From the NCBI GenBank assembly GCA_044226015.1, contig JBGAHS010000005.1, forward strand, positions 192,001-256,000: DNA of 64,000 nt, read 5' to 3'. The first letter of the stretch is position 1. Each line of letters opens with the position of its first letter. Origin of the DNA: Candidatus Obscuribacteraceae bacterium (GTDB lineage: Bacteria > Cyanobacteriota > Vampirovibrionia > Obscuribacterales > Obscuribacteraceae). A program made the position numbers and the translations under genes. The notes below the pieces were generated by a model, which worked only from the letters and a program-made list of their open reading frames with translations, had not been told where the DNA came from and did no database searches. Shown here piece by piece: positions 1-64,000 of the stretch.

Positions 1-22
1 AGGCGGCGCTAGATCATTCATT

Positions 23-1771
23 TTGCAAGTTTCCAGTTTCGTTATAGCTACAATTTCTTGCATACTACTCATCGTTTTGACGCTGCTAGCACTTGAGTGG
101 TCTTTCGCAGTCGCTCATATCGGCGAAGACACCGTAGTTACGCCAGACCCTCTTTTAGGCTATGCCCATCTGAACCAGCAAAGGCTGGTTTATCGGCAAG
201 AAGGGTTTTCGGTTTCTCGAACGAATTCGCTCGGATTCAGAGAGCGCGAATTCAGTATCGTGAAGCCGGCTGACGCTACTCGTATTTGCGTTCTCGGTGA
301 TTCCATGACTGTGGGAATGGAAGTTCCTCCAGAGTTCACATTCACGAGGTTGTTGGAAAATTATTTGAACAATGAAGGACATGGAAAATTTGAAGTCCTC
401 AATTGTGGTATGTCGGGGTTTGGAACTGGACAAGAATACTTGCTCTACCGCCAGAAAGTGCGACAGTTGCATCCTGATGTTTTGGTGCTCACTTACAATA
501 TAGGTGACGCCGAAGACAACGTATTCCAGCGAGTTGGAATGAATCCGCCAAGACCAATTTTCCGGGTCGAAAATGGCACACTCAGAGCTGAGTTGCAGCA
601 AATAACAGATTGGTTCGCATCTACTGATGCACGTTTCTATTCTTCATTCGAGTGCTTGCGTCGCCATAGCAGAGTGCTTTCTGTGCTGACCAAGTTGAAC
701 CTTGATCTAAGCAATTCCGACCCCACATACAAAGCGATTGTTGGCTGTCTGGGCAAGCCCATCGGCATCGTTTGGGGTAAGGTTTTGAACTCATTGCCTG
801 TGGTGCCTCCAAATACACCGGATGCTTCTCAAACCACCTTTGAGTTTGCTGACCCTGTTTCATACTCAGGTGAAATCAATCAACTGCTTCCCCAGGCAGT
901 TCCACCCGCGCTCAATCAAGCGCCGGCCACTCTCGAATTGCGTCAAGCATTCGCGGCTACCCGCTCTGCAACTGAAGTTACTCTTGGAATATTGCAGTCA
1001 CTAAATCGTGATTGTAAGCAAGACAATTGCAAGCTTGTAGTTGTTGCAGCTCCTGGTTTGACCAATTCAGCTTTCTTCCAAAGAGAGTTGCTCTCCATAA
1101 AAGCGCTTGCTGCAAGAGATGGTTTCCAAATCATTGATTCTGGAAAGACATTTCCAGCACGTGCTCCGATGCAGGTCAGCCCATACTTCTTTGGTCTTCA
1201 CTTCACTCGTGCCGGGCATCAGGTTATGAGCAAGGCGATTTTTTACGGCTTGAAGAATGAACCTGTGCCTTCACCTGAGTCGACTGTTACTCCAGTAGTG
1301 ACTGCGCCAAAGCCCGTAACTTCGCTGCGACGGAAACTAAAGGACGAGCCGACAGAGGCTGAAAGCGAGAATGCTGAAGCCATTTCCATCCCCCAGTCTG
1401 TTCCTGATACAATAGAAAATGCCGAGACATCTGAGGAGTCTACCGTGAGCAACGATGAATCCAATAAAGACGCTTCAAACCAAGAGCAAGCAGACCAAGA
1501 GCTTAATCAGGGTATGAGCGAGGCTGATAAAGTTCGAGCTCTGCGGAAGGCTAAAGGTGGCTCGGGGCTGACTGGAGAACTGGGAAAACCTCTGGTAAAA
1601 CAAGAGGAAGTTTCCAATCGTGCTGAAGAAATTGAATCTAAATATCAAGAACTCAGCAAGTACAAGAAGTTTGCTACTAGCGGCATTACCAGTGCTTTTG
1701 GTGATTTGTTGAGCCCTTCCAAAAAGGAAGAAGAAAAGAAATCCGAGTCGGGCGACAGTACCGAAAAGTAG
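23..1771 (+). CDS. Membrane-anchored SGNH/GDSL hydrolase-family protein with long acidic, disordered C-terminal tail
   Basis: N-terminal TM helix; block I VLGDSMT, block II NCGMSG, and HFTRAGH near the end of the domain; last ~170 aa are E/S/K-rich. Start codon uncertain (window edge). Confidence 0.75.
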   Translation: MQVSSFVIATISCILLIVLTLLALEWSFAVAHIGEDTVVTPDPLLGYAHLNQQRLVYRQEGFSVSRTNSLGFREREFSIVKPADATRICVLGDSMTVGMEVPPEFTFTRLLENYLNNEGHGKFEVLNCGMSGFGTGQEYLLYRQKVRQLHPDVLVLTYNIGDAEDNVFQRVGMNPPRPIFRVENGTLRAELQQITDWFASTDARFYSSFECLRRHSRVLSVLTKLNLDLSNSDPTYKAIVGCLGKPIGIVWGKVLNSLPVVPPNTPDASQTTFEFADPVSYSGEINQLLPQAVPPALNQAPATLELRQAFAATRSATEVTLGILQSLNRDCKQDNCKLVVVAAPGLTNSAFFQRELLSIKALAARDGFQIIDSGKTFPARAPMQVSPYFFGLHFTRAGHQVMSKAIFYGLKNEPVPSPESTVTPVVTAPKPVTSLRRKLKDEPTEAESENAEAISIPQSVPDTIENAETSEESTVSNDESNKDASNQEQADQELNQGMSEADKVRALRKAKGGSGLTGELGKPLVKQEEVSNRAEEIESKYQELSKYKKFATSGITSAFGDLLSPSKKEEEKKSESGDSTEK

Positions 1772-1836
1772 CTAGTCAGATGATTGTATCGTCGACCGTC
1801 GGCAGAGTTTGTCGACACAATTCTCGGTTGTACAGG

Positions 1837-3015
1837 CTATTTCGTTTCGTTAGTGGTTTCGGTTGAACCGATGGCGCGCGGTTTCGTTCTGCCCTGAGCG
1901 GCCTTCATGATGACTCCGATATCGTCCATGAGTTCGAAATCTGATTTACCAGCGCAAACGTGCAATTCCTGACTTAAGAGTCGTAATCTATCAGTCAGAT
2001 GCTTGTTTGGAAAGGTCTGTCCGTACACTTGCTGTTCGCACCACGCTATTTTCGTCTGAAGCTTTGCATCAGCAGACGGTAATAGGCTCGGGTCCGAATT
2101 GCCACCATCGGCGGTGTCGGGTGCGGCTGATAAGTTCAGATCGTCTTTGGGTGGGGCCGTGTCCTGAGGGCGGTTAGCTCCTGGTCGATTTCCCAGCATT
2201 CCCATCGCCGCTCCAGGAATCATTCCCAATCCGCCCAGTCCTGTCATGCCTAGCAATGTGTTTGCCGCCATTGCAATTGCAGCTTTTGACATGTTTGCTT
2301 TGTTTGAAGGCTGTGTATTCGGTGTGGGTCTTTCTACCTGATACATCTGGCTGGAAGAAGCAACAACCTTCTTGTGCAATTTCTTCTCTGCATATTCTTC
2401 CAGTTTGTCTGTGCGCTGACTGTAGTCCAGAATGTTTGTGGGTGAGCCAAACGCCGATGTCTCCAGCTTCGATAGTCTCGCAGAAATCGGGTCCTTTTCG
2501 TATGTATGACCTAATATCGCGGTTTCAAGAGCTGTTATCTTGGGGTAGTCCTTCAGCTCAGCCGCTTCGACATCGCTCAATGAAGCAGATGAGTCGGCTG
2601 CGTATGAAGAGCCTGATTTATTGGAAGGCGCTGTTGCCGTGTTGTTGGTGTTGCTGTTATGCCCTGATGCCGTTTTTGCTGGCTTGACTAATGCTGGGTC
2701 AGGCTTAGGTGGCGTCAGCTCCTCATCTTTATATAGACCAATCAAATCCTCTACGCGTTGTTGTGCACTGCCAGTCTTTTGCTCGCCCAAAATTAAGTCT
2801 TCCAGACGTGCTGCTCTTTCTTCAATACTTTCAGTCTCGAAGCTGTGTCCGAACAGTTTGTATTCGAGGCGACCGAGTTTCTCTTTATTGCCTGAGCTGA
2901 GTTCATCTGCAGCCCAAATCGGCAAGCAATGGCAAGCTAGCAGCGATAGGCTGCATGAAATTGTTATAAGAACCCGCATTCGCCTCACCACGGATTGACC
3001 TGGCAATTTTATCAT
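1837..3015 (-). CDS. Secreted hypothetical protein with three internal helical repeats
   Basis: Signal-peptide-like N-terminus; repeats KLGRLEYKLFG..ERAARLE, KITALETAILG..ARLSKLE and KIAWCEQQVYG..DRLRLL. Confidence 0.7.
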   Translation of the reverse strand: MIKLPGQSVVRRMRVLITISCSLSLLACHCLPIWAADELSSGNKEKLGRLEYKLFGHSFETESIEERAARLEDLILGEQKTGSAQQRVEDLIGLYKDEELTPPKPDPALVKPAKTASGHNSNTNNTATAPSNKSGSSYAADSSASLSDVEAAELKDYPKITALETAILGHTYEKDPISARLSKLETSAFGSPTNILDYSQRTDKLEEYAEKKLHKKVVASSSQMYQVERPTPNTQPSNKANMSKAAIAMAANTLLGMTGLGGLGMIPGAAMGMLGNRPGANRPQDTAPPKDDLNLSAAPDTADGGNSDPSLLPSADAKLQTKIAWCEQQVYGQTFPNKHLTDRLRLLSQELHVCAGKSDFELMDDIGVIMKAAQGRTKPRAIGSTETTNETK

Positions 3016-3125
3016 GACAATTTTAGGGCGAGGGTCTTGTCATCCGCTGGCGAGATTTCTTGAAGCAATTGTCATATAAGGGATTCGCGCCGTTATTTGC
3101 TCAAATTTCGGGGAAGATACCTTTT

Positions 3126-5723
3126 ATGATATTAACCAGTTTTTTGCCTCGCCTAATAGCTTTTCTTCTGCTCATTCAAATTCCTGTTTGGTGGCTTGCC
3201 GACAGCTTCGCGCCCGCTGCTAGTGCATTCGTTTACGAATCAATTGCGGATAAAGTGTGCTCAAAAATTGAAGAAACTAAAGATAAGAGCCAGCGACATT
3301 TCCTTGAAATGGGTCACTATTACAACCTTGCCTGGATTCATGTCAGTGACAATAAGTCCAAAAATGTCGAAGGCTCTAATCGTCCTGGTTATCTGCCTGA
3401 TTTGTCCCAAGAGCCGAGTCGCGTAATTGTTGAAAGAGCAAATCGCTTCGTTGAAATTTATAGACCCCTTCCCAAAGAGAGTGTGTACCTCGGTTTTCGC
3501 TGCCCTGCCATTCTTGATTCGTTGTTGACCAAAGGGGTCTGGCCGAGTCAAATACCGTTAGGTACAGTTGCTATTGCCACCGTCCTAAATGCTGTTGCGT
3601 TGCTTGGTGCTTACGTTGCGTTTTTTGGTCTTCCTTTGCACAGTTTGTTGGCCAAAATGGGTAAAGGCGAGGACATTTCTGATGAATATCCGCCATTTGT
3701 GAGTTCGGAACTCAGCCAGATCAACAAAGCCGTTGAAGCGCGTTTTGCAAATCTGCGTGGTGAACATGAGAAGAGCATCACTGCAGCCCGCTCTGATTTA
3801 ACCGGTGCAATGGCTAAAGAATCTGATGACAGATTTCTTTCCAGGCTTCTTTCCGATTTGTTTGCCGTGCGCCGGTCTGATGCCGTGTATTCCGTAATTG
3901 CTCAACACTTGTCCGATGATTTTATCGGCGTAGTAAAAGCTGGTTTTGGTTTCGAGTTTACGTCTTCTGGTAAATGGCGTGTAACTTCGTCGTGGGGACT
4001 TTCAGAAGAACAGAGCAAAATTCTTGACGAACTGTCTAGCAGCCAATTCGTGGTGCTCGCTCGCAAGATGCACACTGCTTCGTTTTTGGGAAAAGATGAA
4101 CTAGCTTCGAAGAGATTGGAAGCTATGGTCACAGAATTGAATTGTGATCAGACTGTGTTGATTCCGATGGCTATCTCTCCGTCTGAGCGTGCCTACCTAA
4201 GTTTGTTTGTATCAAATAAGGAACAGCACAGTGTGCAGCGCTTAGAACGAATCGTTCATCGCATTTCTGAGCGAGTTTCACCCATCTGGAGTCTTATTGC
4301 AGGTTACGATAACGCATTCAGGCTCAGCCGACACGACTTGCTGACAGGGTTGCAAAATCGTGTGGCACTTGAGGAATTGTTTCATGCGCTGAAATATCCT
4401 GCCAATGGTGAGCAGATTCAAACCGAGCTTTGCTTCATGATTTTTGAAGGTGACAACTTCAGGCAAATGCTGAATAGTTATGGACCGCGCACTATCGATC
4501 AACTGATTCAAGAGATGGGGCAGCAGCTGCTTGTATCACTAGAGCAGAGTGTGCGTTTCAAAAAGGCCAGTGCAAGAATTGATTTTTCGAGAAACCTGTA
4601 TCGAGTAGGTGCCTGTAAGTTCCTGTTGGTGCTTGAAGACTCAAGCACCAAGAAAGCCATAGATATGGCGGAGTCTGTTTCGGCAAGTATTGCAGAGCGG
4701 AAAGATTGGGCACACGGTTTGCCATCATGGTCGGTGTCAGTAGGTGTTAATTGTTTTCAGTTGAAGAATGCAAATCCTGAGGACAGCTTTGAAGTCGCTC
4801 TGATAACTCTGGATTATATTCGGTCACGAAGATCTACCGGAGTTGTGGTTTCTTCAAAAGATGTTCCAGAAGATTTCATGTCTAGAGCGCAAAGTAAAAA
4901 TCGGGGAGCAATTGAAGCTCTAGAGCCTGATTCATTATTGAAAAAATTCGAACAAAATCAGAAGACTGGCATTCTCACTGCGTCTAATGACGAGGGAAGA
5001 ATGTTTTGGTCTTATTTTGAAGAAGGGGTTCCCAAGAAAGCGAGAATGGGCACTCTATGTGGTGACATAGCACTCGTTGAGTTCCTCACGAGCTTTTCTC
5101 AAGTTAGCTACCGAATGCAAGACATCGCCTCGCTTGATGCGCAAACATCTAGCGATATGAAAAATCTTGGTGGTGCTTATCTGATTCAAACTGATGTTAA
5201 TGAACTAATTGATTTTTCAAATCGAATGAACAAATTAGGTTCAGATGCAAAAGTGCATTTGAAAACTCCAGATATGATTGTGCACCCCACTACCGAGCAC
5301 AAGGATGGTCAGATTGAAGAGACGTTCTTCAAAGCAGGCAAAACGCCTCATGTAATCTACTTGAATGTGGTGAAAAAACTTTGGGAAATTTCGAATGGCA
5401 GATACACTCTTGAAGAGATGATCTCAAAGATAGAAGAATCTTGTCCTTCTGCACTTGTTTGGGCTGCTGCTGATTTCTTGTCGCAGAACAAATTGATCAA
5501 GTTCTCTCGCTTGAGAGTATCTGTTCACACCGATGGCGCTTCAGAAAAGGAAGCCGGCGCCGTTGTGGCAAAGGGAACCTCTGCGGTTAAAGCACCACCA
5601 GCTGCATCAGGCTATGTGTCGCTTCCGAGAATGTGTAATGTCTGTCGAACAGTTGATCCGTTGAGTCAAAAGTTCTGTGTCCACTGCGGTGCTGAAATGG
5701 GACCTGCTCCCACCAGAGACTGA
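3126..5723 (+). CDS. Membrane signalling protein: TM-sensor-TM, GAF-like, degenerate GGDEF, DUF4388/PATAN-like, C-terminal zinc ribbon
   Basis: HDLLTGLQNR GGDEF-domain start; YRVGACKF in place of RxGGDEF; KTGILTA..WSYFEEG resembles DUF4388; CNVC..CVHC at the C-terminus. ATG 3126 chosen over TTG 3060. Confidence 0.7.
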   Translation: MILTSFLPRLIAFLLLIQIPVWWLADSFAPAASAFVYESIADKVCSKIEETKDKSQRHFLEMGHYYNLAWIHVSDNKSKNVEGSNRPGYLPDLSQEPSRVIVERANRFVEIYRPLPKESVYLGFRCPAILDSLLTKGVWPSQIPLGTVAIATVLNAVALLGAYVAFFGLPLHSLLAKMGKGEDISDEYPPFVSSELSQINKAVEARFANLRGEHEKSITAARSDLTGAMAKESDDRFLSRLLSDLFAVRRSDAVYSVIAQHLSDDFIGVVKAGFGFEFTSSGKWRVTSSWGLSEEQSKILDELSSSQFVVLARKMHTASFLGKDELASKRLEAMVTELNCDQTVLIPMAISPSERAYLSLFVSNKEQHSVQRLERIVHRISERVSPIWSLIAGYDNAFRLSRHDLLTGLQNRVALEELFHALKYPANGEQIQTELCFMIFEGDNFRQMLNSYGPRTIDQLIQEMGQQLLVSLEQSVRFKKASARIDFSRNLYRVGACKFLLVLEDSSTKKAIDMAESVSASIAERKDWAHGLPSWSVSVGVNCFQLKNANPEDSFEVALITLDYIRSRRSTGVVVSSKDVPEDFMSRAQSKNRGAIEALEPDSLLKKFEQNQKTGILTASNDEGRMFWSYFEEGVPKKARMGTLCGDIALVEFLTSFSQVSYRMQDIASLDAQTSSDMKNLGGAYLIQTDVNELIDFSNRMNKLGSDAKVHLKTPDMIVHPTTEHKDGQIEETFFKAGKTPHVIYLNVVKKLWEISNGRYTLEEMISKIEESCPSALVWAAADFLSQNKLIKFSRLRVSVHTDGASEKEAGAVVAKGTSAVKAPPAASGYVSLPRMCNVCRTVDPLSQKFCVHCGAEMGPAPTRD

Positions 5724-5733
5724 TCTGCTTGCG

Positions 5734-6258
5734 TTAGAAGTCCCACTTAGTTTGTTTGTGGTGAGTGTCTACGCTATCGATTTCCTTGTTGAGTCGATTC
5801 GAGCCAACTCGAAAGTACCGTTGAATTACCTTTTGCATGGGGTTATCGATTACATCTTCACGGATCATCCAGCCGCGCCGTCCCTTCTGTCTGCCACTCA
5901 TTACAGCAACTTTGACAATACGGTAAGGGCAAGAAAAAATCATTATCTTCCCCGTTTCCAAAACTCTTATTTTGGTTTCGTCTTCCAGCTTTTTGATGCT
6001 GCCTTCTTCAACTTTCATTTTTAGGACACCTTCAGCGGTCTCTCTGTCTCGTGGGCTGAGACCTATTGTGGCGTCGATGGGCCAGCGGATATCCTCCTTA
6101 GCTTGCGCGAAGTATGCGCTTCCGTATTTAGGACCCGCTGCTTCGCATTCAGTTCCGGAAATAGGAGTGTTGCCGTTGAGAATCGCTACTCCGAGCCCGC
6201 TTGTGTACAAATACCAGAGACAAAAACCAGAAACAACTAAGGTAAATAACTTACCCAT
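5734..6258 (-). CDS. Hypothetical membrane-anchored protein
   Basis: Hydrophobic N-terminus (MGKLFTLVVSGFCLWYLY); GGGGGA SD-like sequence upstream of ATG 6258. Confidence 0.6.
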   Translation of the reverse strand: MGKLFTLVVSGFCLWYLYTSGLGVAILNGNTPISGTECEAAGPKYGSAYFAQAKEDIRWPIDATIGLSPRDRETAEGVLKMKVEEGSIKKLEDETKIRVLETGKIMIFSCPYRIVKVAVMSGRQKGRRGWMIREDVIDNPMQKVIQRYFRVGSNRLNKEIDSVDTHHKQTKWDF

Positions 6259-6442
6259 GATAATTTCCCCCGATTTGGAAAGCGTAGACACCAGGGTTAA
6301 TTTCGCATTTCCCTGCTTTAAGTAAGTGTTGAAATTACGCTTATGTTGTCAATATATCAACGCATGCAGATTTTGACAAGTGCTCTTGCACGTATTAATG
6401 ATTAATCCGCTTTTGATTGATGTTATAAGAACTGTCTGGGAT

Positions 6443-6720
6443 TGTTGGTGCTTCCCGGGAGTGCCGACTTCCAGCCGGTATCTGGAGCTCGGACTTGCTT
6501 TCAGGCGATAACCCTTCCGATATAAAGCGTGTAAATAACAGTTATTTGCCTCTGGTTCTTTTTTTTCAGCCTAAGGCTTATAATTTGATGGTTCCTGCTC
6601 GAGCGGACAGAAGTGCCATCTAACGCGCACAGGAGCAAGCTGCTCGAACGGAAGCGTCGCCAAACTGCTCTCATGGAAGCACCATCCCGTTCGTCCGGGA
6701 GCACCAACAGTTTGGTGGCT
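6443..6720. other. Structured intergenic element (candidate ncRNA or cluster of REP-like repeats)
   Basis: 6443-6458 is complementary to 6695-6709; internal stems GGCGA..CTTCCG/CGGAAG..TCGCC and CTCGAGCGG/CTGCTCGAA; TGTTATAAG extended -10-like motif at 6421-6429. Confidence 0.35.
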
Positions 6721-6787
6721 TCGAGGAGTATTTGCCAAATGGAAACTCGGTGATACTGCTTGTGGTGTCACATCCGGTGAACAAAAA

Positions 6788-7399
6788 ATGCCCAAACCGT
6801 TCAGAAGAAAAAAAGTCAAGCCAGTCATCGGAGGCGTTTTGTCTGGTGGCTACAGCAGTCGCATGGGCAAGCCCAAAGATCGGATTGTACTGTCAGATGG
6901 GCGATGCATGATTCAACATGTGGTTGAAGTTCTTCTTTGCGTTTGCAATGAAGTGGTTGTTGCTGGTCCAGAAATTCCAGAATTATTGATGGAAAGCGAG
7001 CGGGTTCATTTCGTTCACGACAACTTTCCTGGACAGGGACCACTGGCTGGCATCGAGGCGATTCTCGGAACCGGATATTCAAACGGTTACGTAATTGCTG
7101 CATGCGATCAGCCGCTGCTCACCGAAGAAATCTTACGCATGCTAATTCCTGAATCTCGTGATATGCCATGCTTTTTCGAAGCTGCCGAAGGTCAACCTAT
7201 TCAGCCTTTGCCTGGGTACTACCCTGTCACTTGGTTGGCCGACATAAGGGATTCGCTGCGACGCAATCGCAGAGCACTGAAAGGATTGATCGCAGAATCT
7301 GATGTGGTTCTGAAGCCGATGACAGCGAAAGCTGCCTGGTGTTTGCAATCTATTAATACCGAGGACGACCTTTCGCGTCTAACGCCATTTTTAGGTTGA
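6788..7399 (+). CDS. mobA: Molybdenum cofactor guanylyltransferase
   Basis: VLSGGYSSRMGKPK, GPLAGI, ACDQP and SINTEDD motifs of the MobA/NTP_transf_3 family. Confidence 0.85.
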   Translation: MPKPFRRKKVKPVIGGVLSGGYSSRMGKPKDRIVLSDGRCMIQHVVEVLLCVCNEVVVAGPEIPELLMESERVHFVHDNFPGQGPLAGIEAILGTGYSNGYVIAACDQPLLTEEILRMLIPESRDMPCFFEAAEGQPIQPLPGYYPVTWLADIRDSLRRNRRALKGLIAESDVVLKPMTAKAAWCLQSINTEDDLSRLTPFLG

Positions 7400-7512
7400 A
7401 TTCGAATTAAGGGCGCTATAATTCCTTTCTGAATTCCGCTCAGCGACCGGCTATATATGCTGGATAGCGATCGCATGTTTGGTTGACATCACTTCTGCTT
7501 TTGGAGTAAATC

Positions 7513-7980
7513 ATGGTTGATAAAGTAACTTTGAAGGTCAAACGTTTGCCGCATTGCAAGGACCTTCCCAGGTATGCTACGCCAGGCTCTGCTGGCATGG
7601 ACCTGACAGCTGCCATCGAGAAACCATATACGCTAGAAGCTGGTCAGCGGTATGCTATGCCAACAGGTATTATTGTCGAAATTCCAGAGCATTATGAAGG
7701 GCAGGTTCGCCCTCGCTCGGGCTTGGCATTCAAAGCTGGCATCAGTTTGACCAACTGCGTGGGCACCATTGATAGTGACTATCGCGGCGAGGTGAAAGTT
7801 TTGCTCATCAATCATGGGCAAGCTGCTTATACGTTCGAGCCAGGCGAGAGAATTGCGCAACTTCTGGTCACACCAGTTCCTGTAGTTAGCATCGTTGAAG
7901 TCGATGAGTTGAGTGAAAGTGCCGAACGCGGTGCCGGTGGCTTCGGATCCACTGGACGCAGTGTTCTGACGGTGAATTAA
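7513..7980 (+). CDS. dut: dUTP diphosphatase
   Basis: [26 protein letters not shown] and [10 protein letters not shown] motifs. Confidence 0.97.
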
Positions 7981-8196
7981 TTCTCACAATCTCTTCGGAT
8001 TCGTCATCTTGAGTTCATAAGCCGCTTGCTGCCTCGATTGTAGGCGCCAGCGGTTTTGTGTGTATTTGCGAAACCTGCATTCACGCTTGCTAGCAATCAG
8101 TACCGAAGCCGGTTCGGATCGGTTAAACTGAGATTTCCAGGAAAAAAATTGTTCTCATCGTCGCGCTCCGGCAAGGAGTGCTCAAGGAGTATTTGG

Positions 8197-9051
8197 ATGT
8201 CAGCTAAAATCAAAGTCGCCATTGGCGGAATCAGCGGTCGCATGGGACGAGCTAGTTCCATGCTGATTCTCGAAGGCTCTGAGCAATTTGAACTAGTTGG
8301 GGCTTTTGGTCGTGAAAACGCAGACTATGCTGGACTTGATGTTGGCGAATTCGTTGGCTGCAAATCAAATGGCGTAAAAATAAGCAATGGTCTCTCAAGC
8401 ATGTTGAGTCAGTGTAAGCCTGACATAGTCTTCGAAAATAGTGTTGCAGAGTACTCAGTAGAGATTGCGAAGACATTGATTCCCGCAGGTATCAGGCCCG
8501 TGATGGGAACTTCTGGAATTCCTGACGCTGATGTGAAGGCGCTAGATGAATTGAGCCGCAAGCACAGGACCGGTGCTTTGCTCATACCAAACTTTTCTAT
8601 TGGTGCAGTGCTAATGATGGAATTCGCACGTCAGGCAGGTGCATTTTTTGAAAATGTGGAAGTCGTTGAAATGCATCACACTAAAAAGTTGGATGCTCCC
8701 TCAGGCACTGCGATGCATACTGTGAAAAAACTTGCATCAATGCGAGAGCAATACAATGCAAAAGAGGTTGAAGAACACGAACTACTGAAGGGCTCACGTG
8801 GAGCCGTCGGACAGTCAGGGGTTCGCGTACATTCTCTGCGCTTGCCTGGACTGATTTCGCATCAGGAAGTCATTTTTGGTGGTCCTGGTGAACTGTTCAC
8901 CATTCGCCATGACAGCTTCAATATGGATTGCTTCCTGAAGGGCATAGGACTTTCGCTTTCATTCGTGATGGGAATCGATCATCTTGTTCTTGGTTTAGAC
9001 AATGTGTTAGGGCTGGGTGCTCAAGAGCGAGCAACTGCAGCAGTAAAGTAG
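8197..9051 (+). CDS. dapB: 4-hydroxy-tetrahydrodipicolinate reductase
   Basis: GISGRMG, PNFSIG, EMHHTKKLDAPSGTA, IRHDS; AAGGAG SD before ATG 8197. Confidence 0.95.
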   Translation: MSAKIKVAIGGISGRMGRASSMLILEGSEQFELVGAFGRENADYAGLDVGEFVGCKSNGVKISNGLSSMLSQCKPDIVFENSVAEYSVEIAKTLIPAGIRPVMGTSGIPDADVKALDELSRKHRTGALLIPNFSIGAVLMMEFARQAGAFFENVEVVEMHHTKKLDAPSGTAMHTVKKLASMREQYNAKEVEEHELLKGSRGAVGQSGVRVHSLRLPGLISHQEVIFGGPGELFTIRHDSFNMDCFLKGIGLSLSFVMGIDHLVLGLDNVLGLGAQERATAAVK

Positions 9052-9067
9052 ATAAAAGGAGGATAAA

Positions 9068-10108
9068 ATGGCTTCTTCAAGACCAGTAAACGTCGCTATT
9101 TTGGGAGCAACCGGTCGCGTTGGTCAAGAACTGATCAAGGTACTGGAAGAGCGAAAATTTGCAGTGGCTGAGTTTCGTCCACTCGCGAGCGCTCGGTCTA
9201 AAGACGCCAAAGTTATCTTCAATGGTAAAGAATATGCAGTACAGGAACCTTCAGAAGAGGCCTTTAAAGGCATCGACATAGTATTGGCTTCTGCCGGTGC
9301 TGACATCAGTGAGAAGTTGAGTCCGCTTGCTGTAAAGCAAGGTGCTTGCGTGATTGATAACTCAAATGCATTTCGTATGGATCCATCAGTACCGTTGGTG
9401 GTGCCAGAAGTGAATGGACACACGTTGAAAGACCACAAGGGCATTATTGCTAACCCGAATTGCTCGACCTCACAGCTTGTGGTTGTTCTCAAGCCATTGC
9501 ATGATGCTGCAAAAATGAAAAGAGTAATTGTTTCGACATACCAATCTGTCAGTGGTGCTGGCAAAGAGGCTATGGATGAGCTAGAGCTTCAAACTCGAGC
9601 GGTGGTCGAAGGAAGAGAGCATCCTCCTCAGGTGTTTCAACGCCAGATTTCACACAACTTGATTCCACATATCGATAAATTCCTTCCGAATGGTTACACC
9701 AAAGAAGAAATGAAGGTTGTGCATGAGACACAGAAGATAATGGGCTTGCCAGATCTCGCTGTTACCTGCACTGCGGTAAGAGTGCCCGTCTATATCAGCC
9801 ACAGCGAATCTGTACTCATCGAATTCGAGAAGCCCATAAGTGCGGAACAAGCCAAAGAGATTTTGAGTAAAGCCGAAGCTGTGGAAGTTTGGGATGACCC
9901 TGATAATTCGCATTATCCAACACCTCTTGATACTGCTGGAAAAGACCCTGTTTATGTTGGACGAATCAGAAAAGATACGTCTTCTGAAAACGGTCTCAAC
10001 CTCTGGGTTGTGGCTGACAATTTGAGAATCGGCGCAGCACTAAATGCGGTTCGCATTGCCGAATATCTCGTCGAGCACAACCTGGTGCGTACAACCGTAT
10101 CCGCATAA
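9068..10108 (+). CDS. asd: Aspartate-semialdehyde dehydrogenase
   Basis: GATGRVG, ANPNCST, YQSVSGAG, DNLRIGAALN; AAGGAGG SD. Confidence 0.97.
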   Translation: MASSRPVNVAILGATGRVGQELIKVLEERKFAVAEFRPLASARSKDAKVIFNGKEYAVQEPSEEAFKGIDIVLASAGADISEKLSPLAVKQGACVIDNSNAFRMDPSVPLVVPEVNGHTLKDHKGIIANPNCSTSQLVVVLKPLHDAAKMKRVIVSTYQSVSGAGKEAMDELELQTRAVVEGREHPPQVFQRQISHNLIPHIDKFLPNGYTKEEMKVVHETQKIMGLPDLAVTCTAVRVPVYISHSESVLIEFEKPISAEQAKEILSKAEAVEVWDDPDNSHYPTPLDTAGKDPVYVGRIRKDTSSENGLNLWVVADNLRIGAALNAVRIAEYLVEHNLVRTTVSA

Positions 10109-10128
10109 TTTAGAAGAAGGAATTAGTT

Positions 10129-11046
10129 GTGATAGGTACATCAGCAGAAACTTTCGGCAGACTCATAACCGCAATGGTAACTCCTTTTGGAGATGATGGC
10201 AAAATTGATTTCAACGCTGTTGAGCAGCTCGTGGAACATCTCATTCAGAATAAAACCGATACCATCGTTGTTTCGGGTACCACTGGAGAGAGTCCGACTT
10301 TGTCGGATGATGAGAAAACAGAGCTCTTGAAGGCTGTTATCAAAGTCGCTAGAAAACGAGTAAAGGTGATCATGGGCACTGGCTCTAACGATACGCATAA
10401 GTCTATCGTGGCAAGTCAGAATGCTCAGGCACTTGGTGCCGATGGATTACTGCTGGTGGCACCTTATTACAACAAACCAAATCAGGCTGGGCTGAAAGCC
10501 CATTTCGGAGCGATTGCCGGCGCCGTCGATTTGCCCTGTGTTATCTACAACATTCCGGGACGCACCGGAATTACAATTGCTACTGAAACACTAGTACAAC
10601 TCGACGCTGAACATAAGAATATTGTCGCGCTAAAAGATTCAACCGGAAATGTAGAGCAAGCTCAAGAAGTGGCAAGGCTCGCTTCTGCCAAGTTCAGAAT
10701 TTACTCTGGCGATGACAATCTTACTTTGCCATTTCTGTCAGTCGGTGCCTGCGGCGTCATCAGCGTTGCAAGCCACGTTGTTGGAAACGAAATCAAAGCG
10801 ATGACCGACGCGTTCTTTTCTGGAAAAAATGAGGAAGCAAGGATGCTTCATTATAAGTACCTTCCAATATTTAAGGGACTTTTCATTGCACCGAATCCGA
10901 CCTGCGTAAAGTACATGCTGAGTCGTCTTGGGGTAGGCAAAGATCATTTGCGCTTGCCTCTTGTGCCGCTATCAGCACCTGAGCGCGAGCAAATGGATGC
11001 ATTGATGAAAGATTTGAAATTAGCAGCAACTGCTGTACGCAATTAA
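10129..11046 (+). CDS. dapA: 4-hydroxy-tetrahydrodipicolinate synthase
   Basis: GTTGESPTL, PYYNKP, YNIPGRT, LKDS, SGDD. Confidence 0.97.
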   Translation: MIGTSAETFGRLITAMVTPFGDDGKIDFNAVEQLVEHLIQNKTDTIVVSGTTGESPTLSDDEKTELLKAVIKVARKRVKVIMGTGSNDTHKSIVASQNAQALGADGLLLVAPYYNKPNQAGLKAHFGAIAGAVDLPCVIYNIPGRTGITIATETLVQLDAEHKNIVALKDSTGNVEQAQEVARLASAKFRIYSGDDNLTLPFLSVGACGVISVASHVVGNEIKAMTDAFFSGKNEEARMLHYKYLPIFKGLFIAPNPTCVKYMLSRLGVGKDHLRLPLVPLSAPEREQMDALMKDLKLAATAVRN

Positions 11047-11057
11047 CAGGTGAAGAA

Positions 11058-12812
11058 ATGACAGAGAAGCCCGCGGCTAACCTAGGCGCTCCCGGAAGTT
11101 TGAAAATAGTTCCGCTGGGTGGGCTTGCCGAAATAGGCAAGAATACCATGGCAATTATTTACGGCAATGACATGATTCTTGTTGATGCTGGACTAGGTTT
11201 TCCTTCAGAAGACATGCTTGGTGTCGATATAGTATTGCCTGATATCAGTTTCCTTAAAGAACACGAGCAAAAGTTGCGCGGGTTGGCTGTTACTCACGGA
11301 CATGAAGACCATATTGGTGGCATACCATACATGGTCAAGGAAATTGACATTCCTGTCATTTATGGACCTGCGCTTGCTATTGGCTTGCTCGAAGAAAAAT
11401 TGAAAGACATTGGTTTGCACGATCGCACTGTCATGCGACAAGTCAAGCCACGCCAGCAAGTGAAAATGGGATGCTTCACCGTCCAGTTCATTCGATGCAC
11501 TCATTCAATCGCAGATTCATTTAGTTTGATTATCAGAACACCTATTGGCACCATTGTGCATACAGGTGACTTTAAGTTTGACTTTACTCCGGTAGATGGT
11601 GAGCTGTTTGATTTTGCCAGTTTGACTAAAGCGCAGGAAGAAGAAGGTATTCTTCTTTTGATGAGCGATAGCACCAACACAGAAAGAGATGGCTACACAC
11701 CATCTGAACGAACTGTCTGGAAGAAACTGGACGAAGTTTTTGCTAACGCTGAAGGTCGCATCATTGTCACAACCTTCGCTAGCAACGTTCATCGAATGCG
11801 GCAAATCATGCAGGCTGCGATGAAATATAATCGCAAAGTTGCCATTCTTGGGCGCTCTATGTTGAACCTCGCCGGTATAGCCCGAGAGCTGGGTTACATG
11901 AGCTTTCCAGATGGTCTGCTGCTGAAAATTGACGAAATAAAACACTATCAGCCAAGCGAAATTGTGATTATGACTACGGGAAGCCAGGGCGAGCCGCTGT
12001 CGGCACTGACGCGAATAGCAAAGAATGAGCACAAGCAGGTCAAGATAGTTAAGGGTGATACTGTTATAGTGTCTGCCACACCTATTCCCGGAAACGAGCG
12101 ATCGATTGCCAATACTATCAACGAATTGTTTATGCGCGGCGCTGATGTGATTTATGGAAGAGATGCCGGCGTGCATGTTTCTGGTCATGCTTGTAGAGAA
12201 GAACAAAAGCTCATGATTAACTTGTGCAAGCCCAAGTTTTTTATGCCAGTGCACGGTGAATATAGAATGCTCATAAAGCATGCCGCGCTCGCCGTTGAAT
12301 GTGGTGTTCTCGAAGAAAATACCTATGTTATGGAAAATGGCGATGTGCTTGAGCTCTTTAAAGATCGTGGCGCAAAAATTGGTCGAGTCAAATCTGGCAT
12401 TGTGTTGATTGATAATTCCACATCATGGCCTATCGATCATCAGACTGTTCAAGAGCGTCAGCTGCTAGCTGAAGATGGCGTGGTCAATATAGCTTTGACT
12501 GTGTCCGCTAACAGAGATGTAGTTATGGGACCAGATATTAGTATCAGGGGCATTATTTTGCCACGAAGCACAAGCGCTGAGGAATTTCTGGAACAGCTGC
12601 GTGTAGACGTTTTGAAAATTATGGAGAACGATCCATCGATTAAGAAGCTGAACAATGTTGATTTGAAGAGCTATTTGATCGGCAAAATACACAAACATTT
12701 CCAGGAGACAATGCGCTTTACTCCACTCGTGCAGATGCTTTTGCAAGAGGTGTCCTTGAAGGGAACTAGCACAGGACGTTCTTCAAGCAAACGAAGCACT
12801 CAGTCCGATTAG
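11058..12812 (+). CDS. rnj: Ribonuclease J
   Basis: PLGGLAEIGKN, THGHEDHIG, HTGDFK, GSQGEP, HVSGHA, PVHGE. Confidence 0.97.
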   Translation: MTEKPAANLGAPGSLKIVPLGGLAEIGKNTMAIIYGNDMILVDAGLGFPSEDMLGVDIVLPDISFLKEHEQKLRGLAVTHGHEDHIGGIPYMVKEIDIPVIYGPALAIGLLEEKLKDIGLHDRTVMRQVKPRQQVKMGCFTVQFIRCTHSIADSFSLIIRTPIGTIVHTGDFKFDFTPVDGELFDFASLTKAQEEEGILLLMSDSTNTERDGYTPSERTVWKKLDEVFANAEGRIIVTTFASNVHRMRQIMQAAMKYNRKVAILGRSMLNLAGIARELGYMSFPDGLLLKIDEIKHYQPSEIVIMTTGSQGEPLSALTRIAKNEHKQVKIVKGDTVIVSATPIPGNERSIANTINELFMRGADVIYGRDAGVHVSGHACREEQKLMINLCKPKFFMPVHGEYRMLIKHAALAVECGVLEENTYVMENGDVLELFKDRGAKIGRVKSGIVLIDNSTSWPIDHQTVQERQLLAEDGVVNIALTVSANRDVVMGPDISIRGIILPRSTSAEEFLEQLRVDVLKIMENDPSIKKLNNVDLKSYLIGKIHKHFQETMRFTPLVQMLLQEVSLKGTSTGRSSSKRSTQSD

Positions 12813-12878
12813 CACTCCCTTCTGATATCGTCCATGGTGACTGGCTAATCAGAGTCTTAGTTTGTTGGAGAGCAGTAA

Positions 12879-13400
12879 ATGGGGTTCAGTCTTTCCTGGC
12901 TAGCGGTAAATGAGCTTAGCGAGGATGCGATTATTTCTGCGCTAGGATTGCGTAAAACAGGTAAGTCTGATGAAGTTCCTGATTGGGAAATCTCCTATAT
13001 GGAGCAAGGTGCTTGGTGTTTTGTCTTTCTCAATCATGATGACATAGAGAGCGTTAAGCCCTCATGGGTTCAGACCTTATCTAAAAGCACTGAGGTGATA
13101 TCAGTGTTCGTCGAGGAACACGTTATGTATAGCAGAGCCAGTTGCTGGAAGGATGGTAAGCGGGTCTGGAGCGTGGAACATGATAATGAGCGCGGAGGTC
13201 TTGCTGATGTTCGCTCAGAGGGACTGGTGCCAGCTAGTTATCAGACAATTCTTAGTGAATTGTTGCAGCGGACGAAAGAAGACCCTAACCCTTGCGATTA
13301 TTTGTTTGATGCTCCAACAATGCTTGCTCAAGATATTACAAGCTATAAACATGATGAGTCTGGGGAAAGTACATTTTGGGAACTGAGCTCCAAATTGTAA
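12879..13400 (+). CDS. Hypothetical protein (acidic, Trp-rich)
   Basis: 173-aa ORF with GGAG SD; no family confidently recognised. Confidence 0.65.
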   Translation: MGFSLSWLAVNELSEDAIISALGLRKTGKSDEVPDWEISYMEQGAWCFVFLNHDDIESVKPSWVQTLSKSTEVISVFVEEHVMYSRASCWKDGKRVWSVEHDNERGGLADVRSEGLVPASYQTILSELLQRTKEDPNPCDYLFDAPTMLAQDITSYKHDESGESTFWELSSKL

Positions 13401-14888
13401 TTACGTTGTTTTGATTGCCATTGTATTGATGTGTTTAGGCAGTGTAAAAAAGAAAGTACTGCCACCTTCGGGGTTGTCGATAAAACCGATCTTCCCTTCG
13501 TGAGCTTCGGCTATTTTTCTTGCGATTGGCAGCCCCATACCCTTAGCTATGGTTTCGTCTGAGCCCGGCATTTTTCGAAAGCGTTCAAACAATTGCTTGC
13601 GCATTTCTTCAGGAACACCTGGTCCAGAATCTATCACTCTTACTGTGACTTCCGTATCATTCTCTATCGCCTCAATTTGTACTTCACTGCCTGCTTTTGA
13701 ATGCTGTATGGCGTTACACACAAGTATTCGGATTAATTGAGTTATTCTGTCGGCATCGATGCTTAGTTCAGCATTTGTTTCATTCTCAACGATGCGAAGA
13801 TCTTTAGCCTCTGCCAGTTCCTTCAAGGTAGCCGCTGCCTTGCTGATGCAAAACTCTAAATAAGAAGTCTTTCTGTCCAGGTTTAGTTTTCCTGCTTCCA
13901 TTTTTTCCAGATCCAATAAATCGTTGATTACTGAAAGCAGCTCTTCCAGTGTTTTATCTGATTTCAACAAAGTTTCGTTGCTTCGCTCGTTGATTGGACC
14001 AGCAATTCCCATTGTGAGTATCTCGATTGTTCCCCTGATGGAGTTAAGTGGGGTTCTCAATTCATGACTCACCATTGCAAGAAAAGCCTGCCTTTCCTTT
14101 TGTGCTACTTCTATCGCGTCAGCCATTTCATGCATGGCTAGGTCCAATTTCGCAATCTCATCTGAACCAGCCACAACTGGATTCATCGGTTGTTTTGCTG
14201 TCAACCTTCGGGTGTTGTCGGTCATGGTAATGAGTCGAGAAAGAATAGTACGAATGAAATAAGCACTGAGAACCAAAACTAAAATTATGTTGCAGCTTAC
14301 TCCTACCCAGCAGATTGTTTCCAGGTGTTTTCGTCGGTTTGCTTCGATTTCAGGGTAAGTTTTTAGCAAGCTCTCAGCGTCATTCAGTAAGTTCACCGAA
14401 CAGAATTCCCAGTCTCGACGCAGTTTGAGTACATGGTTGAAGACTGCTCCTACAAACGCCATGGCTTGTGTCTTGCTTTCTATTTTTCGAAGACGTTCTT
14501 TACTTTTGTGGACTATACGAAATACCTTGCCCTGTAGCACCTTCATTTTTTCAATGTGGTTCTTCAAGTTCAAGTCTTTTGTGTTATTGGTCAGCCATGT
14601 GGATGTCTTCTTTATTGCTAGTTCGTAATCGTTCGATTGAGCCTCTATCTCCGGGTCTTGAGACTTAGCCCAATTCTCGACGGATTGCTCGTAATCTGAA
14701 AGCAGGAAGACCAGTTTTTGGCTATTGCGTAGCACATCTTTCAAGTGCGATTCGCGGCTAATCTCCTGCTCGGCTAGAAGGAGTTGCCAGCTCAACAATG
14801 CAACAAAAAATACCTCTCCTAAAACGAGCAGAGCAATCAGCGACATACTTTGCGCTGTAAGAGAGAGTGAAGAGAACTTTCTAAGCAT
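13401..14888 (-). CDS. Membrane sensor histidine kinase (TM-periplasmic-TM-HAMP-HisKA-HATPase) with intact phospho-His
   Basis: H-box VSHELRTPL; N-box RILVCNAIQHS, G1 DSGPG, G2 AKGMGL (somewhat divergent). ATG 14888 overlaps the upstream stop. Confidence 0.9.
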   Translation of the reverse strand: MLRKFSSLSLTAQSMSLIALLVLGEVFFVALLSWQLLLAEQEISRESHLKDVLRNSQKLVFLLSDYEQSVENWAKSQDPEIEAQSNDYELAIKKTSTWLTNNTKDLNLKNHIEKMKVLQGKVFRIVHKSKERLRKIESKTQAMAFVGAVFNHVLKLRRDWEFCSVNLLNDAESLLKTYPEIEANRRKHLETICWVGVSCNIILVLVLSAYFIRTILSRLITMTDNTRRLTAKQPMNPVVAGSDEIAKLDLAMHEMADAIEVAQKERQAFLAMVSHELRTPLNSIRGTIEILTMGIAGPINERSNETLLKSDKTLEELLSVINDLLDLEKMEAGKLNLDRKTSYLEFCISKAAATLKELAEAKDLRIVENETNAELSIDADRITQLIRILVCNAIQHSKAGSEVQIEAIENDTEVTVRVIDSGPGVPEEMRKQLFERFRKMPGSDETIAKGMGLPIARKIAEAHEGKIGFIDNPEGGSTFFFTLPKHINTMAIKTT

Positions 14889-16467
14889 GCTTGTTCTCCT
14901 CAATGGAATCAGGCTTCTTCTCCTCTAAGGAAGCCAGCTTATTCTCCTCGTGGGAGTCATACTTCTCTTCTAAAGAAGCCTTTTCGTTCTTCTCTAAGGA
15001 AGCCAGCTTGCTCTCCTCGATGGAGGGAAGTTCAAACCAAAAGGTGCTTCCTTTACCAGGTTCGCTATCGCAGCCAATTTTTCCTCCATGTTGTTCGATG
15101 ATTCGCTTGCAAATGTTCAGTCCAAGCCCTGTTCCTGCTCCACGTTTGCCATCAGCACTGTTGACTTGTTGGAATTTTTCGAAGATGCTTGCAGCTTGTT
15201 CTTTTGGAACTCCGCGACCCTTATCTACCACCGATACTCTCAAAAAGCTCTCTATCTTATCTGCCTTCAACAGCACCTTTTCTTCTTTAGGAGAAAACTT
15301 GGCCGCATTTGACAAGAAATTCACGAGCACCTGAATTAACCTGTTGCTGTCTGCATAGACAACGTGATTTCTTTCGCATTGAAGTTCAATGGAAATCCCT
15401 TTCTTATTTGCGAAATCAACGACTGAGTCGAGTGCGCGCTGCAGTACTTCGTGGAGTTCGACTTTATCCAAGTGCATTCTTATTTTACTGTCAGCACCCG
15501 TTAGGTCTGCTCCAGTTAAATCATCGACGATTCCGACAAGTCGAATGAGATTTCTTTCTCCGCTTCTGAGAAGGTCGCTTCCTTTCTTTGAGAGGTCTTT
15601 TGATTCTTCTTTAAGCAGCACGTCAAAGTTGTTATAAACGTCTTCCAGTGGTTGCGAGAGCTCGTCCCTGAACATGGCTACGTATGAGCGTCGAAGTGTT
15701 TCGTATTCTCTCATCTGCTGTGCCATCGAATGAAACGACTGATCAAGCTGAGAAATTTCATCACTTCCTTTTAGTACAGGAAGTAGTTCTTGTGATGCTT
15801 TCAAACGGCGGGTATTTTCTAGCAGTATCAAGAGACGATTGCTGATGTCTCGAGAAAACATCAAAGCAAGACCGATAGCGAAAATTATATTGATTACTAG
15901 CGCAACGAATACGATTCCTTGCATGTTCCGTCTGATTGTGTCTTGTGAAGCAGGAAGATTGCTCAAGCGTGCCTCCTGAAGTTTCAGGAAATTGATTGCC
16001 AGTGCTTGTAGATGTCTTTTTTTCTCACGTAACTCGACAATACATGATTGCACCAGGCTTGGCTTCTCCTCTTCATTCGCTTTGTCTACTTCCTCTATCC
16101 AATAATCAATGCGGCTGAAAGTCCATTTTGCGTTTTGATGTAGCTCATTCAATAGCTGCTGCTGTTCATGCTCTCTGTCGATGTTCTTTGATAAGTAGTT
16201 CAGCTCATCCAAAATGCTGTTGAAGATTGAGTGGAGGTTCGATTCATTCACCTTTGTTGGCGAGGTACTCCACGCACCTAAAGCTTCATGACCTGAGTAC
16301 AAACCTCGTGTAATTGCCTGGGTGTGCAAATAGATATCTTTGAAGTGAGCTTCTGCCGCAGCTTCGGTCTCTGCTTTGCTCAACTGCTGCTTAATTAGTA
16401 GTCCCATCGCCAACTCGACGGTAAGGAGCAGGAAGATTATTATTAGTCCTTTCCTGGCGATGCTCAT
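14881..16467 (-). CDS. Membrane sensor histidine-kinase-like protein lacking the phospho-His
   Basis: Same architecture as its neighbour; H-box reads FRDELSQPL (His replaced by Asp); canonical NFLSNAAKFS, DKGRG, FEKF and GTGLGL boxes; repetitive C-terminal tail. Confidence 0.88.
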   Translation of the reverse strand: MSIARKGLIIIFLLLTVELAMGLLIKQQLSKAETEAAAEAHFKDIYLHTQAITRGLYSGHEALGAWSTSPTKVNESNLHSIFNSILDELNYLSKNIDREHEQQQLLNELHQNAKWTFSRIDYWIEEVDKANEEEKPSLVQSCIVELREKKRHLQALAINFLKLQEARLSNLPASQDTIRRNMQGIVFVALVINIIFAIGLALMFSRDISNRLLILLENTRRLKASQELLPVLKGSDEISQLDQSFHSMAQQMREYETLRRSYVAMFRDELSQPLEDVYNNFDVLLKEESKDLSKKGSDLLRSGERNLIRLVGIVDDLTGADLTGADSKIRMHLDKVELHEVLQRALDSVVDFANKKGISIELQCERNHVVYADSNRLIQVLVNFLSNAAKFSPKEEKVLLKADKIESFLRVSVVDKGRGVPKEQAASIFEKFQQVNSADGKRGAGTGLGLNICKRIIEQHGGKIGCDSEPGKGSTFWFELPSIEESKLASLEKNEKASLEEKYDSHEENKLASLEEKKPDSIEENKHA

Positions 16468-16769
16468 GCTTTTACCGTTTGGATCCGCTGTCTTTGCGGA
16501 GAAAGAGACAACTAGAGGTCATGGAGGAAGCCCCAACACGGTACTATATTTTCCCTCAATTAGACAGAGATTCCATCTCAAACTTTCTTTGGTGTTAGTG
16601 CATTGGTTTGCTTAAAGTGCTGCCGCCGTTCAAGAGCTTTGCAGCATTTGCCGTGTTTCATAAACATATTAGCTTGATTACTGCCGCCTACTGCAATACA
16701 ATTCAAGTTTATTATCGGCGATTCCTAATAGCGGTAGAAATAACGACCGGTTCGAGATCGAGGGAAGAT

Positions 16770-17462
16770 ATGGTTAAGGTAGTTTCCAGAATTTTGCTAG
16801 CGAGCACTGCTCTTCTTACTGTTATAGCAATTCCTTGTTTCGTATTCGCTGCTAATGCCGCTTATGATCAGGCGATCGGCGCCTACAAAGCAAGAAACTA
16901 TCGAGGCGCAATTCAGGGTTTTCAGACTGTATTGAAGTCCAATCCATCAGACCCTATGGCGCACTATTACTTGGCGCTCTGTTTTCAGGGAACTAATCAG
17001 ATGGCGTTAGCACGTCAGGAATACACGTGGGTGTCCAGTTGCAACAATGCGCAACTTCGTTCATATGCAGCCTCGGGTCTAGCAAATTTGAGTAAATATC
17101 CCAGCTCATATAGTGGGTCGGGTGGACATTCTTCTTTTTCTAGCAACACTGTTGCGATGGCGGGTGGCTCTCGAATTAACGGAAGGTTGAAGGTCTTAGA
17201 GTTCTACGCAGATTGGTGAGGACCGTGCAAGAAGTTCGGTCCGGACTTCGATTACGTTGCTAGTAAATACCGCAGCCAGGCTGAATTTCAGAAGCTTAAT
17301 GGTGAGGATCCAGCTAATGCTGACCTCATGAGCAAGTACAACGTAACGGGATATCCGCGTCTTGTTTTTACTGATTCGTCTGGAAGGAAACTCGATGAAA
17401 TTCGTGGAGCACCAGATCGAAGCAGTTTTGAAAGCGCTGTAAAACAATTTCTCGTCAAGTAG
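16770..17462 (+). CDS. Exported TPR + thioredoxin-domain protein with in-frame TGA (probable selenocysteine, WUGPC), 230 aa
   Basis: Signal peptide and TPR (AHYYLALCF), then EFYADW-TGA(17217-17219)-GPCKKFGPDFD...YNVTGYPRLVFTD...FLVK-TAG. The post-TGA frame aligns with the paralog at 41615-42322. Confidence 0.85.
17224..17256 (+). promoter_or_regulatory. Candidate bacterial SECIS element
   Basis: Upper stem GAAGUUC (17231-17237)/GGACUUC (17243-17249) with GGUCC loop, starting 11 nt after the UGA; lower stem CGUG/UACG. Confidence 0.65.
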
Positions 17463-17470
17463 GTGCTAAT

Positions 17471-17626
17471 CGCCATGATGGCGGTGCTCCCAGATTCGAC
17501 GTCCAAATCAACTAAAATCACATTTCGAGCTTGACCGATATCAGGGAATCTCCCAGGATGCTCCAAGTGATTCGGCTTTGGCAGCGCCTCCATCCTGGCG
17601 GCTTCTACCAGGATGTTAGCGGTGCT
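17471..17626. repeat. REP-like palindromic repeats
   Basis: 17471-17493 (reverse), 17583-17602 and 17608-17626 (reverse) resemble CTGGGAGCGCCAGCATCCTGGTGGCG at 38701-38726. Confidence 0.5.
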
Positions 17627-17639
17627 TTCGATTGTCCAT

Positions 17640-18197
17640 TTATGGTTTCCAATAAATACCGTTTTCGCGTTTGAGAAGTTGCGCACCGATGAGTTCTCTC
17701 CTCAGCGTTGCGAAGTCTTCGTGATGCTTCCCGATAATCTGGTTGACCTGCTTTTCTGGATATTCCTTTTCGTTTTCAAACTGGCTGGCTAAGAATTTGA
17801 GTATCACTTCTCGTTTCTTTCTGCTAGCCGGAATTTCTTTAAGGCGTTCCCCATCAAAAAAGTCTTTCAAAATCTTCCGTTCCCAGGCATCTGACGCCAC
17901 TTCCTCACTAATGGCTGACATTGTGTCAAGCGTGAGGATGCGTTTTGACAAACCTCGAAGTTCTTCGAAGTTGAGACTATACAAATGCGTCGTACCGCTG
18001 CTGCGCATTGTTACTAGCGATACTTCTTTGAGTTTCGAAAGATGATGAGACACTGTTGGTGCTTTAAGACCAAGCAGCTCTGCTAGCTCATCGACATTCT
18101 TTTCTGATGAACTGAGTGCCCCTACTATTTTGAGCCGACTCTCATCCGATAATGCCTTGAAAAAGGTGATTATCTTGCTTAATTCTGGACTTGCCAT
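17640..18197 (-). CDS. ArsR/SmtB-family HTH regulator fused to DUF2087
   Basis: FKALSDESRLKI..ELAELLGLKAPTVSHHLSKL; C-terminal IPASRKKR..YPEKQVN..HEDFATLRRELI. Confidence 0.9.
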   Translation of the reverse strand: MASPELSKIITFFKALSDESRLKIVGALSSSEKNVDELAELLGLKAPTVSHHLSKLKEVSLVTMRSSGTTHLYSLNFEELRGLSKRILTLDTMSAISEEVASDAWERKILKDFFDGERLKEIPASRKKREVILKFLASQFENEKEYPEKQVNQIIGKHHEDFATLRRELIGAQLLKRENGIYWKP

Positions 18198-18216
18198 AAC
18201 TACCTACCGTTTATTC

Positions 18217-18267
18217 TTTGATGTTTGTCTAATTCGATGTGTATCTAAATAGATGTATATCAAATTA
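18217..18267. promoter_or_regulatory. Three tandem 16-bp palindromic operator-like repeats upstream of the ArsR gene
   Basis: GATGTTTGTCTAATTC / GATGTGTATCTAAATA / GATGTATATCAAATTA; each fits an imperfect TAGAT-N4-ATCTA palindrome. Confidence 0.65.
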
Positions 18268-18302
18268 TTGATGCGTGCGAAACTGGCAGATAGCATTTAT
18301 TA

Positions 18303-18836
18303 CTAATTATTATCTGGATTAAGCTGATGAGCGAGATTCTTCCATACTTTCAAAATACGCTCTTCGAATTGAGTGTCCGGCCAGAGCTGTATGAGATAAG
18401 CATCATCGCCTTCAAAGCCCAGCTCGTCGATAGCGTCAAGGTTACTCCAGAAGAGTCGCACGCCATAATTACGCGCAGGCAAGGTCAATTTAAGTGCGTC
18501 TTCGTAGTCAGAGGTACAGCCAGTAATAAGTAACTTCCCCGAGGGAATCTCAATGTTGCATTGCGCTGCGTGATCATAATCACTTAAGTCTGGGTCTGTG
18601 CGCAGGTCTTTTTCATCCATGGGTTTGTCGTAGACTTCAAGCGTTAGATCAATGTCTTGGTCGCGTACGGTGCTAATACCGATGATGCCTTGACCGAAGA
18701 CAAATAACTGAGTTAAAAGGGCGTCGTTCCAGAATTCTGGGTAGTCGCAGTCCTCTATCTGGTCTTGAATTTGAAATTGAAAGTTGTCAGCAAATACCGA
18801 TACATGATGAACCGTTTTGCTTACTTCTTCTGACAT
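18303..18836 (-). CDS. Hypothetical acidic protein
   Basis: 177-aa ORF with GGGA SD-like site; no family firmly recognised. Confidence 0.65.
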   Translation of the reverse strand: MSEEVSKTVHHVSVFADNFQFQIQDQIEDCDYPEFWNDALLTQLFVFGQGIIGISTVRDQDIDLTLEVYDKPMDEKDLRTDPDLSDYDHAAQCNIEIPSGKLLITGCTSDYEDALKLTLPARNYGVRLFWSNLDAIDELGFEGDDAYLIQLWPDTQFEERILKVWKNLAHQLNPDNN

Positions 18837-18907
18837 GACTTTTTCCCAATCGTCTGAATTACCGCGTCCATTATATCAACTGCCCCTGTTGAGTTTCATT
18901 TTGCCCG

Positions 18908-18941
18908 AAAAGCAAACCCCAGAACGTTGGTTCCGGGGTTT
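18908..18941 (-). terminator. Intrinsic terminator after the acyltransferase gene
   Basis: AAACCCCAGAAC-GTTG-GTTCCGGGGTTT hairpin; U-tract on the minus strand. Confidence 0.55.
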
Positions 18942-18986
18942 ATGCTCGAGGTTTTGCTTGTACTGGACTATGACTGTTTGAACTAA

Positions 18987-19799
18987 CTAGCTAACTTTCA
19001 ATTCGGGCAGCTTGGCACTAAGTTTGATCACAAGAGTTTCTGAGACTTTCGCATCGCTCTCCGCAATCACAACCTCGCTGTGCTCAATTTTGAGTAACTC
19101 TGGCCATCGGTGACGCAGTGTGTCTATGAAAAGTGCGAGGCGATCACCCATGTCTCCCAGTCCTGTGCGAAGCTTCAACACTTCATTATGCAGTCTGTCA
19201 CTTAGACCTCTGGCAACAAGGTGATCATCATTTGATTGTCTTTCAAAAAACTCACTTGTCTGAATTGGCTTTCCTAGCGCAATTTGAGCAACTTCGCCAT
19301 CTTCCGCATAGTGTATTGCGGCAGGAATTATTGGTAGGTCTATGCCTTGTTCTGCCGCAGCTAGAGCTATTCTTGCGGCACCAAGCTTGAAAGGATGTGT
19401 TACACCATCGCGGAAAATGTTTCCTTCTGGAAATACCACCATGCCCTGTCCACGCTTGAACATATCGAGAGAGTACTTTATGAAGTCGACTCTTGGATCA
19501 GCAGGAAAAGAGCCCATTGAAGCAAGAACAGCGCCTTGCGATCCCTTCAATTCGTTAGGAGAAACCATAAAGTTTGCTGGTCTACCAATCAAATCATAGA
19601 CAATCAAACCATCCCAACGTGTGATGTGATTTGAAACGAGAAGAAACGGTCCACTTTTTGGAAGATTTTGTCTGCCGATGACCTGGAAATCTCTAAAGCG
19701 AAATGCAATACAAATTTTGTTGACCAGGCTCCAGAACAAATAAACCAATATGTTCTTGCGATCTCTTAGTTCCTTCTTTTTTCTTTTTTGTGCGTTCAT
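18987..19799 (-). CDS. 1-acyl-glycerol-3-phosphate (lysophospholipid) acyltransferase, PlsC family
   Basis: NHITRWD (HX4D) and VFPEG motifs. Confidence 0.88.
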   Translation of the reverse strand: MNAQKRKKKELRDRKNILVYLFWSLVNKICIAFRFRDFQVIGRQNLPKSGPFLLVSNHITRWDGLIVYDLIGRPANFMVSPNELKGSQGAVLASMGSFPADPRVDFIKYSLDMFKRGQGMVVFPEGNIFRDGVTHPFKLGAARIALAAAEQGIDLPIIPAAIHYAEDGEVAQIALGKPIQTSEFFERQSNDDHLVARGLSDRLHNEVLKLRTGLGDMGDRLALFIDTLRHRWPELLKIEHSEVVIAESDAKVSETLVIKLSAKLPELKVS

Positions 19800-19878
19800 G
19801 ACAGTCCTACTTCCTTACTTAGCATTTAGTGCCATGACTTTAAGATAGAACCTCTCACTGCCTTGTGGTCAGCTGATG

Positions 19879-19921
19879 GAACAGTTCAGAGACTGTGGTG
19901 CAGAACAGTTCAGAAACTGTT
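19879..19921. promoter_or_regulatory. Tandem palindromic operator-like repeat
   Basis: GAACAGTTCAGAGACTGT and GAACAGTTCAGAAACTGT with a 24-bp period; each contains ACAGT-N6-ACTGT. Confidence 0.55.
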
Positions 19922-19982
19922 CGCGCCAGAGTTTTAATTTGGATCGTACTGCTGCCAGCAAAGTCCTTACGCTAGCGCGTTT

Positions 19983-20552
19983 TCAGCGCAAGTTGCGAAC
20001 GCGTTTTGCCATGAAAATGTCTGGCTTTCCCAAGCCATTCGCATCAGGTAGAACTCCGCAGAGCGAAAATCCCATCTTCTGATAAAACTCGAAGGGATGA
20101 TTGCGCACATTCCTTATTTCTTTCAGTGCCGCGAGGGGGTCAGGGTAGAGTTCCTTATCAAAGAGGCTCGTTGTGCCTGTCTCATCGTCAGATGCTAACC
20201 ATAAGGTCATTGCTCCTGTGTCTGCAACCCGACGCTCGAGTTCCTTCATCAAAGCGGCTCCTACTCCCATTTTTCTGTGGTCTGGATGTACCACCAGAGG
20301 ATGAATCTCGTAAGTGTTTCCGTTGTATTGTCTGAATGCTGCTATCCATCCGACCGGCTTGCCGCCTAGTACTGCGATGATGGAAATTCGACCTGCCGCA
20401 AAGGACTCTTCTACTTCTTCCATTGCTGAATTCAGGTTTGGCCATGACTGCGGAGACATGTCTGAAAAGCCAGCTATCAGCATCTGCGCAACAGCCATTT
20501 TGATGCTCAATTCTTCTGTTTCCAGATTTCTAATCTCAATTTTTGCTTGCAT
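19983..20552 (-). CDS. GNAT acetyltransferase resembling aminoglycoside 6'-N-acetyltransferase AAC(6')-I
   Basis: YEIHPLVVHPDHRKMGVG, LASDDETGTTSL, NHPFEFYQKMGF, PDANGLGKPDIFMAK, as in the AAC(6')-Ia/Ii type. Confidence 0.75.
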   Translation of the reverse strand: MQAKIEIRNLETEELSIKMAVAQMLIAGFSDMSPQSWPNLNSAMEEVEESFAAGRISIIAVLGGKPVGWIAAFRQYNGNTYEIHPLVVHPDHRKMGVGAALMKELERRVADTGAMTLWLASDDETGTTSLFDKELYPDPLAALKEIRNVRNHPFEFYQKMGFSLCGVLPDANGLGKPDIFMAKRVRNLR

Positions 20553-20638
20553 TTGTTTGGCTCTTTAGAACGTCGCTACTGTTAGATCTGTTTAAGCTCT
20601 ATCAAATGAGCTTCTTGGCAAGATCTTTTCTCTGTCTC

Positions 20639-20676
20639 TAAAAAGAACTTCCCTCCAAAGGTGAGCGGGAGGGAAG
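20639..20676 (-). terminator. Intrinsic terminator
   Basis: CTTCCCTCC (20648-20656)/GGAGGGAAG (20668-20676) stem followed by UUCUUUUU on the minus strand. Confidence 0.65.
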
Positions 20677-20806
20677 GACTCTTGTGGTGGATTAGGTAAG
20701 GAGGAAACATGACATTCAGACTATTAGGGACTAAATGCATGTGAAATTATGATATCAGCGTGGAAACTGGTCAGCTGTAAAAAACTTTGAAGGTCCGACA
20801 GGTAGC

Positions 20807-20886
20807 TGACAACCGCCCGGCAATTGCCAGGCAACTACCCGACAACTGGCGATTGCCTGTAACTACTGGCGATTGCTGCAGCTGTC
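20807..20886. repeat. Degenerate short repeat tract
   Basis: GGCAATTGCC, ACTGGCGATTGC twice (20845, 20865), and repeated CAAC/AACTAC. Confidence 0.5.
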
Positions 20887-20931
20887 CAACAATAGCCAAG
20901 TATCCGCGTACCTGGAGACTCAGCACGTCTT

Positions 20932-22197
20932 TCAAAGCAATTTTTCGAGATCTCGACTCATTTCTCTGGTGTTTTGATAGCGCTGCGCAGGCTGCTTTTG
21001 CAGGCACTTCAACACGATTTGATCGATCAGCGAATCTTTTGCGATGTCTGCTCTTTTCTCTGAAGGAGCTTTGGGGACGCCAATTAGATGTTGTGCCACT
21101 AAGCCTTCTACTGTTCTAGCTTTTAATGGAAGGTCGGCGGTAAGAATTTCGAAAAGTACAATTCCGAGAGCGTAGATGTCAGCTCTTCCATCTATTGGCT
21201 CGTCCTTCAGCTGCTCTGGAGATATGTATTCCATAGTACCGATTACGGTGCCGGTCTTTGTCATTCGTTCTTTGGCGCTAATGAGGCGAGCTATACCGAA
21301 GTCGACAATTTTTACGGTGTCGATCTTATGACTTCTGTCCTGTACAACAATGTTATCTGGTTTCAAATCTCGATGCACGACGCCTGCTTCATGAGCTTCG
21401 AGCAAACCCGAACAAATTTGTGTCATTATTGCTGCCGCTGCTTTAACTGGGGCTGGTCCGCGATCATCAATTAGATTACGAAGAGACTCACCTTTTACGT
21501 GCTCCATCACCATATACGGTATGACACCATCCAGAGTGCCTGAATCAAATATTGTGACAACGTTTGGATGTCTAACCCGAGCTATTAATCTACATTCTTG
21601 ATCAAAACGGTTAATGTGTTCTTTGTCGGTTTTTAACGAGTCATGCATTATTTTCACTACGACTGTGCGCTCCATCGTAATGTCGAAGGCTCGCCAAACC
21701 AGAGCCATGCCGCCCGCACCAATTTGTTCTTCCAGTCGGTAGCGATCATTTATCAGTAACCCAGTTGATAATGAGCCCTCATGGAAGGCTTTTTCGATTG
21801 CCTTTGCAGTGTAATTATTTGCTCGTCGCAGGCACGTTTTCATGCGAGCGTGGAGATCACGCACCTGAAAAGGTTTAGTTATGTAGTCGTCAGCCCCGCA
21901 GTCAAAGCCAATCTCCTGGTCATCTAAATCAGTGTGTCCGGTGACCATAATGATTGGAGCCAGACCACCTTGTTCGCGGTATTCTCGACAAAGTTCGATG
22001 CCGCTGGCACCACCCGGCAAGTCCCAATCGATGATCAACAAATCGAAATGCCGTGTGTATAACACTTTTCTTGCTGATTCGGCAGAGTTGTGCGAACTAA
22101 CCTTAAAGCCTTTAGAAATCAGGAAATCTTGTAAGACTGTGATGAGACTCTGGTCGTCATCTACAAGCAGAACGGCGTAGGTTTTATCCTGGTTCAA
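20932..22197 (-). CDS. Response-regulator receiver domain fused to a Hanks-type Ser/Thr protein kinase
   Basis: LVDDD, IIDWDLP, TKPF (REC); GAGGMALV, VVKIM, HRDLKPDN, DFG, YISPE (kinase). Confidence 0.92.
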   Translation of the reverse strand: MNQDKTYAVLLVDDDQSLITVLQDFLISKGFKVSSHNSAESARKVLYTRHFDLLIIDWDLPGGASGIELCREYREQGGLAPIIMVTGHTDLDDQEIGFDCGADDYITKPFQVRDLHARMKTCLRRANNYTAKAIEKAFHEGSLSTGLLINDRYRLEEQIGAGGMALVWRAFDITMERTVVVKIMHDSLKTDKEHINRFDQECRLIARVRHPNVVTIFDSGTLDGVIPYMVMEHVKGESLRNLIDDRGPAPVKAAAAIMTQICSGLLEAHEAGVVHRDLKPDNIVVQDRSHKIDTVKIVDFGIARLISAKERMTKTGTVIGTMEYISPEQLKDEPIDGRADIYALGIVLFEILTADLPLKARTVEGLVAQHLIGVPKAPSEKRADIAKDSLIDQIVLKCLQKQPAQRYQNTREMSRDLEKLL

Positions 22198-22232
22198 TGT
22201 GATTGCCTCAGAAAAGGCATTTTAAAATGCGA

Positions 22233-22269
22233 ATGGTGCACGGAATAGCTCCTGTATCCCGTGCACCAT
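22233..22269. terminator. Hairpin downstream of sepF (likely terminator)
   Basis: ATGGTGCACGG ... CCGTGCACCAT, 11-bp perfect inverted repeat. Confidence 0.5.
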
Positions 22270-22285
22270 AAACTTAGTGAACTTG

Positions 22286-22846
22286 TTATTGTCTTGCCCA
22301 GAATGGCGTGGAGAAACCGTTTGAAGCTGTTGGATTCGCTTGTGATATTTCTGGGAAAAGAGTGTCGAGCGAGAAGCTGCTGCCATTGCTGGTATTAGCT
22401 AAGGCTCTGGTCAGGCTACCCGTGGCACTAGCACTGGTGCTTGCCGGTTTGCTTGAATTGACAATCCTTATGTTTGCTGGACAAAAGACATAAACATTCT
22501 CAGTCATTTTGTGGAAGTCGCCATCAAGAGCAGCTGAGGCTCCTGCAACGAAGTCAACAAGCCGGTTAGAATCGGTTTTCTTCAATTTGTCGAGCGAAAT
22601 AGTGGTAGCGTTACGCGCTCTGAGAGCTTCCACCACATCTAGTGCTTCTTCAAATGAAACTGGTGCGAACATCGATATCTGAGTAGCCAGTCTTCCGCCA
22701 CTACTGGCGGAGACAGATGGTGCTGTCAAATTGCGCTCAGCAATCGGCGGAAATAGATCGACCTCTTTTTTGGGAGGACGATTACTTGCAGGAGTTGACG
22801 GCTTTTCAGCCTTTTCCTGACTCGGTTCCTTCGGTTCTTGAGACAT
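22286..22846 (-). CDS. sepF: Cell division protein SepF
   Basis: PVSFEEA..VEALR..RLVDFVAGASAALDG..YVFCPANIRI. Start could be slightly upstream (GTG or TTG). Confidence 0.85.
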   Translation of the reverse strand: MSQEPKEPSQEKAEKPSTPASNRPPKKEVDLFPPIAERNLTAPSVSASSGGRLATQISMFAPVSFEEALDVVEALRARNATTISLDKLKKTDSNRLVDFVAGASAALDGDFHKMTENVYVFCPANIRIVNSSKPASTSASATGSLTRALANTSNGSSFSLDTLFPEISQANPTASNGFSTPFWARQ

Positions 22847-22954
22847 AAGTTGTTCCTTGCGCTTTCCAAACACGACCAATCTCTCCTCATTATCCTTTTT
22901 TAGGATCAATTGGCAAGGGCCAATTCGAATTAATAGTAAGATGGCAGCAATATA

Positions 22955-23698
22955 TCACAAAAGATCACTAAACAGGTAGTCCGCAAGTGCCTCAGCCATG
23001 ATTAGATCTAACGGATGGGTCAATTTCAGATTATGAGTCGGACCTTGCACTATATGCACCTCATGTCCGGCCCATTCCAAAAGTGCGACATCATCGGTAG
23101 TACTATAGCCCGAAAGGACTGCTTCTTGATGAGCCCCGAAGAGAAGGTTAAATCGTGCTACTTGGGGCGTTTGAACAGCCACTAACTCATCTCGTTTAAG
23201 AGTTTCGACAATACGGCTGCCGTCGACTCGCTTTATTGTATCGGACACAGCACTACCTACGGTGCATGCTGATAGTTCAATTGCTTTGCGTGTTACAAGA
23301 TCAATCGTTTGTAGATCTAAAAATGGACGAGCTGCATCATGAACCATAACGTATTCTGGCGGTGTCTGCGATTGGCTTAGCTCTTTTAAGCCTTTGAAGA
23401 CCGACTCCTGGCGAGTTTTGCCTCCGCTTATAACCGTGACTTCTTGACGAATATTGAACCGTGCTGTGTAGAGACCTATTTCCGCTGTTATTTCAGGCAC
23501 CATATCTGAAGGTGCACAAATTACTATCCTAGATACCAAATGGTGACTTGCAAATGCCTTTATGCTCCACACGTAAAGAGGCAAGCCTCTCAATGTCAGA
23601 AACTGCTTTGGCTTTTGCTCAGAATTTGGTTTTGCAAATCTCGAACCAGAGCCGCCTGCTGCGATGACTACAGCAAAATCTGCTCCGGAATTATGCAT
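22955..23698 (-). CDS. ispD: 2-C-methyl-D-erythritol 4-phosphate cytidylyltransferase
   Basis: AAGGSGSRF, PKQF, GGKTRQESV, VHDAARP, VQTPQ, TDD, NLKLT. Confidence 0.95.
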   Translation of the reverse strand: MHNSGADFAVVIAAGGSGSRFAKPNSEQKPKQFLTLRGLPLYVWSIKAFASHHLVSRIVICAPSDMVPEITAEIGLYTARFNIRQEVTVISGGKTRQESVFKGLKELSQSQTPPEYVMVHDAARPFLDLQTIDLVTRKAIELSACTVGSAVSDTIKRVDGSRIVETLKRDELVAVQTPQVARFNLLFGAHQEAVLSGYSTTDDVALLEWAGHEVHIVQGPTHNLKLTHPLDLIMAEALADYLFSDLL

Positions 23699-23699
23699 T

Positions 23700-24494
23700 T
23701 TAGCTCAAGGTTTCTGGTGTGCTAAGTTCAACTGCAGATGCAGTGTTCATTGCAACAGCCTCAGCTTCAATATTTGTACTTTCAGTTTCCACGGCAACGT
23801 CTTCTGTCAGAGCTGAAAGAACCGATGAAATGTTCTCTGTGGCTGCAACCATGTCGCTTGTGGCATCCGAACCGTTTTCAGCTCGCACCATTTCAGGCTG
23901 AATCGCATCAGTGCTTTCACCCGGCTCGAAGGACATATCATTGATGTCGCCATCAGGGTTAGTGCTTCCATCGGGGTTGACAAGATCAGTCTTGTCCTTC
24001 TTTTTCATTTCGCGCTTCAAGTAGCTTCGAAGAGACTTGCCATCTTTTGTTAATCGGAAGTATTCCTGGAACTGCTTGGTTGTGCTCAAGAGCGGCGAGC
24101 GATTTTTTTCGTCTTCTCGTTTAGTTACCAATCCGCGAAGAACCAGCTCTTTAATGTGGTCATAAGCGCCAGCGCCCCGAATACGAATGATTTCAGATTG
24201 AGGTATAGGTTGCTTTATCGCAATTGCAGAAAGTGTTCTTAATTGAGCCGCACTCATTTCAATCGGCAGGAACTCGTCCATAAGATTAGCGAACTGATCA
24301 CGAACCTGGAATGAATAGCCGTCTTCGTCAGCTATCTCCAGCCCACCCTGACGTTCTTCATACTCATGGATGAGTTCTAAGATGGCCGCACGCACAATCT
24401 GAACTTCTTCACCGACAATACCGGCGATCGCCTGCGCTCGCAGAGGTTTGTCTGTGAGGTAGAGAACTGCTTCGATTTTTGCTTTCAGTGACAT
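23700..24494 (-). CDS. scpB: SMC-Scp complex subunit ScpB
   Basis: KIEAVLY, LRTLSAIAIKQPI, IRG, TTKQFQEYF; acidic tail; adjacent to scpA and smc. Confidence 0.92.
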   Translation of the reverse strand: MSLKAKIEAVLYLTDKPLRAQAIAGIVGEEVQIVRAAILELIHEYEERQGGLEIADEDGYSFQVRDQFANLMDEFLPIEMSAAQLRTLSAIAIKQPIPQSEIIRIRGAGAYDHIKELVLRGLVTKREDEKNRSPLLSTTKQFQEYFRLTKDGKSLRSYLKREMKKKDKTDLVNPDGSTNPDGDINDMSFEPGESTDAIQPEMVRAENGSDATSDMVAATENISSVLSALTEDVAVETESTNIEAEAVAMNTASAVELSTPETLS

Positions 24495-24507
24495 GAGTTC
24501 AAGACTC

Positions 24508-25989
24508 CTATTGATCGATATCTGTTGTATCTGCTAAAGCTGTATCTGCAGGCTCAACCGATGCTTCGGGCATCAAAGATCCATTATCCACTGAATTCGA
24601 ATTTCTTGCTTCAAAATTATTTGAATCATTTTTAGGATTTGAGTCTTCGTTTGAAGCTTCTTCGCTGCTAGCTGAGGCTGACTTAGTCTTTTTCTTGATT
24701 ATTGATTTAGGCCGACGTGTAGTTTTTGCCGCAGCAGCACTTCTATTTGCAGGTTTAGATTTAGCCTTCTCTTTTGCTTTTCTAATATCGATAACATTGC
24801 TGTTGTCGATTTCTTCATCGCTTTCCTTTGGAAATAGCTTATTCGGGTCGAATTCAGCATGAATTGAAGCGATTGAGCCCGCGCTGCCATCAGTGCCGGT
24901 GGCAGTCAATTCCTGCGTTGCATCACTTCGGGTAAGGTAAAGCGGTCCGTAGAATACTTCTTGTTCCAAGGTAATTTTTCCAGCATTTGACAAGAAGAGG
25001 ACTGCAAGAAAGGCGTCTACCCAGTCTCCTCGTCCGCCCATTTGACCGAGCAGTTCTTTCAGAGAGATTCGCAACATGCTGGTCATTATCTTGACCAATA
25101 ATTGTTCAATGCGAACAATAACGTCCTCGATATCTTCGTCGTGTGCAAGGTCGAGAATGTCTGCCATGTCTTCCATGGCATGATAACCATCCATAGCAAT
25201 GATGGCATCGTGCTCAGGCTCGCGCTGTTTTCGTTCTTGTCTTTTCTTATCGATTCGTTCAGCTTCACGCAAAGATTCAATAAGTTGTTCAAGTGTAACT
25301 CTGCGTTGGCGTGATTGCTTTTGTTGTCTGGAACGTCGCACCAGCGCACGTTGCAAATCAGCTAACGTAATCTGTCTACCTACAGCCTCATCATTTGAGT
25401 CATAAATTATGGGACTGCCTTCCATGTCGAAGTCCATAAAGTCGTCAGTGACAGCATCAAGGTCTTCGATTCTAGTAATTAGAAGCGCTTCTGCTTTCAG
25501 GCGTAACAGAACTGAAGCGTGGAAGATAATCTTGCCGCTCTGTCTCAGGTTTTCTCGTGGTGCCGCCGCTACAGCTTTGAGGAATCGGTCTGTAGCATCG
25601 ATGATATCGATGTTTTTCGGATCAAGATCCCCTTTCTGTGCCATTTGCACGAGAATTTCGATACCACCAGAATCTTTTTCTTGCAATAACGAACTGTAAT
25701 CAGGCTCGTTACTGGGTTCAGGCTTTTTATCACCGACAACTTTCAAATCTGCAAGTTGCGATTCGAGTTCAAGCGGTGTAGGTAAAGAAAGCTGAGCACC
25801 CCTGGTTGGAACTGGTCCAATAGGATCAATATTCAGACTTGGTGGCGCTGGTATCTCTGTAGACTTCTGTGCAGCTGAGCTAGCATTAGTTTTGTCGGTG
25901 CTTGAATTATCCGGCAATTGCGGCGGCTTAATATCGAGCGGAATGGTCATTTGCTCGAGAATAAGTTCGTCGTCTGGAAAATCAGGCAT
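24508..25989 (-). CDS. scpA: Segregation/condensation protein ScpA (kleisin) with long disordered termini
   Basis: ILVQMAQKGDLDPKNIDII, ASVLLRLKAE, FLAVLFL..GKITLEQEVFYGPL. Confidence 0.88.
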   Translation of the reverse strand: MPDFPDDELILEQMTIPLDIKPPQLPDNSSTDKTNASSAAQKSTEIPAPPSLNIDPIGPVPTRGAQLSLPTPLELESQLADLKVVGDKKPEPSNEPDYSSLLQEKDSGGIEILVQMAQKGDLDPKNIDIIDATDRFLKAVAAAPRENLRQSGKIIFHASVLLRLKAEALLITRIEDLDAVTDDFMDFDMEGSPIIYDSNDEAVGRQITLADLQRALVRRSRQQKQSRQRRVTLEQLIESLREAERIDKKRQERKQREPEHDAIIAMDGYHAMEDMADILDLAHDEDIEDVIVRIEQLLVKIMTSMLRISLKELLGQMGGRGDWVDAFLAVLFLSNAGKITLEQEVFYGPLYLTRSDATQELTATGTDGSAGSIASIHAEFDPNKLFPKESDEEIDNSNVIDIRKAKEKAKSKPANRSAAAAKTTRRPKSIIKKKTKSASASSEEASNEDSNPKNDSNNFEARNSNSVDNGSLMPEASVEPADTALADTTDIDQ

Positions 25990-28900
25990 TTACTAATTGC
26001 TCCTCATCAGGAATACGCACATCAGCAATTCCCACTGTCTTCGAAAAACCATCGGCACGCAGTGAAACACCGATAGCGTGGTCGGAATTTTCAATCATTG
26101 GTCGGCGCAAGCTCACAACAACAAATTGCGCCTGTTTAGATTGACGTTTAACCATTCGAGCAAGGCGGTCTGCGTTGGCACCATCTAACATCATGTCGAC
26201 TTCATCGAATGCATAGAACGGTGCTGGAGCAAATCGCTGGAACGCAAACACAAACGAAAGGGCAGTGAGAGATTTCTCTCCTCCAGACAGGGCTTCGATG
26301 CGTTGCATCTTCTTGTCTCTTGGCTGTGCTCTGATTACCAGACCTCCAGCAAATGGATCTTCCGGATTTTCAAGCTCAAGCTTTCCACTTCCGTGGGAGA
26401 GCTCGGCAAAAATTTCGCGGAAATTAGCGTCGATGGCAGTGAAGGCTTCCATAAAGGTATTTTTCTTCAGTTCGCCATAACCACCAATGCGCTGATTGAT
26501 TTCATCACGTTCCTGACTGAGCGTTTCAAGATAGTCAGTTAGCTCTTCCTGCCTTGTCCGTGTCTGGTTATATTCTTCAAGAGCCTTCATATTTACTGGC
26601 TCAAGAGCTCGCATTCTTCTATCGAGTCTGTCGATTTGATTCTTCAATTGCTCGATGGTAGAAGCAGATGGTGGTTTGAAATCAGGTGTTTCAACCAGAA
26701 TGTGCTCAAGTTCAGCTCTAGCTGCAGCAAGTTGAATCTTCAACTCATGCAACTGTAGTTTGTGCTTGTTGCGTTCTTCATCCAGGAATTTGAGTTGTTC
26801 GCTGGTTCTGGTCTTCGCAATTTCAATTTCTGTGATTTCGTTCTGAACCTTTTCCTTAGCCTGATGCAATTGCATAAGCTCTTTGGAGATTTCTGCTGAC
26901 TTTCTCTCGAGTTCTTTGATATCAGCGGTTAGCTGCTTGATAGATTCTTCGTACTGAGGCTTATCTGCTGAGAGTGTGGTCAATTCTTTTTGAACCAGAT
27001 CAAGCTGATCTGCCAGGCTCACTTTGTTCGATTGTTCGACTCTTTCCTCGGTTTCGATTCTGTCGAGCATTCGTTCACTGTCTTTGGCACCGCGCTCGAT
27101 GGCATCGATTTCTTGCTTAAGCTCTTCGGACTCTCCTATGAGTCTGTCCAGCTCCGAGCGTTTACCACCGGCCGTGATATCAGCAAGCTCATCTTGCAGT
27201 TTGTCTATTTGCTTAGACAAACCATTGATTTTGCCGTCAATTCCACTGAGTTCGGTTTCAACGCTTTCGATTTCGTCGCCCATACTGCGCAAGCGAGGTT
27301 TAAGCGTATTGACGAGTTCTTCACATTGAGCAAGCTCTTCTTTCCGCTTATCTAATTCTGATTGGCGCTGAGCAACTGAGGTCGCTGCCTGATTTTGTTT
27401 CTGTCTATCTTGAGAGAGAGATTGATTCAATTCTTTGATGGAATCAGCCAACCAGCGCATATCGTCTGCTAGCTGCTTTGCTTTGGTCTTCAAAGAACCG
27501 AGGTCATTTGACTCTTTCTGGTTGAATTTCAATCTTGGACGATTCGAAATACCACCGCTGATTGTGCCGTGTTTTTCGAGCAATTCGCCTTCCAGCGTCA
27601 CCATTCTTGCGGTGTTGAGCATCTTTCTGGCAGAGTCAAGATTGTCAACGACTACAGTTTGACCGCAAGCATATTGAAATGCGCGTGTGTAGGCAGGGTT
27701 GAAATTGACCAGATTGTATGCAAAATCGATGACCCCGGGTCTGTTAGGCAACAAACCTGGCGGTTGGGACATTATCTTGTTTAATGGGACGAACGTTGCA
27801 CGACCTGCTTTCTGCTCTTTCAAAAGCTGAATGCATCTTTCAGCGACACGGTCGTCTTCCACAACTATGTCTGCAAGTCTTCCCCCGATAGCTATTTCAA
27901 GCGCAAGTTCATACTGCTCATCGACTTTTCCAAGCTGTCCTATGGTGCCGCAAACACCAGGAATGTTTGCATTCAAAACAGCTTCAACTGCTCGACCATA
28001 ACCACTTTCGCCTACCACATCACGGGTTGTTTCCAACTCGATAAGTCTGCGGTTGATCTGCTCAAGCTCCTTACGTTTTTGCTCGATTTCGTCTTGAGTG
28101 CTTTCGATTTCGTTTTCAGCCTGCCTGATGTTTCGGGTGATACCGAATGAACTAGCTTGTTCGTCCTGGAGTTTTCTTTCCAGACCTATAAGCATGTTTT
28201 TCAAAGCAGCGGATTTGCCAATTGACTCTGTTGCAGAATCTCTTGCGACCACCAATTCCTTTTCGAGTTGTTCTTTGCGGGTCTTCAGTTCAGTTTTGCG
28301 AACTTCTAGCTGGTGTCGCTCGTCTCTCAGCCTCTGAAGGTCTTCATGCAGTGACATACCTTTAGTTGAGGTTTTGTCGCGCTCTTTGCGGGCAATTTCA
28401 AGTTCAGCAAGAACGGCACTATGTGCACCTTGCTTCTCCATGAGAACAAGCTGCACAGCTTTGAGGTCAGCGTCATGCTGTTTTTTCTCTCCAGCGAGTT
28501 CGTTCAAGCGTCTTTCGATAGCTTTTATTTGAGCCGCCAGACTCTTCTGAGACTTCGTTTTCTCGCTTATTACGCCGGCGAGATTTGACAAACGCGTTTC
28601 TTCGCGAATCAAATCCCCTCGTTTATTTTCTAATTCCTGTCGCAACAAGAGCTGTTCATTGCCGCCCTTTTCCTTGATTTCGTCATCTAGTCTGGCCATC
28701 TCAACTCGATGTGCCAGCAAAGTAAGCTCTGCTTCGTCTCTCTGAGCGATGAGCTTTTCTTCTTTCTCGTTAAGTTCAAGAATGAGGTTCATAACCTCAT
28801 CATTCTTCGTCTCGAGATCTTTCACACGTACATATATAAGATCGCGCTCAAGCTTGTCCTTTTGAGACTTGAGATCAAGATATTTCAAAGCCTGATCACG

Positions 28901-29503
28901 GTCAGCCTGCAGAACTTCAAGGCGGGTCGCGATTTCAGCCAGAACGATTTTTTGAATATCAATCTTTTCTGCTACTGTAAGAAGCTCTTTCTCTGCTTGA
29001 TCAATTCGCCTGTCGAATTCGGCAACTCCTGCCAATTCATCAATAATCTTTCGGCGCTCTGTCGCACTCATGGTGACAATGCCGGTTACGTCACCCTGCA
29101 TGATTACGTTGAAACCAGTCGGGCTGACGTTGTACTTGCCAAGCTCGTCGTGGATATCTGAAAGGGTTGCATTCTTGCCATTCAACATATACGTGCTTGT
29201 ATAGCCGGAATCTTTGACTTTCAGGCGTCTGCACACTTCAATCTCATCGCCAAGGTCGTTGGTGAATTTGACGCGAACCTTACACTCGTTTCGTCCAGAA
29301 AGGTTGTTCAGCAGGTCGGGCAGCCTTTCTGCTCTCATCGTCCTTGTAGAGGACAGCCCGAGAGCGAAGAGAAGACTATCGATGATATTCGACTTGCCTG
29401 ATCCATTAGGACCGGATATGGTTGTAAATCCATCCAGTAATGGCACTGCAGTCAGCTTGCCAAAGGATTTGAAGTTGTCAAGCTCGATTTCTTTGATCCG
29501 CAT
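25982..29503 (-). CDS. smc: Chromosome segregation protein SMC
   Basis: NFKSFG, GPNGSGKSN, hinge GRATFVPL/MVTLEGE, LSGGEKS, FDEVD; long coiled coils. Confidence 0.98.
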   Translation of the reverse strand: MRIKEIELDNFKSFGKLTAVPLLDGFTTISGPNGSGKSNIIDSLLFALGLSSTRTMRAERLPDLLNNLSGRNECKVRVKFTNDLGDEIEVCRRLKVKDSGYTSTYMLNGKNATLSDIHDELGKYNVSPTGFNVIMQGDVTGIVTMSATERRKIIDELAGVAEFDRRIDQAEKELLTVAEKIDIQKIVLAEIATRLEVLQADRDQALKYLDLKSQKDKLERDLIYVRVKDLETKNDEVMNLILELNEKEEKLIAQRDEAELTLLAHRVEMARLDDEIKEKGGNEQLLLRQELENKRGDLIREETRLSNLAGVISEKTKSQKSLAAQIKAIERRLNELAGEKKQHDADLKAVQLVLMEKQGAHSAVLAELEIARKERDKTSTKGMSLHEDLQRLRDERHQLEVRKTELKTRKEQLEKELVVARDSATESIGKSAALKNMLIGLERKLQDEQASSFGITRNIRQAENEIESTQDEIEQKRKELEQINRRLIELETTRDVVGESGYGRAVEAVLNANIPGVCGTIGQLGKVDEQYELALEIAIGGRLADIVVEDDRVAERCIQLLKEQKAGRATFVPLNKIMSQPPGLLPNRPGVIDFAYNLVNFNPAYTRAFQYACGQTVVVDNLDSARKMLNTARMVTLEGELLEKHGTISGGISNRPRLKFNQKESNDLGSLKTKAKQLADDMRWLADSIKELNQSLSQDRQKQNQAATSVAQRQSELDKRKEELAQCEELVNTLKPRLRSMGDEIESVETELSGIDGKINGLSKQIDKLQDELADITAGGKRSELDRLIGESEELKQEIDAIERGAKDSERMLDRIETEERVEQSNKVSLADQLDLVQKELTTLSADKPQYEESIKQLTADIKELERKSAEISKELMQLHQAKEKVQNEITEIEIAKTRTSEQLKFLDEERNKHKLQLHELKIQLAAARAELEHILVETPDFKPPSASTIEQLKNQIDRLDRRMRALEPVNMKALEEYNQTRTRQEELTDYLETLSQERDEINQRIGGYGELKKNTFMEAFTAIDANFREIFAELSHGSGKLELENPEDPFAGGLVIRAQPRDKKMQRIEALSGGEKSLTALSFVFAFQRFAPAPFYAFDEVDMMLDGANADRLARMVKRQSKQAQFVVVSLRRPMIENSDHAIGVSLRADGFSKTVGIADVRIPDEEQLVNA

Positions 29504-29817
29504 TATGACTCCAGATCAGAAGGTCCACCATTTTTGCCACCAGGCATAACCAGCATGTCTCCAAATACGGTATTACTCAATATAGATTGCGCTGCTCCGT
29601 TGTTGGGTTTGCTAGCCCACAGCCGAATTAGACTACAGAAGTATATTATGTGTCAAGGTTTTGCTGGGTTTTGCTCCCGCAAAAGCCCCATTATACAAGC
29701 TCATCCAGTGCTTGCAACCGCACCTGGTGGCATTGGAGACGCCTCCGCTGGCGCCACCACTATGTATTTCATTATAACATCATATATGTCAAGTTTGGTA
29801 TTACGGGTGAAACTAAT

Positions 29818-31161
29818 ATGAGTGATGGATACACACCCCGGAAACCACGATTTTGCTGCCTTAAAGTCTTCATAGAATTGATTCTCTTTGCAGCTTTGAC
29901 GATTCTCATTCAGCCGATCCTACCTGCCTTTTCGCAGCTTGATCCAGGCTCTGCGCTAGGTTCTAAAATTCAACAGAGCAATTCTGACGAAAACAGATTT
30001 GATGAGAAGGTGCATTTTGAATATCCAGAAGCAAGCTCAGAGATACGGAATTACTTTAATACTAAATATGCAATCGGAATTATCTCTCCCTTAATCGCAT
30101 GTTTGGCAGTGCTCATTATGCTGCAAAAGGGAATTGTCAAAGCTATTCGAGACCGCTTTGAGCGTTTGCCATATCTGCTTTCTTTTCTTTCAACCGGTTC
30201 TTGCTTCTACGGGCTTATAGCATTAGTTCAGTTGCCGCTGACTTTCTACTCTTCATTTGTCGTTGAGCATCAATATAAGTTGAGCAGCCAGAGCTTCGCT
30301 TCCTGGACACATGATTATTTTGCTCATACTGCATTTGGTGCCTTGATTGTTCCTTTACTGGCTCTGGTATTTTTGCTCATCCGCAAGTTTCCGCGCCACT
30401 GGGTTTTTCAGGCTTGGTTACTGCTTTCATCGGTGATTTTGTTTGTGACCTTTGTCGAACCAATTCTGGTTGACCCTGTTTTCAACAAATTTCGTGCACT
30501 CGAAGATGGCAGTCTTAAGACAAGAATAATCAGCCTCTGTCGCCAATCTGGAATTGAGCACCCAAGCATTCTGGTGGCAGACAAGAGCAAGCAAACCAAA
30601 AAGCTCAACGCATATGTAACTGGCTTAGGCTCTAGCAATAGAATTGTGCTTTACGACACCTTGCTCACAAAAGCCAGCTCCGACCAGGTTCTTGCTGTAC
30701 TTGCTCACGAGCTTGGGCATTATCGTCTGAAGCATGTGGTCCTGGGCGTCAGCATTGCGATCATATTTCTATTGCCAACTCTGTTTCTGGCTGGGTATTG
30801 CCTGAAGGCATGCATTCGATATCTACCAGCTAGCTGGGGCGTAAAAGCGATGAGCGACCCGGCTATTGTTGCTGTCATAGCTCTGGCGGGTTTTGTCTTG
30901 CCTCTAGTCATTTCGCCTTTGCCTGCCTCAATTTCGAGATTATTGGAGGCAGAAGCTGATGCTTATGGAATTCGTGTTTATGGACACGCACTTGAAACTG
31001 CCCAGGCGTTCAAACTCTTGTCTCAAAGCAATCTTTCTGACCCAAATCCCCCGCCATTCATCGAATTCTGGTTCTTTACCCACCCGAGTATCAAACATCG
31101 GATAGATTATGCTTTAAGTCAGATACCTCGCGAGTCAAATTCGCGTAGCAGGAGCAATTAA
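29818..31161 (+). CDS. M48-family (Ste24/YhfN-like) membrane zinc metalloprotease
   Basis: LNAYVTGLG, RIVLYDTL, HELGH, EAEAD, THPSI..RI; multiple TMs. Start 29818 is tentative. Confidence 0.9.
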   Translation: MSDGYTPRKPRFCCLKVFIELILFAALTILIQPILPAFSQLDPGSALGSKIQQSNSDENRFDEKVHFEYPEASSEIRNYFNTKYAIGIISPLIACLAVLIMLQKGIVKAIRDRFERLPYLLSFLSTGSCFYGLIALVQLPLTFYSSFVVEHQYKLSSQSFASWTHDYFAHTAFGALIVPLLALVFLLIRKFPRHWVFQAWLLLSSVILFVTFVEPILVDPVFNKFRALEDGSLKTRIISLCRQSGIEHPSILVADKSKQTKKLNAYVTGLGSSNRIVLYDTLLTKASSDQVLAVLAHELGHYRLKHVVLGVSIAIIFLLPTLFLAGYCLKACIRYLPASWGVKAMSDPAIVAVIALAGFVLPLVISPLPASISRLLEAEADAYGIRVYGHALETAQAFKLLSQSNLSDPNPPPFIEFWFFTHPSIKHRIDYALSQIPRESNSRSRSN

Positions 31162-32975
31162 TGTTTGCTGGTGGCGGACCTCCCGTTTATTTAATGTGGT
31201 CGGGTATTTTCAACCCCGAGCGGAATAAGCTGAACAAAAAAATTGAGTGGAAGCGAATCAGGGCACTTTTTCATCCTTATATAAAGGAAGAGCTGACGTT
31301 GATAGTGCTTCTGATTTTGCAATCGGGCTTGTCGCTGGTTCCAACACTACTGACGGTGACCCTTGTGGATAGAGCCATTCCCCATCACAACATGAATGAG
31401 GTGCTCATATGTTGTGGTGGCATGGTTGGTGCTGGTCTTATCACTGGTGGACTTAATGTTTTCCAGGGGTTCGTTAACACAACGATGGCAGAAGGCGTTA
31501 TGCGAGATCTTCGCTGCCAGATTGTGGCGCACCTCCAGAAGATGCCGATTGAATTTTTTGCTGTTACCAGAGCTGGTGAGTTGCTTAACCGAGTTTCTGG
31601 AGACATTGACAGTCTAGACAATATTGTTTCAGGAACCTTGTTGACCATTGTTTCGAACATTTTGCTGCTAATTAGCACCATGCTTACAATGTTTGTTCTT
31701 GATTGGAGGCTGGCTTTGTTAGCCATTATTTTGCTTCCGACTATGATTTTGCCTCTCTGGCCAGTGGGGCGAAAAATGTACAAGCTGAGGAAAAATACTC
31801 GCGAAATGCAAGACCTGGTGGCGAACAAAAGTCAGGAAATGTTGAACGTCTCTGGCATCACGTTGCTGAAGATTTTTGGCATGGAAACAGCTGAGCGCGA
31901 CCGTTTTCGTGTTCTATGCAATGATTTGATGGCTTCAGAAATCACCCTGGCAATGATAGGTCGCTGGTTCATGATGATTGTCGGTGTGATGACGCTGGCA
32001 GGTCCCGCTATAGTCTGGCTCGGTGGTGCCTATCTTGTTTTGCACAATCAAATTGGCTTAGGCACAGTTATCGCCTTTATCGCGTTGATTACGAGGCTGT
32101 ATGGTCCCGCTTCGACACTGACAGGTATCCAAGTTCAAATCGCCGGTGCTCTGGCTGTTTTTGAGCGCATCTTCGATTATCAGGACATGAAAGAGGAAGA
32201 CTTTAGTTCGGGAGAAACACTCGATGCTAAAGACGTATCTGGTCGCATTAGCTTCGACCACATTGCCTTTGCTTATTCAAATAAAGAAAGGATCTTCGAC
32301 GACCTGTCATTTGAGGCAGAACCAGGCGAGTTTGTAGCTGTTGTAGGACCTTCAGGCGCAGGCAAGACCACACTTGCGGCGCTATTACCTCGCTTTTACG
32401 AGCTGCAAGAAGGCAGAATTTGCATCGATGGAAAGGACATAAAAGAAGTCAATCTAAACAGTTTGCGTAAGCTTATTGGCATTGTTACGCAGGAAAGCTA
32501 TTTGTTTCATTCGAGCATTCGAGAGAATTTGCTGTATGCAAACCCGCAAGCAAGTCAGAGTGATATCGAGTCAGCTGCGCGTGCTGCCAATATTCATGAT
32601 CACATCATGAGCTTACCAGAAGGCTACGAAACTATCGTTGGTGAGCGAGGCTACAAGCTCAGTGGAGGAGAAAGGCAGCGCTTATCTATTGCGCGTGCAA
32701 TTTTGAAGAATCCGAAAGTACTAATTTTGGATGAAGCTACCAGCTCGCTTGATAACATTAATGAAACGGCAGTTCAAGCTGCTTTGAACCGTCTGATGAA
32801 GGGGCGTACAAGCATTGTAATCGCGCATCGCCTCTCTACCATTCAAAATGCTGATAAAATTCTTGTTCTCGATAGCGGCAGAATTGTCGAGGTCGGAAAG
32901 CACGACGAATTGCTCACTCGCAATGGAACTTACGCGCGCTTATACAGGCAAGAGTCCGAGGAAGAAAATAAATGA
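31161..32975 (+). CDS. ABC exporter, fused permease and ATPase (MsbA-like)
   Basis: Six-TM domain; GPSGAGKT, LSGGERQR, ILDEATS, IAHRLST. Confidence 0.95.
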   Translation: MFAGGGPPVYLMWSGIFNPERNKLNKKIEWKRIRALFHPYIKEELTLIVLLILQSGLSLVPTLLTVTLVDRAIPHHNMNEVLICCGGMVGAGLITGGLNVFQGFVNTTMAEGVMRDLRCQIVAHLQKMPIEFFAVTRAGELLNRVSGDIDSLDNIVSGTLLTIVSNILLLISTMLTMFVLDWRLALLAIILLPTMILPLWPVGRKMYKLRKNTREMQDLVANKSQEMLNVSGITLLKIFGMETAERDRFRVLCNDLMASEITLAMIGRWFMMIVGVMTLAGPAIVWLGGAYLVLHNQIGLGTVIAFIALITRLYGPASTLTGIQVQIAGALAVFERIFDYQDMKEEDFSSGETLDAKDVSGRISFDHIAFAYSNKERIFDDLSFEAEPGEFVAVVGPSGAGKTTLAALLPRFYELQEGRICIDGKDIKEVNLNSLRKLIGIVTQESYLFHSSIRENLLYANPQASQSDIESAARAANIHDHIMSLPEGYETIVGERGYKLSGGERQRLSIARAILKNPKVLILDEATSSLDNINETAVQAALNRLMKGRTSIVIAHRLSTIQNADKILVLDSGRIVEVGKHDELLTRNGTYARLYRQESEEENK

Positions 32976-34390
32976 AAAACTCAGTACTGGCGTCCATTCT
33001 AGTGATTCTTTCTCTGATGTTAAGTCAGTCTGTCAGTTCCAAGGATCAGTCTTCTCAAAAAGGCAAAGCCAGTTCCAAGACCAGCTCTGCTTCAAGCCAC
33101 GATAAGACTTCTGTTTCCGGTTCTGAATCCACTAAAGAAAAAAGTGCAGAGTCCAGTGCCGATGAAATTGGTGTTCGAGCAAATTCTGCCGCCATGAAGT
33201 TTAGGCTAAAGGACTTTACAGGAGCCGAACAGCTTTATCAAAAAGTGGTGGAGGAGCTAAAGAAAGACACAAACTCTGAGCTGTCACTTTCTGATGCTTA
33301 CTTCAATTTGGCATTGTGTCAGCGAAATTGCGGCAAGGATGCCGATGCCAATGCGAACGAGCAAGAAGCAAAATCGATTCGTTCAAAACTGCGCGTTCCC
33401 GAAACCAGAGCAAACGTAATTCAAGAGTTGGTGCCTAACGCAATAGAACGCCATCAAGTCGATGCTATGTTCAAGGAAGTCAACGCGCTTCTTGATGGAA
33501 AAGATCCCGTCTACTCTGACAAATTCAAAGAAGCCAATGAGGCTGCCTTTACTCAAATAATGAGTCAGTCCTGGGCTTTCCGTGAAGCGGGAGAACCAGG
33601 AAAGGCTATTGGTGCCGCTCGAGCAGGGTTGGCTATGGCCAATAAATCGGAACACCCTAGCAGAATGATTGCAAGTGCATTGAATTCACTAGCTGGTCTT
33701 TACCGGGTCACCGGAAGAAATATGAGCGCTATGATGCTCTACAACGCAGCCATTGCTGAGCAAGAAAAGTTCAACAAAGCTGATGATCCCTTACTTGCCA
33801 CACTCCTTGATAATTCGGCTCTTGTTTCTCTTGAACTTGGAAATGTGGAGAAGGCGCGTGACTTGCAAGAGAAAGCGCTGGCTATCTACAGAAAAGTTTT
33901 ACCAGCAGACTCAAAAGATTTGGGACAAACACTTTCAAATATTGCTGAGACCTATGAGAAGCTGAACATGCCTGACAAGGCGATTCAATGCTTGAACGAA
34001 GCGCTGGTGATACTGAAGAAATCAAAGCCCGAGGATGACCCGATGGTGCTTACCACTATGGACAACCTGGCAGCTACGTACTCTCGAAAAGGCGAACTTG
34101 AGAAAGCAGAGGCTATGCAATCGACAGTGATAGCTGGCTTGCGCAAGCATTACACGAAGAACCCTCTTCTTGCAGAAGCACTAGCAAATTATGCTCATAC
34201 TTTAGTTCGTATGAAAAAATTTGATAAAGCTATTGAATATCAAAAGCAATCTACTGATATGTTCATTGCGATTTTCGGAGAAAGACACCCGCATGCAATT
34301 AGAAGCCGCTTGTCTTATGCCGCTGTTCTGAAAATTGCTGGGCGAGAGAAAGAAGCTAATGACGAACTGGCAAAAATTCCCAAAAGCTAG
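32972..34390 (+). CDS. Secreted tetratricopeptide repeat protein
   Basis: Signal peptide, Ser-rich linker, repeated LNSLAGLY/LSNIAETY/MDNLAATY TPR units; ATGA overlap with the ABC gene. Confidence 0.88.
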   Translation: MKNSVLASILVILSLMLSQSVSSKDQSSQKGKASSKTSSASSHDKTSVSGSESTKEKSAESSADEIGVRANSAAMKFRLKDFTGAEQLYQKVVEELKKDTNSELSLSDAYFNLALCQRNCGKDADANANEQEAKSIRSKLRVPETRANVIQELVPNAIERHQVDAMFKEVNALLDGKDPVYSDKFKEANEAAFTQIMSQSWAFREAGEPGKAIGAARAGLAMANKSEHPSRMIASALNSLAGLYRVTGRNMSAMMLYNAAIAEQEKFNKADDPLLATLLDNSALVSLELGNVEKARDLQEKALAIYRKVLPADSKDLGQTLSNIAETYEKLNMPDKAIQCLNEALVILKKSKPEDDPMVLTTMDNLAATYSRKGELEKAEAMQSTVIAGLRKHYTKNPLLAEALANYAHTLVRMKKFDKAIEYQKQSTDMFIAIFGERHPHAIRSRLSYAAVLKIAGREKEANDELAKIPKS

Positions 34391-34458
34391 CTGGTAATGT
34401 ATGGGTAACTTTCACCAATTTAGACTTGCGCCAGGAATTGGCGTTATGAGATTGGAAA

Positions 34459-34953
34459 ATGGAAAGAGCTATTATTTTGGGGCGAGAGCAGAGTTCTTCA
34501 GTTGGAGAGGCGAGTGCCAGGTTGCTAGCTGATGCACAAAGCTTTAAAGGTGTAAGTACAGAACAGCCTGCGTTCAAAGGCAGAGATGTGGATATAGCCG
34601 ATGCCGACAAAACATTTGGATGGTGGCAAAAGAAACAGTACGCAGACCTCGGCATCCAGAAAATTCACCTTTTGCCGTCAGCTGTGGCTCTTGATTTGAA
34701 GGGGAAGACTGAAAAGTATAATCTGGGACTCGATAAGAAGGTTGCCTTTGATTTTGCTGCCAGTGGAAACTCCTGGACTTTGACGAACGTGACAGGTTTG
34801 TCACTGAAAGGGTCTGCAATCACAAAAATTGAGTCGACCGCTTCAAAAATAACGTTTTATACAGGCAGCAAAGCCAACGAATACGGCTCATCTGTCAATG
34901 ACTACATAAAAGCTCTTTTTGACCCTTTGATGAGAGCCGATTTGCGGAAGTAG
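34459..34953 (+). CDS. Hypothetical protein
   Basis: 164-aa ORF co-oriented with its neighbours; no family recognised. Confidence 0.55.
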   Translation: MERAIILGREQSSSVGEASARLLADAQSFKGVSTEQPAFKGRDVDIADADKTFGWWQKKQYADLGIQKIHLLPSAVALDLKGKTEKYNLGLDKKVAFDFAASGNSWTLTNVTGLSLKGSAITKIESTASKITFYTGSKANEYGSSVNDYIKALFDPLMRADLRK

Positions 34954-35032
34954 AATCGAGCAAGGTTTGGCATTATAATGTGGGGCAATTCGCCTCACAT
35001 TTTGTCATTTTCGCAAGTTCCCGGAGATAGGT

Positions 35033-35701
35033 TTGGCCAAAATACTTGTTATTGATGACGACAAGGAATTGGCAGAGTCAATTGACGATGTCCTCTCGTT
35101 AGACAATCATCTCGTGGACCTATGCCATTGTGGCAAAGACGCCCTTCAGATTATGGACTTCTGCAAATACGATTTGCTGATGGTCGACTGGGAGCTTGGC
35201 GACATTAATGGACCCGAGCTTGTTCAGCATTTCAGAAAAAATAGCGGCGTGAGCCCCATCATGATGATTACAGGGCGTAGTGACATTCAATCGAAAGTTG
35301 AATGTTTGGAACTTGGTGCTGACGATTACCTGGTAAAGCCTTTCGATATGAGGGAGTTGCGCGCAAGATGTAAGTCCTTGCTTCGTCGCCCCGTTGAAAT
35401 TGAAATGGACGCCATCGAATTTGAGGGGTTCAAGATTGATTCTGCAAAGGGAACTGCCAGAAGAGGCAACGACTCTATTAACCTCCAGCCTCTCGAGTTT
35501 CGTCTCTTTGAGTTCTTTGTGCGTAATAAGGGAAGCTGGTTTTCAGCAGAAGAGTTAATTGCTCGAGTCTGGTCTGCGAACTCTACAGCCACTCCAGAAT
35601 CAGTACGCGTTTCAATTAAGAGGTTGAGAACTGCGCTTGCCGACTTTCAGCTCGACGGAAGGCTCGAAAGCGCTCGAAATCGTGGCTATAAGCTAGAGTA
35701 G
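35033..35701 (+). CDS. OmpR/PhoB-family response regulator
   Basis: VIDDD, MVDW, GADDYLVKPF; winged helix EFRLFEFF..SVRVSIKRLR..GYKL; GGAG SD before TTG. Confidence 0.92.
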   Translation: MAKILVIDDDKELAESIDDVLSLDNHLVDLCHCGKDALQIMDFCKYDLLMVDWELGDINGPELVQHFRKNSGVSPIMMITGRSDIQSKVECLELGADDYLVKPFDMRELRARCKSLLRRPVEIEMDAIEFEGFKIDSAKGTARRGNDSINLQPLEFRLFEFFVRNKGSWFSAEELIARVWSANSTATPESVRVSIKRLRTALADFQLDGRLESARNRGYKLE

Positions 35702-35812
35702 TTGAGAATACCCTCGAAATCTTGGCTCGAGTAATTGTGAACTCCCCTAATTTTTCCTTTTCCTCAAGCCAGTAATGTTTGAGTAACGCAGAAGCACTTA
35801 TATTCTATTCAT

Positions 35813-36052
35813 CAGGTTCGGGCGAGGGAGAATGACCAAACTGCCAACAACAAACCCGCCAAGTCAACCACAACCCACCCGGCGGAATGGTCATTCTCTC
35901 AAAGTTTTTGAACCGACAACCCGCAAATAACCAAACAAACGACCGATTCAAACGACCTATTCAACACAACCCCCAGCAGGCAAGCGCCTGCGCAAGCCCA
36001 AATTGAACCTGCTTATCCTACCCACATTAGGAAAGGCAGGTTCAATTCTTTT
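35813..36052 (+). ncRNA. Candidate small RNA with A/C-rich loops
   Basis: TTGAGT-N16-TATTCT upstream; nested stems 35815-35821/35908-35914 and 35826-35838/35888-35900; terminator 36001-36052. Confidence 0.5.
36001..36052. terminator. Intrinsic terminator (possibly bidirectional)
   Basis: AATTGAACCTGC/GCAGGTTCAATT 12-bp stem followed by CTTTT; overlaps the stop codon of the convergent kinase. Confidence 0.7.
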
Positions 36053-38612
36053 GGCTATTTTGTGCTGGAATTTCGAACCAGAACGTGCTGCCCTTTCCGG
36101 GTTCGCTATCACAGCCAAGTATGCCACCATGTGATTGAACGATCAGTGTGCAGATTGACAGACCCAAACCAAAGCCTTGCTTTTTTTCTTTGCTTTCTGC
36201 TTGGAAAAAACGTTCGAAAACTCTTGCTCTCGTCTGTTCATCCATGCCTGGTCCTTCGTCGCTTACACATATTCTCACGGAATTTTCGCCGGGCTTATCG
36301 CTTACTCGAATTCTCGTATTCTCTGGTGAAAACTTGATAGCGTTCGCAAGATAGTTGATAACTGTTTGAATCAATCGAGCTTTATCTGCAAATATACTGG
36401 TGTCAGTGCAGAGGTTCTCTATCTCTATATTCTTTTGTTTTGCCAGGCTGCTCACAGCAAGAATAGCGTCCTCTGCGAATTGTCTGACCTTGCATTCTTC
36501 CTTTGAAAGGTTTACTTTTCCTGTCTCAAGCGTCTCCATAGTCAGCAGATCATTTACCAGATTCAGGACTCGTTCGATATTGTTTTTGGCTCTCTGAAGT
36601 TGGCGCTTCATTTTTTCTGTGAGTTCGGCTTCTATCGCCACGGAGAATTCATTCAAGGACAAGATAGATTCTCGCAGTGGTGTTTGAATATCAGTAGTTA
36701 TCTGTCGCATTAGCGAAACCCTCTCGCTTGATGCATTGCGCAGCTCAGTTTGTGTTTGCCACAAAATCTTGTTTAAATAGGCTAATTCGTCAGTTCCTTC
36801 TACGCTTGCAAATGCAAAGTTCGGGTCACTTACACTGGCTGCGTTGCTAACCAGCATGTTAAGTCGTTTTCTAATGTCTCTGTTGAACGCCAATAGCAAA
36901 ATTACAGTAACAAGAATGTTTGCTATGAGAGTGACGATGAGACTGATGGTTAGTGTCTTGGCTGCTTCAAGTTGCTTTTCCTGGATAATTCTTATATCGA
37001 GCGAATCTTGCCGGAACAGGTTCGTTGCTTTGCTTCTTATTTTTGTCGCATTCTTTTGCAGTGGCTTGATTTCATGAAGGCGCTCTTTTACCTGATTCGT
37101 TGATGCCGCTCTTTTGATCGAATCAACCACAGATGTCTCATTCTTATGATTTCTTAGCAGCTTCCGCCAGCTCTTCAGGACGCCCTGCCATTCTTCATTT
37201 TCTTGACCCACAAAATAATCTTCTGGGGGAAACTCAGCAATTGCAATGTCAAAACTCTTCAATGCTCTTTCACGCAATTTCTCTTCTCCGCTTATTGCAT
37301 AAATGGCTTCTGAAACCGTTCCTTTCAGCGAGTCTAGGAAGATTATGTTCATCAATAAGCTGATGTCACTGAGTCTGCGCTGTTGTTTTAGCAATGAGCG
37401 ATTTGATTCAATTTGCTTGTCAAAAACTCCCAGAAATATTATCTGAAAAATTATGGGCACCATTACGATTAGAAGTACTCGGTGGAATATGTTGGGTTTC
37501 TGAAACATATTTCGAACGTACTGTAACGGGTTCTTCCAAAAATGAATTTGATCAAGCAGCGAGCTTGATTCTTCGCTTTTCTTTGCGCTTTTGTCCTCAG
37601 TCGGCGCTTCTTCTGGGTCTGTTTTTGTCTTCTCAACCGTCAAAATAGCATTAACGTGACTCAAGACTCCGACCATTTTGTGGTGAGCAAGCCTCAGCTT
37701 ACTCAAGTCTTGTTGAGAACCATTGCTAGAGAGCGATTCTTCGATAACTTCTAAACTCAATTGGCAAGCGCTTAGAGGTGAGCGCATGTCGTGTGCCACC
37801 ATGCCGAAAATTGCCCTTCGATGTTCGGCTGCCTCGATCAACTTTTCAGACGAATCTTGCAGTACTCCAGCCAAATATGCAATTTCGTCTTTGCCCTGTA
37901 GTGGCAGATTTAGTTTCTCCAGGCTCGACATTTTACTTGCAGATAAAGTTAAAGCCTTCAGTCTGCTAGTTATTCTCCGCGCGAAGTACCAAATCAAAAC
38001 CAGTGAAAGCACTATGTTTGCGCAAATACAGATCATCGCCAGCCTCAGGGTAGCTTTCGCCTGCTTATCCTGCCGTTTGCGATCCTGTACAAGCTCTTTC
38101 TTCTCTTCTTCCAGTGTCTGTTTTACTTTGCTGGGAAGCTGATATATGCGATGGAAAATAGGTGGCATTCGCTGCAAGGTTTCAAAGTTCGCCATCACTC
38201 CGAGTGCCTTTGCGCGGGGCAGCTCCTCAAGGCTCTCAATAGAGCCCATACATAATCTGTCCAGAATGTCGATTCGATCAGCAAGGGGACCCGTGTTGGC
38301 TTGTTCCTTTATCTCGCTGAATTGCTGCCGCAATTTTGCTACGAGTTCAGAGCTTCCCTCGTCGTATGTTTTGTTATCTGAGAATGCCCGTGCAATGAGG
38401 TAAGCAACCGTTTCACCCCAGTCGTTGAACGTCAGCGCACATTTCGATAGTAGTTGGCTTTGCTTCTGCTCGTTCTTGCTAAGCGTTTCTTGCGTTTTTG
38501 AGAGAAACGTCAGCATGGTCAGCACTGCAGCCAAAACAAGAAATGGAATGAGCACGACAAGCAATCCCTGTTTAAGGATTTGCGGCGAGTACTTAATTCC
38601 ATTCAATTCCAT
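36042..38612 (-). CDS. Tandem sensor histidine kinase: two TM-sensor-TM-HAMP-HisKA modules and one HATPase domain
   Basis: Module 1 H-box VAHDMRSPL followed by a charged linker (no ATPase domain); module 2 ITTDIQTPL (no His) followed by NYLANAIKFS, DEGPG, FERF and GFGLGL. Confidence 0.9.
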   Translation of the reverse strand: MELNGIKYSPQILKQGLLVVLIPFLVLAAVLTMLTFLSKTQETLSKNEQKQSQLLSKCALTFNDWGETVAYLIARAFSDNKTYDEGSSELVAKLRQQFSEIKEQANTGPLADRIDILDRLCMGSIESLEELPRAKALGVMANFETLQRMPPIFHRIYQLPSKVKQTLEEEKKELVQDRKRQDKQAKATLRLAMICICANIVLSLVLIWYFARRITSRLKALTLSASKMSSLEKLNLPLQGKDEIAYLAGVLQDSSEKLIEAAEHRRAIFGMVAHDMRSPLSACQLSLEVIEESLSSNGSQQDLSKLRLAHHKMVGVLSHVNAILTVEKTKTDPEEAPTEDKSAKKSEESSSLLDQIHFWKNPLQYVRNMFQKPNIFHRVLLIVMVPIIFQIIFLGVFDKQIESNRSLLKQQRRLSDISLLMNIIFLDSLKGTVSEAIYAISGEEKLRERALKSFDIAIAEFPPEDYFVGQENEEWQGVLKSWRKLLRNHKNETSVVDSIKRAASTNQVKERLHEIKPLQKNATKIRSKATNLFRQDSLDIRIIQEKQLEAAKTLTISLIVTLIANILVTVILLLAFNRDIRKRLNMLVSNAASVSDPNFAFASVEGTDELAYLNKILWQTQTELRNASSERVSLMRQITTDIQTPLRESILSLNEFSVAIEAELTEKMKRQLQRAKNNIERVLNLVNDLLTMETLETGKVNLSKEECKVRQFAEDAILAVSSLAKQKNIEIENLCTDTSIFADKARLIQTVINYLANAIKFSPENTRIRVSDKPGENSVRICVSDEGPGMDEQTRARVFERFFQAESKEKKQGFGLGLSICTLIVQSHGGILGCDSEPGKGSTFWFEIPAQNSQKN

Positions 38613-38700
38613 TCAATTATCAGCCAGACAAGGTACGAAGCTGCTAATTCCATTATTCCCATTCTTAACGAGTGCTGAATTGTGAACGTCTGAATCCTTG

Positions 38701-38726
38701 CTGGGAGCGCCAGCATCCTGGTGGCG
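38701..38726 (+). repeat. REP-like palindrome
   Basis: CTGGGAGCGCCAGCATCCTGGTGGCG; related copies at 6697-6719 and 17471-17626. Confidence 0.45.
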
Positions 38727-38841
38727 TCCGAATTGAATGAACGTCAACTTCTGAAATTCTTCCATAGGAATTCCGACTTCTGCTGCCAAAGGCGTCGTAA
38801 ATAACCTGAATTTTCGGGCATGATGTGATTAGGAGACTGCA

Positions 38842-41598
38842 GTGTCAATGCTTCAACCTGGGCAGGTTTTTAACGAACGCTATGAGATTATCCAACTCTT
38901 AGGAGTTGGCGGCTATGCAACGGTGTACAAAGCATTGCAGACTGATGTTGGGCGAACTGTTGCTCTCAAGATTTATCACGCCAGTATCTCTGAAGACGAG
39001 CATTTCACGGAAAGATGCAAGAGAGAGGCTGTGGCTCTTAATGCTCTTTCTCACAAGAATATCGTGACTGTCTATCACATCGGCCAAACTGTTGATGATG
39101 TATTGTTTCTTGTGATGGAGTTTGTTAAAGGTAAGAGTCTCAGGCAGCTTCTGAATGAGAAAGATGGAGTGGACATTGATGAGTCTATCAAGATAGTTAA
39201 ATCCATTGCCAGTGCCCTCAGTCTCGCACACAGTCATGGCATCGTGCATCGCGACTTAAAGCCTGACAATATCCTACTTGTTGATATGCCTGAACCTAAT
39301 ACAGTGAAGATCGTTGATTTTGGATTGGCTAAAATACTCGATGAAAAGAATCAAAAACTAACACAAACCGGTGAACTGCTAGGTACGTCTCTTTATATGA
39401 GTCCTGAGCAGTGCAAAGGGAAGGCGATTGATCACCGTTCTGATATCTTTTCTTTGGGTGTCTGCTTCTTTGAAATGTTGGCTGGGCGGCGTCTCTTTGA
39501 TGCTGATACCGCAATTGGTGTTATGTATAAGGTTATGAACGAGGAAGTGCCTCGTCTCAGCAATAAGGTTGTATATATCTACAATTCTGAAATCAATGAT
39601 TTGTTGAGAAAGCTTCTGGAAAAAGACCCCGCTTTGCGATATCAAACAATGGATGAGGTCCTTAAAGACCTCGATGCAATTACGGGGCTGGAAAAGAGTA
39701 AGAGCAGAAACAAAGTATCCTTCGATAAAAATCGACTCTCTAAAATTGGTATGGCTATTGCCATTGCCCTAATCTTTGCTGCTTCGTTTTTTCTACTTAA
39801 GAGAGAATCTCAAGTCGAACATCCCAACTCCATGTATATTCCAGCAGTATTTATCTCTAATTCCGCATTTCGAAATACTGAGCAACTTGATCAATTTACA
39901 AGTAGTGAATTCAGGTCGTTTCTTATAAAACATGCCGAGTCCAAGGGACCCGCAATTTCCGTATCTCGAGCTATCTATCAGTATTCCACTGATCGTAAAC
40001 TTAATGGTCTAAAGAGACTCGAAGATGCACTTATGTACGAGGATTCACTTCTAAGCAGTGGACTTCCATCAACTGCAGACGCTTTTTTTAAGAGCGATCT
40101 AAAGCCAATAATTATCAGAGAAATTAAGCTATTGCCCTCGAAAGAAGGTTTCGGACTGAGATTCGAAACTACAGCAAATGCGCTACTTGATTCTCAAGTT
40201 GCTGCCAGAAGAACTCAATCGGCAAGGGGAATCATTGAATTCTTTAGGGAGTGCAAATTGGGCAACTATTTTTCGCCCGAAAAAGTACTAGATGCCGCTT
40301 TGAACTTGGGTGATTCTGAGTTAGCCAGGAGGGTTGTCTCAGAGTCATATGATGAAAGAACTTTGCTAAAGCTTTTGTATGTTTCTAGAAAATTTCACCA
40401 CTGGGATTTGGCTGAGAGTTGCTTGTCTAAAATAGAGCAGCTTGCGTCCGTTGAGAAAAGACCTGCGTTGATGGTCTTGGTTCATGCTGAAAGAGCAATT
40501 AACTACTACGAATTAGATAATCCGCTGCTCTCATCGCATTCTCTAAAAAAGTCCGACGAATTGTTTCAAGTAGAAAAACTGGTAAAGCGCAGAGACGTGG
40601 CGCCATTGTTGCACCTTTTGCTTGCGTATGAGATGACTGGACAAAAAACACCTGGTGAGCTCATTCCATCTCTAATTCATCTTTATCAATCTGCGCTTGA
40701 GCGTGAACTCTCATCGCGCGGTAAACATCTGGGCGATCTGAAAACTGTTTCGAGTATTTTATCGAGCCTTGAGAGAAGTAATTTGGGCAATAGGATAGAC
40801 ATACAAAGACAATCTTCTTCGCTTCAAGATGCAGCTGTGCTTAGTGCGATTCTTGTAGCAGAACAGATTCGTCATGATGTATCGCAGAGAGACTTTTGGA
40901 CTGAACGTTATACCCGAGCGTTCTGTGATGTAGGTCTTCCTGGCAAGTGCGTAGCCTTAATTCAGAGCCGAACGTCCGTTCCTAAAACGTCCACTGCGAA
41001 AACGCCAGCTGCGAAAACGCCCCGCTTAGATAATTTGGAACTGAGCAGCCTGCTTGAAATGGCAAAATGCTACTCGTATTTTGATCATCCAAGAATGCAT
41101 TCTGCGCTTTTTCTTGCGTTTTCGAAGGCAAAGTTGATTGCAAGAAATGACAAAGATTATACGTTCCTTGATTTTTGTACAGTCGATATTCCTCTAAATC
41201 ACAATGAAGAGAGACGAAGAATTGTTTTGAACTGGGAGACGCCTCCAGACCAGCGCGAGGTTGTTGCCTGCAACAGATCAAATTATCGAACAATCATACA
41301 GAAGTGTTTGCAATATGGACAATATCGAATGGCTAGCGACAGTCTGACGAAAATGAGACGTGAGTTCAGTTCGCCCGAATATGAAGAAGAACGCGAAATG
41401 CTAGCCCTTTTGGATTTCTTACTAAAGCTTGAGTTGAAGCCTAATGACACTGCACCAGTACGCAAATTATGTGAGACCTATTCTGCCGATGGAAGCCGGA
41501 CTAAAGATCTTCCAGAGTTATTTTATGATGAACTCGCAATAGGTGGATTAGGAAAAGAGGGAACTAAGATTTCCCGGCGCCTTCACAACATCGAATAA
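38842..41598 (+). CDS. Transmembrane Hanks-type Ser/Thr kinase with a large helical extracytoplasmic domain
   Basis: GVGGYATVY, VALK, HRDLKPDN, DFG, YMSPEQ; TM IGMAIAIALIFAASFFLL; AGGAG SD. Confidence 0.92.
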   Translation: MSMLQPGQVFNERYEIIQLLGVGGYATVYKALQTDVGRTVALKIYHASISEDEHFTERCKREAVALNALSHKNIVTVYHIGQTVDDVLFLVMEFVKGKSLRQLLNEKDGVDIDESIKIVKSIASALSLAHSHGIVHRDLKPDNILLVDMPEPNTVKIVDFGLAKILDEKNQKLTQTGELLGTSLYMSPEQCKGKAIDHRSDIFSLGVCFFEMLAGRRLFDADTAIGVMYKVMNEEVPRLSNKVVYIYNSEINDLLRKLLEKDPALRYQTMDEVLKDLDAITGLEKSKSRNKVSFDKNRLSKIGMAIAIALIFAASFFLLKRESQVEHPNSMYIPAVFISNSAFRNTEQLDQFTSSEFRSFLIKHAESKGPAISVSRAIYQYSTDRKLNGLKRLEDALMYEDSLLSSGLPSTADAFFKSDLKPIIIREIKLLPSKEGFGLRFETTANALLDSQVAARRTQSARGIIEFFRECKLGNYFSPEKVLDAALNLGDSELARRVVSESYDERTLLKLLYVSRKFHHWDLAESCLSKIEQLASVEKRPALMVLVHAERAINYYELDNPLLSSHSLKKSDELFQVEKLVKRRDVAPLLHLLLAYEMTGQKTPGELIPSLIHLYQSALERELSSRGKHLGDLKTVSSILSSLERSNLGNRIDIQRQSSSLQDAAVLSAILVAEQIRHDVSQRDFWTERYTRAFCDVGLPGKCVALIQSRTSVPKTSTAKTPAAKTPRLDNLELSSLLEMAKCYSYFDHPRMHSALFLAFSKAKLIARNDKDYTFLDFCTVDIPLNHNEERRRIVLNWETPPDQREVVACNRSNYRTIIQKCLQYGQYRMASDSLTKMRREFSSPEYEEEREMLALLDFLLKLELKPNDTAPVRKLCETYSADGSRTKDLPELFYDELAIGGLGKEGTKISRRLHNIE

Positions 41599-41614
41599 TC
41601 TCTATCTGCTCAAA

Positions 41615-42322
41615 TCAACGTGGTATCTTCTGCAGTGCGCTATCAATATAGCTCATTAGCCCATCTGCATTGGTGCCACCAGAAAATCTCGTTATTTGCT
41701 TTCCTTTGGAATCAGCAAAAATGGTGGTAGGAAATCCTGTGACACCATATTTTGCTAACAGTTGTTGGTTCTGTGCTTCTTCGCCATCTAGACGTTTGAA
41801 TTCACAGCTTGCGCCATACTTATTGCTGCGTTGCACCTGGTCGAAAACTGGGTCGAATATTTTGCAAACTCTGCACCACTTAGTACTGAATTCGATGATT
41901 TTGATCTTACCCCTGGCGAAGTCACCAGTTTGTGGAACGCGAGCTTGAGTCGCCAGGTTGCTTGTAACACTTGCACTCTGGGCTGGCGGCTTATAGTGTG
42001 CCAGAAAATTTAAACCCTGTTGAGCCTGGGCTTTTAGCTTCGGATTCGTGCTGTTGCTGAGCAACCACTGATATTCCAAGTTAGCTGGACCAACCTTACC
42101 CAAGTTCTGGTAGCAGAGAGCGAGATAGTAGTGGCAAGATGGGTCGCGAGGCAAAGTTCTGGCGACATTCTGAAAGCCTTCCAGCGCTGTCGTGAATTTT
42201 CTTGCTGCAAAATCTTGCTGCGCCTTAGCGTAAACTTGAGCTTCGTTAGCAGCCAGGGAAGGCAAACACATTCCGCCCGCAGCAACTATAGCTAACGAAA
42301 TCAGTATAAGTGGACGCTCCAT
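41615..42322 (-). CDS. Exported TPR + thioredoxin-domain protein (WCRVC)
   Basis: Signal peptide, CHYYLALCY TPR, EFSTKWCRVC, YGVTGFP cis-Pro loop; GGAGG SD. Confidence 0.9.
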   Translation of the reverse strand: MERPLILISLAIVAAGGMCLPSLAANEAQVYAKAQQDFAARKFTTALEGFQNVARTLPRDPSCHYYLALCYQNLGKVGPANLEYQWLLSNSTNPKLKAQAQQGLNFLAHYKPPAQSASVTSNLATQARVPQTGDFARGKIKIIEFSTKWCRVCKIFDPVFDQVQRSNKYGASCEFKRLDGEEAQNQQLLAKYGVTGFPTTIFADSKGKQITRFSGGTNADGLMSYIDSALQKIPR

Positions 42323-42587
42323 AGTTTCCTCCAGGAAAGCTACCTATGTTTTGCCCACCAGAAGACACTTTTCTCTAGTATTGACCCGTTTGAGCTGCAA
42401 GTACGCAGGCTAGTGCTGTCTGCAAGACGCAAAGCCAGCAACACGTATAAAGAAGAATTTTTGTCTTCATGCTCACCTCGAAATCCCTACAATAATTCTA
42501 AACGGGTTTCTAAGATCACAAGAGAAAATTCCTTGTTGTTTAAACTGGCAAAAAATATCGGACTTTCTGCCGTGCTAATATCTGCCA

Positions 42588-43727
42588 ATGATTGATTTGA
42601 AGTTTGAAATTGTTGCTGAATGTCAATGGTCAGGTGCGCGAGCTGGTAAGTTCAGCACACCGCACGGCGATGTGTTGACGCCAGTCTTTATGCCGGTTGG
42701 TACGCAGTCAACCGTAAAAGCAATGACGTGGGATCAGGTTGAAGCTTGTGGCTCGCAGATAGTTCTGGGAAATTCCTATCATCTTTATTTGCGACCGGGG
42801 CACAAGTTGGTTCAGTCTGCGGGCGGCTTGCACGGGTTTCAGTCCTGGCAAAAGCCAATTCTGACTGACTCTGGTGGCTTCCAGGTTTTCAGTCTGGAAG
42901 AGCTGCGAACTATTACGGACACTGGCGTTGCGTTCAAAGACCATCTGAGCGGGCAAGAGCACTTCATCGGACCAGCGAAGTCCATGGAAATTCAAAACGC
43001 TCTTGGTGCCGATATTATCATGGCTTTCGACGAGTGCGTCAAAAATCCCGCAACTCACGAAGAAGCCGAGAATGCCATGAAGCGAACGCACGACTGGCTT
43101 GCGCTCTGCGTGAAAGAGCATTCTCGCCCGAATGATCAGGCGTTATTTGGAATAGTTCAAGGAAGCATATACGAAGACTTGCGAAGAGAGTCAGCTCGTG
43201 TTGTTTGCAGTTTCGACCTTCCGGGCTTCGCCATCGGCGGTGTAGCTGTCGGGGAAGATCGCGCGATGATCGAGAAAATAAGCAAGTTCACCGCACCACT
43301 CTTGCCGCGCAATAAGCCGCGATATCTCATGGGTGTTGGAACTCCGTGGGACATCTTGCATGCTGTGTATTGCGGCATAGACATGTTCGATTGTGTTTTG
43401 CCTACGCGCCTTGCCCGTCACGGAGCGGCATTTACAAATGATGGCAGAGTGTCTCTGAAGAACTCGCGCTTCAGAACTGACTTCAACCCAGTTCAAGAAG
43501 GTTGTGAGTGCTTCACCTGCACAAGGCACAGTGCTGCTTACCTCCATCATTTAGTACACGTGAAAGAAATGACTGCAGCGACTCTGCTTTCAATTCACAA
43601 CACACATCATTTGTTGAAAGAGTCGAATGCCTGCAGGCAGGCTATTATTGACGGGCGTTTCCGCGATTACTTTGAGCAGCACAAAGCAAACAAAATAAAA
43701 GACGCTTCTTCAAAGGTAGATGCCTGA
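42588..43727 (+). CDS. tgt: tRNA-guanine(34) transglycosylase
   Basis: TPVFMPVGT, TDSGGFQ, FGIVQG, YLMGVG, DCVLPTR; zinc site CECFTC..H. Confidence 0.97.
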   Translation: MIDLKFEIVAECQWSGARAGKFSTPHGDVLTPVFMPVGTQSTVKAMTWDQVEACGSQIVLGNSYHLYLRPGHKLVQSAGGLHGFQSWQKPILTDSGGFQVFSLEELRTITDTGVAFKDHLSGQEHFIGPAKSMEIQNALGADIIMAFDECVKNPATHEEAENAMKRTHDWLALCVKEHSRPNDQALFGIVQGSIYEDLRRESARVVCSFDLPGFAIGGVAVGEDRAMIEKISKFTAPLLPRNKPRYLMGVGTPWDILHAVYCGIDMFDCVLPTRLARHGAAFTNDGRVSLKNSRFRTDFNPVQEGCECFTCTRHSAAYLHHLVHVKEMTAATLLSIHNTHHLLKESNACRQAIIDGRFRDYFEQHKANKIKDASSKVDA

Positions 43728-43734
43728 GCCTTAC

Positions 43735-44250
43735 TCAGTCCTTTTTCATCGCCGCCTTGAGCTTTTGCAATTCTTCTTCCAGCGCGTCGATTTGCTGGCT
43801 CTGCTCAAACTTTCTTTCGCTATCTCTCGCCTCAGAGCCGAGCTTGGCTTCAATTTCTTGCGCTTGCACCTTATGCTCAAGGCGCTCCATCGCACCCGAT
43901 GAGTTTTCGCTAGCCGCTAGCGCTGCAGCCGCTCCGCTGGGGCTTGCCGTGAAGCGTCTTGCCTCAAGGCGAGTCAAGTCCTTGCGGAGGTTGCCAGAAA
44001 AATCTTTCTGCGACATTTGCTCAACCGTGATATCGTTTTTTCGCTTTATTTGCTGCGCTACGCGTTGCTCGGCCTGGGTCGCAAGTTCTTCTTGATTGTT
44101 TTCTCGCGCCATTTTTGCGCGAGCTTCCCAGCCGCGAAATGCTTCATCGACTTTCTTCATTTCCGTTTCGAGCTGCTTCTCGACAGCGATGGAACTGATA
44201 AGTGCCTGCCGCACTTTAGCCAGTTCTTGCTCGAAGTCTTCATTTATCAT
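43735..44250 (-). CDS. Short PspA/IM30-family paralog
   Basis: VRQALISSIAVEKQLE..WEARAKMA..EELATQA aligns with the upstream PspA; lacks the N-terminal helix. Confidence 0.8.
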   Translation of the reverse strand: MINEDFEQELAKVRQALISSIAVEKQLETEMKKVDEAFRGWEARAKMARENNQEELATQAEQRVAQQIKRKNDITVEQMSQKDFSGNLRKDLTRLEARRFTASPSGAAAALAASENSSGAMERLEHKVQAQEIEAKLGSEARDSERKFEQSQQIDALEEELQKLKAAMKKD

Positions 44251-44258
44251 TTTGAAGA

Positions 44259-45005
44259 CTACTTGCCTTCGTCTTCCATATCAACGATTTCGTTGGCATC
44301 GACCAGTACAGGTTCTTTCTGCTTGGAGGAATCGCCAGTGATCAGTTTTTGTCCGCCGCCAGTGTTGCCCTTCAAAGCCATGAGCTCGGCTTCGATGTCA
44401 ACCTGTCCTTCAAAGCTCTTGAACTTCTTATCGAGCTGGTCAGAACTCAATTCAGCCAGGGCTGCAGCCTTAGACTCACGCTCAAGTACCTTCTGTTCCA
44501 TCTTATCGATGACTGAAAGAGCACCATCGGCGGTTGATTTCGACAAAATTTCGTTTGCTTTTGAAGTTGCCTGCGCTGCTTTGTCGCGCGCGATGAGAAC
44601 TTGCTTCTTTGTATAAGCCTTTTGCACTTCGCCTTCCAGCTCTGTAAGGCGCTGGCGAAGGGTGTTGGTGGCTTCTTTCTGCGACTTCAATTGAACTTCG
44701 AGGTCGTTCGCCGCCTGCTGATATTGCTGTTTGCGTTGCAAAGCCTGGCGAGCGAGGTCGTCATTGCCTTGCTGAACTGCCATCTGAGCACGATTTTGCC
44801 AGGTTTGTGCCTGGTCTTTGTTCTTTTGCAATTGCTGTTCAAGCTGCTTTTCAGTGGCAATTGCTTGAGCGACTGCCTGTCGAACTTGAATCAAATTATT
44901 TTGGAGGTCCTGATACGTCTGTTCGAGCATCATCTCCGGGTCTTCCATTTTACCCATGAGGCTGTTGAAGAATGCCTTTACCAGGGAGGCAAGACGCGTG
45001 AACAT
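44259..45005 (-). CDS. pspA: PspA/IM30 (Vipp1) family protein
   Basis: MFTRLASLVKA amphipathic helix, EDPEMMLEQ, WQNRA..GNDDLARQAL, DKMEQKV, IEAELMALK; GGAG SD. Confidence 0.92.
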   Translation of the reverse strand: MFTRLASLVKAFFNSLMGKMEDPEMMLEQTYQDLQNNLIQVRQAVAQAIATEKQLEQQLQKNKDQAQTWQNRAQMAVQQGNDDLARQALQRKQQYQQAANDLEVQLKSQKEATNTLRQRLTELEGEVQKAYTKKQVLIARDKAAQATSKANEILSKSTADGALSVIDKMEQKVLERESKAAALAELSSDQLDKKFKSFEGQVDIEAELMALKGNTGGGQKLITGDSSKQKEPVLVDANEIVDMEDEGK

Positions 45006-45315
45006 TTTTCGGAACTCCTTCCTTACAACGATGTGCTTGGCTGCCTACACAACTAATCAAATAGTTTAGCAAAGAGCCACTTAATCTTATGCCCAGATTT
45101 TGCTATTCAACTTGTATTTAGTCGCTTCTTTACGTGGCATCCCGCAATATTAACTCAGCTAGATTAAATCGGGGAACCTTCTTTCGGATTTTCCATCATC
45201 CAATAAACGACACAAAGATCCCTCAGGGCTATAAAATGAAATATAGCAAGCTTTGTCAGAGCTTGCCAAACAGCAGAGACCTTCTAAGTCTGATAGACAG
45301 TTCAGAGGAAACGTT

Positions 45316-45735
45316 ATGGCACAAAGCGATTCAGACTTGAAAAGAGCAATGTTTACTGTTAGTGATGCTGTTCTTGGAGCCGCTGTGCTCCTTGCAATCG
45401 GGGTTTACGCAGGTTCATGGTTGGACAAGCAGTTGAACTGCTCCCCGTTTTGCTCAGTGGGCTTGGCTTTGCTGGGTGGAAGCATCGGTTTATATCGCAT
45501 GGTAGTCAAAGCCCGAGGGCTTGATACTGGCGGTTCTGGCAAGTTGCCAAAGGCGATTGGCTATGACGACAAAGACAAAGGAGAGTCATGGTCCTTTGCT
45601 AAGGGGTCTAGCTGCACTGGCGGGGCAGAAAGTTCGTCCTCTGCTCAGCTTGAACCCGACGCTGACGTGGCGCCCAGGGCGGCTAAAGAATTTGACACGA
45701 CGAAACAACGCATGCCCTACGACGATTTTGAATAG
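45316..45735 (+). CDS. AtpZ/AtpI-family (ATPase gene 1) membrane protein
   Basis: Two TMs around GSWLDKQLNCSP; upstream of the atp operon; AGAGGA SD. Confidence 0.75.
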   Translation: MAQSDSDLKRAMFTVSDAVLGAAVLLAIGVYAGSWLDKQLNCSPFCSVGLALLGGSIGLYRMVVKARGLDTGGSGKLPKAIGYDDKDKGESWSFAKGSSCTGGAESSSSAQLEPDADVAPRAAKEFDTTKQRMPYDDFE

Positions 45736-45921
45736 TCCGGTCAATTTTTGGTATTCAAATTCGCAACCTTTAATAGATTGATTTCAGGGATTATCTTGAA
45801 ATCTTTACAGATGGTCAGCTGAAAACTTGTCAGCTTTTGTCACGAAAACAAGAAGCGTGTCCGCATTCTCTCCAAAGCGAAAAGCTTTTTTCAAGCGCAT
45901 GCGTCTGTCCAGCTGCAAATT

Positions 45922-46045
45922 AATCAGGCAAGCGAATGGGCAAGCGAATCGGACACATCGAATCGGGCACATCGAATCGGCTCATAAATGGGTGCAGAGA
46001 ATTCGGCACGTAAACAGCAAACGAATCGGCACGGTATTGGGCATA
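45922..46045. repeat. Degenerate tandem repeat tract (CGAATCGG(G)CAC-like units)
   Basis: GGCAAGCGAAT twice, CACATCGAATCGG twice, plus GAATTCGGCAC and CGAATCGGCAC. Confidence 0.6.
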
Positions 46046-46116
46046 GCAAGTTCATCTTCTTGAGGCTATAGTTGCACATCGATCGCCGCTAGTTCACAGA
46101 TGATGCCGGGTTTTAA

Positions 46117-46596
46117 ATGAAAATCGTCGTTCCAACAATTTTTTTGCTGCTCTTATTTTTCACGGCAATCAGTGTGGATGCGGAAACTGAGAATAAAGCC
46201 AGCCAGATTTTTAACCCGGAACTGGCACGTAAGGTGCTTGGTGCCCCAGTCATAGCCAGTTTGACAAACAAGATGAATGACACTCATATGGGCAAAATTT
46301 GGGTAAGCAATGCCGCATATTCAGCGAATGGCAATCGAGCAGACGTTTTGATAAGGCACGCTAGCGATAGAGCTGAAGCTTTGAAAACATACAATCGAAG
46401 TCGCGAAATTTATCATGGCGAAAATTTGTCGGGATTTGCTGATGCGGCGTTTTTTAGTGATGAGACGACGCCACGACTGAACATTTTGAAGGGGCAGAAT
46501 TGGATAATCATCACCGTGCGGTTAAGAGCCGCTAATGCTGATAAATCCGCCCAAAAAAAACTTGCAAGCGAAATTTTGCCGTTGATCAATTTTTGA
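46117..46596 (+). CDS. Secreted hypothetical protein
   Basis: Clear signal peptide MKIVVPTIFLLLLFFTAISVDA; 159 aa. Confidence 0.65.
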   Translation: MKIVVPTIFLLLLFFTAISVDAETENKASQIFNPELARKVLGAPVIASLTNKMNDTHMGKIWVSNAAYSANGNRADVLIRHASDRAEALKTYNRSREIYHGENLSGFADAAFFSDETTPRLNILKGQNWIIITVRLRAANADKSAQKKLASEILPLINF

Positions 46597-46947
46597 AGAT
46601 ATCGCTTTGATATCAGACAAATTGATGTCATGCGGTGAGGCGCATTTTAAGCCAGTTTGACAACATCGATGTCGACAAAAACTCTCTTCTGCTTGCTTCA
46701 TTTTTTGTCTCGAAAACTCCAAATTAAATCGTTCAAAACTTCGATGGAAGCGTCCATTCAAATTTCGCTAAACTTGTCTGTAAGCCAGTCATAGAGATCA
46801 GCAGCGCAGGCTAAATTCCATCTAAAGCATGCCACTGTAACATCTCAGACACATAGATCCTAAAGATGGTGTTGCTGTAAGGGGCGAGCATGGGTCTTGC
46901 TGATATCATGGCGGGCGATTGAATCCCGACGGAAAACGCGGTCAAAG

Positions 46948-47697
46948 ATGCTTGGAAAAAATCTACCTCTCAGTTACTTCTCTCATGATGCCGGAATGCA
47001 GAGCAACTTTTTGGGCATTCCCCAGCTCGGTCATGTAGGAGACATACATATCGATACGCTGGTGTTGAGCTGGACATGCATGGGCTTCATACTTGTAGCC
47101 GCTGCAATCATCACGCCGACACTCACTTCGGATGGACCTGGTGGCAAAGGTCAGGCTGTTCTTGAAGGTATCTACACTTTTATCGAAGACCTCTGCAAAG
47201 GTCAGATGGGGCACCACTACAAGCCGTTCTTCCCATTGATTGCAGCAATCTTCCTCTTCGTGCTCTGCGCGAACTTTATTGGTATCGGACCGTGGCTCTA
47301 TTTCGAACATGGAATGGCGAACTGGCCCGTGGTCAACGGCGAGCACTTCGAAGTTTGCTCACCAACAACCGATTTCAACGTAACTTTTGGTCTCGCTTCA
47401 ATAGCGTTGATCGTTTATTTCTTCTCTGGTTTCTGGGCTCATGGTGTTAACTACGCCAAACTCTATGTCAATCCGATTGAGTGGATGGACCTTGTAATTC
47501 GCCCAGCAACACTCGCACTTCGTCTTATGATGGTTATTACCGCAGACGAATTGATGCGTGCAGCAGCACTAATGATGGTGCCAGTACTTCTGCCGACAGG
47601 AGTCATGGCATTCGAAATGTTTATCGGTATCATTCAAGCCTTCGTATTTGCTCTTTTAACAAGCATCTACATTGGCTTAACTGTATCGCATCACTAA
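46948..47697 (+). CDS. atpB: F0F1 ATP synthase subunit a
   Basis: HIDTL, PTTDFNVTFGLA, essential Arg in LALRL, ADEL, IQAFVFALLTSIYI. Start uncertain. Confidence 0.93.
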   Translation: MLGKNLPLSYFSHDAGMQSNFLGIPQLGHVGDIHIDTLVLSWTCMGFILVAAAIITPTLTSDGPGGKGQAVLEGIYTFIEDLCKGQMGHHYKPFFPLIAAIFLFVLCANFIGIGPWLYFEHGMANWPVVNGEHFEVCSPTTDFNVTFGLASIALIVYFFSGFWAHGVNYAKLYVNPIEWMDLVIRPATLALRLMMVITADELMRAAALMMVPVLLPTGVMAFEMFIGIIQAFVFALLTSIYIGLTVSHH

Positions 47698-47762
47698 TCA
47701 CATTGATTTTTGTCCAAAACTGTATTTGAAACTGTAACTTAGTAAAACGAAGGAGTAGCAAG

Positions 47763-48101
47763 GTGGAACCCACATTAATCGCACAAGCCGCAGGCGTTGA
47801 TAGCGTAACCATGATTAAGGCCGCAGCACTTGTCGGATCCGGAATTGCCGCAGTTGGCGTTATCGGACCTGGTATCGGTATCGGTGTCGCCGGTTCAAGA
47901 GCACTTGAAGGAATGGCACGTCAACCAGAAATGGCTACAAAATTGCTCGTTAATGCAATCATCATCGCAGCACTTATGGAAGCTCTTGGTCTTCTGGCAT
48001 TCGTTATCGCAATTCAGTTGTTCCAATTCGGTTCAGCAAAAGAAGAAGCTCATGCAACCGGCATGGTAACTCCCCCAGCAATCGTAAGGCAGATTGGCTA
48101 A
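47763..48101 (+). CDS. atpE: F0F1 ATP synthase subunit c (extended, 112 aa)
   Basis: GPGIGIG, ARQPE loop, ALMEAL carboxylate; AAGGAG SD before GTG. Confidence 0.95.
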   Translation: MEPTLIAQAAGVDSVTMIKAAALVGSGIAAVGVIGPGIGIGVAGSRALEGMARQPEMATKLLVNAIIIAALMEALGLLAFVIAIQLFQFGSAKEEAHATGMVTPPAIVRQIG

Positions 48102-48104
48102 TCC

Positions 48105-48578
48105 ATGTTTGTACCAAACGGCACACTTGTCATATTCGTAGTTAGCTTTCTCGTATTCATGTACCTTCTGGATATGATCATGCTGAAGCCAGTCGGAAAG
48201 GCTATCCAAAAGCGCCAGGAAAAGGCGAAGGCGGACCTTGAAGCTGCTAAGCAGGCTCGTCAGCAGGCATCAGGAATGCTTGAAGGCTACGAAGCGGATT
48301 TGAAGCGCACTCGTAGCGAGGCGCACGCAGCAATGACTACCGCCGTTGCAACTGCAAACAAAGAGAAGTCTGACACTCTGGCGCGAGTCCAAAAAGATGG
48401 ACTCGTCAAATTGGAAAACGCGAAAGCTGCAATCGCTACTGAGCGTGAACAGCTTATCGACGAGCTAGTTGTGCACGAGAAGGAACTTGTTGAGGCTATC
48501 ACCCAGAAAATTCTGGGAGAGCCAGTGGCAGTTCATTTAGATGCAAGCAAGGTTCGTAAGAATCTCGAGGAGACATAA
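48105..48578 (+). CDS. F0F1 ATP synthase subunit b'
   Basis: NGTLVIFVVSFLVFMYLL..KPV..RQE; ends in KILG; position between c and b. Confidence 0.88.
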   Translation: MFVPNGTLVIFVVSFLVFMYLLDMIMLKPVGKAIQKRQEKAKADLEAAKQARQQASGMLEGYEADLKRTRSEAHAAMTTAVATANKEKSDTLARVQKDGLVKLENAKAAIATEREQLIDELVVHEKELVEAITQKILGEPVAVHLDASKVRKNLEET

Positions 48579-48580
48579 AA

Positions 48581-49075
48581 GTGGAAGGTTTGAACCATTT
48601 ATTTGAAAACAACCTGATCAACTGGATTCTCCTCATGGGGATACTCATCTATATGTGGATGAAAATCACCCCGGGAATCTTCGCCGCAAGAGAAGAGAGA
48701 ATCAAAGCTTCGCTTTCTGAAGCTGAAAAAGCAAGGAAAGAAAGCGAAGAGTTCGCCAAGCAGCAGCAAGCAGTTATTGCTAACGCTGAAGACGAACTGA
48801 AAAAGATTCTGGAAGACGGAAAGCAAGTTGCAGCAACCATGGCAGCTGAGATCAGAAAGCAGACTGAGAATGAAGAAAAGTCTCTCAGGCAGCGTATCGA
48901 TCAGCAGATTGCCGCTGAGCAGCAGCAAGCCATCACAGAAATGCGCAGCCGTGCAGCAACGGTCGCGCTACGCTTGGCGGAAGCTAGCCTTCCTGGTGCC
49001 ATCACCGACAGTGCCAAGGGCAGACTGCTCAATGAATTCGTTGAACAACTCGAAACCGGTGGAATCAAGAAATGA
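48581..49075 (+). CDS. atpF: F0F1 ATP synthase subunit b
   Basis: FENNLINW N-terminus (cyanobacterial/plastid-like), TM, coiled coil. Confidence 0.9.
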   Translation: MEGLNHLFENNLINWILLMGILIYMWMKITPGIFAAREERIKASLSEAEKARKESEEFAKQQQAVIANAEDELKKILEDGKQVAATMAAEIRKQTENEEKSLRQRIDQQIAAEQQQAITEMRSRAATVALRLAEASLPGAITDSAKGRLLNEFVEQLETGGIKK

Positions 49076-49614
49076 AGAGTGATGAAAGAAGCTCAGCAGT
49101 TCAGTACGCTAATGCACTGCTTCAGCTGACCAATGAATTTGGTGGTGCTGAAGAGGTTTACACAAACCTGGAAACAGTTAGCCGAGTATTGGAAGCTGAG
49201 CCAGAACTGATGGTTCTCTTCAGGCATCCCGCAATAAGCTCAACTGAGAAAGAAAAATGTCTCAATGAGTTCAGCGAAAATATGGACAAGCTGTCAGGCA
49301 GACTTTTGCACATTCTTTGTGAACGTCGCAAACTTCACTTGCTTGAAGCCATCGTGACTGAGTTCAAACAACTGCTCTTGAACAAACACAATATTGTTCA
49401 AGGCGTGCTCATAAGCGCAGACCATATGGATGATGAATCCGTCAAAAACATACAAAGTCGTCTCGTTGCCAAGCTTGGCAAACGAGTTCAATTAGCAGTT
49501 GAAATTGATAAATCGCTAATTGGTGGCTACATACTGAGAATCGGTGACCAGGTCATTGATGGCAGTTTGAAGGGTCGCCTGCAGGGTATCGAAAAGGCTC
49601 TGCTAGCAGTTTAA
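49072..49614 (+). CDS. atpH: F0F1 ATP synthase subunit delta
   Basis: YANAL, DKSLIGG, GDQVIDGSL. Confidence 0.95.
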   Translation: MKSDERSSAVQYANALLQLTNEFGGAEEVYTNLETVSRVLEAEPELMVLFRHPAISSTEKEKCLNEFSENMDKLSGRLLHILCERRKLHLLEAIVTEFKQLLLNKHNIVQGVLISADHMDDESVKNIQSRLVAKLGKRVQLAVEIDKSLIGGYILRIGDQVIDGSLKGRLQGIEKALLAV

Positions 49615-49657
49615 GTGTAATGCGCGCTGGAACGTAAAATCGCTAGAGGATTAAGAC

Positions 49658-51196
49658 ATGACAATCAAACCGGAAGAGATAACCTCAGTTCTGAAAAAGC
49701 AACTGAAGGACTATCAAGCAAGCCTCGCAGTAACCAATGTGGGAAGCGTGCTTCAGGTAGGTGATGGTATCTCCCGTATTTATGGTCTCGAAAAAGCAAT
49801 GGCTGGTGAACTTGTCGAATTCGACGACACTGAGCACACCATGGGCATGGTTTTGAACCTTGAAGAAGACAACGTAGGGGTTGTAATTCTCGGTTCAGGT
49901 AGAACTTTGACTGAAGGAATGAGCGTTAAGACCACAGGTCGTATCGCTTCGTTGCCTGTAGGAAAAGGACTTCTCGGACGTGTTATCGATCCTCTTGGTC
50001 ATCCTATCGACGGCAAAGGGCCGATTGCTCAGTCAGCAGAAAGCCCACTCGAATACGTTCCAATCGAAAAGAAAGCACCTGGTATCATCGCTCGTCAATC
50101 AGTTTGCGAACCTTTGATGACAGGTATCGCGGCAATCGACGGAATGATTCCAATCGGACGTGGACAGCGCGAGTTGATCATTGGTGACCGTCAAACTGGT
50201 AAAACAGCAGTTGCCATCGACACCATCATCAACCAGAAAAATCAGCCGAATCGTCCAGTTTGTGTTTACGTAGCAATCGGTCAGAAAGAATCAACCGTTG
50301 CTCGTATTCAGAAAGTATTGGAAGATAACGGAGCTATGGAATACTCCGTTATCGTAAGCGCTCCTGCAACAGCAGCACCAGCGCTTCAGTTCCTCGCTCC
50401 ATTCTCCGGTGCAGCTATCGGTGAATACTTCATGGAAAGAGGACAGCACGCACTCAATGTGTATGATGACCTTTCGAAGCACGCTGCAGCATACCGCGCA
50501 ATGTCACTACTTCTTCGTCGTCCACCAGGTCGTGAAGCTTACCCTGGAGACGTATTCTATTTGCATAGCCGTCTTCTTGAGCGCGCTTCCAAGTTGTCAG
50601 ACAAATTGGGTGCTGGTTCATTAACAGCTCTGCCAATCATCGAAACACAAGCTGGCGACGTATCCGCATACATCCCAACAAACGTTATCTCGATTACTGA
50701 CGGGCAAATCTTCCTTGAGACAGACTTGTTCTACGCTGGTATCAGACCTGCTATCAACGCAGGTATCTCGGTTAGCCGTGTAGGTGGTGCTGCTCAAACC
50801 AAAGCAATGAAGATGGTTGCTGGTAAGTTGCGTCTCGACCTTGCACAATTCAGAGAATTGGAAGCATTCGTTCAGTTCGCATCAGACCTCGATAAGGCTA
50901 CGCAAGACCAGATTCGTCGTGGTCAAAAGCTCATCGAAATCTTGAAGCAACCACAGTACAATCCGCTGTCTCTTGCGCAGCAAGTGTCACTCATCTACGC
51001 TGCTAACAACGGTGTTCTTGATGACGTAGATAACAAAGAAATCTCTCGCTTCAAAGTTGAGTGGGTTAAGTACCTATCTGCAAGCGCAAACGGAGTCGAA
51101 TCCAAGCTTAACGCTGGCAATAAGCCCAACGAAGCAGAAGAGAAGGAATTGCTCGAGCATCTCAACAAGTTCAAGAACAACTTCTTCAAGAAGTAA
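49658..51196 (+). CDS. atpA: F0F1 ATP synthase subunit alpha
   Basis: [29 protein letters not shown]. Confidence 0.99.
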
Positions 51197-51268
51197 ATTG
51201 AACTCACCGGGGGTGGTGCGTACCACCCCTTTGTATAAAGAGACACAGTTTTAAGAGAAGAGCAGGAA

Positions 51269-52150
51269 ATGGCTAACCTAAAGGCAATCAGAAGACGCAT
51301 CAAGTCCGTTCAATCGACTCAAAAAATTACGAGAGCGATGAGAATGGTTGCTGCGGCAAAAGTGCGTCGTGCTCAGGCAAGAACTCTTGCAGCTAGACCA
51401 TTCACTCAAAGAGTGATCACAATGCTGCGCGAAATCGTTAGAGAAGTTGCTGACATCGACCTCAATGAAATTCCACTTCTTCGCAGACGTGAAGTGAAAA
51501 CAGTCGGTCTGATAATTATCAGTTCTGACCGTGGTCTTTGCGGTTCATATAACAGTGGTGTTTTGAGAAATGCCCTCGAAAGAATTCGTACACTTGAAGC
51601 TGAAGGTAAAACAGTAAAATTGATGCTTGTTGGCTTGAAGGCAACGATGTTCTTCCGCTCTATTAAGGCAGAAAAGCTGAAAACATACACTTTGTTGCCA
51701 GCTATTCCTACCGTTCAAGAAGCGAAATTGATTGCAGATACAGCTGCTGAATATTTCGTAAACGGTCAGCTTGACTCGGTTGAAGTAATCAGCACGCACT
51801 TCATTAATATGCTGCGTTCGCAAGTCACGAACATGAAGTTCCTTCCAGTTGAGTTGCCACCACCAAAAGAAGATAGCGGTCTGGCACCAGAAACATTGTT
51901 CGAGCCATCAATTCATGATGTGCTAGAGCGTGAATTGATTCCGAAGTACATTGAAAACGTTATTTTCCAGGCTTTGCTCGATGCGTCCGCATCTGAGTTG
52001 GCAGCAAGAATGAACGCGATGTCCAACGCTTCAACTAATGCTCAAGACCTGATCGCAAATCTGACTCTCGTGTATAACCGCGCGCGTCAGGCAAGCATCA
52101 CACAGGAGTTGCTTGAAGTTGTTGCCGGGGCTGAAGCTCTCAACGGCTAG
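51269..52150 (+). CDS. atpG: F0F1 ATP synthase subunit gamma
   Basis: KITRAMRMVAAAK, SDRGLCG, SELAARM, RQASITQEL. Confidence 0.98.
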   Translation: MANLKAIRRRIKSVQSTQKITRAMRMVAAAKVRRAQARTLAARPFTQRVITMLREIVREVADIDLNEIPLLRRREVKTVGLIIISSDRGLCGSYNSGVLRNALERIRTLEAEGKTVKLMLVGLKATMFFRSIKAEKLKTYTLLPAIPTVQEAKLIADTAAEYFVNGQLDSVEVISTHFINMLRSQVTNMKFLPVELPPPKEDSGLAPETLFEPSIHDVLERELIPKYIENVIFQALLDASASELAARMNAMSNASTNAQDLIANLTLVYNRARQASITQELLEVVAGAEALNG

Positions 52151-52165
52151 AAAAAACAAATTAGA

Positions 52166-52204
52166 GAAAGAGGCGACTGTTCACGCGGTCGCTTCTTTCT
52201 TTTC
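52166..52204. terminator. Terminator ending the atp operon, convergent with the large adhesin-like gene
   Basis: GAAAGAGGCGACTG-TTCACG-CGGTCGCTTCTTTC followed by a T-run. Confidence 0.75.
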
Positions 52205-52221
52205 TAGTTTCTATACTGGGA

Positions 52222-55200
52222 TCAAATCGAAGCAGCTGCAATCGAGCCTTTCGCATTTTTGCGAGGCGTTGCAATAAAAGCACCTCGTTTTGCTGTGACT
52301 GTTTGAAGTGCGCTGGCAGTTTTGAAAATGCGATTGAGTATCTGCTTCTCTTCGGCCGTTTTTGGGTGCTTTATTCGTTCAAAGTGTTGCGCATTTGCAA
52401 GTACCGTAACTAGTGATACATCACATACGGCTGCATGAATATTTTGAGCAAGAACCAGTGTTTTAGCTGCTCGTCGACCTATGCCGTCTTCCTTTCGCAA
52501 ATCTTCGCCTGTTAGTTGCTTTGAGGAAAGTGTCAGTTCTTCACCTGGTTCAAGTACGATGCGACCTTTTGCTGTTTTGAAATAGACATCGCCCCTGTTG
52601 CCAAAGTTAACAACACTAACAAGCCCCTTATTTCGGCTTATGGATACAAGAGAGTTTCGTTTGAAGTGTAGATTGATCAAATTATTTTCTAGCACCAGAT
52701 CATCTTTGGGATTCACAAACAGGTCGCCTGCTAGCAGTTCAAAACTGTTACCATCTTTCAGTGCTACTCGCGCATCGTTTGAAGTCGTGAAACCAACAGG
52801 TTTATACAAATAGATATTGGCGCCATCAATTAGCAGTGTATTCGAGCTTCCAATCGAATCCAGAACGAGCGTGCCACCATTGAACGTTGCGTCTGCGGTT
52901 GTATTATTGTTGCTGATGTTGATGTTACCGAATGCTTGTGAACATGAAGTGCAGTGAACTCTATAATTTATCGTTCCAGAATAGTTGATATTTGACGCTA
53001 TCTTCAGCTGGCTCGATTTTCCAATGTGAGCACTAGCAACATGATTTACAGTTGTACCTGCACCTAGTTCAATAACCGGTGCGCTGCTCGTTCTTGTCGC
53101 TTCGAAAAAGGGGGCAGTGCCAGCAATAAATTGTTGTTTGGCCAGCATAATCAAATTGCCGTTAGTTGCGGAGAATCTATTGTAATTACCTATTTGAATT
53201 GAGCCCGTCCTAGCTAAAACTGTTTCACCCAAAGCTGTCAGTGTATTATGGTGTCCGATAGTGATGTTTCCGTTGTTCGCAGTGATTTGAAGATGCCCGT
53301 TCGTCGAGGACAGTTTATTGTCGTCTCCGAGAACTATTCCACCTTTCGCGGTTAACTGAATTCCAGAGAGTCCATTGACTGTCACGGCGTTGCCGAGCTT
53401 TAATTGTCCCCCTGCTTGGATTGCGATACTAGCGGAAGTGCTGGTTAGGACAGCATTAGTTGCGATGACAACATCAGGTATTGCTTTCTGATTTGTTGAG
53501 GAGTTAGAAATTAAAATTGATGAAAAGCTCTCGGATTCTCCGCCCACTGTAATTGAGGAAAACGAAGAAACTCTGAGATTGGCTTTGCCCTCGTTCAGTC
53601 GTATATCAATCAGTTTGGCTATTTCACTTGCTTCTGCAGAGATAGCCGGACGGTAGAACAGAAAATTCAAACCAGAGTTCAAAGTATTCTTGTCGTTGAT
53701 TGTAAGGTTAAAGCCGGCACCGGTTTTTTCAAGTCCTATGTCTGATGTCTGAATAATACCTGTTTTGCTATTCGAAAATTTCGTAGTTGAAGAGTTGCCT
53801 TGCATAAACAGATGTGCTGCAGAAATGGTGCCTGCATTTACTATTTGAGGGCTGAGAATGTTGAGGCGATCCGTAGAAGAGAGGTTTGCATTATCACCTA
53901 AGCTTACAGATTTGGCGTAGATACTTGCATTGGCTCCGGGGGCATCAAATTCGAGATTGCCGTTTATTCTTACTTGAGCACTTGTGGCGTTTATGAATGG
54001 TGTTGCTCCTGAGATCTTCACCGTCACAGACGAAGGTGTTCCCTGAGCGGTTATTTGCAACGAACTGAATTTCGACGGAAGCATAGTCAGATCGAGGTTA
54101 ATCAGGCTAGGTGCTGCTTTCTGAAGGTTTAGTGCAGTGACTTGCCCTTTTGTGTTCATTCCGAACAGCTGTGCTCTCCCATTAGAAGCTTCATACAATG
54201 CTACGGCTTGAGATGGAGTGATTTTACTTCGATGCCCTGCTGAGCCAGCGGCAACCAGAACTGAATTGATTTTGCTGCCATCATCATACGAATAACTAAG
54301 TGGTGTTCCACCAGCAGTGATGCTGAGTGCTCCAGTTCCTGACGCAGCCAGGTCAAATTTTTGATAGGAAATATTTCCTGCCTTAACGCCGTTAGATTCA
54401 GTGGACTTACCGATAACGGTGGTGCCTATAATGATGTTTGATTTTGTCCCGTTGATGACGGTTGGTCCTTCGTTAACTACAAAGAGTCCACCGGCTAGTG
54501 CATACTCGCTGTTGTTGTTGCTAGCAAGATTGAAATTCTCCGGAATGTTCTGCGTCGAATAGGTATGAATGGTGATATTTCCATTCATACCTGTGCTTCC
54601 AGAACCTGGAATGCTACCTGCCGATGCAATGATGCTTGCAGTTCCGAGTTTGGTTTGTATTGCGCCTGAGATTTTTATGGTGCCAGATTCTGTGTTCAGG
54701 CTTCCTCCGTTGCCTGAGTTCATGTTGCTGAATCCTGCACCTCCAGTCAAGTCAATGAAACCACGTACGGTGATGGTACCCGAATACAAGTTGCTTGCTG
54801 AAATTTTGCTTGTGGTCCAATTTAATGAACCTCCATCACCGGCTCTGTTAGATAGTTGAGATGCTGCGGCTCCAGTTGAAATTACTTTGCCACTAACATT
54901 TAAGAATGAAGGTGCAGAAAGAGCTATACTGCCTGCGTTTCCGCAGCTCACGCAGCCAGCTGTGTCTGCGACAATAGGGCTTACTCCCGAATTATTTATC
55001 GTTCCTGAGACATTTATGCCCCGAGAGCTTGATGCGATTGTTATATCACCGCCAATGCGTCCACTTGTGGATATGTTTCCGGATATTTGCGCTAGTCCAT
55101 CGGAGTTTATTTGTATTGAGCCCCCTAGTCCGTTTGCAATTGGCACCAGAGATTTATTGTTGAAACTTGCTGAAGCATCGATCGCACCATTGACAGTGAT

Positions 55201-58200
55201 TGCACTTCCTGCGGGCGAAGTGCCTAACGTGTAATTAAAATTTGTGACTTTACCGCCAAGTATTTCAGTGCCACTAACATCAATGGTATAGGTGTTAAGT
55301 TGAACATTGCCACCACCAGACTGCCCTCTGCTAAAGATAGAACCGTCGATTACAATGCCAGAGCAACCTGAAACTAGAATGTTGCCACCATTTCCATTTT
55401 GTGCGCTGCTATTCAATGTGCCTGTGATGACTGTGCCGGGGTTTATGCTGCCTTTATTGGCAATAAGAGTAATCGCGCCACCAGAATAGGTGCCTTGGGC
55501 GGACGTGTTAATAGTAGTCTTCTCAAAACTTATGCTACCGCCTGTGGTACTGCCGTTTTGAAGTATGAATATCGAATATGGATCAGAAGATTGTCCGTTA
55601 GGTACTCGAGGCAGGTCACCAGATATCTCTATACCTGCAACAGCAAGAAAGCTTCCGCCCCCGCTTGTCTTACTAGTTAGGTCTATAGACTTGACGCCGT
55701 TTGCAATGATGTTTCCTTTCGCTAGAACTGCAATATTCGATCCCTGACCATTGATAATCGTATTGCTACTTAAGACGATGTCTCCATAAGGATTGATAAT
55801 CGTATTGCCATTAGGAGCCTTGGTGACGTTTAGCACTATAGACTTAGCAATGAACGCATTAGGGTTTAGAAGATTTACTGTATTCAATACCAGATTGTCA
55901 TTGACTTGAAATTTGGTGCCGAATTCGGTTGCGATTGTTCCTTTCGATGTAATTGTTGTGTTGGAAGAGTCAAAGTTTCCAGTGAATGTTATATTTCCGT
56001 CAGAGCTAATACCATCTACACTGAAAACTAGAGGTGCTGTGCTCTTTATGGTACTGCCTGCTAGACCCGTCAGATAGGTGCCTTGCTTGGCATACGATAT
56101 TTTGGAATTTAGTTCAAGGATAGGGCAAGAAATGCTTGCTGTTGGGATAAAACCAACTGGATTGCTGATGACCACTTTCTCGCTGTTTACTATAGTGATG
56201 CTTTTATTGATGGACGAACTCGTTAAAGTTAGAGGGAAGGTATTGTTCAAAAAGAATACGTCAGAATTTGCTTCTAAAATCCCAATCTTATTTTGTCCTG
56301 CAAAATTTGCCGTAGCAGGCTTGAAGGGCAGTGCAAAACCCTGAAAATTGAGATGTGGTGTTTCAATAATGGATGTTGGCGATTGCTGTACGTTGTTAAC
56401 CTGATGAAACTCAACTTGACCCTTTCCCGTAATTGTTCCGTTTATCTCTACTGTGCTGGAAAATGTGAACCCAACGTAATCTCCAATTAAGTTTCCGTTG
56501 ATTATTGTAGAGTACGTATTTAGTGCAAATGACTTAGATGAGCTTATCGAGCCATTCACTACCAGTGGTTCGTCGTCCCAAACTTGAATAACGGAAGTAA
56601 CTGACCCACCTTCTGGCGAATCAATGATGAGTGCCCCATTGATTTCATGTTTGCCGCTATCGATGCCAACCTTCTGTCCATTAAATAGCCGAAGGCTAAC
56701 ACCGTTTGGGATGTTGAATCCCTTCAAACCTGTTAAATTTACTCTGTCGGAAATGAAGAGTTCGCCTCCCACTGCAATGCCGTCTTGCGTTATAAGTTGT
56801 CCGCTAAATAAGTACGGATAGTTCTGTTGAGCCGTTAGAAGATTTGAAACAGTCGTTTTATCACTGAGGTCGAGTCCCGAAATCAAGGTTACAGATTGAG
56901 TCTGGTCTCCCTGAATTGCGTAACCATTTTTGCCGATGCCGACTCCGCTATACTGCGGGACTCCTTTATAGTTCATCGTTCCAGTGAAATAGTATGTTCC
57001 GCCGTTTCCGTTTGTCCCAAGAGGAGATGCATCACAATATGCGGCGTCTATATCTATTTTTGACACCTTCATTACAATGTTGCCACCATTTCCACTTAGA
57101 GAACCGGGAAAGCCTCCTGTGGCAGATAGGATGAACTTACCTGGTTGATTGCCGATCGAAATATCTGCATTACTATTCTCAAATCTGATTGTGCCACCAT
57201 CACCAGTGCCGCCGCCATTCGCCTGAATTGGAAGAGCTGCTGATGACTTCAGCAGGGAATATACATTGACTTTCCCCCCATCTCCATTAGTTGCGTTGAC
57301 AGAAATCAGACCAGTAGATACTGATGTATTTTGCGAAGTCTCAAATGTTACGGTTCCTCCATTTCCGCCCGATGTGCCTGCATCAGCTGAAATGCGTCCG
57401 GCACCACTCGGATTTGATGTGTCAATAAATGGCACCGCTAGTGAAATCATTCCTCCGTTGCCGAAACCCACACCATCTGCTATCAACGAACCTGATACTA
57501 TGCAAGTTTTGTTATCACTGAATGCACTTATAGTGAGCTTTGCACCATTGCCGTTAAGTCCTAAGGGGATCGCATTTACTCCACTGCTGTCTACACTTGC
57601 AAAGTTACCAATCGAAATGTGTCCTCCGTCACCGGAAGTGCTGCCGGGTGAACCGCCCGTAGCTGATAGAAACACTTTGCCTGGTCCCGTTCCTATCGAA
57701 TTCTTTGCACTGAAGTCTGCAATCGATATCATGCCACCATTGCCGATGCCACTTCCATTCGCACTGATTTTTAAGGCTACGCCAGGATCAACTGATGCAA
57801 AATTATTGCTAATGTCAATTGTGCCACCATTGCCGTTGGCACTGGCGTCGGCATAAATTCCTGTTACTCCTGAATTCACATATGTTGAGCCCGAGATGTT
57901 GACCGCACCACCGCTGCCTCCACCGCCACCTGATGTGGTATCAAGGTTTCCGTTTAGGTAGAGCTTTCCCATTAGCGAAATGCTAGACCCTCTAATTTTT
58001 CCGACATTTACATCTGAAAAGGTTGAGGTACTGGGAATGAGACCAGCTGATGCTTGCCCAGACTTGTCGAAGATGATTGAAGAGGGGCTGCCTGGAGGTG
58101 TTTCGGGATTGGTACTTGCCACTGTTACGTTGCCATTTTTACCATTCCTACCAAGTCCGCCGAGAGCTTCAATGGCGCCAATTGTGATGTTGCTTGGTCC

Positions 58201-59589
58201 CATAAGCTGAACATTTCCGTTTAAGCCCTGTCCATTTCCCGAACTGTTTATAAGACTGTCAGTCGCAAGGGTAATGGAACCTTTGGGTACTGCAGCTTTA
58301 CCTTGCGTAGCAACAAGAGTTATGTTTGCGCCGTTGAGGTCTGCCCCGGTGGAACTTGCGTCAATTTGCAATCCAGAGCTTTGGCTGAAATCAATATTTC
58401 CCCCGGCGCCGTTCAGAGGGTCAACAGTGATGCTGTAATTTGCGTTTGTTCCGGGGGCTGCATTGCTTGAGCAGGAGCCGCAGTCTGGGCTGATTTGTGC
58501 TCCAGCAATCAGAAATATGTCATAGCCTTGACCCTGCGCATCACGAGCCACAATGCTTTTTACAGCAGCAGTAGAGCTTATGTTGCCACCAGCTATGATT
58601 GCCAGATTCTCTCCGACGGAGATGTCGCCTGTGAGTTGAATGTCACCAGAGTTGTAGAATGTAGGGTCACCAACCGTGCAGATTTTTCCAATAGACAATT
58701 CTTTTGAATTCGAAAATTCATGCAACTCGACAGCATCGGCATTCAGTGTACCGCCGATTTTTTGAACACTCAGAAGAACGTTGGCTCCATTTATGTTCAA
58801 GCTTTTGCTTAAATAATCTCCGTCGATGATTTCGAAGTTTTGCTGTTTGAAAGCAGCGTCACCGATGTTGATCGCTCCAGATAAAGCTGAAATAGTGCCA
58901 TCTTTACCTGAGATGCTGAAGCTGTTGTTGGCTAAGCTTTGCCAATTTGTTGGAAGTAGATTTGAAATACTTGCTGCTAGTGTAGATGGGGCATTGAGAT
59001 TGACGTTTGCTGCGATAGATTGAATTTGTCCACTATTTTGGATGTTTGGGCTCAAGATGTTAAGGTCATTCTGGGCTCTCATTACTGCCTGGCTGCCATT
59101 GTTCGAAACTGAGCCAGCAGAAAAAATAGACAATGAACCGGCACTAGATATGGTGCCTCTGTTCAATAGACTTTGTGTCGCTACCAGCGTCAAGTTGAGG
59201 TTTGAAAGCGCGTTTTCATAACCGGGGAGACCGCCATTTGGCAGAACACTGGTGATGGTTCCATAATTGAAAATGTTGTTAGCGCGCAAAATGGCATTTT
59301 GGACGTCAGGGTTTGTTGAGATGGCACAAACCGTGGCGCCCTTCGTGACGTTGAGGTTCTTCCCAACATTAATTATTGGATTATTCGAAAAGTCGAGAAT
59401 TAGTGGACGAAGGCTGGTCACCGAGAGATTGGTGATTTGGGTCGCCGGAGTACTAACGTGTTGACTGCCAGGACGAGTCTGCACTGAGGCTGTTTGTAGG
59501 GCTTCGGCTTCAACCTGTTGCAGCATGAAAAATTGGCTGCTTATGAAAGCAAACGCAATTCCGCTCAAGCTGGGCGTTTTTGGTTCCAA
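52222..59589 (-). CDS. Giant Gly/Ser/Asn/Thr-rich filamentous-haemagglutinin-like (beta-helix) exoprotein, ~2455 aa
   Basis: Many GNGG-x-I/GDGG-x-I beta-solenoid repeats; distinct basic C-terminal domain of ~190 aa. Start codon uncertain. Confidence 0.8.
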   Translation of the reverse strand: MEPKTPSLSGIAFAFISSQFFMLQQVEAEALQTASVQTRPGSQHVSTPATQITNLSVTSLRPLILDFSNNPIINVGKNLNVTKGATVCAISTNPDVQNAILRANNIFNYGTITSVLPNGGLPGYENALSNLNLTLVATQSLLNRGTISSAGSLSIFSAGSVSNNGSQAVMRAQNDLNILSPNIQNSGQIQSIAANVNLNAPSTLAASISNLLPTNWQSLANNSFSISGKDGTISALSGAINIGDAAFKQQNFEIIDGDYLSKSLNINGANVLLSVQKIGGTLNADAVELHEFSNSKELSIGKICTVGDPTFYNSGDIQLTGDISVGENLAIIAGGNISSTAAVKSIVARDAQGQGYDIFLIAGAQISPDCGSCSSNAAPGTNANYSITVDPLNGAGGNIDFSQSSGLQIDASSTGADLNGANITLVATQGKAAVPKGSITLATDSLINSSGNGQGLNGNVQLMGPSNITIGAIEALGGLGRNGKNGNVTVASTNPETPPGSPSSIIFDKSGQASAGLIPSTSTFSDVNVGKIRGSSISLMGKLYLNGNLDTTSGGGGGSGGAVNISGSTYVNSGVTGIYADASANGNGGTIDISNNFASVDPGVALKISANGSGIGNGGMISIADFSAKNSIGTGPGKVFLSATGGSPGSTSGDGGHISIGNFASVDSSGVNAIPLGLNGNGAKLTISAFSDNKTCIVSGSLIADGVGFGNGGMISLAVPFIDTSNPSGAGRISADAGTSGGNGGTVTFETSQNTSVSTGLISVNATNGDGGKVNVYSLLKSSAALPIQANGGGTGDGGTIRFENSNADISIGNQPGKFILSATGGFPGSLSGNGGNIVMKVSKIDIDAAYCDASPLGTNGNGGTYYFTGTMNYKGVPQYSGVGIGKNGYAIQGDQTQSVTLISGLDLSDKTTVSNLLTAQQNYPYLFSGQLITQDGIAVGGELFISDRVNLTGLKGFNIPNGVSLRLFNGQKVGIDSGKHEINGALIIDSPEGGSVTSVIQVWDDEPLVVNGSISSSKSFALNTYSTIINGNLIGDYVGFTFSSTVEINGTITGKGQVEFHQVNNVQQSPTSIIETPHLNFQGFALPFKPATANFAGQNKIGILEANSDVFFLNNTFPLTLTSSSINKSITIVNSEKVVISNPVGFIPTASISCPILELNSKISYAKQGTYLTGLAGSTIKSTAPLVFSVDGISSDGNITFTGNFDSSNTTITSKGTIATEFGTKFQVNDNLVLNTVNLLNPNAFIAKSIVLNVTKAPNGNTIINPYGDIVLSSNTIINGQGSNIAVLAKGNIIANGVKSIDLTSKTSGGGSFLAVAGIEISGDLPRVPNGQSSDPYSIFILQNGSTTGGSISFEKTTINTSAQGTYSGGAITLIANKGSINPGTVITGTLNSSAQNGNGGNILVSGCSGIVIDGSIFSRGQSGGGNVQLNTYTIDVSGTEILGGKVTNFNYTLGTSPAGSAITVNGAIDASASFNNKSLVPIANGLGGSIQINSDGLAQISGNISTSGRIGGDITIASSSRGINVSGTINNSGVSPIVADTAGCVSCGNAGSIALSAPSFLNVSGKVISTGAAASQLSNRAGDGGSLNWTTSKISASNLYSGTITVRGFIDLTGGAGFSNMNSGNGGSLNTESGTIKISGAIQTKLGTASIIASAGSIPGSGSTGMNGNITIHTYSTQNIPENFNLASNNNSEYALAGGLFVVNEGPTVINGTKSNIIIGTTVIGKSTESNGVKAGNISYQKFDLAASGTGALSITAGGTPLSYSYDDGSKINSVLVAAGSAGHRSKITPSQAVALYEASNGRAQLFGMNTKGQVTALNLQKAAPSLINLDLTMLPSKFSSLQITAQGTPSSVTVKISGATPFINATSAQVRINGNLEFDAPGANASIYAKSVSLGDNANLSSTDRLNILSPQIVNAGTISAAHLFMQGNSSTTKFSNSKTGIIQTSDIGLEKTGAGFNLTINDKNTLNSGLNFLFYRPAISAEASEIAKLIDIRLNEGKANLRVSSFSSITVGGESESFSSILISNSSTNQKAIPDVVIATNAVLTSTSASIAIQAGGQLKLGNAVTVNGLSGIQLTAKGGIVLGDDNKLSSTNGHLQITANNGNITIGHHNTLTALGETVLARTGSIQIGNYNRFSATNGNLIMLAKQQFIAGTAPFFEATRTSSAPVIELGAGTTVNHVASAHIGKSSQLKIASNINYSGTINYRVHCTSCSQAFGNINISNNNTTADATFNGGTLVLDSIGSSNTLLIDGANIYLYKPVGFTTSNDARVALKDGNSFELLAGDLFVNPKDDLVLENNLINLHFKRNSLVSISRNKGLVSVVNFGNRGDVYFKTAKGRIVLEPGEELTLSSKQLTGEDLRKEDGIGRRAAKTLVLAQNIHAAVCDVSLVTVLANAQHFERIKHPKTAEEKQILNRIFKTASALQTVTAKRGAFIATPRKNAKGSIAAASI

Positions 59590-59711
59590 GGAGAGGAGCC
59601 CCGTTTTTATTCCTTAGATCCAGTTTACCGGACTCAGGTTTCTTCAACAACCAGTTGCTAATGTTTTCCTATTTACCCCGTTCCAAACCATCAGGTTTAG
59701 GGCTTGTTTTT

Positions 59712-59768
59712 GGGATCAAGTCTTCTCAGGGATCAAGTCTTCTCTGGGCTTAATGTCTTCTCTTGGGA
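59712..59768. repeat. 17-bp tandem repeat upstream of the large exoprotein gene
   Basis: GGGATCAAGTCTTCTCA, GGGATCAAGTCTTCTCT, GGGCTTAATGTCTTCTCT. Confidence 0.65.
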
Positions 59769-59971
59769 ACGTCATTGGCTGATTCCTTCGCGATTTTAAC
59801 TTTTGTACTCCGCTTGAGTTTTTCGGTTTGGATACTTCTGGCTCGCTATGTTTCCAATTCTGAATCGGCAGAAAGTCTGGAAAGCGCTGCTATGCAACAA
59901 TTTTGCTTGCACGTACTTTGCACAATTGGTGAATAATATTGGGCCAGGCGTTATTAAGAAATGAATGAGCT

Positions 59972-60391
59972 ATGGAGCAAGACCTTTCTTCTATTTGCAT
60001 TCGGTGCGGTCTTCAGTACAACTACCAATCTTCTGATGGTGTATGTAGTGTATGCAAAGACTGTTGTGTTATTTGCGGTGCTGAGGGACGGTTTTGTCAA
60101 AATCCTGATTTGACTGTGCTACCTTCGTATGTAGAAATTTTCAATGAAATAATGCGTTATCACCGTGAGTGTTCCGATGAACTCTGGTGGTTCTCGCGGC
60201 TAGATGCTCTAAATATCAGAAAACAAAACGAGTATGATACTCAGCTTCTTTGCGCTTGTAAGCTATGGTGTGGAATGCATGCGCCAAAAAATTCTGAAGT
60301 GCTGATGCCCGACCCTTCTTCTTTGTTTCAGCCCGGCAACTTGTATTGCGAATTTCCGGGTTGCAATCAAAAAGCGACTTATGAATCTTAA
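59972..60391 (+). CDS. Cys-rich hypothetical protein (possible metal-binding)
   Basis: 14 Cys in 139 aa, including CIRC, CSVC, CCVIC, CACKLWC and CEFPGC. Confidence 0.55.
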   Translation: MEQDLSSICIRCGLQYNYQSSDGVCSVCKDCCVICGAEGRFCQNPDLTVLPSYVEIFNEIMRYHRECSDELWWFSRLDALNIRKQNEYDTQLLCACKLWCGMHAPKNSEVLMPDPSSLFQPGNLYCEFPGCNQKATYES

Positions 60392-60470
60392 GCATTATTC
60401 TGGTATGCCACTGGATAAGTCAGAGGCACCGTATGTGAAACCATTGACGTATCATAATGGTGTCCTATAA

Positions 60471-61418
60471 TTGAGCGGTGGCTTAGGACATTTTGGTTTG
60501 AGACCGTTCGTATTACTAAGTCTTATTTTTTTTGCATCGCTGCCGTGTTTTGCGGACCCGGCAGATCTTTCTGACACCGAAGAGCGTTCTATGCGAGTGC
60601 AAAAGCTGCCACCAGAAACGATGCTAACTCCATCAGCAAAACAGCTGGCGAAAACACTCGGCGTGTTGCCTAATTTGCAACGACTTCAAGAGCTAAGTGA
60701 GCATGGCAAGCGTAAGCGTGGGCAATTAAGCCCTGAGGGAGCAACGCTTCGCTTGGAAGTGTTGGAAACAATAGTGACAACGATGCTTCAAAGTCAGCAA
60801 GTCATTGTTGAGATTGATGCGGAAATATCAGAAGCAAATGAATTCATGGCGGCAATGTCGGACAAGCGAGATCGTGCAATTAAGCTAAACTCGCTTGCGT
60901 CACTCGTAGCAAATGGTGTTGTTTCCACCGCAGGCAACTTTTTGCAAATGCCGCAAACCATAAACGAGCAACCAGGGGAGGTTCTGGAGACTGGGGCATC
61001 TGGACTTAGCGGAGGACTGGGTGCACTTGCGTTGTATCAGCAGAATGGTGACAAGTTGTCTGGCGGTATCAGACCAACGATGCTAGCGAAGATCTTTAAG
61101 CGACCCAACAATGAAGCCACCGAATATCCAGACGTGATCTGGACCTATTTGAATACAGTTCCAGCTAACTCACAAATTGCAATCACCAGGAGAGAACACC
61201 TGATTGAGAACTGGGAGAAATTAGGGCGACTTCCTTCCACCACTACACCAGAGGGAAGAAAATACATCCGAGTTTTAGCCGGTACCATTCCCCAGCAAAA
61301 GACGATCACAATTAGCATGCTTGATGATCGTGCTGCTATGTTGGCTGATTTGCGAGCAGAAGTTGGTCAGGTGTACAAAGAGTTGCTTAATCTAATGCTT
61401 GTTGTGAGGGCTTTATGA
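60471..61418 (+). CDS. Secreted helical hypothetical protein
   Basis: Signal peptide; Gly-rich hydrophobic hairpin; 315 aa. Confidence 0.7.
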   Translation: MSGGLGHFGLRPFVLLSLIFFASLPCFADPADLSDTEERSMRVQKLPPETMLTPSAKQLAKTLGVLPNLQRLQELSEHGKRKRGQLSPEGATLRLEVLETIVTTMLQSQQVIVEIDAEISEANEFMAAMSDKRDRAIKLNSLASLVANGVVSTAGNFLQMPQTINEQPGEVLETGASGLSGGLGALALYQQNGDKLSGGIRPTMLAKIFKRPNNEATEYPDVIWTYLNTVPANSQIAITRREHLIENWEKLGRLPSTTTPEGRKYIRVLAGTIPQQKTITISMLDDRAAMLADLRAEVGQVYKELLNLMLVVRAL

Positions 61419-62242
61419 GCGTAGCTAAGAATGCATCCGTGAGCAAGTTTCTTGTAATTGCAGTTTGCTTGCAGTCGGGGTTGTTTTTTATTCCTTCGGC
61501 ATCGAGTGCAGATGCGAAGAAGGATGATAAGTCTCCCTCGAAGGAACTTTTCAAAACCGCTGGCATTCTTAAAAGAATAGGACCACTTCATATGTCAGAC
61601 GCTGTTCTGCTGCGCCGAGGAGACGAAGTTGTAGTGCTTTCAGATGCTAATGACCCCATTAACGAAGCTGAATTGGCTGGCTGTATCATAGGTTCTTTCG
61701 GCACCGAATCTGGTTCTACCGTGGCTTCAGGCGGAACCATACTATTTATGAAGGGCGCCAGTTTGCCTGCCCTTGATGATGGTCGCAACGCTGAGCATCT
61801 CAGATTAAAAGATGGAAGGATGATTGATGGAAGAATACAATGGGTGCGAAATGGTGCAATTGGTATTCTAGAAAGGCACAATTTGAGGATTGTGCAGTTC
61901 AGCGAAATTGCAGTCCTGGTTTCGCCAAGAGCTTTTCAATTTAGTTCATTGACACAAGCAGATCAAGCTTCGTCAGGTCAGCTGAATTTTGTGGCAACGG
62001 CTGACACCCCGCCATCCAAATTCCTGGCAGAGGAAGTTAACCCGATGAAGGCTCGACTAACGAAGCATAGCCTTGCATCAAAAGCTGCTTTGACTGCTGC
62101 TTCTGCTGCAGCGATAGGAGCGTGTTTTGCACTTCCCATTGTGGTCGGAGTTGTAACGCCTAAGTTGAATAATAACAGTGGCGGTGGTAGTTCAGTTGGT
62201 GGCAGTTCCAGCTCGAGTTCGTCGAGTGGCGGATCAAACTAA
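61415..62242 (+). CDS. Secreted/membrane-anchored hypothetical protein
   Basis: Signal peptide, C-terminal TM and Ser/Gly tail; ATGA overlap with the previous gene. Confidence 0.65.
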   Translation: MSVAKNASVSKFLVIAVCLQSGLFFIPSASSADAKKDDKSPSKELFKTAGILKRIGPLHMSDAVLLRRGDEVVVLSDANDPINEAELAGCIIGSFGTESGSTVASGGTILFMKGASLPALDDGRNAEHLRLKDGRMIDGRIQWVRNGAIGILERHNLRIVQFSEIAVLVSPRAFQFSSLTQADQASSGQLNFVATADTPPSKFLAEEVNPMKARLTKHSLASKAALTAASAAAIGACFALPIVVGVVTPKLNNNSGGGSSVGGSSSSSSSSGGSN

Positions 62243-62361
62243 GTGGCTCTCGCGGTGCGGCGCCCGCGTTAAATCGAACATTGTGTAATTCAATATTTGA
62301 CTTGCCGCAGTCTCCTCCGACAAAAACATGAACAACTTTTGGTCGGCCACAATCAAAACTT

Positions 62362-62979
62362 TTATTCAAGCGCCAGCGTGTTTTGAGCTATGATTTCACG
62401 CCAGCGTTTCTCAATAAACTCACGATTTTGCGACAAAGCAAAATGCAAGATTTGAGAGCGGAAACCTACCGTATTTTTCAAATATTCTGCCAATGGTTTG
62501 CTTGAGATATCCGCATAGTTCTTGAACCCAAGGTCCTCATGCAAATTCTGTGCCACCGCTTCATAAACGGCAGAACCTGCCACCATCGCATATCTATTCA
62601 TGATTGTTTTGACAGGCGTGCCTTTCACCACCTGGTCCATCGCTGAAACGCAGGAAGCTAAAAAGTCCGCTAGCCAATCTGGGCAGTCATCGCCTTGCTC
62701 GAACGAGATCAGGTACAAAATGATGCAGGTAAGATGCTTGATGCAATCTGCGTAATGATCATACGGAACTGGCTCTGCAGCCATGCTGCGAATGGGCTCA
62801 CCGAATTTGCCCTGGCGGCACTGTGCCAGGCTGTCCGATATGCAATCTGCCGACAGCATCGAAAGCGTAGCTGTCAGATATGCCAGGCGGTACGACCCGT
62901 CTTCACGAGTAACCGGTTGCAGGGCTGCTGGAATTTTGACGAAATCCTTTTCGGAAATTTCCGACGATGCGGACATCAC
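62362..62979 (-). CDS. Hypothetical protein
   Basis: 205-aa ORF; GAGGT SD upstream. Confidence 0.6.
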   Translation of the reverse strand: MMSASSEISEKDFVKIPAALQPVTREDGSYRLAYLTATLSMLSADCISDSLAQCRQGKFGEPIRSMAAEPVPYDHYADCIKHLTCIILYLISFEQGDDCPDWLADFLASCVSAMDQVVKGTPVKTIMNRYAMVAGSAVYEAVAQNLHEDLGFKNYADISSKPLAEYLKNTVGFRSQILHFALSQNREFIEKRWREIIAQNTLALE

Positions 62980-63089
62980 TCACCTCTCTGTTCACATAAA
63001 TTATTGCAGGAAAAGCGAGTAGATAGTTAGTGTTCGGGGAATTATGACATTGGGTTCTGTTATACAGGTGTTAGTCCGGAGTTCTAGAA

Positions 63090-63410
63090 ATGTCCCGTAA
63101 TTTGGAAGGAAACGATTCAAAAGTTAGTAAGCACAGTGGTTTAGAGGATTCACCAGGAAAATTCTTGGCTGAATCATTTAGTAGAGAAGATCAAGTCTCG
63201 GTTTTCAAGAGGGGCGAAAATTCAAAAGACGTTGGTTCTATCGATTTCGACACAGAAATCGGAAGTGAAAAAGCCCGTCGCAAAGATTTTCCGCATAACT
63301 GGTACGAATCCAGTAAGAAAAACGCATATGGTCTACCTAGCGATTACTCTATGAGTAATGGAGTGGAGGCAACAATGCGCCTGGGATGGTCAAAGCTCAA
63401 TAACGCATGA
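63090..63410 (+). CDS. Small hypothetical protein
   Basis: GGAG SD, 106 aa, followed by a terminator. Confidence 0.5.
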   Translation: MSRNLEGNDSKVSKHSGLEDSPGKFLAESFSREDQVSVFKRGENSKDVGSIDFDTEIGSEKARRKDFPHNWYESSKKNAYGLPSDYSMSNGVEATMRLGWSKLNNA

Positions 63411-63432
63411 GCACTTAAAGCTGTTGGATTGC

Positions 63433-63460
63433 AAGCCCGGTCTAAATGACCGGGCTTTTT
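63433..63460 (+). terminator. Intrinsic terminator
   Basis: AAGCCCGGTC-TAAAT-GACCGGGCTT followed by TTT. Confidence 0.8.
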
Positions 63461-63464
63461 CTAT

Positions 63465-63574
63465 GGGATGATTGGTCCGGACTCATTCCTGGTCAGGGAC
63501 TGATTTGGGACTGATTTGGTCCGGGACTGATTCTGGTCCGACTCATTCCTGGTCAGGGACTAATTCTTAGTCCC
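63465..63574. repeat. Mosaic tandem repeat tract (GGACT(G/C)ATT..TGGTC units)
   Basis: GACTCATTCCTGGTCAGGGACT identical at 63480 and 63540, with GGGACTGATT units between. Confidence 0.7.
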
Positions 63575-63610
63575 TTCGGGTGCAGCTAACTTCTCGGGCT
63601 ACTCACTGAA

Positions 63611-63985
63611 TTAGTGCTTGTGTCGGCACTTCAAATGTGCGAGCTTCTTGCGATTCAGCATGTGCCCAAATATTATTACCGTGTTGCCCGCTGTAATAAT
63701 CACGGCTTCAATAATTTCGCCCCAGGCTCGTGCGACAAAAGTAGCGAAAAATACAAGGGTGAGCCCCACTACACCGACATAAATAAGCCTTTTATCGCGG
63801 TGTTGCAGATAACCTGGAATGTATGCGATCAGGCAGAAGGTAAGCACAAAGCCGGCTAAGCCAGCATGCACCCAATCATGTTTCATCAGTGGTTTCGCCA
63901 CAAAAGGCATGACTGCTACGACTATAGGCAAGAGCAAGCAATGAATCATGCAAAGCGTAGAGGCGAAAACGCCTGCGATATCCAT
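63611..63985 (-). CDS. MerC-domain membrane protein (may extend past the window edge)
   Basis: ASTLCMIHCLLLP, DWVH, and C-terminal GHMLNRK..C..H; four TMs. Confidence 0.8.
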   Translation of the reverse strand: MDIAGVFASTLCMIHCLLLPIVVAVMPFVAKPLMKHDWVHAGLAGFVLTFCLIAYIPGYLQHRDKRLIYVGVVGLTLVFFATFVARAWGEIIEAVIITAGNTVIIFGHMLNRKKLAHLKCRHKH

Positions 63986-64000
63986 GAATCCGACTACGCG

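Follow-up and report, generated by a model that had tools for sequence, protein, structure and literature searches.

A predicted exported TPR-thioredoxin selenoprotein with a W-U-G-P-C active site in Obscuribacterales

Introduction

The cytoplasmic chaperedoxin CnoX/YbbN joins an N-terminal thioredoxin domain to a C-terminal tetratricopeptide (TPR) region and has no signal peptide, and some thiol:disulfide interchange, TlpA/ResA-like and DsbG-like proteins have homologues located in the cell envelope. Thioredoxins that use selenocysteine (Sec) in a UxxC motif (Trx, PF00085) are an experimentally verified family in Table 1 of PMC13188914, which holds 119 selenoprotein families and also includes thiol:disulfide interchange, TlpA-ResA-like and DsbG-like UxxC selenoproteins. 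According to the accessible text of PMC3322552, DsbD-class proteins feed periplasmic thioredoxin-like proteins, among them the DsbD/ScsB-fed TlpA of Caulobacter.

The protein described here is encoded in the window, that is, the whole 64,000-nt stretch of Candidatus Obscuribacteraceae DNA that was analysed, and it resembles each of these systems in part. With Sec Trx it shares the thioredoxin fold, predicted Sec in place of the first Cys of UxxC, a putative in-frame downstream SECIS element and Cys homologues; it differs in that the domain lies C-terminal to a predicted signal peptide, a TPR module and a linker, in scoring only 59.5 bits with the canonical stand-alone thioredoxin equivalog TIGR01068 (cut-off 96.8), and in being found in Obscuribacterales. 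It is a thioredoxin-fold UxxC oxidoreductase like the TlpA-ResA-like, DsbG-like and interchange selenoproteins, but has a short classic thioredoxin domain without the TlpA insertion. Like CnoX/YbbN it combines thioredoxin and TPR in one chain, yet the order is reversed, a leader is present, export is predicted, the TPR module is short and the active site has Sec. Selenoprotein families were reportedly also described by Haft and Gwadz in 2025, and those families stand in the review's table. As far as PMC3322552 describes Caulobacter TlpA, the likeness lies in a predicted-exported thioredoxin-fold protein and DsbD-type transporters in the genome, and the difference in Sec, the TPR module and the lack of a conserved link to a dsbD or peroxiredoxin gene.

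In their accessible portions, the early survey PMC1794560 reports the Sec trait as absent from Cyanobacteria, PMC5029168 mentions Cyanobacteria only for orphan SelD, and PMC9529120 notes in passing one Sec residue in a Candidatus Melainabacteria protein, so that Sec in this group is not wholly unseen. The terms TPR, tetratricopeptide, signal peptide and cyanobacter- do not occur in the main text of PMC13188914, as available, and a term search of the available deep-Sep text (PMC12013277) returned no relevant term. Our literature search found no paper joining selenoproteins with Vampirovibrionia, or selenoprotein families with tetratricopeptide, and the records examined among those retrieved for Obscuribacter and selenium held nothing relevant. 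Among the input genomes listed in the available part of BSepDB (PMC13326102), 18 are Vampirovibrionia and none is named Obscuribacter; the database may already hold some of these genes as thioredoxins.

Results

An in-frame TGA occupies the catalytic codon of a TPR-thioredoxin gene

A sequence-only reading had proposed that an open reading frame stops at EFYADW, that its TGA falls on the first Cys of a thioredoxin WCGPC motif, and that 80 further codons complete the fold. Translation, Pfam and a structural model bore this out: the forward frame encodes 149 residues up to EFYADW, the TGA, 80 codons (GPCKKFGPDF...KQFLVK) and a TAG. The features of the gene are as follows.

16760..16764 (+): GAGGG, a purine-rich stretch resembling a ribosome binding site, 5 nt upstream of the ATG (suggested by the sequence)
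16770..17462 (+): full gene, 230 codons plus TAG, with the TGA read as Sec150 (translation, Pfam, AlphaFold mean pLDDT 86.9)
16770..16850 (+): predicted Sec-pathway-type signal peptide, approximately residues 1-27 (heuristic only)
16857..17093 (+): TPR module of five helices, residues 30-108 (Pfam TPR_16, model helices H30-107)
17094..17177 (+): Ser/Gly-rich flexible linker, residues 109-136 (pLDDT below 50 at 115-130, unconserved in the alignment)
17178..17456 (+): thioredoxin domain, residues 137-229 (PF00085, structural searches)
17217..17219 (+): in-frame TGA, codon 150, predicted Sec150 at the nucleophilic position of U-G-P-C (conservation in relatives, independent contigs)
17226..17228 (+): resolving Cys153, shared by all 38 aligned sequences
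17355..17357 (+): Pro196 of the cis-Pro loop (G-Y-P), invariant in 38 of 38 aligned sequences

The read-through product matches Pfam Thioredoxin PF00085 over residues 140-225 with 62.3 bits (cut-off 23.5) and shows the marks of that superfamily, namely the fold, C/UxxC at a helix start and the cis-Pro loop; the Pro196 loop we take to be cis from general thioredoxin fold geometry. TPR_16 matches residues 32-85 at 33 bits, just over its cut-off of 32.7. An AlphaFold model built from a 38-sequence alignment (mean pLDDT 86.9, pTM 0.49) runs from a leader helix through five TPR helices and a disordered linker to a complete thioredoxin domain, and structural searches with it returned thioredoxins and TPR proteins. 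Foldseek and VIA gave thioredoxins as the best matches of the thioredoxin domain (Z up to 15.1), the Salmonella 'putative thioredoxin' chain 3qdn matched this domain only, and the TPR module superimposed on the idealised TPR 1na3 with Z 13.8 and an rmsd of 1.8 over 85 residues. None of the 22 named selenoprotein families listed from NCBIfam release 20.0 reached its cut-off for the read-through protein, the best selenoprotein model being TsoB (32.1 against 805).

The leader has a basic n-region, a hydrophobic core and VFA ahead of the likely cleavage site, with neither a twin-arginine nor a lipobox match in a motif check, and a simple heuristic recognized a basic and hydrophobic leader in 36 of 38 aligned family members. 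The protein is thus in all likelihood exported through a cleavable leader. Within the signal peptide-TPR-thioredoxin architecture of the initial proposal, the last two modules were recovered by Pfam and the model, and the predicted signal peptide by heuristic.

The TGA is a genuine and conserved codon

The codon at 17217-17219 recurs without difference in contigs of three runs (X2, X5 and X7) from three independent sequencing studies other than the possible source X1, which shows that the base is not an assembly error and answers the call for independent data on it. Strain X2 differs at four positions inside the gene, all synonymous, at third codon positions and downstream of the TGA. Both flanks of the UGA are conserved, and three same-genus orthologues are 66-72% identical downstream of the TGA and 52-59% identical across the TPR module. 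Among 26 thioredoxin matches of the window's genome, this gene alone contains an internal stop. When 80,759 TGA windows from the whole genome were compared, ungapped, with the Cys sites of proteins encoded in that genome, the 17217 TGA scored 100 and was the top match among the best 70 that was neither low-complexity nor repeat. The sole internal stop and this score together indicate that the alignment of the TGA with a thioredoxin is not due to chance; a dicodon coding score did not single out the gene (1.1 and 1.4).

A nonsense mutation or sequencing error, leaving a pseudogene or a TPR-only protein, would fit the 149-residue form that stands in protein databases, the stand-alone signal-plus-TPR proteins of the window's genome and the four Cys paralogues that could cover the function. 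However, besides the identical codon in three other studies, TGA stands at the catalytic codon in all 39 genomes, from many genera, whose loci were checked, and the downstream part of the gene is as conserved as, or more than, the upstream part. Of 71 database homologues, named TPR protein, hypothetical, thioredoxin or BamD and none shown with U, 38 are short and 37 of these end exactly at the Sec site. Conservation of the TGA site already refutes a mutation or error, to which we assign a negligible probability.

Hardly more probable is a genome-wide code change or leaky read-through by which the UGA would yield Trp, Cys or another residue. UGA reassignment is known in other bacteria, but 772 of 2853 long ORFs of this genome end in TGA as an ordinary stop, tRNA-Sec is the sole UCA-anticodon tRNA among 72, and the TGA aligns with Cys only.

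The genome encodes the Sec machinery

The window belongs to a genome (G000) of 8.19 Mb in 13 contigs, 92% complete. The search for selA, selB, selC and selD that the sequence-only reading had recommended found all four above curated cut-offs at unlinked loci: profile searches scored SelA at 418 bits, SelB at 329 (cut-off 242) and SelD, which carries Cys and not Sec, at 367 (cut-off 125), and tRNA-Sec (selC), with a UCA anticodon, scored 64.7 (cut-off 47). A TusA-domain gene lies directly after selD (L010:2527-3132) and resembles the selenium metabolism gene yedF. Elsewhere in this genome, 18 tRNA genes are arrayed in ~2.2 kb (contig C10, 356333-358584).

Sec and Cys forms alternate within an Obscuribacterales family

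Homologues of the TPR-thioredoxin occur in 95 of 100 sampled Obscuribacteraceae genomes. An alignment search at E 1e-30 recovered them in 45 of 47 genomes of this family and one of two of the sister family, and in none of 151 genomes from nine other families of the class; by these searches, the exported TPR-thioredoxin family is confined to Obscuribacterales. The closest named database homologues come from Obscuribacteraceae, Obscuribacterales and Melainabacteria MAGs, and the top ESM Atlas cluster is mostly Melainabacteria, in agreement with the proposed origin in a non-photosynthetic relative of cyanobacteria.

A TGA-bearing copy is present in at least 60 of 101 family genomes, that is, at least 60 of the 92 with selA, selB or selC and none of the nine without a sel gene. 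All 60 have one or more of these three genes and 50 have both selA and selC; the other 10 lack a selA or tRNA-Sec match. Family-wide, SelA was detected in 80 of 101 genomes and tRNA-Sec in 84, whereas the SelB search at E 1e-70 (59 of 101) missed divergent SelB, a full-length match being found in four of five re-tested genomes. The 784-residue SelB frame of genus g20 (L269, G086:C1:4017371-4020874) was matched in three pieces, suggesting insertions. Four sel-free genomes that hold the family have 10 copies, none with a stop; the sel-free genomes are few and related, and some are incomplete (58-96%), so that the co-occurrence of sel genes and TGA serves as a consistency check, not a statistic. 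A loose DNA-pattern tally of 81 of 101 genomes was discarded because of chance frames, with five distinct non-family hits (L233-L236 and L164) besides L166 and L172.

The comparison of TGA with Cys homologues, also suggested at the outset, showed TGA kept at the nucleophilic-Cys codon in relatives and Cys in paralogues. In the first 44 loci, TGA sat at the residue-150 position in 12 of 12 TGA-bearing matches, aligned with the catalytic Cys of homologues, and later loci agree. Five TPR-thioredoxins are encoded in the window's genome, a single Sec form and four Cys forms, the nearest Cys paralogue being 48% identical to the Sec protein. One Cys form lies in the window itself.

41615..42322 (-): Cys-form paralogue with signal peptide, TPR and thioredoxin W-C-R-V-C

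On a rapidly built tree of 70 rows, the label switches between Sec and Cys eight times, at least four of the switches being forced by well-supported branches; the tree is unrooted and gives no direction for the changes.

The family also varies in other respects. Among tandem arrays (L149-L153), genus g15 has a pair of Sec copies and G076 the order Sec-Cys-Cys, and Sec variants of ~440 residues in G078 (L147) and G041 (L148) have a long helical N-terminal region with the same thioredoxin domain and hairpin. In Sec copies L241, L246, L247 and L249, Arg, Thr or Gly takes the place of the Trp that precedes U. W-C-x-x-C is absent from 14 of 73 family-like representatives (P0051, P0069, P0072 and P0080 among others), several of which lost both cysteines.

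A candidate SECIS hairpin follows the UGA

Immediately downstream of the TGA, folding and comparison across relatives delineated one further element.

17231..17249 (+): candidate bacterial SECIS, a 7-bp stem with a GGUCC loop that begins 19 nt downstream of the UGA

The bSECIS model, as given in the Fig. 2 legend of PMC13188914, has a 3-9 nt loop starting G(G/U), a 4-16 bp stem, a distance of 16-37 nt from UGA and an MFE of at most -7.5 kcal/mol. The candidate agrees with that legend at -10.1 kcal/mol, as judged by a constrained fold. The hairpin alone is not unusually stable relative to shuffles (z -0.55 to -1.2). Across six same-genus genes all 42 hairpin cells are paired, with one-sided stem changes only, and the F-G-P-(D/N)-F codons are nearly fixed, with variable neighbouring wobble positions. 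In 28 Sec genes of other genera, three of them in a slightly different register, the equivalent hairpin lies 5 nt further downstream with loop CGUGUUU, and four of its seven pairs changed on both sides. These changes are compensatory, fall at wobble positions and yield a covariation score reached by none of 500 shuffles.

All six core pairs are intact in 13 of 13 Sec genes and in 0 of 11 non-Sec genes that share the peptide motif, in a hand-picked set whose pair-count control does not correct for relatedness. Each of the 13 Sec genes has CCC as its Pro codon, a triplet that makes up 15% of Pro codons in the window's genome. Over all fetched genes, a model-like hairpin at -4 kcal/mol or better follows 27 of 37 TGA sites versus 8 of 33 Cys sites (16 and 3, respectively, at -7.5 kcal/mol); the remaining 10 TGA genes fall short of -4 kcal/mol under the hairpin rule used. 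An Rfam search returned nothing relevant, and promoter and terminator scans gave chance-level hits only. Collectively, these data indicate that the gene at 16770-17462 almost certainly encodes a selenoprotein, with Sec insertion predicted from sequence evidence.

Other TGA genes of known selenoprotein families

Heuristic scans of the window's genome, which may have passed over others, uncovered three further genes with a TGA that belong to known selenoprotein families, all likely selenoproteins judging from their sequences.

L157:1498-1962 (G000:C8, TGA at 621180) (-): MsrA with G-U-F-W (TGA scan)
L273:1230-1577 (G000:C1) (-): SelW/Rdx-like C-G-A-U protein (TIGR02174, 62 bits over 34.2)
L274:1277-1636 (G000:C11) (-): ArsC-like U-x-x-C protein (NF041106, 129.8 over 85)

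The Sec MsrA on C8 has a Cys counterpart on C10. Its hairpin scored poorly under the rule used, and a stronger one follows the TGA MsrA forms of G056, G085, G064 and G044. SelW-like homologues occur in 82 of 101 family genomes, with one TGA in most rows listed and Cys only in sel-free G017 and G024; ArsC-like homologues have TGA in many relatives and no stop in six sel-free genomes. In the window's genome, the SelW-like and ArsC-like genes each carry a tight hairpin (-12.6 and -10.9 kcal/mol) ~23 nt downstream of the UGA, with a GGU or GUU loop. The TPR-thioredoxin as the only selenoprotein sustaining the Sec trait was rejected, since TGA genes of the SelW-like family are at least as widespread and those of the ArsC-like family are common. 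No Sec formate dehydrogenase was found in the window's genome; its four molybdopterin matches contain no internal stop, and neither do its 12 AhpC/TSA matches.

Three same-genus genomes encode exported TlpA/ResA-like W-U-G-P-C proteins (L230:1804-2820, L231 and L232), two of them with the same TPR module at the C-terminus, and an apparent Cys counterpart lies on C6 of the window's genome.

SelA and tRNA-Sec in other families of the phylum

Elsewhere in the class, SelA was detected in two of two genomes in each of two families and in 0 of 149 genomes of eight more. A sample of 300 genomes from the phylum contained 23 with SelA, all in five families outside the class. All 27 SelA-positive genomes outside Obscuribacteraceae have tRNA-Sec, and a photosynthetic reaction-centre gene was found in none of the five tested (one per family). 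That oxygenic cyanobacteria lack Sec is taken from the literature and one control genome, oxygenic genomes being unlabelled in the 300-genome sample.

Discussion

We propose that SelB, bound to the hairpin downstream of the UGA, would deliver Sec-tRNA(Sec) made by SelA and SelD, thereby giving a 230-residue precursor. The signal peptide would direct this precursor to export, and processing would leave a soluble envelope protein in which the TPR module is tethered through a flexible linker to the thioredoxin domain. The U150 selenolate would attack a disulfide, or other oxidised sulfur, of a client protein, Cys153 would resolve the mixed bond to yield a selenenylsulfide, and one of the two DsbD-type membrane proteins of the genome (each DsbD_N, DsbD_TM and thioredoxin) would re-reduce it, with the TPR module binding the client or an anchoring partner. 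As a whole, this account of a selenoprotein with SelB-dependent recoding and a DsbD-fed redox role as an exported TPR-thioredoxin is very probable. Its parts differ in strength: a role as envelope reductase or isomerase fed by DsbD, the donor being suggested by co-presence, is reasonably likely, and the chances that the TPR is a docking module are about even. Docking is the best reading of this module since it is reused on other exported proteins of the genome, by eye with apparent aspartic-protease and TlpA-like domains and in stand-alone forms.

Gene neighbourhoods gave no pointer to a client, none being conserved among 33 loci beyond genus-level pairs. The flanking genes, two for sensor histidine kinases that point away from the gene (13401-16467, -) and one for an ArsR-DUF2087 regulator convergent with it (17640-18197, -), are not conserved beside orthologues. 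A gene for a haem-binding and di-haem cytochrome c peroxidase protein adjoins the Sec orthologue in two same-genus genomes (L037 and L038), not in G000.

A disulfide isomerase/chaperone or oxidase acting on many exported Cys-containing proteins, in place of a reductase, is unlikely yet deserves some weight. The PDI-domain and thioredoxin models score nearly alike (52.2 and 59.5 bits, neither reaching its cut-off), there is a likeness to PDI in E-F-Y-A-x-W and in the Y-P cis-Pro loop, TPR beside thioredoxin recalls CnoX, and the representatives devoid of W-C-x-x-C suggest redox-independent roles. On the other hand, G-P is the classic dipeptide of reducing thioredoxins, the top structural matches are plain thioredoxins, and the protein has no dimerisation domain. 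Still less probable is that the UGA also works as a selenium-dependent switch, giving an exported TPR-only protein at low selenium and the full enzyme at high selenium. The stop does fall after a complete TPR module and linker, stand-alone signal-plus-TPR genes occur in the genome, and termination competes with Sec insertion in general, but the truncated product, with a broken first thioredoxin strand, may be degraded, and the UGA position is fixed by catalysis. The DsbD-fed reductase/isomerase role stays our preferred reading.

The suggestion that the architecture is new agrees with its absence from the 119-family table of PMC13188914, and has to be narrowed in that the same table already counts UxxC Sec thioredoxins as a verified class. 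The new elements are the architecture of a TPR-thioredoxin predicted to be exported, the confinement of this architecture to Obscuribacterales and how widely the lineage uses Sec; the UxxC class and its chemistry are known. The finding adds a selenoprotein subfamily that stands cut in two in databases, with short matches named TPR or hypothetical proteins. Furthermore, most members of a large non-photosynthetic family related to cyanobacteria decode Sec, where the early survey of the phylum, in its accessible text, found none.

Only tentatively, and with considerable doubt, we suggest that Obscuribacterales keep Sec for a few redox-repair proteins, not for formate dehydrogenase, including a lineage-specific, client-picking TPR envelope thioredoxin with repeated Sec/Cys switches. 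Equally tentatively, the ancestor of Cyanobacteriota may have had the Sec trait, which would then have been lost towards oxygenic photosynthesis, given selA and tRNA-Sec in several apparently non-photosynthetic families of two classes. Within the family, one predicted exported enzyme exists in Sec and Cys versions that frequently share a genome or stand in tandem, a natural series in which the advantage that selenium gives in the oxidising envelope of the cell is directly testable.
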